Shown here: piece by piece, positions 1 to 20,000 of the stretch
How the letters are laid out: the number at the start of each line of letters is the position of its first letter
Numbering within the stretch: the first letter of the stretch is position 1
Virus record (IMG/VR): IMGVR_UViG_3300043786_001842
Reading direction: 5' to 3' (one strand)
Source: an uncultured virus (IMG/VR IMGVR_UViG_3300043786_001842)
Taxonomy: Duplodnaviria > Heunggongvirae > Uroviricota > Caudoviricetes
DNA length: 20,000 bases
The notes under the pieces: generated by a model
What the model was told of the DNA's origin: nothing
Seen by the model: only the letters and a program-made list of their open reading frames with translations
Database searches by the model: none
Program-made: the position numbers and the translations under genes

Positions 1-9
1 AGCGTTGAT

Positions 10-699
10 CTAACGGAAGTACTCGTCTGAGACTTTCTTCCAAATTCTCTTCGATGCAATCGTAGACACGTATCCTCGACGAATCCCTAGTTCTCGTTCG
101 ATTACTGGAGGAGTTTCACCAGCAGCCAATTTCAAACAGATCTGTCGGATCAAGGATTCGGGATATTTGCACATTGGGTGCTCAGTTCCAGAACGACGTC
201 GCACAAGACCATTTGCGACTGCATGCTGGACATTCTCTTTACCTGATACCCATTCGAGATTGCTTGCCGCATTGTTTCTTTTCGAACCGTCAATGTGATT
301 GACCTGGCTCTGTCCAAAACGCGGCTTAGGGAGGAAAGCTTCAACGACTAAGCGGTGCACGCGTTCACTTTTGCGTTCACCACTTTTGTCGTACATCTTC
401 ACCTGCATGTAACCCCGTCCATTGATAGTCTGAATCAGGAGGGTATCACCATTAGCTACTCGCCCGAGATTGCTGACACGGTAGCCGGGATGGTGCACAC
501 AAGGTTTCCAGTTCTCTCCAGGTAGCGTCTCAACTTGAGATTTGCGTATTGGCCGTCTCAGGTTGAGACGCTGGAGGAGACCAGTTACAGCACCGACAGT
601 TGTTTCCAACTCGTGTGCCATTTCTGGATTGGACTTGTGCAAGTAGTTTTCGGTGAGGAATGCTACATGCTGCGGATTTGATATGCTGAGTGACTTCAT
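10..699 (-). CDS. Intron-encoded NUMOD4-HNH homing endonuclease
   Basis: NUMOD4-like ENWKPCVHHPGYRVSNLGRV; HNH core VHRLVVEAF...VNHIDGSKRNNAASNLEWVSGKENVQHA; HTH-like C-terminus; GAGG RBS upstream of the ATG. Confidence 0.93.
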   Translation of the reverse strand: MKSLSISNPQHVAFLTENYLHKSNPEMAHELETTVGAVTGLLQRLNLRRPIRKSQVETLPGENWKPCVHHPGYRVSNLGRVANGDTLLIQTINGRGYMQVKMYDKSGERKSERVHRLVVEAFLPKPRFGQSQVNHIDGSKRNNAASNLEWVSGKENVQHAVANGLVRRRSGTEHPMCKYPESLIRQICLKLAAGETPPVIERELGIRRGYVSTIASKRIWKKVSDEYFR

Positions 700-713
700 T
701 TGAAAACCTCTGA

Positions 714-742
714 ATTATACCATATTCATTGGTTCTCAACAA
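714..742 (-). promoter_or_regulatory. Sigma70-like promoter for the HNH gene inside intron 3
   Basis: TTGTTG (742-737), 17 nt spacer, TATAAT (719-714) with an extended -10 TG, directly upstream of the RBS and ATG. Confidence 0.6.
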
Positions 743-894
743 TTAGACCCTTCGTTGCCGGTTGTCTCTACCTTCGCATTTTCAGGGGTCGCCGCTCCGT
801 CACCGGGCGGTATCCTAGCGATAGTCTAGCAAGACTTTCTGGCAGTTAGAGAAGTTCACAGCGCGGATCGCTCCGCGCAGCCGCTAATTTGCTA

Positions 895-970
895 ACGGTT
901 TTCCCTTGAGGCTGAAGATAGCCTGGGTTTTGCGATCACGCCCAAGGGCACAGCTGGAACCTGCACTATC
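895..970 (-). CDS. gyrB: Type II topoisomerase subunit B, exon 3 (76 nt, not in the ORF track)
   Basis: Translates DSAGSSCALGRDRKTQAIFSLKGKP, matching the GyrB TOPRIM segment DSAGGSAKQGRDR...QAILPLKGK; preceded by the intron-terminal G at 971. Confidence 0.92.
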
Positions 971-2198
971 CATTCATCTTTGACAGCCGGCGTTACTGAC
1001 TGTCGCCCGCATATTCGCGCGGGCCTCGCGGTCTCCCGCGAGATGAGACTATATCTTCGCCCCAGCGGGGCGTCTCCCGTTTCCCCGACACTCGTCGGGT
1101 ACGTCCTTTCGGACTAGTCGTTGAACCTTCGCCTGTTTTCTTACACGCGGGATTGCAGTCCCGCCCCAGCCTCACGGCGCCAGGTGGCCGGAGGGCTTCA
1201 GCCCTCGAAGTCCCCCTCGCTGTAGCCGAGGTAGGAAATGGCGTCATCTTTGCTGACGCGCACGGTGGCATTCAGAAGACAGTCGTGCTCCAGGATGACC
1301 GTCATGCCGGAGGTGCTGATGCGGTGGCTGGCTTCGATGCGGAATCGCGCCAGGGCGTCGTCGACGCCGTTGCGCTCGAACGTCGGAAACGACGCATTCT
1401 CGCTGTCGCCGAACTGGAAGTTCGTCTTCGGATGGCCGTAGTAGTTCAGGATGAGCCTGATCTTGTCCTCGGCGAGATACGGCGCATAGATTGCCTTGAT
1501 CTCCTTCACGGAGATGTGCTGGTTGCCCGGAGTGATTTCGCTGCGTCGGAACATCACCGACCGGCGCACCTGCTCGCGAAGCGCCTCTTCACGCTCGAGC
1601 GTCGCGACGAGTTCGCGAGCGATTTCCAGACGGGAGCGCGTGGCCGAGGAGGCCTGGCGCTCGCGGAGCTGGCGCTCGCACTCGATGAAGTACTTGCGAG
1701 CGGCGCGACCCCTCTCGTTGCGCTCCACCATGGCCAGTTCCTTGGCCATGTCGAGGCTGATGTGATAGTCGATGCGGTTCGATCCGCCGCCACGGTTTCC
1801 GACTGCGCTCCCGTTTTGGAGTGCAGTCGTAAAGTCTTGATTCTCAACGAATTCATACTTCTCGACCCGGTCCTTGATCCAGTTGGAGAAGTCCTTGCCA
1901 ACCTCCAGGAATGCGTGGAGCTCCCTGGCGTTCACCGTCGGGACCACTGCATTCCCGACCGGCTGCTCCGTCAGCTTCATAAGGATTTCGTCTTGTGTAT
2001 CCATATTGGTTCCTTCAAATTTCAGATAGAGGCCTCGCTGCAACGAGGCTGGTGGTGGTGTACAGGCGCTTGGCTGCTGATTTCCCAATCCCCACACTTT
2101 TCAAGCCGTCGCGCTCGCCCTTGCGGGCCACGCTGTGGCAGTGGGGCTCTCAGGGAGTTCCAGCAATTAGAGAGATTTTACGAGAGCAATGGTTACTT
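971..2198 (-). mobile_element. Group I intron 2 (IA2-like, 1228 nt) carrying an antirepressor-domain ORF
   Basis: Exon ends GAGGGU| and pairs with IGS GCUCUC (U.G at the junction). P AATTGCTGGAAC 2168-2157, Q AAATCAGCAG 2083-2074, R GTTCAACGACTA 1126-1115, S AAGATATAGTC 1057-1047. P7.1 GTCC-GAAA-GGAC, P7.2 CCCGAC-GAGT-GTCGGG, terminal G at 971. Removal restores IVEG|DSAG in frame. Confidence 0.93.
1198..2004 (-). CDS. AntA/AntB antirepressor-domain protein (268 aa) encoded inside intron 2
   Basis: VNARELHAFLEVGKDFSNWIKDRVEKYEFVENQDF...DYHISLDMAKELAMVERNERGRAARKYFIECERQL is the typical AntA/AntB signature, followed by a short coiled coil and an unrecognised C-terminal domain. Start moved to ATG 2004 (GAAGGA RBS) because the longer ORF overlaps the ribozyme core. 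Confidence 0.9.
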   Translation of the reverse strand: MDTQDEILMKLTEQPVGNAVVPTVNARELHAFLEVGKDFSNWIKDRVEKYEFVENQDFTTALQNGSAVGNRGGGSNRIDYHISLDMAKELAMVERNERGRAARKYFIECERQLRERQASSATRSRLEIARELVATLEREEALREQVRRSVMFRRSEITPGNQHISVKEIKAIYAPYLAEDKIRLILNYYGHPKTNFQFGDSENASFPTFERNGVDDALARFRIEASHRISTSGMTVILEHDCLLNATVRVSKDDAISYLGYSEGDFEG

Positions 2199-2462
2199 AC
2201 CCTCGACGATGAACAGCTCGGTCTCCGCGGAGTCCTTCGACGAGCAGTCCTTCAGCTTGCCGAAGTTCTTCATTCCGAAGACGCCGGCGTCCTGCTTTCG
2301 GACCTGCTCGCGGGCCTTCGCGGCCGCGACGCGGGCCTTCGCGGCGTTGATCGCACGCTGACAGAGAAGGCGCGCCTCCTTCGGATTCTCCTCCAGCCAC
2401 CGCTGCAGGCCGGCGTTGACGGTCTTCTGGACAGCACCCTGGGCGTCACTGTTTGACAATGT
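2199..2462 (-). CDS. gyrB: Type II topoisomerase subunit B, exon 2 (88 codons)
   Basis: TLSNSDAQ...WLEENPKEA...AAKARVAAAKARE...GKLKDCSSKDSAETELFIVEG matches the end of the GyrB/ParE transducer and the start of TOPRIM. Confidence 0.95.
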
Positions 2463-3753
2463 CCTATATTTAAACGGCGTTCGTTACTCACCGTCTAGTT
2501 CCAATCTACCAAATTCCCGTTCGGTCACAGACCATGGATCCATTCCACGCACTAGCACATCTTCGAGTACTTGAACCACATCGGAAACGTATGGGATCCG
2601 CAAGAGAGGATAGCCGCGCTCTTGACAGAAATTAGTCTTGAATGCGTCCCTTTCCTGCATCACCAACATGTCTACCTTCCAATTTGGCCCGACTATAAAA
2701 TGCTGGCGACCATCGTACTCGATGAGCAGCGATTCGTCAACGAGAAAATCGAACTTGAGTTGACGCTGAAAAACACATCCTTCCAATGCCACTTCACGTT
2801 CATACGACCGGCCATGGCTAGTCAACCAATTTTCGATAGCCTGCACTGCCTTAGATGTCTTATTCCTTAAAGCACAATACGGACATCTACAACCGCCTAG
2901 AAACAGGCCGGACGACATGTCAAATGTCTGCCCACATGTCTCATGTCTAAATTCGACCTTCTCCCTGAAATTGCGGTACTTGCCGAGAACTGAGTACTCA
3001 GTTCCGACCAGCACCGCAATTTCCCGAACGAAGTCGTCATGAGTGCGACGGTGTTTTTTGTTGCACTGCGGGCAGCCGGCATGTGGCTTACGGACACGAC
3101 GTAGCATCGTATTGGGCGAAATTTCCCATTCGTATCCACACTGATGGCGTGTCAGAATGGGCGTCATCGTGTTAACGTATTTTCCAAGCACGAGATATTC
3201 GCCAGGGAAGTGCTTCTCCAGCTCGGCCACGTACTCAGAGTGTGTCTTCCTGACCGCGTTCCCGCACTTCGGGCAGCGATCGCCACATACGAATCGACTC
3301 GGACGCATCTCGAAGATGTATCCGCATTCGATGTGCTCGAATCGGATCTTGTGATGGGTGGTTTGGTAGAGGTCGAGCAATCGATACTGATTCTGCCCGC
3401 GATCGCGGACTATCTCAGCAAATTGCTCGTGGGTCATCTTTGCCGGCATCCTATTCTCCTATTTAGAGGACAATCAAATGTTAGCGACGACAACCGGATT
3501 GGAACTACTTACAGTTTCCTGTAAGAGAAGACTATATCTTCACGGTATGACCGTGCTTCCCATTTCCGCACCACTCGGCGCGTACTCCCTCGCGGGATAG
3601 TCGTTGAACGTTCACCCTCGCGGGTGCTTCGCTGCTGATCGCCCAATCTCTCAACTTGTCGAACCGTCGCGCTCGCCGTTCCCGGCCACGCTGTGGTATG
3701 AGAGCTCTAAGGGGTTTCCAGCAATTAGAGAAGTTTTACAAGAGCAGTCATCT
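2463..3753 (-). mobile_element. Group I intron 1 (IA2-like, 1291 nt) with endonuclease ORF in the P9 region
   Basis: Exon ends AAGGGU| and pairs with IGS GCUCUU. P AATTGCTGGAAA 3726-3715, Q GATCAGCAG 3640-3632, R GTTCAACGACTA 3609-3598, S AAGATATAGTC 3540-3530. P9 CTTACAG-GAAA-CTGTAAG; terminal G at 2463. Splicing gives FKGQSKG|TLSNSDA, aligning with the GyrB-type FEGQTKTKLGNSE. Confidence 0.93.
2484..3449 (-). CDS. Intron-encoded endonuclease: three zinc-ribbon repeats plus a Vsr/DUF559-like (PD-(D/E)xK-fold) nuclease domain
   Basis: Three repeats of H..CG..F/W....CPxC, then YEREV...KFDF...LLIEYDGRQHF...RDAFKTNFC...GYPLLRIPY; AGGAG RBS. Confidence 0.87.
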   Translation of the reverse strand: MPAKMTHEQFAEIVRDRGQNQYRLLDLYQTTHHKIRFEHIECGYIFEMRPSRFVCGDRCPKCGNAVRKTHSEYVAELEKHFPGEYLVLGKYVNTMTPILTRHQCGYEWEISPNTMLRRVRKPHAGCPQCNKKHRRTHDDFVREIAVLVGTEYSVLGKYRNFREKVEFRHETCGQTFDMSSGLFLGGCRCPYCALRNKTSKAVQAIENWLTSHGRSYEREVALEGCVFQRQLKFDFLVDESLLIEYDGRQHFIVGPNWKVDMLVMQERDAFKTNFCQERGYPLLRIPYVSDVVQVLEDVLVRGMDPWSVTEREFGRLELDGE

Positions 3754-4800
3754 ACCCTTCGATTGTCCTTTGAAGACTGGAGAACGATGTCTGATCGCGA
3801 CGAGGACCATAACGCCCTCGAAGCAATCTGGAGCCTCGATCTTGAGGTCTCTTTCTTTCACCGAAACGAGATTGTTATTCTCGATGTATCCGCGCACGAT
3901 CTGCGGCAGAGCCATGCGAACGCCCTGAACATGTGTGCCGCCTTCAGGCTGACGAACGCAGTTGCAAAAGCCTTGGATGCTGTCGCGGCCATATCCGCTA
4001 GTCCAGGCTACCGCAATGGCGACCCGGATTTCGCTGTCCTCGGGATTTTCGAAGTGGGCGACTTTCTTGAAGAGCACCTTGTCCCCGGCCAGCGACTCGA
4101 TAAAGGCATCAAGACCTCGCTCTTCGCGAAAGACTTCGTCTTTCGTGCCGGTTTCGTCCTTCCACTTCAAACGCAGTGTAAGGCCGGGATTCAGATAGGC
4201 CCGCTCGCGCAGCATGCGCTGGAGGGCTTCCCGACCGGGAATCATGGAACTCGCATCCTTGAACACGATCGGGTCGAGGATAAACTCAATCTTGGTGCCG
4301 GTACGTTTCTTGTTTCTCTCCAGCACTGCGCTCTCGATGTCCCGGATGCGTTTGGCACTTCTGAACTCGATGGTGTGCTCTTGACCGTCGCGCCACACGG
4401 TCGCCTTCAGATACGTCGAGGTCGCCGTGACCGCCTTCAAGCCGGTTCCGTGTAGACCGCCGGAAATTCCATAGGACGTACCGAACTTTCCGCCTGAGTG
4501 AGCTTTGGTAAGAACGACTTCGAGGGTGGACAGACCGGGGTGCTTGGAGTGCTCCTCGACCGGGATGCCACGCGCCTCATCTTCGACACTGATGAGATGG
4601 GATGCAGCGTCAACGGAAATGGTGATGGTGCTTCCATGCCCATTCATGTGCTCGTCAATCGCATTATCGATCACCTCGCGCACCGCTACTGCCACCCCGT
4701 CATCATCCGCGCTTCCAAGGTACATTCCAACACGAGCCCTGATAGCATCGAGGATCTCCAAAGTGTCGATGTCTGCTGCAGTGTATGTCTTTTTCGACAT
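3754..4800 (-). CDS. gyrB: Type II topoisomerase subunit B (GyrB/ParE-like), exon 1: GHKL ATPase and transducer (349 codons)
   Basis: YTAADIDTLE..DAIRARVGMYLGS, EVIDNAIDE, DEARGIP, HSGGKFG..YGISGGLHGTG, GTKIEF, EGGTHVQG, PVFKGQSK; AAGGAG RBS. Gyrase versus topo IV-like cannot be resolved by eye. Confidence 0.96.
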
Positions 4801-4901
4801 GTGCTACTCTCCTTCGTGGACTGCGAAATTGCTAGTCTGATACAAAACAAAAGTAAGATTTTGATGCCAGTATCATTTCTCCTAAGTAAATTGATGGCCG
4901 A

Positions 4902-5042
4902 CTAACATTCGACCAGAAACCAGAGTGCGGCAATCACCGCGATAATGGTGAGCAGCCTCGAGGGAAGGTACTCAGCCAGGTGATCGCTGAAGCTGTAGCG
5001 CCCGCCGGACCACCGGCCGTGCCCGTAGTACGAGTCATCCAT
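4902..5042 (-). CDS. Small putative membrane protein (46 aa)
   Basis: MDDSYYG...LLTIIAVIAALWFLVEC; one C-terminal hydrophobic segment; start overlaps the end of the upstream small ORF. Confidence 0.55.
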   Translation of the reverse strand: MDDSYYGHGRWSGGRYSFSDHLAEYLPSRLLTIIAVIAALWFLVEC

Positions 5043-5172
5043 GTCCGCCCCCGCAACGATCTGACCTCGGGCAGCGCTCGCAGCCAGTCGGGAGTTTGGT
5101 ACACGCCCACACGACAAAGACCGCAACCAGAAGCAATGGTGGCATGATCAGCACCAACAATTCTTCACTCAT
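5035..5172 (-). CDS. Small putative membrane protein with Cys-rich tail (45 aa)
   Basis: MSEELLVLIMPPLLLVAVFVVWACTKLPTGCERCPRSDRCGGGHG; strong GGAGG RBS before ATG 5172. Confidence 0.6.
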   Translation of the reverse strand: MSEELLVLIMPPLLLVAVFVVWACTKLPTGCERCPRSDRCGGGHG

Positions 5173-5247
5173 TCTCTTCCTCCAGGGTTGATACAAATTG
5201 ATGATATTCGAGGGATGACCAATTCCGACTCTCGATGGTAACCGAGC

Positions 5248-5280
5248 AAAAAAGAGGGGAGCCTTCAATCCCTCTTCTTT
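5248..5280 (-). terminator. Rho-independent terminator
   Basis: Minus strand AAGAGGGA-TTGAAGGC-TCCCCTCTTTTTT: hairpin plus U tract. Confidence 0.6.
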
Positions 5281-5315
5281 TAATTGCTCGGTTGTCCCAA
5301 AGCTTGTCGACGCGA

Positions 5316-5399
5316 TTATTTTCGCCTGCGCCAGAGCCATGCCTGAGCCATGCCGATGACAACCGGCACCAGAACTGCCATTACGACCAGAGTACTCAT
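5316..5399 (-). CDS. 27-aa hydrophobic peptide (not in the ORF track)
   Basis: MSTLVVMAVLVPVVIGMAQAWLWRRRK: one TM helix and a basic C-terminus; GGGGG-type RBS; lies between two terminators. Confidence 0.5.
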   Translation of the reverse strand: MSTLVVMAVLVPVVIGMAQAWLWRRRK

Positions 5400-5411
5400 A
5401 ATGCCCCCAAT

Positions 5412-5439
5412 AAAAAGAGGGACCTCTCGGTCCCTCTTT
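5412..5439 (-). terminator. Rho-independent terminator
   Basis: AAAGAGGGACC-GAGA-GGTCCCTCTTTTT just after the stop at 5454. Confidence 0.8.
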
Positions 5440-5453
5440 CAAAGCGCGATTTC

Positions 5454-6950
5454 TTAGCAGACCTCGAAGTACTCCTCGAAGTCCACCAGCGCGATCACCC
5501 GCGCCTCACCCAGGTCCACACCCATGCCGCCGGGGCGGCGGGGTGCGATGACGACCTGGCGGAGGTCGGCGTCGACGCACTCGAAATCGAGCGCGTTGTA
5601 CAGCGGGCCGATGACGACCTCCCATACGACGCCCTCGTAGATGGCGCACTGGCGGGGCTGGTCCACTCCGGCGGCCTCGATGGTGCGCTTGCGCACCCCG
5701 AGGTTGGCCAGGCCGATCGCCGAGCCGTAGTGCGGGGGCTCGCTGATCTCGACCTCGACCTCCGCCTCGCCGGCCCGCAGAGCGGCGACGGCCTCGCCGA
5801 CGGTCGCCGTGCTCGTGCCACCCTTCGGCCGCTCACCTTCCTTCGCGGCCTTTCGGCGCGCGATGTGACCCTCCTTCTCCTCGCGCTTACTTTTGAGGAA
5901 AGAGTAGAGCGCGTCGGCCGCGTCGATGGCGTCGGCCGCGATCGCATCGATGTCCCGTTGAAGCTGGGCCATCCGCGCGTCGATCTCACTCGCCCGCGCG
6001 GGAGTCACCGCCTCGCCGGTCTCCCTGGAGGTGGATCGGAGGTTGACGTAGTCGCCGATTGTGGCTTCCACCTCCTCCTCCGTCCACTGCTCACCGTTTG
6101 CGCGGTCGGCGAAAACGCCGAAGACCTTGGCGCGAAGCACCGCGTTCTCCTGCGGCACGTTCGCCATGGTCTGGAGGTCTTTTGCCATGACCTCCATCCA
6201 CTCCATCATCCTCGACGCCGCCGAGCAGATGGCCGCGACGGGGAAACCGTCGTCGGTCCACCCGTCGTCGAGCATCGCCAGGAGGAAGTGGACCCCGATG
6301 TCGGGGCACGCGATGGCCTTCTCCCGGGCCACAGGAGAGCGGAGCGCGGCAATCGGCAGCCGCTTTGCAGCGTCTAGGCTTTCCAAGGCTCTTTCCGGCA
6401 GCTTTCCGGAGAAGCCTTGGAAAACGTCCAGACAGCTGGACGCCGCCCGCGGGCTGTCCGCGGGCTCGAGGGTGGGGTCAGCACCCTTCCTCGCCTTGAT
6501 CCGGACGAACTTCCCGTCCTGGGAGGCGGGAAGCTCCCCGAGCACCCGCTGGAAGAGGCTCTTCCAGCGGGTGGACTTCCGCTGGATCCCAACAACATCG
6601 GCCCGCATCAGCAGGTCGACGATGGCGACGGCCCGGCGGCCTGCTGACGGTTTGCCGCTGAGGTCGGCGAGCATGGCGGCAGAGCTGACCGCCATGCTCG
6701 CCAGAGCGAACATGTTGGGTAACTCGTATTGCCCGGCCACGTGGTCGGCCAGCACGGCCAGCTTCGCAACCGCGTCCCGGATGGGACGCAGCTGCGGGCG
6801 GGCGGCGGGCAGCGCCACCTTTTTCCCGTCCTTGGCCGCGAGGGCCAGAGACGGGGCTTTCACCTTCTCTTCGCGGCGACGGCGAGTCGCCTCGGCAACG
6901 GAGATGGTCTTGATCTCGCCAAGGTGGTTCTTCAACTCATGCAGCTTCAT
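5454..6950 (-). CDS. Hypothetical protein (498 aa)
   Basis: Long ORF; start placed at MKLHELK (ATG 6950) behind an AAGGAG RBS; followed by a terminator. No family recognised. Confidence 0.8.
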   Translation of the reverse strand: MKLHELKNHLGEIKTISVAEATRRRREEKVKAPSLALAAKDGKKVALPAARPQLRPIRDAVAKLAVLADHVAGQYELPNMFALASMAVSSAAMLADLSGKPSAGRRAVAIVDLLMRADVVGIQRKSTRWKSLFQRVLGELPASQDGKFVRIKARKGADPTLEPADSPRAASSCLDVFQGFSGKLPERALESLDAAKRLPIAALRSPVAREKAIACPDIGVHFLLAMLDDGWTDDGFPVAAICSAASRMMEWMEVMAKDLQTMANVPQENAVLRAKVFGVFADRANGEQWTEEEVEATIGDYVNLRSTSRETGEAVTPARASEIDARMAQLQRDIDAIAADAIDAADALYSFLKSKREEKEGHIARRKAAKEGERPKGGTSTATVGEAVAALRAGEAEVEVEISEPPHYGSAIGLANLGVRKRTIEAAGVDQPRQCAIYEGVVWEVVIGPLYNALDFECVDADLRQVVIAPRRPGGMGVDLGEARVIALVDFEEYFEVC

Positions 6951-6977
6951 TACTCTACTCCTTGTGAACGTGGAAAT

Positions 6978-7095
6978 CCCCTGTCCGCGTCCGGACAGGG
7001 GTACATCGGACAAACTACGGGCTCGGGTCGCGTTGGAACTCGCATCCCAAGTGAATAATATACTTTGATCCTTTGGGGGCTTTACGCCCCCAAAG
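6978..7095 (-). promoter_or_regulatory. Structured upstream region with two perfect 10-bp hairpins and a TATATTAT motif
   Basis: Plus strand CCCCTGTCCG-cgtc-CGGACAGGGG (6978-7001) and CTTTGGGGGC-tttac-GCCCCCAAAG (7071-7095); minus-strand TATATTATTCACTTG at 7062-7048 lies between them. Confidence 0.5.
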
Positions 7096-7162
7096 ATGAT
7101 GCATGAGGTCTCTAGAGGCCCGATGCCAGGAGGGGCATCGGGTGCGGCGGCGCGCGGTCGCG

Positions 7163-8134
7163 CTATCTGACCAGTCTCGCGAGCTCGTCGAGCATCTCGT
7201 CGCCCTCGCGCCCGTAGATCGGGTCGACGGCGTACGACGACATCACGTCGGCCCCCGCCTGGTGCGTGGACATGAGCGCGAAGAAGTATCCGGCGTCCTC
7301 CATTGCGAGCATGGACGGGGCGCCGTACAGAGACACGAATGTCTGGATGAAGCCGCGCACGGTCAGGCGAGAGGCCCACGGGGCGGCCTTGGACAGCGCC
7401 TCCAGGAACGCCCCGAGGTCGAGCGCGTACAGCTCTTTCTGAGAGGAGACTCCGGCGGACGCGGCCGCGTCCGTCTCAAACTGGGAGAGCGCGGCCCGGG
7501 CGGTGCCGGCGACGGTCTCGGCAGCCGTCGCGTCCGCCGTCTCGGTGGCAGCGCGCCCGAGCATCCCCACCAGGAAGTACTTCGCGAAGACGTACTTCAG
7601 CTGGTCGCTGCGCATCCGGTCCATCCCGGCACCAGTGATGCGGTCGGCCACCTTGTGCATCATTCGGGAATACACGGCGGCGCCGGTCTTGCCGAGTGGG
7701 AGGCTGGCGGAGATCTTGGGCCACTGGTCGTACGCGTCCACCAGGACCGCGCCGAGGGAGAGCATCCCGTACAGGCGCCGGGGGTCAACGGACGAGGCGC
7801 CCGAGGACGGAACATAGGGCGTGGCGTTCACGTACGCGAGCACAACATTGCCGTCGGGGCGGACCCGCCAGGCCGGGAGCATGGTCGGGACCTTCACGGT
7901 GTCGCGGTTGTTCAGCAGGTGGATGCGGTTGTTCGTGTACAGGCCGAGCACGCGCTCCTTGAGCGGGATGCGCTCGAAACGGCGGGACACAGCGCGGAGC
8001 GTCTCCTCGAGCTCGGCGTGGTGGATCGCGTCGCGCTCGATACTGAAGCGGGAGAGCTCCACCAGCTTCGACTGGTCGGGGGCGATCTGCTTTGCCAGGT
8101 ACAAGGCGGAGAAAGACTTGGGTGTAGGTAGCAC
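7163..8134 (-). CDS. Hypothetical protein (323 aa), possibly a conserved jumbo-phage protein
   Basis: Long ORF with globular-protein composition; start placed at GTG 8134 behind AGAGGA; no catalytic motif recognised. Confidence 0.8.
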   Translation of the reverse strand: MLPTPKSFSALYLAKQIAPDQSKLVELSRFSIERDAIHHAELEETLRAVSRRFERIPLKERVLGLYTNNRIHLLNNRDTVKVPTMLPAWRVRPDGNVVLAYVNATPYVPSSGASSVDPRRLYGMLSLGAVLVDAYDQWPKISASLPLGKTGAAVYSRMMHKVADRITGAGMDRMRSDQLKYVFAKYFLVGMLGRAATETADATAAETVAGTARAALSQFETDAAASAGVSSQKELYALDLGAFLEALSKAAPWASRLTVRGFIQTFVSLYGAPSMLAMEDAGYFFALMSTHQAGADVMSSYAVDPIYGREGDEMLDELARLVR

Positions 8135-8218
8135 TGGATTTCCTCTGCGAATTTGCGATTGATCAAAGGTCTGTTCCCTCAGATATCCTTCTTCTGATGC
8201 AACCGAAGAGGGCAACCA

Positions 8219-8659
8219 ATGGAATCAAATCATCTACGGAACGAATTCGAACTGACTTTCGTCGAGTACGTTTACGTGGACACCGACAGACGGCGCGGCC
8301 GTCGCAGGTACCACAAAATAGAGATCAAGGTGATCTCTAGCGGGCAAGTAATTGATGGCAACAGGACCATCTTATACAGCATCGCCGTGAAAAAGACCAC
8401 CGACTACGAGGTCAGGCATTCAATGAGCGGGCGCTACTTCCACGTCGGGACAGCATTCTTCCACGAGCCGCGGTGCGACGTATCGACGAGCTCCCAGCCG
8501 TTCGTGACCGATCTCCCTCGGCCGTTCGTGACCGATCTCCCCCCGGAGTTCTTGGAATGGCTCACCCTCTATCCCGCTACCAAGACTGCGCTGCTCGATC
8601 TCCTCAGGAGGGTCAGGCGCACGGTCTCGACGGTGCGCATGGACCAGATCACCAGCTGA
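8219..8659 (+). CDS. Hypothetical protein (146 aa)
   Basis: ORF with GAGGG RBS, divergent from the previous gene and co-oriented with the nuclease/helicase genes. Confidence 0.65.
   Translation: MESNHLRNEFELTFVEYVYVDTDRRRGRRRYHKIEIKVISSGQVIDGNRTILYSIAVKKTTDYEVRHSMSGRYFHVGTAFFHEPRCDVSTSSQPFVTDLPRPFVTDLPPEFLEWLTLYPATKTALLDLLRRVRRTVSTVRMDQITS
8497..8541 (+). repeat. In-frame tandem duplication (21 bp identical, 24-bp period)
   Basis: GCCGTTCGTGACCGATCTCCC at 8497-8517 and 8521-8541; encodes PFVTDLP twice. Confidence 0.9.
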
Positions 8660-8707
8660 TCGCGGAAACGCGATCATATCCTTGTCATATACAACGGAGA
8701 GATTTTC

Positions 8708-9904
8708 ATGAAACGCACACTCAGAGTCGTCGTTCTCGGCGATCTACACTTCGGCGCCGTGCCGCCCGACCGACTCGAGCGCGAGCTCGACGAAACCCTG
8801 TTCCAATGGCTCGAGGGCAACACCTTCGACGCCCTGATCCAGGCCGGGGACTACTTCGACAAGCGCCTGTCCCTGGACAGCGACGACTCCAAGGCCGCCA
8901 TCCGCACGGCCGTCCGGCTGTGCCAGCTGTGCCAGACCCGCGGCGTGCCGTTCCGGATCCTGCACGGCACGATCACTCACGACCACCACCAGACCGAGAA
9001 CTTCCGACCCCTGGAGACGGAGTACTCCTGCTTCCGGATCGTCCAGAGCGCGCAGCACGAAGAGCTCGTCGAGGGATTCAACGTCCTGTGGATGCCGGAG
9101 CAGTACCCCGCCGACTACAACGAGTTCTACTCGCCGTTCTTCTTCCAGGAGATCGACGGGGAAGTCCAGGAGGTCGGGTACGACGCGATCTTCGGGCACG
9201 GCGAGATCGACGTCGCAGCCGGGTGGGGGCGGGCCGACGAGGGCGAGCGCCACTACGGTGGGACGCCGTGCCACGAGGCCGAGGACCTGCTGGGGCACTG
9301 CTTCGGCCCGGTGTGGTTCGGTCACGTCCACAAGCGATTCCGCCACAAGAGGCGCCTCGGGTATCCCGGCAGCTTCACCCGCTGGTGCCACGGCGAGGAG
9401 GACCCGAAGGGCTTCGACGTCCTCACCCTGGTCTACAACGAGAAGAAGGGTGACTGGAAGGTGACGGTCGAGGCCGTCGAGAATGCCGGCGCCCCACCGT
9501 ACCGCCAGGTCGCCGCCGCGAGCCTGCTGAGCGCCGTGGACGCCGTTGACGAGATGGTGCTCAAGATCCGCGAGGAGGCGTCGTCGGTCTACCGCCTGCG
9601 CGTCCGCGTCGAGGACTTCCCGATCGGGATTGAGGAGCTATCGCTCCTGCGAGGGGCCTTCGCCGGCGAGCCTGGAGTCGAGATTGTGGCGGCAGCCCGC
9701 CCCGTGTCCGAGGGCGCGGGGGCTGACGAGGACGCCGACGAGGACGCCGGTGCCAGAGAGGAGCGCCGAGAGCGCATGTCATACCTCAGGGATCCGAACC
9801 TCCCCGGGGAAGAGCGCCTGCTACGATACATGCAAGAGAAATTCCCAGACCAGACGGACATCACCGTCGAGGAAATCCGAGAGCTGACCGCCCCAGTGGC
9901 GTAG
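8708..9904 (+). CDS. SbcD/Mre11-like metallophosphoesterase nuclease
   Basis: Motifs GDLHFG, AGDYFD, HGTITHD, FGHGE, FGHVH, YPGSF in canonical order; next to a replicative helicase. Confidence 0.88.
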   Translation: MKRTLRVVVLGDLHFGAVPPDRLERELDETLFQWLEGNTFDALIQAGDYFDKRLSLDSDDSKAAIRTAVRLCQLCQTRGVPFRILHGTITHDHHQTENFRPLETEYSCFRIVQSAQHEELVEGFNVLWMPEQYPADYNEFYSPFFFQEIDGEVQEVGYDAIFGHGEIDVAAGWGRADEGERHYGGTPCHEAEDLLGHCFGPVWFGHVHKRFRHKRRLGYPGSFTRWCHGEEDPKGFDVLTLVYNEKKGDWKVTVEAVENAGAPPYRQVAAASLLSAVDAVDEMVLKIREEASSVYRLRVRVEDFPIGIEELSLLRGAFAGEPGVEIVAAARPVSEGAGADEDADEDAGAREERRERMSYLRDPNLPGEERLLRYMQEKFPDQTDITVEEIRELTAPVA

Positions 9905-9914
9905 TGAGGAAGAG

Positions 9915-10163
9915 ATGCTCAATCTGATCGTTGTACCCGGGGGCAAGTTCTCCCAGGCGGTTTACGCGCTCGCGCCCCCGGCAGACGCTGAGATGGTGCG
10001 CGCCAGCATGAACGACTTCATCTACAAGGCCCGGACGGAGTGCGCCGAGCGGGCCGCCTCCGGGCTCCCGAGATTCGACCGCGGAGACGTCACTCGGCTG
10101 CTCGAGGAGCTGGGGTGCATGGTGCTCCCGGACGAGGTCGTCCTCTGCTCCAGGTGGGATTGA
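9915..10163 (+). CDS. Hypothetical protein (82 aa)
   Basis: GAGG RBS; fills the gap between the nuclease and helicase genes. Confidence 0.7.
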   Translation: MLNLIVVPGGKFSQAVYALAPPADAEMVRASMNDFIYKARTECAERAASGLPRFDRGDVTRLLEELGCMVLPDEVVLCSRWD

Positions 10164-10166
10164 GTG

Positions 10167-12011
10167 ATGGCCGCGAAATCCTACGCCAAGACCGATTCTC
10201 GGGCTCGGGAGGAGGAGCACGTCAACTTCGGGGTGACCGACTACCCCCTGACCGTGATGACCCTGCTGTTCCTCACGTCCAACAGCTCGGCGTCGCACCG
10301 GCTCCGCTCCAAGGTGCTGGAGTTCCTCGAGATGCTGGACCCGCGGGACTACGCCGCCAACCAGGACGTCAACTGGCGGCTGGCGCTCGCCCGCGCCGTC
10401 GGTGCTGCGGTGATGCGCGGTGGCGCCAAGGTGCTGGCCGCCGTGGAGCACCGCGTCCTCGAAGACATGGAGTGGGCCGACTGGCACGAGCAGTTCTTTG
10501 CAGCGTACAAGACCAGCTCGGGCCACGTGGCCGAGGGCGCGATCATCGAGAACGAGCTGTCCGACGCCGACGTCCAGTACGTCGACGAGTACGTCAGCAC
10601 GCGCCTGCGCTACGCGTACCTGTGGACCGCTCGCACCTTCCTGCGCGACGTGGCCGACCGCATCGACGCCGTCGACCTCGGGGAGATATCGCGTTTCAAC
10701 GACGAGGTGATGGAGCGCATGGAGCGCATCGTCCAGCGCGGCCGCCAGGCCCGTGCCCTGCTCGCCACGGAGGGACAGGACTTTTCGACCGGCGACGTGT
10801 CGTTCGAGGCGGCGCTCCGGGCGACCTGGGAGGCCAGGAACAAGCCACAGTCCGTCGTCAGGTCCGGCCTCAGGCTCCTCAATGACATGCTCGGGGGCGG
10901 GTACGAGGGCGGGCGCGTCTACGTGTACTTCGCCCTGTCGGGCGGTGGGAAGTCCGGCGTCCTCGCCATGAGCGCCCTGTGGGCGTGCGACCAGCGGTTC
11001 AATCCGGAGTTCAGGACCAAGGACCCGACGAAAACCCCGTGCGTCGTCTACCTGTCACAGGAGAACGATCTATACGAGACGATAGAGCGGATGATCAGCT
11101 TCGCCCTCGGTAGCGACGTGGACCTGCGTCACGTCGAGCAGGAGGACCTCGTTCGCACGATGGAGGCGGCTCTCTCCTCGCCGACATGCAAGTTCATCTT
11201 CAAGTACCGCCCGAGCCGCAGCATCAGCACTGCCGACATGGAGGCCATGATCCACGACGAGTACATGCGCGGGAACGAGGTCGTCATGTTCGTGCAGGAC
11301 TACATCAAGCGGATCCGAGCGGTGGAGAACTTTCGGGACCAGCGCCATTTGGAGCTTGGGGCCATTGTGGACGAATTTGGCACCATTGCCAAAAGACACG
11401 CGATTCCGGTCATCACCGGGATGCAGCTGAACCGGGACGCGTATGCCAAAGTCGAGGCTGCCTTGAGGAGCGGCAAGACGGACGCCGTCAAGGAGCTCGG
11501 GGCTAACAACGTCGGCGAGTCCATCAACGTCTACGAGAACTCCGACTGCGTTATCTTCCTGAACAAGGTCACGAGCGAGGCGCTGGGGCGCACCTTCATG
11601 ACGTTCCGTCGGGCGAAGATGCGGGGCAAGCGGAAGAGCGGCGCCGACTTCTTCGCCCAGCCGTTCGAGCTGGACCGCAACGAGGAGAGCAACGAGATGC
11701 GCCTCGTGGCCGACCAGCACCTCACCGTGAAAGAGTGCCGTGGCCGGAAGGACATCGCCGAGGGAATTCAGCAAATGTACGATCCGGCAACTCATGCCCA
11801 ACCCGGCGGGTTGAGCAGCGAGGACAGGCGGGCCGACAGGGTGGACGCAGTCCTGAGCGGCGAGACGGGCGGCCGGCGGTCGTCCGACGGCAAGAAGCGG
11901 AAGACGTCGTCTCCCACCAGACTCTCGCCCAACGGCGGCGTGGCGAGGCTCGAGACCGTGCCGGATTCGGAGGCGTCGGCGCCTGCACCCGACGGCTTCG
12001 CGGGGCTCTAG
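10167..12011 (+). CDS. dnaB: DnaB-like replicative helicase (SF4)
   Basis: SGLRLLNDMLGGGYEGG, Walker A ALSGGGKS, YLSQEN, Walker B MFVQDYI, PVITGMQLNR, ESINVYENSD. The start may be GTG 10164. Confidence 0.9.
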   Translation: MAAKSYAKTDSRAREEEHVNFGVTDYPLTVMTLLFLTSNSSASHRLRSKVLEFLEMLDPRDYAANQDVNWRLALARAVGAAVMRGGAKVLAAVEHRVLEDMEWADWHEQFFAAYKTSSGHVAEGAIIENELSDADVQYVDEYVSTRLRYAYLWTARTFLRDVADRIDAVDLGEISRFNDEVMERMERIVQRGRQARALLATEGQDFSTGDVSFEAALRATWEARNKPQSVVRSGLRLLNDMLGGGYEGGRVYVYFALSGGGKSGVLAMSALWACDQRFNPEFRTKDPTKTPCVVYLSQENDLYETIERMISFALGSDVDLRHVEQEDLVRTMEAALSSPTCKFIFKYRPSRSISTADMEAMIHDEYMRGNEVVMFVQDYIKRIRAVENFRDQRHLELGAIVDEFGTIAKRHAIPVITGMQLNRDAYAKVEAALRSGKTDAVKELGANNVGESINVYENSDCVIFLNKVTSEALGRTFMTFRRAKMRGKRKSGADFFAQPFELDRNEESNEMRLVADQHLTVKECRGRKDIAEGIQQMYDPATHAQPGGLSSEDRRADRVDAVLSGETGGRRSSDGKKRKTSSPTRLSPNGGVARLETVPDSEASAPAPDGFAGL

Positions 12012-12460
12012 CGAACCGGCACCTCGCGGACTGTGATGTCCTCGTACTGGACGTCCGCCGCGACGAGTCGGCGGTCGCGCCCGAGCCGCAGGGCCTTGAG
12101 GAGCGATCCGAAGGAGTCCCTCTTGACGTACCGGAACGTGGGACCCTTGAAGTCGGACCTGGCGCCGGCGCCGTTCAGCTCCATCAGTATGGGCCAGAAG
12201 TCCGGCGTCCCGTAGAGCGCTGCCGACAGCAGATCTGGAAGGTAGTCGAACCGATCGCCGAAGTCGGTGGTCTCGGTCAACTCCTTGATGAAGGGCATGA
12301 TCTCTTCAAGAGTCCACTGTGGATCGGCAATGGCATATCCATCCGGATTGTGGAATGTCACGTGGAAGTTCGTCACCTCGACCGGGTTGGAGGGGTATTC
12401 CGCGGCCTCGTCCGCCACGTCCGGGCGGGTGGAGTCGTACTCTGTTGTCGCCAATTCCAA
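12008..12460 (-). CDS. Baseplate wedge protein, T4 gp53/LysM-like
   Basis: YLPDLLSAALYGTPDFWPILMELN matches the PD..S..LYG....W..L..N pattern; last gene of the baseplate cluster; GGAGG RBS before a TTG start. Confidence 0.75.
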   Translation of the reverse strand: MELATTEYDSTRPDVADEAAEYPSNPVEVTNFHVTFHNPDGYAIADPQWTLEEIMPFIKELTETTDFGDRFDYLPDLLSAALYGTPDFWPILMELNGAGARSDFKGPTFRYVKRDSFGSLLKALRLGRDRRLVAADVQYEDITVREVPVR

Positions 12461-12473
12461 TCCTCCAAGATCG

Positions 12474-13073
12474 TCAGCGTTTCTCGTAGTCCTTCAGGTG
12501 GAGGTCCAGCTGAAGGGGGTCTAGGAACATCGGCTCGCGAAATCTGTATGGCCAGTCAGGCCCCTCGGTCGCGGCCCGGTTCGCGATCTTCTCGAAGAAG
12601 AGCACGCGGTCGCGAGACACGTCGTGCTCGCGCATCAGCGGGGTGATGGTCGTGTGGGCCAGGACACCCCATAGACGCCGCTCGGTGATCTCCACGCCGT
12701 AGTTCTCCTGGAGGACGATCAGAATGGCGTCCAGGTAGACCGGGTGCAAGACGCCGGCCGCCACCGCTGCCTGGAGGAACCAGCTCTTGTTGGTGGACGG
12801 GCACCCGACGTACACGATGTAGTCGTCCTCCAGGTACTCGCAGTAGAAGTGCGCCGGCATCTGACCGCGGCGAGCCTCTGGTAGGCGGGCATAAAACTTC
12901 TGGACGCGCCCCCAGGTGTACTCGGAAGACCCACCCCCCCAGATGCTCGGGTCGAACACGGCGCGGATCGGGACGAGACTCTCGATGCAGGCCACGATGA
13001 TGTGCCGACCCTGGCGGCGGTAGGTGCGATCGTCGTGCAGCGGGTAGAAGGTCTCGCTCAGGATCGCCGTCAC
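12474..13073 (-). CDS. Hypothetical baseplate-cluster protein (199 aa), possibly a degenerate Amidase_2/PGRP fold
   Basis: GTG start overlaps the upstream TGA. Motif spacing HIIVAC / PAHFY / VYVGCP / AILIVLQENY / LMREHDVSRDRVLFF parallels amidase-2. Confidence 0.6.
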   Translation of the reverse strand: MTAILSETFYPLHDDRTYRRQGRHIIVACIESLVPIRAVFDPSIWGGGSSEYTWGRVQKFYARLPEARRGQMPAHFYCEYLEDDYIVYVGCPSTNKSWFLQAAVAAGVLHPVYLDAILIVLQENYGVEITERRLWGVLAHTTITPLMREHDVSRDRVLFFEKIANRAATEGPDWPYRFREPMFLDPLQLDLHLKDYEKR

Positions 13074-13786
13074 AGCGTCTCCCCTCCAACCAGGTCGACC
13101 GTCGGGGTAATGGTGCCGATCTTGCCCATCGCCGCGCACTGGATATCGCCGATGGCCTTGGCCGCCGATCTCGCCATGTCGGATAGGAAGCCGGCGACAG
13201 CCGAGGCGGCAGCCGAGGCGGCAGTCCCGATCGAGCCGACAATATCGGAGACGGCCTTGCCGATCTTGTCGAGCGTGGCCGAGGGGTCACCGACTCCCTC
13301 CTTGATCGCGTCCCACACCGACCCGGCGATCTTCGACACCGTGTCGCCGACCGTCTCCACGGCGTCGCCGACCGCCTTCGAGATCTTCCCGAGCATCTCC
13401 TTCAGGTCGCCGAAGGCCGGCTTGTTGCCGTCGACGGTGTCCTTGGCGTAGCTGGTCGTGATGGACATCTTGAGCTGGTCGATGAGGCTCTGCACCGACT
13501 TCCAGAGGTCGCCGGCCATGGCCCCCATGGCCTTGGTGACGTCGCCGAGGGCTTTCTCCACGTCGGAGCCGAATGCTCCGAGGCCGCTGCCGATCTCCTT
13601 CAGGACGTTGCTCACCAGCGTCTCGATCGACTTCTCCATTCCGCCGATCGCGGCGCCGATCTCCTTCAGGACCTTGCCGAGGGGGTCGAGAGCGCCCTTG
13701 AAGACGGACGACATGCCGTCGAGTGACCCGCAGTCCGGCTTGGCCGCGGTCGCGGTCGCGGCTTGGGCCGCGGTTGGTATGATCAT
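13070..13786 (-). CDS. Ala/Gly-rich amphipathic helical protein, probably structural
   Basis: Repeated amphipathic segments; AGAGGA RBS; lies within the baseplate cluster. Confidence 0.75.
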   Translation of the reverse strand: MIIPTAAQAATATAAKPDCGSLDGMSSVFKGALDPLGKVLKEIGAAIGGMEKSIETLVSNVLKEIGSGLGAFGSDVEKALGDVTKAMGAMAGDLWKSVQSLIDQLKMSITTSYAKDTVDGNKPAFGDLKEMLGKISKAVGDAVETVGDTVSKIAGSVWDAIKEGVGDPSATLDKIGKAVSDIVGSIGTAASAAASAVAGFLSDMARSAAKAIGDIQCAAMGKIGTITPTVDLVGGETL

Positions 13787-13801
13787 AGCGATATCCTCTC
13801 T

Positions 13802-14107
13802 TTAGCCAGCGACGACGTCGCCGGACCCGACGGTGGCGACGTACACGCCGCCGCCCGTGCTGATTCCTATGTCGCCGACCCGGTGGATCGCCCTGCCCGA
13901 GCACGTGCTGGTAGGGCTTCCTGTCACGGCGATGGTGATGTGGCCGCACGACGCGATCCCGATGTCGCCGACCCGCGTGACGTCCCGGCCGTCAGCCGAG
14001 ACGGTCCCGTCCCCGGTGAGGAAGACGGTCACGAACGGGGTCGGCACCTTGTGGCCGAGGCACACGCCGACCCCGATGTCGCCGACCCTGCACACGTTCT
14101 GTCCCAC
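13802..14107 (-). CDS. PAAR-like spike tip protein
   Basis: Three RVGD repeats, Cys/His ligands (CLGH, CGH), about 100 aa, immediately downstream of the spike gene. Confidence 0.9.
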   Translation of the reverse strand: MGQNVCRVGDIGVGVCLGHKVPTPFVTVFLTGDGTVSADGRDVTRVGDIGIASCGHITIAVTGSPTSTCSGRAIHRVGDIGISTGGGVYVATVGSGDVVAG

Positions 14108-14111
14108 GACG

Positions 14112-14960
14112 TCACCCGTTCAGGGAGATGCTCGGGGCGGCGACGGACACTTTCTCCGAGCTGACTATCTCGATCGGGCCGGCGCTGGTTAGCCGGGTCG
14201 AGGCCGCGTTGGTGATCGTGACGTCACCCGTGTCCGAGATGACGATGTCGGACTTGCCGGTGTGGGTGCGGATGCGGATCTCCTTCGAGTTCTCGTCGAG
14301 TTGTACCAGGTGGCCCTTCTCCGTCTTGAGAACGATGCCGGACTCGGCGGCGTGGCCGATGACGAGCGTGTGGCCGTTGTTCCACCGGACGACGAAGCTG
14401 TTGCTGTCCGGGTTGTTGTCGATCAGCACGACGTTCCCGTTGTCGTGTTCGGCGAGGACGTTGACCTCGACACGCCTCTTCGCGTCCTTCCAGTTCGCCG
14501 CCGTCGCCTCCGTGTTCAAGCCCTTGCCGAGCTCGCGCCCGGCAAGGGCGTCGTCCACCACCGTCGGCGTGAACGGCATCCAGTACGGCTTGTTCGGATC
14601 CGCGCCCTCGAAGAAGCAGAGGACGACGGTGCCGACGCGGGGGACGCGGTGGCTCCCGCCCTGGTTTGCGGCGGTGGAGCCGTTCTCCACCAGCCACGCG
14701 CACGGCCTGGCCCAGATGTAGTTGTTGGTCTTCACCATGGACGGCAGCTTCAGCTCGGTCTGGTTCTCGAAGACCCGATCCTTCGACGCCTTCATCGATG
14801 GCGCCGGCTTCTCGGCGTCGTTTGGCGTCTCGGTCACCAGGGCCGGGATGAACAGCCCGAGGCGGCCCTCCAGCAGGGGGTCGTCGTTCTTGACGACACG
14901 CCCGCGGAAGAAGCCGGCGAAGCTGAGGTCCCGTATCCCGTCATTGAATAGCCCGCTCAT
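14112..14960 (-). CDS. Baseplate central spike, gp5/gpV-like (OB fold plus beta-repeat region)
   Basis: FRGRVVKNDDPLLEGR, WARP, PRVGTVVLCFFEGADPNKPYW, then beta-strand repeats; no lysozyme domain evident. Confidence 0.9.
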   Translation of the reverse strand: MSGLFNDGIRDLSFAGFFRGRVVKNDDPLLEGRLGLFIPALVTETPNDAEKPAPSMKASKDRVFENQTELKLPSMVKTNNYIWARPCAWLVENGSTAANQGGSHRVPRVGTVVLCFFEGADPNKPYWMPFTPTVVDDALAGRELGKGLNTEATAANWKDAKRRVEVNVLAEHDNGNVVLIDNNPDSNSFVVRWNNGHTLVIGHAAESGIVLKTEKGHLVQLDENSKEIRIRTHTGKSDIVISDTGDVTITNAASTRLTSAGPIEIVSSEKVSVAAPSISLNG

Positions 14961-15004
14961 GCGTGGCCCTCCGTACCTTTCACAATCTGATCAAGGAGCT
15001 GCAA

Positions 15005-15340
15005 ATGTTGTACAACATCTTCGGAAACAGCGCGAACTGGGACGAGCTACTGCTCGGCTACATCCGCACCATCGAGGTGGACCCCGACAAACTACCGGAT
15101 GCGCTGCGTCACATCGCCGAGGAAATCATCCTCGAAGACTACCCCGAGCGGAGCGGCTGCACCATCAAGGTGGCCACCGACGTCGATCCGGACGAACTCT
15201 ACGATGCCAACGATGTGAACGCGATCTTCGCCGACAACGATGCCGTGACGGCCTGCGCCACGGTGGACGGCAGCGCCGAGGACTACTCGCTGGTATGGGT
15301 CGCGGTCCCCCACTGGCTCACCACCATCGTCGTCGGCTGA
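15005..15340 (+). CDS. Acidic hypothetical protein (111 aa)
   Basis: AAGGAG RBS precedes ATG 15005; Asp/Glu-rich. Confidence 0.75.
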   Translation: MLYNIFGNSANWDELLLGYIRTIEVDPDKLPDALRHIAEEIILEDYPERSGCTIKVATDVDPDELYDANDVNAIFADNDAVTACATVDGSAEDYSLVWVAVPHWLTTIVVG

Positions 15341-15345
15341 GAGCC

Positions 15346-15465
15346 ATGCTCCGGCCGACCGCACAACCTGTTGTTCCAGCACCTGAAGGCGGAAGAAAAA
15401 CCGTGCTCCAGATCGAGATAGCGCCGCCGCGCAATCCTTCGCCCGTCGCCGGGGGCCGGCGATGA
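15346..15465 (+). CDS. Possible 39-aa ORF
   Basis: Fills the gap and overlaps the helicase start by ATGA; no clear RBS. Confidence 0.25.
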   Translation: MLRPTAQPVVPAPEGGRKTVLQIEIAPPRNPSPVAGGRR

Positions 15466-18119
15466 TCGACGACTCCATGCTGACCGAGGAGCAGAAGCGC
15501 GCCATCGACGCCTTCGCGGCCTGGTGGAAGCACGGCTCCGAGCACGGCTTCGGCGAGCGGCCGATCTGGAAGCTGACCGGGCCGGCCGGCTCCGGCAAGT
15601 CGACGATCGCCAACTTTGCGGTCGAGGCCGCCGGCATCCCGTCCGTCCTCCCGCTGGCGTTCACCGGAAAGGCCGCGCTCGTGATGAAGAGCAAGGGCCT
15701 GAGTGAGGCGAGGACCATCCACAGCGCGATCTACCTCCCGGACGAAGAGGTGAACGACACGATCCGGAAGCTCCGGAGCGAGATGATGGACGTGCGCATG
15801 AAATCGGCGCGCCGCCTCGATGAGACTCCGGAGGACTACGCCCTACGGAAGACCGCGGACGAGGCGAGGATCGCCGAGATCAAGGGTCAGATCACCAAGA
15901 TAGAGCTCAGCACGAGCGACCGCATGAATTGGATCCTGAACCCCAGCGGGCCGATGAGCCTGGCATCCCTCATCCTCGTCGACGAGGCGTCCATGGTCGG
16001 TGGGCGCGTGCAGCGGGATCTGGAGAGTTTCGGCGTGCCGATCCTCTATTTGGGCGACTCCTTCCAATTGCCCCCCATTGAAGATAAGAGCGACAAGGAG
16101 TTCACGTCCGCTCTGTTCGACCGCGATGGCCGGCCCCTCACGCCGGACTTCGGGCTCACGCAGATCCACCGGCAGGCAGAGGGGTCGGCCATCATCCGGC
16201 ACTCCAGGGACATCCGTCTCGGCCTGCCGGAGCAGCACTTCCGCGGCAAGATGGTCGGGGATCTCGGTGACATGGTGCTGCGCGTCGAGTCCTCCAAGTT
16301 GCGGATCGAGCACTACGCGGCCGCGCAGCAGGTCATCTGCGGCAAGAACGACACCCGCCACGCCATCAACGCCGCGATCCGGGAGTTCCTCGGGCGCTCC
16401 GGGCCGCTGCCCGAGGACGGAGACCGCGTCATCATCCTGCGCAACAACAAGGAGCACGGCCTGGTGAACGGCATGATGGGGGTCGCGCTCTCCGGCGCGC
16501 GATCGTACAACAGCAAGAGCGGGACGATCCGCTTCGACTGTGAGCTGGAGGACGGGCGGCAGATGGTCCTGGAGGCCCTCGAGCCGTACTTCTCGGCCCC
16601 TCAGAATCAGGACGCGCTCTACGAAAAGTGCCCCGCCTGGTCTCGGAGAGACAACCAGCACGTGGATTACGCCTGGGCTATCACGGCGCACAAATGCATG
16701 ACGCTGGACACGATCGTCCACACGGATCGCGGGATCATGCGGATCTCGGAGTTGGACAATGGCGCCGCCAGAGGGGAGTTCAAACCGCTGGAGGGTGTTA
16801 GCGTCGAGACCGGGACCGGATTGGAGAATGCGGCGTCATTCTACAACGAGGGCCCAGCCCCGGTGCTCCGCGTGGAGACCGCCCGCGGGTACTCCGTACG
16901 CGTCACTCCTGGACATCGCATATTCGTCCTAGGGGAGAACGCGGAGCTTGTCGAGCGTCTGGCGGCAGACGTCCGCCCGGGCGACTACGTGCCCATACCT
17001 CGCAGAACCAACGGCTTCGGCCCGGACCGCCAACCGCTGGGCTATGTGGACGAGGGCGGCTACCACAACGAGTCGTACTACACCTTGCCAGAGTTCATGT
17101 CTCCGTACCTGGCTGAGTTCATCGGCATGGTGGTCGCCGACGGCAGCGTCACTGGCAGAAAAGTGAATTACTGCAAGCACGAGCGCGAGCCGGTGGCTCG
17201 ATTTGCCGAGTTGGCAAACGTGCTCTTCGGCTACCGGGCTAAGGTCGTGGACCGGTCCAAGAACGGGTATGCCATCAACGACCACATGTGCGAGATCCAC
17301 TCGACCTTGATCCACCGCTTCATGGCCTCATTCGAAGGGGTGCTGCCGGACGCCAAGGACGTCCCGAAAGCCATCCTGCGGAGCAACAAGGAGTGTCAGA
17401 GAATGTTCTTGAAGGGCGTTGCGGAGGACGGCACGGTCAACGTCAGGGGCGGGCGCTTTGACCACATCGAGATCGAGATGAAGCGTGAGTCCATGTTTGA
17501 GAACGTCCGTGCAATGCTTCAGAACTTCGGGGTCCTCTGCTCGAGGTATGTGGACCAGAAAGGCTACTTCCGCCTGATGATCTACCGCGAGTCCGCCGTA
17601 CAGTTTCTGCGAGAGATCGGCTTCCATTCTCCGTCCAAGCAGGCCAATCTGCTGACGGCGGAAATCGGTGACCACTCCTACTCGCTGGAGGCATTCCCAC
17701 ACCTCGGTGGGGCGGTGAAGAAGCTGCTGAAGGAGAATCGTCTCAACAGGCAGAAGGTCATCCGACCCCCAACTCTGGGAGACTCGGCCACTTTCAACAT
17801 CGTGTCCAGAGTCATCGACCAGCTGCCGGAGTTGGCCGGACAGCCACTGTACGACAATCTTGCTGACATTCTTGCAAACTACACCTTCGACAAGATCGTA
17901 GCGGTCGAAGCCGATGGAGTGGAGAGCACGGTCTGCTTGGAAGTGCCCTCTACGGGCGCGTTCGTCCAGAACGGCATCCTTGCCGGGAATTCACAAGGGT
18001 CCCAATACACATCGGGCATTGTGCTATATGAGCCGCTGGGGCGAACGGATGAGCTCCGGCGGCGCTGGTACTACACCGCTATCACGCGGTTCGAGCAGAA
18101 CGTCATCGTGGCCTGCTGA
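15462..18119 (+). CDS. RecD/Dda-like SF1B helicase precursor with an intein (453 aa after splicing)
   Basis: GPAGSGKST, LAFTGKAA, RTIHS, LVDEASMV, GDSFQLPP, LTQIHRQ, AITAHK|SQGSQY, YTAITR. Confidence 0.93.
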   Translation: MIDDSMLTEEQKRAIDAFAAWWKHGSEHGFGERPIWKLTGPAGSGKSTIANFAVEAAGIPSVLPLAFTGKAALVMKSKGLSEARTIHSAIYLPDEEVNDTIRKLRSEMMDVRMKSARRLDETPEDYALRKTADEARIAEIKGQITKIELSTSDRMNWILNPSGPMSLASLILVDEASMVGGRVQRDLESFGVPILYLGDSFQLPPIEDKSDKEFTSALFDRDGRPLTPDFGLTQIHRQAEGSAIIRHSRDIRLGLPEQHFRGKMVGDLGDMVLRVESSKLRIEHYAAAQQVICGKNDTRHAINAAIREFLGRSGPLPEDGDRVIILRNNKEHGLVNGMMGVALSGARSYNSKSGTIRFDCELEDGRQMVLEALEPYFSAPQNQDALYEKCPAWSRRDNQHVDYAWAITAHKCMTLDTIVHTDRGIMRISELDNGAARGEFKPLEGVSVETGTGLENAASFYNEGPAPVLRVETARGYSVRVTPGHRIFVLGENAELVERLAADVRPGDYVPIPRRTNGFGPDRQPLGYVDEGGYHNESYYTLPEFMSPYLAEFIGMVVADGSVTGRKVNYCKHEREPVARFAELANVLFGYRAKVVDRSKNGYAINDHMCEIHSTLIHRFMASFEGVLPDAKDVPKAILRSNKECQRMFLKGVAEDGTVNVRGGRFDHIEIEMKRESMFENVRAMLQNFGVLCSRYVDQKGYFRLMIYRESAVQFLREIGFHSPSKQANLLTAEIGDHSYSLEAFPHLGGAVKKLLKENRLNRQKVIRPPTLGDSATFNIVSRVIDQLPELAGQPLYDNLADILANYTFDKIVAVEADGVESTVCLEVPSTGAFVQNGILAGNSQGSQYTSGIVLYEPLGRTDELRRRWYYTAITRFEQNVIVAC
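16695..17990 (+). mobile_element. Intein with LAGLIDADG endonuclease (432 aa)
   Basis: Begins CMTLDT, block B VTPGHRIF, LAGLIDADG-like IGMVVADGS and FLKGVAEDGT, ends TVCLEVPSTGAFVQNGILAGN before Ser+1; excision restores TAHKSQG. Confidence 0.95.
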
Positions 18120-18153
18120 GGCGAGCCACCCCAAGCAACGAAGGAGAAAGGCC

Positions 18154-18699
18154 TTGAAAAACACCCCCGTCAACCACGAGATCCTGCTGAAGAGCGGTGG
18201 ATACCTCGACTTCGAAAACCTCCGCACCGACGATATCCGCATCGACGATATCGCCACGGGGCTCGGCAACTGCTGCCGGTTCGCGGGCCAGTGCAGCGAT
18301 TTCTACTCCGTGGCCCAGCACTCCTACTACGTCAGCACGATCGTCCCGGAGGAGGACGCGCTGTACGCGCTGCTGCACGACGCGGCTGAGGCGTACATCG
18401 GGGACATGACGACGCCCCTGAAGGCGATGCTGCCGGACTACCGCCGCGTGGAGGCGGCGGTGTCGGCGTGCGTCATGGCGGCGTTCAATCTCGGCCCGAT
18501 GCCGCAGTCCGTGAAGGCGGCAGACCTCATCCTGCTGGCTACCGAGAAGCGCGACCTCCTCCCGCCGAACGACCGCCCGTGGCCGATCCTCGAGGGCATT
18601 GAGCCGATGCCGGACAGGATCAGGCCGTGGCCGGCAGCCTCAGCGCGCCACGTGTTCCTGCAGCGCTACCGCGAGCTGATGACCCTCCGGGGCCGATAG
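18154..18699 (+). CDS. HD-domain phosphohydrolase, YfbR/YfdR-like 5'-deoxynucleotidase
   Basis: IDDIATGL..CRFAGQ..FYSVAQHS...ALLHDAAEAYIGD..PLK...VKAADL.LLATEKRDL; TTG start after AAGGAG. Confidence 0.9.
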   Translation: MKNTPVNHEILLKSGGYLDFENLRTDDIRIDDIATGLGNCCRFAGQCSDFYSVAQHSYYVSTIVPEEDALYALLHDAAEAYIGDMTTPLKAMLPDYRRVEAAVSACVMAAFNLGPMPQSVKAADLILLATEKRDLLPPNDRPWPILEGIEPMPDRIRPWPAASARHVFLQRYRELMTLRGR

Positions 18700-18704
18700 C
18701 AACC

Positions 18705-18755
18705 GAGAGAGAAAGACCCGTACCCCATCGAGGGGTACGGGCGCTCTCTTTTTTT
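18705..18755. terminator. Terminator between convergent genes (clear on +, possibly bidirectional)
   Basis: CCCGTACCCC-ATCGA-GGGGTACGGG stem, extended by GAGAG/CTCTC and followed by a T run. Confidence 0.8.
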
Positions 18756-19005
18756 ACTCGGCGGCTTCCGCAACGGCGGCTTCCTCCTGGAGGGACGCGT
18801 TATGCGCTTCCGCCAGTGCCCGCAGGCCGATTTCGCCCTGGAGCTTGATCTTATCGATCAGGCCCCGGACCTCGGCATGCGGCTGCTCGCCCAACTTGGA
18901 CAGAATGTAGTTGATCTCGGTGAGGTGCAGGTTCAGACCGAGGACGGGGTCCTTCAGGTGCTCGGGGAAGGAGGGCTGCTGCTGTTCGGCGGTGTTCTCG
19001 CTCAT
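18754..19005 (-). CDS. Small hypothetical protein (83 aa)
   Basis: L.L.L.EINYIL..LG..P..EV..LI.KI pattern resembles small proteins often found beside phage tail fibre genes (from memory, unverified). Confidence 0.7.
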   Translation of the reverse strand: MSENTAEQQQPSFPEHLKDPVLGLNLHLTEINYILSKLGEQPHAEVRGLIDKIKLQGEIGLRALAEAHNASLQEEAAVAEAAE

Positions 19006-19089
19006 GGCTTCATCTCAAGTGGGTTGGTAACGATGGGTTGTTGGATTGCCTTTGCCGTGAAAAGCGGCGCTCTCCAACAACTGATCTTC

Positions 19090-20000
19090 TCATTTGTAGA
19101 AGGCATAGACCGAGCCAGTTCCGGATGCATCAGATGGACTTCCAACCGCCACCATGCTTCCGTCCGCAGACAGGGTGATGGACGCACCGAATTGGTCGCC
19201 CTGAGCAGCATCGAACGCCTGAATGCGAAGTTGGCTCGGCGACCATGTGGATCCGGCACGGGTGAAAATGTACGCGGATCCAGCGGTGCTACCACCGGAG
19301 TTCGCCGCCATCTGCGCCCCCACCGCCAGCGTGTTCCCGTCGGATGTGAGGGCGACGGAGTTGCCAAAGTAGTTGTTGCTGGCTCCATCCAAAGCCTCCA
19401 TCCGAGCCTGCTGAGACCACGTCGTCCCGGAGCGCACGAACACATAGGCGGAGCCAACGGTGAGATTGGCTCCCACCGCCAGCGTGTTCCCGTCCAAGGA
19501 CAAGGCGACGGAGTAGCCGAACTGGCTGGAGGCCACCGGAGTCAGGGCTTGCACCCGTGCCTGCTGCGTCCACGTCGTCCCGGAGCGGACGTAGATGTAT
19601 GCAGCTCCAGCCTTAGTGGCCTCGGCACTTGTCTCGCCATATGCGCTGGCCGCCAGCGTGTTCCCGTCGGCAGACAGCGAGACAGAGGTGCCGAAGTAGC
19701 TACCCATGTTTGATGTCGCCTGTATCCGGGCCTGCTCCGTCCACGTCGTCCCGGAGCGAACGAACACGTACAGCGCGTAGATCCGATTGGCGGCGCCCGT
19801 CCTTCCCACCGCCATCGTGTTCCCGTCCGCAGACAGGGCGACGGAGGCACCGAAGAAATCTGTGTATGACGCGTCCGACGCCTGTACTCGGGCCTGCTCC
19901 GTCCACGTCGTCCCGGAGCGAACGAATACGTATACAGACCCCGCATTGCTACCGCCGGAGTTGTCGTCCCCGTTCGCCCCCACCGCCATCGTGTTCCCGT
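19090..20000 (-). CDS. FG-GAP (integrin-alpha-like) repeat beta-propeller protein, C-terminal part; probable virion/adhesion protein
   Basis: Repeats FG.SVALS.DGNT.AVGA...GS.YVFVRSGTTWT.QARV.A; ORF is open at the right edge. Confidence 0.88.
   Translation of the reverse strand, partial: GNTMAVGANGDDNSGGSNAGSVYVFVRSGTTWTEQARVQASDASYTDFFGASVALSADGNTMAVGRTGAANRIYALYVFVRSGTTWTEQARIQATSNMGSYFGTSVSLSADGNTLAASAYGETSAEATKAGAAYIYVRSGTTWTQQARVQALTPVASSQFGYSVALSLDGNTLAVGANLTVGSAYVFVRSGTTWSQQARMEALDGASNNYFGNSVALTSDGNTLAVGAQMAANSGGSTAGSAYIFTRAGSTWSPSQLRIQAFDAAQGDQFGASITLSADGSMVAVGSPSDASGTGSVYAFYK
19727..19926. repeat. 38-bp exact direct repeat within the FG-GAP gene
   Basis: CGGGCCTGCTCCGTCCACGTCGTCCCGGAGCGAACGAA at 19727-19764 and 19889-19926; shorter copies of CCACGTCGTCCCGGAGCG near 19417 and 19570. 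Confidence 0.9.

Follow-up and report, generated by a model that had tools for sequence, protein, structure and literature searches.

The left end of the window (the whole 20,000-nucleotide stretch analyzed here, from a lake-water phage) raises the question of why a gene for a gyrase-B-like topoisomerase lies there in pieces, with unrelated open reading frames between them. The left 4.8 kb very probably holds the first three exons of a gene for the B subunit of a GyrB/ParE-like type IIA topoisomerase, and in all likelihood three group I introns split this gene, every one of them within a conserved motif, catalytic or structural (Table 1). The genes adjoining the topoisomerase locus are phage genes according to their PHROG matches.

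Table 1. Features of the interrupted topoisomerase gene, in the order of transcription
Feature	Position	Strand	Description
Exon 1	4800-3754	minus	1047 nt, 349 codons; ends ...AAG GGU; GHKL ATPase plus the greater part of the transducer; last motif is the QxK-type loop GQSKG
Intron 1	3753-2463	minus	1291 nt, group I; core P1-P9 at 3753-3508, then an ORF-bearing 3' extension; ends ...AUAGG, last base G at 2463
Intron-1 ORF	3449-2484	minus	321 aa, after P9; three repeated CxxC...CxxC zinc modules and a C-terminal nuclease-like domain (LIEYDGRQH...D..K)
Exon 2	2462-2199	minus	264 nt, 88 codons; ends ...GAG GGU; end of the transducer up to the TOPRIM glutamate motif ...IVEG
Intron 2	2198-971	minus	1228 nt, group I; 5' core 2198-2073, 3' core ~1135-1025; ends ...GAAUG, last base G at 971
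Intron-2 ORF	2004-1198	minus	268 aa from the ATG at 2004, GAAGGA upstream; inside the P6 hairpin
Exon 3	970-895	minus	76 nt; 25 full codons and one more base, the first of a Leu codon; ends ...CCG U; TOPRIM part DSAG...LKGKP
Intron 3, 5' part	894-1	minus	P1 CCGU/GCGG, its U.G pair at the splice site; hairpin P2 at 878-861; P-element-like stretch CUUCUCUAACUGCCAG; P4' 759-756; then the ORF
Intron-3 ORF	699-10	minus	229 aa, putative NUMOD4 + HNH homing endonuclease, I-HmuI type; after P4', i.e., in the P6 region

Joining exons 1 to 3 in silico yields 462 residues without a stop codon. The joins rebuild GQSKG/TLSN and VEG/DSAG (slashes mark the breaks), and the third break falls at KGKP/L; exon lengths, joins, and break are as the first-pass annotation had described them. 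The alignment to intact homologues that it had proposed as a check shows the joined frame to be collinear, and gap-free at the joins, with the uninterrupted genes of three close relatives (loci L001, L002, and L081). In the alignment with the L001 protein, exons 1, 2, and 3 correspond to residues 1 to 321, 323 to 410, and 411 to 436, and in that with P0015 they correspond to residues 8 to 347, 348 to 433, and 434 to 459. Because the three pieces fall on consecutive residues of intact homologues, the layout is well beyond what chance would produce.

Exon 1 matches the Pfam families HATPase_c (E value of 1.5e-12) and DNA_gyraseB (1.3e-26), as well as phrog_543 (topoisomerase II large subunit; 8e-59). 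Matches to the NCBIfam gyrB/parE models reach 5e-83 and lie under the full-length cut-offs of these models because exon 1 is only part of the gene. Exon 2 aligns to positions 122 to 172 of the DNA_gyraseB profile, directly continuing positions 1 to 120 covered by exon 1, and the EGDSA-type motif lies across the join of exons 2 and 3. Identity to family members is 64 to 73% for exon 1, and identity to relatives is 78 to 82% for exon 2. Inspection of the sequence at the 5' ends of exons 2 and 3 revealed no ribosome-binding site and no start codon, and exon 3 is absent from the list of ORFs, in keeping with the earlier remark that a 76-nt exon would be invisible to ORF callers. The GHKL ATPase, transducer, TOPRIM domain, and C-terminal tail by which a type IIA topoisomerase B subunit is recognized are all found, the DxDxD-type motif and the DNA_gyraseB_C domain being seen in a protein encoded outside the window (P0136, described below).

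Intron 1 matches the full Rfam model RF00028 at positions 3783 to 3508 with 79.2 bits (E value of 1.7e-19; the gathering score is 50). Its helices P1, P3 to P9, P7.1, and P7.2 were checked, and its core shares approximately 74% identity with phage introns, among them one annotated as Intron_gpI. Intron 2 scores 24.4 bits with the same model (E value of 0.0043), which is under the gathering score because the ORF splits the core. Judged by its sequence, intron 2 is a paralogue of intron 1, the 3' halves being 80% identical and the 5' halves about 75%. In a small covariation test, limited to these two sequences, 29 of 29 pairs in P7, P7.1, P7.2, P8, and P9 are of a standard type in introns 1 and 2 alike, and 11 show compensatory changes; sliding the partners by 1 to 3 columns as a control lowers the number of compensatory changes to 0 or 1. 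Every tested pair is kept through compensatory change, which indicates selection on the ribozyme structure.

In both introns, the 5' strand of P7 and the 3' strand of P3 are separated by two additional hairpins, located at 3597-3586 and 3582-3567 in intron 1 and at 1114-1103 and 1099-1084 in intron 2, with four compensatory pairs. Such P7.1 and P7.2 stems define subgroup IA of the group I introns. In the ribozyme cores, P1, P3, and P4 were checked as well. P1 at the 5' splice site reads AAGGGU/GCUCUU in intron 1 and GAGGGU/GCUCUC in intron 2. Each of the three 5' splice sites follows a U that, at the end of P1, forms a U.G pair with the internal guide sequence. The last base is G both in intron 1 (2463) and in intron 2 (971), and the exon boundaries first proposed, U at the 5' side and G at the 3' side, are recovered.

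The three introns carry different ORFs, after P9 in intron 1 and in the P6 region in introns 2 and 3 (the first-pass annotation had assigned them to P9, P6a, and P6a). The product of the intron-1 ORF, read as a putative homing endonuclease, matches phrog_559 (2.1e-67), phrog_9084 (homing endonuclease; 3.8e-14), and phrog_7140 (intron encoded nuclease; 5.3e-8). Its matches to DUF4379, DUF2726, and DUF559 all lie under the Pfam cut-offs; for the C-terminal 132 aa, DUF2726 gives 20.5 bits (cut-off, 24.7) and DUF559 gives 15.1 bits (cut-off, 20.6). The family comprises 18258 representatives at an E value of ≤0.001, with invariant residues D234, E244, G247, H250, D268, and K271, and a comparison with PDB sequences retrieved no nuclease. 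The family to be compared with this protein, that of Vsr-like or PD-(D/E)xK homing endonucleases (the EDxHD family of I-Bth0305I), is marked by a nuclease fold of the Vsr type, in which acidic and His residues are conserved, and by DNA-binding repeats in tandem at the N terminus.

The intron-2 ORF, which is likewise open from a GTG at 2097, encodes an N-terminal AntA domain, a helix of about 50 residues, and a C-terminal alpha/beta domain. The AntA match is strong (2.7e-28; 98.8 bits with a cut-off of 27), and phrog_5817 (anti-repressor Ant) is matched with 1.3e-47, while the C-terminal 169 aa, where AntA/KilAC phage antirepressors have a KilAC (ANT) domain, match nothing in Pfam at an E value of ≤5. 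Two AF2 models (pLDDT of 81.7 and 83.4) give weak structural matches to winged-helix, excisionase, or MerR-type DNA binders (Z of 6.3 to 5.1 at best). No nuclease domain was found by Pfam, PHROG, or structure comparison. An Atlas feature search places KilAC clusters first at 0.86, which serves only as a lead, the leads being KilAC/Rha/BRO-type proteins.

The intron-3 ORF matches HNH_3 (1.7e-8; 34.4 bits with a cut-off of 24.8), NUMOD4 (1.3e-7; 32.2 bits with a cut-off of 23.4), and phrog_59 (5.5e-44). Residues 64 to 214 match the PDB entry 1U3E ("HNH homing endonuclease") with an E value of 1.1e-10; this entry is I-HmuI, the HNH endonuclease of the DNA polymerase intron of Bacillus phage SPO1. 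The two proteins have the NUMOD4 and HNH_3 architecture in common and differ in the target gene and in 60 extra N-terminal residues of the intron-3 protein, whose sequence has the features expected of an I-HmuI-type HNH homing endonuclease. Of the descriptions first given to the three cargoes, the zinc modules, AntA, and NUMOD4-HNH stand, but "Vsr-like" for the first goes back only to the sub-threshold Pfam matches. Pfam, PHROG, Rfam, covariation, and the in-silico joins together bear out the proposal of a topoisomerase B gene interrupted in conserved motifs by three or more group I introns, with a different ORF in each.

The window contains only the 5' half of intron 3 (P1, P2, the 5' strand of P3, and P4/P4'); its 3' splice site and the remaining half of the core lie beyond position 1. 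With its core truncated by the window edge, the intron has no Rfam match. Evidence on its far side comes from relatives. P0003 and P0009 break at the identical codon, and the topoisomerase sequence starts again at (V)N(S/T)WE in P0136, P0121, P0125, P0128, and P0131. In all five of these continuing proteins that were fetched, the residue before N is Val (GUN), which fits an intron that ends in G, with the two remaining bases of the Leu codon coming next. Intron 3 would thus end in G and the join would restore the frame. The next exon had been predicted to begin with the rest of a Leu codon followed by Asn, as is found in both P0136 and the intronless relatives.

P0136 (494 aa) begins with 18 residues derived from the intron, after which come NSWEADATK..., an intein, and the C terminus; it picks up exactly at the predicted Leu-Asn join. 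We infer that it is linked to the genome of the window, given that the longest contigs recorded for P0136 and for the product of exon 1 (P0001) are equal in length (136127 bp). For the product of the intron-2 ORF (P0241), however, the recorded contigs reach no more than 76181 bp, and the 136127-bp contig may represent a near-identical strain and not the source of the window itself. The intein (residues 78 to 220; CFVGDT...CTPDH...YVHN/S) is a mini-intein of 143 residues between DADIDG and SHIE in the TOPRIM DxD motif. It has a Cys at the N-terminal junction, a TxxH block, and a C-terminal HN followed by Ser, and it fills a clean 143-residue gap relative to the three intein-less homologues. The Pfam Intein_splicing match is weak (E value of 0.001), DNA_gyraseB_C is matched with 2.1e-15, and the relatives P0128 and P0130 have precomputed intein domains. 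The gene in the window therefore probably also carries an intein downstream, in exon 4 after intron 3.

The comparative set comprises 3 intronless loci and 11 N-terminal and 12 C-terminal protein fragments. The three intronless loci, all of the close-relative loci fetched, are uninterrupted at all three sites, as the comparison suggested at the outset was meant to reveal; they have no Rfam match and are 64 to 67% identical to the window in the exon-1 part. Among the 11 family proteins, 6 stop at VEGK (site 2), 2 just past KGKPL (site 3), 1 two codons earlier, and 1 at site 1, and the last diverges into unrelated sequence.

A gene in pieces need not be spliced at the RNA level: free-standing endonuclease genes could have split the topoisomerase into subunits that are translated separately and assemble together. 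T4 genes 39 and 60 (mobA) and Aeh1 nrdA (mobE) are precedents. Excerpts of a review (PMC2988022) record that split genes of this sort occur in phages, and gene callers do give separate 350-aa and downstream ORFs here. This reading is nevertheless highly improbable, since the ORFs are flanked by complete group I cores, exons 2 and 3 offer no site for translation to begin and exon 3 has just 25 codons, and each break separates neighboring residues of a catalytic motif, with boundaries that follow the U.G and terminal-G rules. The introns could also be repeats that the assembler mis-joined into the gene, given that the cores of introns 1 and 2 are 75 to 80% identical and that short cross-matches between group I cores produce many false joints in contigs. 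Against this, independent runs from other lake metagenomes (X2 and X3) reproduce the DNA layout: one X2 contig covers 1 to 1728, that is, exon 3 and both flanking introns, and contigs from X2 (2023-3039) and X3 (1975-2715) span exon 2 and both of its flanking introns, with 0 differences across these exons and introns. The exon 1/intron 1 junction is bridged by none of the listed X2/X3 pieces. As the boundaries are base-exact relative to the reading frame and relatives from other data sets break at identical codons, misassembly has next to no probability.

It is also improbable, in our view, that the locus is a decaying, non-functional copy in which some or all of the introns no longer splice and no topoisomerase is made. 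Four selfish insertions in a single gene are a heavy load, and intron 2 lacks a nuclease, as introns late in the homing cycle typically do. However, all exons are open, 64 to 82% identical to intact relatives, and retain their catalytic motifs; the cores of introns 1 and 2 keep each tested pair; all three cargo ORFs are intact; and the identical layout recurs in at least two further lake metagenomes.

A topoisomerase gene interrupted by group I introns has known counterparts. In the Yersinia jumbo phage phiR1-37 (g311-g314; NC_016163.1), a GyrB-like topoisomerase II gene is likewise split at ...LVEG/DSAGG... by a group I intron (RF00028, 69.8 bits) whose first base follows GGU and whose last, a G, precedes GAU, with an HNH endonuclease ORF downstream of the core; the record annotates two topoisomerase CDSs and leaves the intron unannotated. 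That gene has one intron, whereas the window has three, its cargo at site 2 is an HNH rather than an AntA protein, and the proteins are only about 30% identical. Excerpts of a preprint describe introns disrupting "DNA gyrase B" in Staphylococcus jumbo phages, which are also large but belong to different phage lineages; the same excerpts report two introns in gyrase A of AR9 and an intein in gyrase A of MarsHill, and they contain no B-subunit case with three introns and an intein. The first-pass annotation, which named td, nrd, DNA polymerase, lysin, and terminase genes as the classic phage intron hosts, knew of no triple-intron topoisomerase, but the case is not unprecedented: introns that split gyrase or topoisomerase genes of large phages have been recorded before, and the current picture is unchanged. 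Elsewhere, orf142 of Staphylococcus phage Twort has three group I introns in a single gene, and bnrdE of SPbeta has both an intron and an intein. As in the window, several self-splicing elements share one essential phage gene in these two cases, the host genes being different. Text excerpted from PMC3322345 calls the coexistence of intron and intein in one gene rare, mentioning SPbeta. For Jug (jumbo gut) phages, excerpts of a study (Sci Adv 2026; PMC12880540) give an average of 18.5 group I introns per genome, with inteins and introns splitting essential genes and splicing confirmed by metatranscriptomes for 37 of 76 introns; the split genes named there are terL, nrdD, and DNA polymerase, and topoisomerase IV is listed only as a conserved single-copy core gene.

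From the features of the DNA we infer that the primary transcript would self-splice by the usual two transesterifications. The guanosine cofactor would attack after the U of P1, and the freed exon end would then attack after the terminal G, giving an mRNA for a protein of approximately 795 residues from which the exon-4 mini-intein would be removed by protein splicing. The ORFs of introns 1 and 3 may encode homing endonucleases. In a co-infection, these enzymes would cleave the alleles of related phages that lack the intron, and their own introns would thereby be copied in. Homing of this kind would account for insertion sites in the most conserved codons and for each site being occupied in some relatives and empty in others. 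The DNA of these two nuclease ORFs has 48 to 50% G+C, compared with 60 to 70% in the rest of the window.

The locus illustrates how far one essential phage gene can be colonized, with three ribozyme-type introns, three unrelated passengers, and probably an intein lodged in the QxK loop, the TOPRIM glutamate motif, the KGKPLN motif, and the DxD motif. Since the "gyrase B" that gene callers give is a 350-residue fragment and the 76-nt exon is skipped, such phages will appear to lack an intact topoisomerase. Relatives with these sites empty or filled form a comparative set for studying the choice of homing sites and how selfish elements turn over in freshwater phages.

What intron 2 carries in place of a recognizable nuclease is a DNA-binding protein of the antirepressor type. 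It is conceivable, if rather unlikely, that this passenger is a working antirepressor-type protein (AntA plus a KilAC-like domain) and not a degenerate endonuclease, and that it travels in a group I intron lodged in an essential gene; it might steer another nuclease to the intronless site or benefit the phage by regulation, and so keep the intron in place. If so, the protein would represent a non-nuclease class of intron cargo and, with the other two introns and the intein, would make this gene family a natural system of at least five insertion sites, each seen both occupied and empty, for competition among selfish elements. At least two paralogues of the intron-2 protein are encoded on a contig that probably represents the phage of the window.

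On sequence evidence, the split of the window's topoisomerase gene by three introns is confirmed, and its reading as a phage topoisomerase gene with group I introns is supported. Exon 1 begins with an ATG preceded by AAGGAG on the minus strand, and its product has GHKL ATPase and GyrB transducer domains (Pfam HATPase_c, 1.5e-12; DNA_gyraseB, 1.3e-26). It matches phrog_543, "topoisomerase II large subunit," at 8e-59, as well as the NCBIfam gyrB/parE models. The three exon pieces joined by script gave 462 residues with no stop codon. These pieces correspond to consecutive stretches of L001, a relative with an uninterrupted gene (residues 1 to 321, 323 to 410, and 411 to 436), and of the bacterial GyrB-like protein P0015 (residues 8 to 347, 348 to 433, and 434 to 459). 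Since the frame is open throughout and maps consecutively onto intact proteins, the exon coordinates, codon counts, and motif joins proposed in the first-pass annotation are correct. Exons 2 and 3, with their flanking introns, were reproduced with zero differences in contigs of two other runs, and X2 and X3, two independent lake metagenome runs with contigs matching the window, showed no DNA allele free of the introns.

Exons, introns, and open reading frames discussed in the text
Feature	Position	Strand	Description
Exon 1	4800-3754	-	Frame closes two codons past ...GQSKG
Intron 1	3753-2463	-	
Intron 1 Rfam match	3783-3508	-	Intron_gpI (RF00028), full length
Intron-1 ORF	3449-2484	-	After P9; stops 21 bases short of the 3' splice site
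Exon 2	2462-2199	-	TLSNSDAQ... to ...IVEG, 88 codons
Intron 2	2198-971	-	
Intron-2 ORF	2004-1198	-	AntA domain, 98.8 bits
Intron 2 Rfam match	1191-1025	-	Intron_gpI
Exon 3	970-895	-	DSAG...LKGKP, 25 codons and one base
Intron 3	from 894	-	Runs past position 1
Intron-3 ORF	699-10	-	NUMOD4 and HNH_3, both above Pfam cutoffs
Dda/RecD-like helicase ORF	15462-18119	+	885 aa

The intervening sequences have the predicted features of group I introns, as had been proposed. Intron 1 is matched over the full length of the Rfam model with 79.2 bits, and intron 2 is matched with 24.4 bits, for a gathering score of 50. This low score of intron 2 is explained by its ORF, which lies within the hairpin of P6 and splits the core in two. 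The core halves of intron 2 are 75 to 80% identical to those of intron 1, and P7, P7.1, P7.2, P8, and P9 could be written on an alignment of the 3' halves of the two introns. All 29 pairs tested there are standard in both introns, and 11 of them show a compensatory change, with both sides differing between the introns. When the partners were slid by one to three columns as a control, only 0 to 1 compensatory pairs and 29 to 48% pairing were obtained. Both introns likewise allow P1, P3, and P4 to be drawn, P3 again with a compensatory change. At each of the three 5' splice sites, the exon ends in a U that is paired with a G at the end of P1, and introns 1 and 2 terminate with a G. The core of intron 1 is approximately 74% identical to introns of Pseudomonas phages, one of these introns carrying the annotation Intron_gpI. 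Between P7 and P3', introns 1 and 2 each have two additional hairpins, the hallmark of phage-type introns of subgroup IA.

The 5' part of intron 3 comprises P1, a P2 of seven pairs, the conserved CUUCUCUAACUGCCAG stretch, and P4', followed by the ORF; the window ends 9 bases past the stop codon of this ORF. A search of the 5' part lying within the window gave no Rfam match. An exact 41-base word from the left end of the window was absent from viral, genome, and metagenome contigs, and megablast against phage and plasmid collections and a single-protein scan of viral contigs returned no match. One X2 contig runs on for 349 bases to the left of position 1.

The exon 1 protein belongs to a tight family with 51 to 73% identity. 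Among 11 members, the product of the window itself being left out, six end at ...VEGK* with the same read-through as at intron 2 of the window, two pass the VEG site and end directly after KGKPL, and one ends at site 1. A further member ends after LRG, two codons before the KGKPL break, and the last one, P0008, diverges into unrelated sequence. The suggested comparison with intronless relatives drew on all three close relatives fetched: L001 and L002, both of metagenomic origin, and L081, located on a viral contig of 259 kb. Each carries one uninterrupted gene of approximately 805 codons, in which the three sites read ...KGQAKTVLANSD..., ...LVEGDSAGG..., and ...LKGKPLNSWE..., and their topoisomerase loci have no Rfam match. 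Every site is therefore found occupied in some cases and vacant in others, as expected for homing elements. No synteny between the window and L081 was found beyond the topoisomerase gene.

P0008 follows the topoisomerase up to approximately residue 335 and then continues into OmpA-like sequence (PF00691); its contig is short (1,876 bp) and probably chimeric. In the relative represented by P0006 and P0135 (141,050-bp contig), the break near site 3 is placed two codons earlier (...SLRG/KPLNSWE...), which points to a further insertion site, distinct from KGKP/L and a few bases away.

The gene was followed past exon 3 with a protein search using the C-terminal 345 residues of L001. This retrieved P0136, a database protein of 494 aa that starts with 18 residues of nonhomologous read-through and then resumes with NSWEADATK..., exactly where exon 3 stops, in agreement with the predicted next exon that was to supply the rest of a Leu codon followed by Asn. 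In all five proteins fetched with such a start, the residue before the Asn is a Val, and its codon (GUN) fits an intron that ends in G and is followed by the second and third bases of the Leu codon. Residues 78 to 220 of P0136 form a stretch of 143 extra residues between DADIDG and SHIE, which starts with Cys, contains CTPDH, and ends with HN before a Ser. L001, L002, and L081 are cleanly without it, and P0128 and P0130 carry the same insertion with precomputed intein domains. The insert is a mini-intein lying in the acidic motif of TOPRIM. Without the intein, the mature protein is calculated to have 795 residues. Three other proteins (P0129, P0132, and P0138) begin within the last 37 residues of the intein, as though the region coding for the intein had in turn been interrupted, or had been miscalled, in them.

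The longest contig recorded for P0136 has 136,127 bp, the same figure as for P0001, the exon 1 product of the window. This contig may nevertheless come from a near-identical strain other than the window's own genome, because P0241, the product of the intron-2 ORF, is recorded only on contigs of up to 76,181 bp, and because two base differences (G>T at 1705 and C>T at 1712) occur inside this ORF in X2 and X3. These differences indicate that a second near-identical strain circulates in other lake samples. We infer that exon 4 and the intein are part of the window's genome.

Contigs from two freshwater metatranscriptome runs gave exact pieces solely in the intron-1 ORF (2715 to 2891 and 3218 to 3487) and in the intron-3 ORF (160 to 310 and 390 to 552), and these could stem from DNA carry-over. 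Among the contigs of these two runs, no exon cover and no exon-exon joint was found. Joints between contigs and the window were considered as splice junctions and rejected, as their sides are 19 to 33 bases long and lie inside conserved ribozyme stretches; such joints are cross-matches to other group I introns.

The three introns carry different passengers. For intron 3, the predicted NUMOD4-HNH cargo agrees with the domain content of its ORF and with a match to 1U3E, a solved HNH homing endonuclease (E value of 1.1e-10); no close relative of this ORF was found in viral contigs. The ORF of intron 1 has a CxxC...CxxC module in three copies, and in its C-terminal domain the residues D, E, G, H, D, and K are invariant. 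It belongs to a family with 18,258 representatives at an E value of ≤0.001 and matches PHROGs named homing endonuclease and intron-encoded nuclease. The earlier assignment as a zinc-ribbon and Vsr-like nuclease is plausible but not established, because the scores against DUF2726 and the Vsr-like DUF559 are under the Pfam thresholds and a search of PDB sequences gave no informative match. The G+C content over the two nuclease ORFs is 48 to 50% (positions 1 to 500 and 2501 to 3000), compared with 60 to 70% for most of the window, and 61 to 62% in the AntA ORF region. By composition, the nuclease genes appear foreign, unlike the AntA gene.

The AntA protein proposed as the cargo of intron 2 was recovered, with its ORF in P6 as predicted. 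The last 120 residues of this protein match no Pfam family. Two AF2 models of the protein were obtained (pLDDT of 81.7 and 83.4), and Foldseek searches of the PDB with the whole and C-terminal models gave nothing at an E value of ≤0.001. With VIA-align, the whole model was swamped by a long helix; a further search used the C-terminal domain alone. The modeled domain bears a weak likeness to winged-helix, excisionase, and MerR-type DNA-binding domains, the best match having a Z score of 6.3 and 2.0 Å over 53 residues and the others being lower. A LAGLIDADG-like fold was dropped, as weak I-DmoI matches (E value of ∼0.5, RMSD of 8) were not reproduced with the domain only. In the protein Atlas, KilAC antirepressor clusters come first (0.86), and by structure Rha, KilA-N, and BRO proteins are found (TM of ∼0.58), both taken as leads only. 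None of Pfam, Foldseek, VIA-align, and the Atlas revealed a nuclease in this ORF. Full-length homologues share 37 to 53% identity with it. Two of these, P0242 (53%) and P0245 (50%), are full-length paralogues recorded on a 136,127-bp contig, so the window's phage probably has at least three copies of the AntA protein. When viral contigs were searched for related loci, only the N-terminal domain was matched, in ordinary temperate phages, a result that is uninformative on intron association.

The first-pass annotation named no earlier case of a topoisomerase gene with three introns. Searches of the literature brought up no paper directly reporting group I introns in a topoisomerase or gyrB gene of a phage, but genes of this kind are known from other evidence. 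A tblastn search of phage records with the intact L001 protein showed that the gene of the Yersinia jumbo phage phiR1-37 is in two pieces, with the break (...LVEG/DSAGG...) at the site of intron 2 of the window. The phiR1-37 locus (L241) has a group I intron at 1701 to 2813 (NC_016163.1, ∼234911 to 236023; RF00028, 69.8 bits) that splits the gene into g311 and g314 and carries an HNH ORF (g313) after the ribozyme core. The intron is unannotated in the record, where a 30-residue ORF (g312) is called inside the core, and a literature search for this phage turned up no report of it. A preprint on Staphylococcus jumbo phages names "DNA gyrase B" among intron-disrupted genes, and describes two introns in the gyrase A gene of AR9 and an intein in gyrase A of MarsHill; an intact gyrB is annotated in Staphylococcus phages S6 and UFV_DC4. 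Huge gut phages are described with a mean of 18.5 group I introns per genome (PMC12880540). An intron and an intein within one gene are described for a Campylobacter phage terminase (PMC3322345), which cites the same for the SPbeta ribonucleotide reductase. The window gene is a well-formed example of a known phenomenon, the role of type IIA topoisomerase genes of phages as insertion hot spots of self-splicing elements. Particular to it are the three introns with three different passengers, one of which resembles an antirepressor rather than a nuclease, and the intein as a probable fourth element.

Elsewhere in the window the genes are for phage functions, namely, a virion protein, an SbcD-like nuclease, a DnaB-like helicase, a Dda-like helicase, and a dNMP phosphatase. 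The sequence of the window is present in lake-water metagenomes. The Dda/RecD-like helicase ORF is interrupted at approximately residues 410 to 842 by an intein that includes a LAGLIDADG endonuclease domain (Intein_splicing, 4.2e-12; LAGLIDADG_3, 4.8e-12), with helicase motifs on both sides.

Follow-up and report, generated by a model that had tools for sequence, protein, structure and literature searches.

Almost by definition, an open reading frame in a phage group I intron is taken to encode a homing endonuclease. The locus described here lies in a stretch of 20,000 nucleotides from an uncultured virus (the window), and raises the question which kind of gene occupies the canonical endonuclease slot of an intron when the reading frame is intact and native in codon usage and contains no recognisable nuclease. 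The answer matters in either case. If the gene is a passenger, the loop of a phage intron would be a neutral site for ordinary phage genes, and expression of this gene would be coupled to that of an essential replication gene. If it encodes a nuclease, there would be an unrecognised endonuclease family with the very common Ant/Rha/Bro/KilA heads, and thousands of 'antirepressor' annotations would have to be reread. The locus offers a clean test bed: one gene contains three sister introns, of which two carry classical endonucleases and the third does not.

On the minus strand of the window, a GyrB-like topoisomerase II gene is interrupted by three related group I introns (Table 1). Exon 1, which matches Pfam HATPase_c, covers positions 1-120 of the 173 positions of the DNA_gyraseB profile, and exon 2 (GC3 0.865) covers positions 121-172; the 3′ end of intron 1 was set by this continuity (120|121). 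Exon 1 ends with ...QSKG, its GGU being paired in P1, and the 3′ boundary of exon 3 was deduced from what may be a P1 pairing (CCGU/GCGG). The three exons are each open and conserved. When intron 2 is removed, the E-G|D-S-A-G of the Toprim motif is rejoined without gain or loss of a residue, and the host frame is uninterrupted. Exon 2 corresponds to residues 378-463 of the GyrB chain 8s7k_B and 340-425 of chain 6rks_B, and exon 3 to residues 464-487 and 426-449, respectively. On alignment, the EG|DSA junction proposed in the initial annotation is exact with respect to both chains (463|464 and 425|426). Intron 2 breaks this catalytic motif, and splicing would be required for the enzyme.

Table 1. 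Coordinates of the exons, introns, reading frames and RNA elements in the window
Feature	Position	Strand	Remarks
Exon 1, GyrB-like type II topoisomerase ATPase subunit gene	3754..4800	-	ATG at 4800
Intron 1	2463..3753	-	ribozyme core 3753-3508, then endonuclease-type ORF after P9
Intron 1 ORF, 321 aa, endonuclease-type	3449..2484	-	phrog_559 'HNH endonuclease' 2.1e-67
Exon 2	2199..2462	-	88 codons (264 nt), end ...ELFIVEG
Intron 2, group I intron, ORF in P6a loop	971..2198	-	subgroup IA-like, with P7.1/P7.2
P6a 5′ strand CGCCUGU	2062..2068	-	pairs with 1136-1130
Shine-Dalgarno-like GAAGGA	2011..2016	-	6 nt upstream of ORF ATG
268-aa ORF	1198..2004	-	ATG at 2004, stop 1200-1198, within P6a loop
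C-terminal 139 residues (query and model)	1201..1617	-	invariant His240 in H-[DE]-C-L
P6a 3′ strand ACAGGCG	1130..1136	-	pairs with 2068-2062
Exon 3 (DSAGSSCALGRDRKTQAIFSLKGKP)	895..970	-	~76 nt, 3′ end approximate
Intron 3, 5′ part only, continues past window edge	1..894	-	putatively assigned from P3/P4-like sequence CUUCUCUAACUGCCAG
Intron 3 HNH ORF, 229 aa	699..10	-	Pfam HNH_3 1.7e-8, NUMOD4 1.3e-7

Intron 1 matches RF00028 (3783-3508) with 79.2 bits (E 5.6e-19). Its reading frame also matches phrog_9084 'homing endonuclease', while DUF4379 and DUF2726 stay below their own cut-offs, and the reading frame of intron 3 is recognised as HEase by PADLOC (1.5e-15).

When the window was searched with Rfam at the gathering threshold, intron 1 alone was matched and intron 2 was missed. 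Under E-value settings, a match of 24.4 bits to RF00028 (E 0.0036) emerges for the 3′ half of intron 2 (1191-1025); it stays below the gathering score of 50 because the model cannot span the insert of ~930 nt. For alignment to intron 1, positions 2057..1141 were deleted in silico. The resulting ORF-less intron 2 is 72% identical to intron 1 over 255 columns, and RNAalifold yields 74 consensus pairs, each of them standard in both introns: 50 are identical, 1 shows a one-sided change, 23 are double compensatory and 0 are broken. In each intron, P1 covaries with the exon that it pairs with (AAGGGU/GCUCUU for intron 1, GAGGGU/GCUCUC for intron 2) and has U.G at the 5′ splice site; both introns also share an exact match to the S element AAGAUAUAGUC. 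Intron 2 has an in-frame UAA two codons inside and ends with ...AAUG, the terminal nucleotide being G. Where a GCGA tetraloop closes the P6a helix of intron 1, intron 2 contains the reading frame. By sequence, intron 2 is a sister, or paralogue, of the Rfam-positive intron 1, the consensus of which is fully kept once the ORF is removed.

The reading frame would be translated from its own ribosome-binding site. The GAAGGA is not sequestered in the predicted local fold; the fold at the start codon is no more stable than that of shuffled sequence (z -0.03). A consensus scan revealed neither a sigma-70-like promoter nor a terminator within intron 2, and this consensus may not be that of the host. 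In the protein, residues 24-96 form the AntA domain, which a predicted helical linker connects to a C-terminal module (~150-268). The AntA domain matches PF08346 over the full profile (1-68 of 68) with 98.9 bits, the cut-off being 27. A single-sequence AF2 model of the whole 268-aa protein was unusable (pLDDT 37.6). Taken together, these analyses bear out what the initial annotation had read from the letters, namely a complete ribozyme core in intron 2, an intact ORF with its own ribosome-binding site in P6a, nothing but GCGA at the same position of intron 1, and a clear AntA N-terminus.

The same holds for its statement that the reading frame is more GC-rich than the neighbouring endonuclease ORFs: the GC3 is 0.81, compared with 0.57 and 0.48. 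Moreover, the codon adaptation index of 0.64 falls within the range of six native genes (0.63-0.75), and those of the flanking endonuclease ORFs are 0.36 and 0.32. The codon usage of the reading frame is native to the phage, unlike that of the two homing-endonuclease genes alongside. The ORF flanks of 57 and 61 nt contain neither a leftover nuclease fragment nor a frameshift. The term 'antirepressor' for the 268-aa protein denotes a family name only; we saw no repressor gene within the window, the replication genes of which are of the lytic type, as the phage itself appears to be.

The C-terminal half was described as unrecognised and free of known homing-endonuclease motifs, and so it proved: it matches no family in Pfam, PHROG, NCBIfam or PADLOC. 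Searches for known catalytic domains were evaluated at E<=1 for Pfam, E<=0.01 for PHROGs and PADLOC, and E<=0.1 for NCBIfam, and signatures of LAGLIDADG, GIY-YIG, HNH/His-Me, His-Cys box and PD-(D/E)xK/EDxHD nucleases are absent from both the profile searches and the family alignment. The module of ~125 residues defines a small family with 37 representatives, a new domain family without an entry in the Pfam, PHROG and NCBIfam libraries searched. Pfam assigns the heads of the 38 members (37 plus the query) to AntA (17), Rha (9), Bro-N (4) and KilA-N (3), so that 33 of the 38 have only heads of these four types. One T5orf172 and one MUG113 match are the sole nuclease-related heads in the members scanned; they show a nuclease-type domain to be a separate addition in those cases where one occurs. 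In addition, the 268-aa ORF is collinear from end to end with relatives of the same two-module build that contain no nuclease domain.

In the alignment of the C-terminal family, His240 and Ala255 are invariant (37/37 each) and the Cys of the motif is found in 33/37; D/E241 is conserved in 81%, K/R252 in 89% and E224 in 84% of the sequences. This single His is the sole invariant polar residue, and there is no conserved catalytic constellation. A predicted strand ends at this His, after which come a loop, another strand and a helix; in that helix, the alignment shows no Asn, His or Asp conserved as a second metal ligand.

The AF2 model of the C-terminal 139 residues reaches a pLDDT of 90.9. Residues 160-225 of the protein appear weakly similar to winged helices of the MerR/Xis type (Z 4-6). 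Among 48,161 chains, the best listed structural match is pSK1 Par (Z 6.1, rmsd 2.0 over 53 residues), further ones being TorI (5.2), RacA (5.0), Xis (4.7) and MerR-family proteins; at Z values up to 6.1, a common arrangement alone may be shared. No nuclease fold is found among the matches listed from the 48,161 chains or from a set of 997 chains, which cover model residues 31-96. Likewise, the structural matches listed include no His-Me finger or PD-(D/E)xK protein, and they barely cover the C-terminal ~45 residues with the invariant His. Foldseek yielded 0 matches in the PDB at E<=0.001. In the Atlas, the structural look-alikes comprise C-terminal parts of Rha, KilA-N, BRO and antirepressor proteins as well as HTH_17/MerR structures. 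The module, like the AntA head, probably binds DNA or a partner protein. The initial annotation had also considered a nuclease or maturase in this half, an option for which the weak winged-helix likeness of the model and the one invariant polar residue offer no support.

We also considered the KilAC/ANT domain (PF03374) as an identity of the module. It was rejected, as Pfam yields no match at E<=1 and hhalign of the 37-row family alignment against six KilAC-type C-termini gives a probability of 0.1. An Atlas feature score for KilAC likeness of 0.86 serves as a lead only.

Where else does such a gene occur? Three family members (P0041, P0043 and P0005) share with the window protein the record pattern '3 contigs, longest 136,127, NCBI+JGI', and are on this basis probably three paralogues in the same 136-kb genome. 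The initial proposal that homologues be sought and checked for an intron setting was answered in part: the family was found, and the sole member locus retrieved (L086) is a free-standing gene without an intron, located directly after a DNA polymerase gene fragment. The relatives of this polymerase are 25-27% identical, too distant for a presence/absence comparison. A word-index search with residues 130-268 retrieved the protein itself only; tblastn with the C-terminal module and with the C-terminus of a low-GC member yielded no match in 50,697 phage records, and the closer 8-row alignment of the C-terminus none in viral, genome or metagenome contigs. The query P0009 had no match in viral contigs and only AntA-head matches in metagenome contigs, and the query A6 had none in genome contigs. 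Relatives in IMG/VR are positioned behind C4 antisense RNAs, as is ant in the immI region of P1.

An AntA-bearing intron was found in none of the 20/20 loci of relatives scanned with Rfam and in none of the 80/80 scanned for the S element, and the accessible portions of the literature on group I introns and antirepressors describe no such intron ORF (PMC5714182, PMC6293099, PMC6669764). Within these loci and portions, the claim of novelty stands. Exon 1 has no relatives in IMG/VR, and hence no intron-less or ORF-less allele is available for comparison. No contig in four DNA runs joins 2199 to 970, and contigs identical to the arrangement described here occur in runs from 2020 and from 2024. 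In the DNA runs we observed the joints 1134->2064/2065 and 1140->2067, which match over 21 letters on the shorter side and then continue into unlike sequence. We take them to stem from further introns of this family that lack the ORF and have a P6a loop of 4-5 nt, and not to be alleles of this locus. A megablast search with positions 1-5000 of the window yielded no match in phage records, and no RNA run is among the 21 runs that contain the stretch.

Taken together, we consider it rather probable that intron 2 is a functional intron with a nuclease-free passenger gene of the DNA-binding type, which is mobilised, if at all, by its neighbours. Intron 2 would be a group I intron that is self-splicing and belongs to the phage IA type, and a paralogue of intron 1. 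Its P6a loop would house the complete gene for an ordinary two-module phage protein of the Ant/Rha/Bro/KilA class, that is, a non-nuclease with a winged-helix-like AntA head, a helical linker and the C-terminal module. The gene may have been captured from the gene pool of its own or a similar high-GC phage; either the pre-mRNA or the excised intron could be translated, and the protein may act as a sequence-specific DNA binder or regulator. Mobility, if any, would be conferred by the endonucleases encoded in introns 1 and 3, either by co-conversion or by trans homing, over the intervening exons of 264 and ~76 nt. Spread by co-conversion, one of the options raised initially, is plausible by analogy because these exons are short and both neighbouring introns carry endonuclease genes. 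Another of these options, a regulatory gene in a safe harbour, fits best with the two-module build and the native codons; the coupling to the topoisomerase transcript that it entailed is hypothetical.

T4 td-type introns contain their homing endonuclease gene in the P6a loop, and homing endonuclease genes are often present in several copies in one phage. The ORF of intron 2 occupies exactly this slot and its family is probably multi-copy in one phage, which speaks against a passenger. New endonuclease families have reportedly emerged before from intron ORFs that were likewise unassigned, I-Bth0305I being an example.

On a broader reading, which we regard as doubtful, the H-[DE]-C-L module with its interchangeable AntA, Rha, Bro-N and KilA-N heads would represent a new class of selfish phage genes, located in introns and beside replication genes, with ~4 copies here, one of them in a ribozyme. 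The product could be a minimal homing nuclease or a nuclease-free binder of homing sites; such a binder would block or repress the intron-less topoisomerase allele of a competitor or recruit the nuclease of a neighbour.

It is unlikely that the ORF encodes a homing endonuclease of a new family, with AntA recognising the target and the C-terminal module cleaving the topoisomerase allele that lacks the intron, possibly by a minimal beta-beta-alpha site at the invariant His. The position in P6a with its own ribosome-binding site would suit such an enzyme, as would the probably four copies in one phage genome, the polymerase gene fragment next to L086, the conservation of His240 at a strand end together with D/E241, K/R252 and E224, and the C-terminal 45 residues without structural assignment. 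However, the second metal ligand and any GIY-YIG, LAGLIDADG, HNH or (D/E)xK pattern are missing, the fold searches list no nuclease, and T5orf172 and MUG113 were matched once each. The native codon usage contrasts with that of the two true endonuclease genes alongside, and the heads and build of the family are typical of phage regulator proteins.

More unlikely still is a remnant homing endonuclease that lost its nuclease domain and whose DNA- or RNA-binding parts are reused as a maturase for the intron or, like the domesticated endonuclease domain CapR, as a repressor. Reviews, as far as they are accessible, describe decay or a change of function of endonucleases after fixation (PMC3984707), and the available part of the CapR study provides a precedent and reports that Bro-N and KilA-N co-occur with GIY-YIG domains (PMC8096241); the single T5orf172 and MUG113 matches point in the same direction. 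This is opposed by the end-to-end collinear relatives without a nuclease domain, the four regulator-type heads in 33/38 members, the clean 57-nt and 61-nt flanks and the native codon usage. Finally, that the ~930-nt insert disturbs P6a and intron 2 splices poorly, leaving the topoisomerase as a pseudogene or to low-level rescue, would accord with its score below the RF00028 gathering threshold, but is highly improbable given 74/74 intact pairs with 23 compensatory changes, three open and conserved exons, identical contigs in runs from 2020 and 2024, and the splicing of T4 td with an ORF in the same loop.

In comparison with known systems, intron 2 most closely resembles T4 td/I-TevI (and nrdB/I-TevIII), likewise phage introns of the IA type in a gene of DNA metabolism. 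In td, the ORF is looped out of P6a with a ribosome-binding site of its own, and an in-frame stop comes early after the 5′ splice site, features that intron 2 shares. Unlike the td ORF, which encodes a GIY-YIG nuclease with a DNA-binding domain, the one described here encodes an AntA head and an unnamed module. According to the available part of one study, an intron that lacks a functional endonuclease can travel with one nearby by co-conversion, as is established in T4, where the nrdB intron with its defunct I-TevIII undergoes trans homing by MobE, and collaborative homing is also described (PMC2988022). In intron 2, endonuclease-bearing introns are similarly near (264 and ~76 nt), and mobility could by analogy follow this route; the resident ORF in T4 is a decayed nuclease, whereas that of intron 2 is intact and belongs to a non-nuclease family.

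With Ant1/Ant2 of P1/P7 and the Ant/Rha/Bro-N/KilA-N regulators, the protein shares the AntA head, the linker and a variable C-terminal module. Those genes, in contrast, are free-standing and belong to temperate phages, while this one lies inside a ribozyme of a lytic-type phage, and the common KilAC/ANT domain differs from its C-terminal module. The IStrons of Clostridioides difficile, described in an accessible excerpt as IA2-type group I introns with IS605 transposases (PMC3984707), likewise have a cargo other than a classical homing endonuclease. Their transposase moves the element and is located at the 3′ end of the intron, whereas the P6a gene encodes no recognisable mobility enzyme and matches no transposase family in Pfam, PHROGs or NCBIfam, which sets it apart from an IStron. 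CapR of the Vibrio PLE satellite, as described in the available part of its report, serves as a repressor and consists of a DNA-binding domain with homing endonucleases of the T5orf172 type among its relatives (PMC8096241). Compared by description, the protein of intron 2 may similarly represent a DNA-binding module of the Bro/KilA/T5orf172 world without a nuclease; CapR is a single domain of 15.5 kDa on a satellite, and the intron 2 protein combines two modules within a phage ribozyme.

Both the coordinates and the domain search agree with the initial annotation, which had placed the ORF of intron 2 between ribozyme elements, with its own ribosome-binding site, a P6a closed by CGCCTGT/ACAGGCG and an AntA N-terminus. 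The strands of P6a, CGCCUGU (2068-2062) and ACAGGCG (1136-1130), flank the ORF, GAAGGA lies 6 nt 5′ of its ATG, and Pfam detects a complete AntA domain at residues 24-96 (98.9 bits). In the sister intron 1, the equivalent helix is capped by GCGA.

Features of the topoisomerase locus and codon usage of the window (GC3; CAI relative to six window genes)
Feature	Coordinates	Strand	Assignment	GC3	CAI
Exon 1, GyrB-like ORF	starts 4800, breaks off 3754	−	HATPase_c and DNA_gyraseB profile positions 1-120 of 173
Intron 1 endonuclease ORF, 321 aa	3449-2484	−	phrog_559 2.1e-67; phrog_9084 'homing endonuclease'; phrog_7140 'intron encoded nuclease'	0.57	0.36
Exon 2	2462..2199 (264 nt)	−	DNA_gyraseB positions 121-172; C-terminal end ...ELFIVEG	0.865	0.72
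Intron 2 AntA-type ORF, 268 aa	ATG 2004, stop 1200-1198	−		0.81	0.64
Exon 3	frame picked up at 970 with DSAGSSCALGRDRKTQAIFSLKGKP; ~76 nt	−	GyrB alignment
Intron 3-like stretch with endonuclease ORF	ORF 699..10; runs off window	−	HNH_3/NUMOD4 (profile matches)	0.48	0.32
Genes elsewhere in the window, not in the topoisomerase locus				0.75-0.94 (candidate ORFs)	0.63-0.75 (range of the six genes used as reference)

The sole Rfam match at the gathering threshold across the 20-kb window is intron 1, called as a complete group I intron (RF00028; 3783-3508; 79.2 bits, E 5.6e-19). The core of intron 2 is split by an insert of ~930 nt, and in the native sequence Rfam sees the 3′ half alone (1191-1025, 24.4 bits, E 0.0036); direct alignment identifies both halves as close copies of intron 1. 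When 2057..1141 was removed in silico, the ORF-less intron 2 was 72% identical to intron 1 over 255 columns, and the pairs predicted for both introns by RNAalifold were standard in both (74/74), with 50 identical, 23 changed on both sides, one changed on one side and none broken. This comparison with and without the ORF upholds the claim of a complete ribozyme core around it. Moreover, P1 covaries with its own exon (intron 1, AAGGGU/GCUCUU; intron 2, GAGGGU/GCUCUC), both introns contain U.G at the cleavage site and an exact S element, and the 3′ terminal nucleotide of intron 2 is G. Two hairpins between P7 and P3′ (P7.1 and P7.2) suggest from sequence that intron 2 belongs to subgroup IA, and its core shares 69-75% identity with introns, annotated or not, from phages of Pseudomonas, Serratia and Escherichia, including PhiPA3.

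The GyrB-like frame is interrupted and resumed at 2462 and 970 with intron-like stretches between, thus indicating one topoisomerase II gene with three introns. Exon 2 aligns with residues 378-463 and exon 3 with residues 464-487 of GyrB chain 8s7k_B, and with 340-425 and 426-449 of 6rks_B, respectively; as they abut exactly on both chains, intron 2 cuts the Toprim motif at E-G|D-S-A-G. An in-frame UAA is located two codons inside this intron. The gene with its three introns occupies window positions 1-4800 (minus strand), the internal exons comprising just 264 and ~76 nt, and the ORFs are placed after P9 in intron 1, in P6a in intron 2 and apparently after the P4-P6 region in intron 3.

As previously noted, the AntA-type ORF is GC-richer than both neighbouring endonuclease ORFs, and judged by codon usage the gene in intron 2 appears to fit the phage genome, whereas the ORFs of introns 1 and 3 do not. 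GC3 amounts to 0.52 in exon 3 (895-970), 0.57-0.63 in the 3′-terminal part of exon 1 (3754-3950) and 0.77-0.95 across exon 2 (2199-2462); the low-GC3 stretches beside the endonuclease-bearing introns may have been brought in by co-conversion from donors of lower GC. Pfam finds no HNH domain in the intron 1 ORF, though PHROGs say HNH or homing endonuclease, and the protein may represent a less common endonuclease class; it shows repeated treble-clef zinc-ribbon matches (DUF4379, barely below cut-off) and a C-terminal DUF2726-like stretch. The remaining window genes, encoding DnaB-like and Dda-like helicases, an SbcD-like nuclease, a dNMP phosphatase and a virion protein, mark the phage by content as large and of lytic type; it was found in lake-water metagenomes only. 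A 641-aa ORF (5454-7379, minus strand, GC3 0.78) matches no PHROG family at E≤1e-4, and the high-GC3 ORFs 14112-14960, 15092-15718 and 18802-19713 are likewise without assigned family.

PHROG matches to 'anti-repressor Ant' (best 2.9e-47) do not extend past residue 145. A tblastn search of 50,697 phage records matched 765, none covering 80% of the ORF protein, and among the IMG/VR relatives (n = 178) the 80 loci kept match the AntA head alone, except L011 and L012 (residues 5-254, 33%) and L049 (residues 8-222, 34%). The ESM Atlas look-alikes of the head are Rha/ORF6N; those of the tail are C-termini of Rha, KilA-N, BRO and antirepressor proteins as well as HTH_17/MerR. Residues 130-268, searched exhaustively with HMMER, retrieved 37 representatives at E≤0.001, 27 of them at ≤1e-10 and 4 at ≤1e-30. 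Together with the query, Pfam assigns these 38 members 17 AntA, 9 Rha, 4 Bro-N and 3 KilA-N heads; T5orf172 and MUG113 are matched once each. The same module behind four types of head thus indicates a C-terminal unit that is shuffled among proteins of the phage 'regulator' class. A KilAC/ANT identity was ruled out (no Pfam match, hhalign probability 0.1).

The AlphaFold model of the module, with the family as alignment, reached pLDDT 90.9 and pTM 0.77. Foldseek yielded 0 PDB matches at E≤0.001, and BFVD was topped by a KilA-N protein from Ralstonia phage Eline (probability 1.00, E 8.8e-3). Among the matches listed by VIA-align (48,161 chains), DNA-binding winged helices lead: pSK1 Par (top row; Z 6.1, rmsd 2.0, 53 residues) is weak by the tool's calibration, as are TorI (Z 5.2), RacA (5.0) and mycobacteriophage Xis (4.7), plus MerR-family proteins. 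The listed matches span model residues 31-96 only; a second structural comparison was concordant.

The database record pattern '3 contigs, longest 136,127, NCBI+JGI' is identical for the window ORF protein and three relatives, namely P0041 and P0043 (AntA heads, 53% and 50% identical to the window protein, respectively) and P0005 (Rha head, with a C-terminus that aligns closely with P0041). Thus, the phage genome probably holds four family members that exchanged heads, and the similarity of the P0041 and P0005 C-termini suggests head swapping within one genome. P0005 is absent from the window, and P0041 and P0043 are probably absent too, each family member searched there matching 1201-2031 alone. 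The intron setting did not extend to the homologues compared, a point raised initially: Rfam finds a group I intron in 0/20 AntA loci, the S element of the window introns occurs in 0/80, and the sole C-terminal-family locus compared, L086, carries a Rha-headed gene that stands alone, immediately following the gene for the N-terminal half of a split DNA polymerase, with no Rfam match at E≤0.01. On this low-GC contig (L086 3091-5777; G001:C1:4472-5842), the family-B-type polymerase lies in two halves on opposite strands, ~5 kb apart. At L011, a type II hammerhead ribozyme (3279-3366, RF02276, 55.9 bits) is located ~2.6 kb upstream of the AntA-headed gene. Four 2020 lake runs contain contigs identical to the ORF and both ribozyme junctions (e.g., 1975-2715, 1203-1681, 804-1151). 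Other lake contigs (runs X3 and X5) match only the P4-P6 and P6′-P7 elements (window 1114-1140, 2064-2091), with P6a closed by 4-5 other nt, and appear to be ORF-less relatives of the intron family from the same habitat type.

On this sequence basis, we consider most likely a working intron that would splice and carry in its P6a loop, as a passenger, one of the phage's own Ant/Rha-type genes, which would be translated from its own ribosome-binding site into a regulator binding DNA or a partner. Any spread of intron 2 would then require the endonucleases encoded 264 and ~76 nt from it; T4 provides established cases of both co-conversion and trans homing (PMC2988022). Alternatively, the ORF could be a new endonuclease built on an invariant histidine, which we consider unlikely. 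In the family alignment, His240 and Ala255 are conserved in 37/37 and Cys242 in 33/37 members, and E224 (84%), D/E241 (81%) and K/R252 (89%) are frequent; there is no second conserved metal ligand. On the earlier idea of a nuclease or maturase tail, the alignment shows no known nuclease motif, and the weak fold likeness is to winged helices. Slightly less likely still is a former endonuclease that kept only its binding parts and now serves as a maturase or repressor; CapR (PMC8096241) is a precedent for such reuse, and decay or functional change of endonucleases is described in PMC3984707. A dead intron, set beside the preserved pairing, is very improbable.

The literature searched, on group I introns, antirepressors, KilA-N/Bro-N and homing endonucleases, yielded no description of a phage intron with an AntA-type ORF. 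Group I introns with cargo other than endonucleases are already known, mitochondrial rps3 being one case; within the scope of these searches, new are the AntA-type ORF as phage-intron cargo and the C-terminal module as a domain family. IStrons are a further example of non-endonuclease cargo (PMC3984707). The window AntA gene has no C4 RNA, in contrast to the immI region of phage P1, where C4 RNA lies upstream of the AntA gene, as it does just upstream of AntA genes at three IMG/VR loci (RF01695, 52-64 bits; L005 5500-5584, L006 5583-5667, L013 5019-5104).
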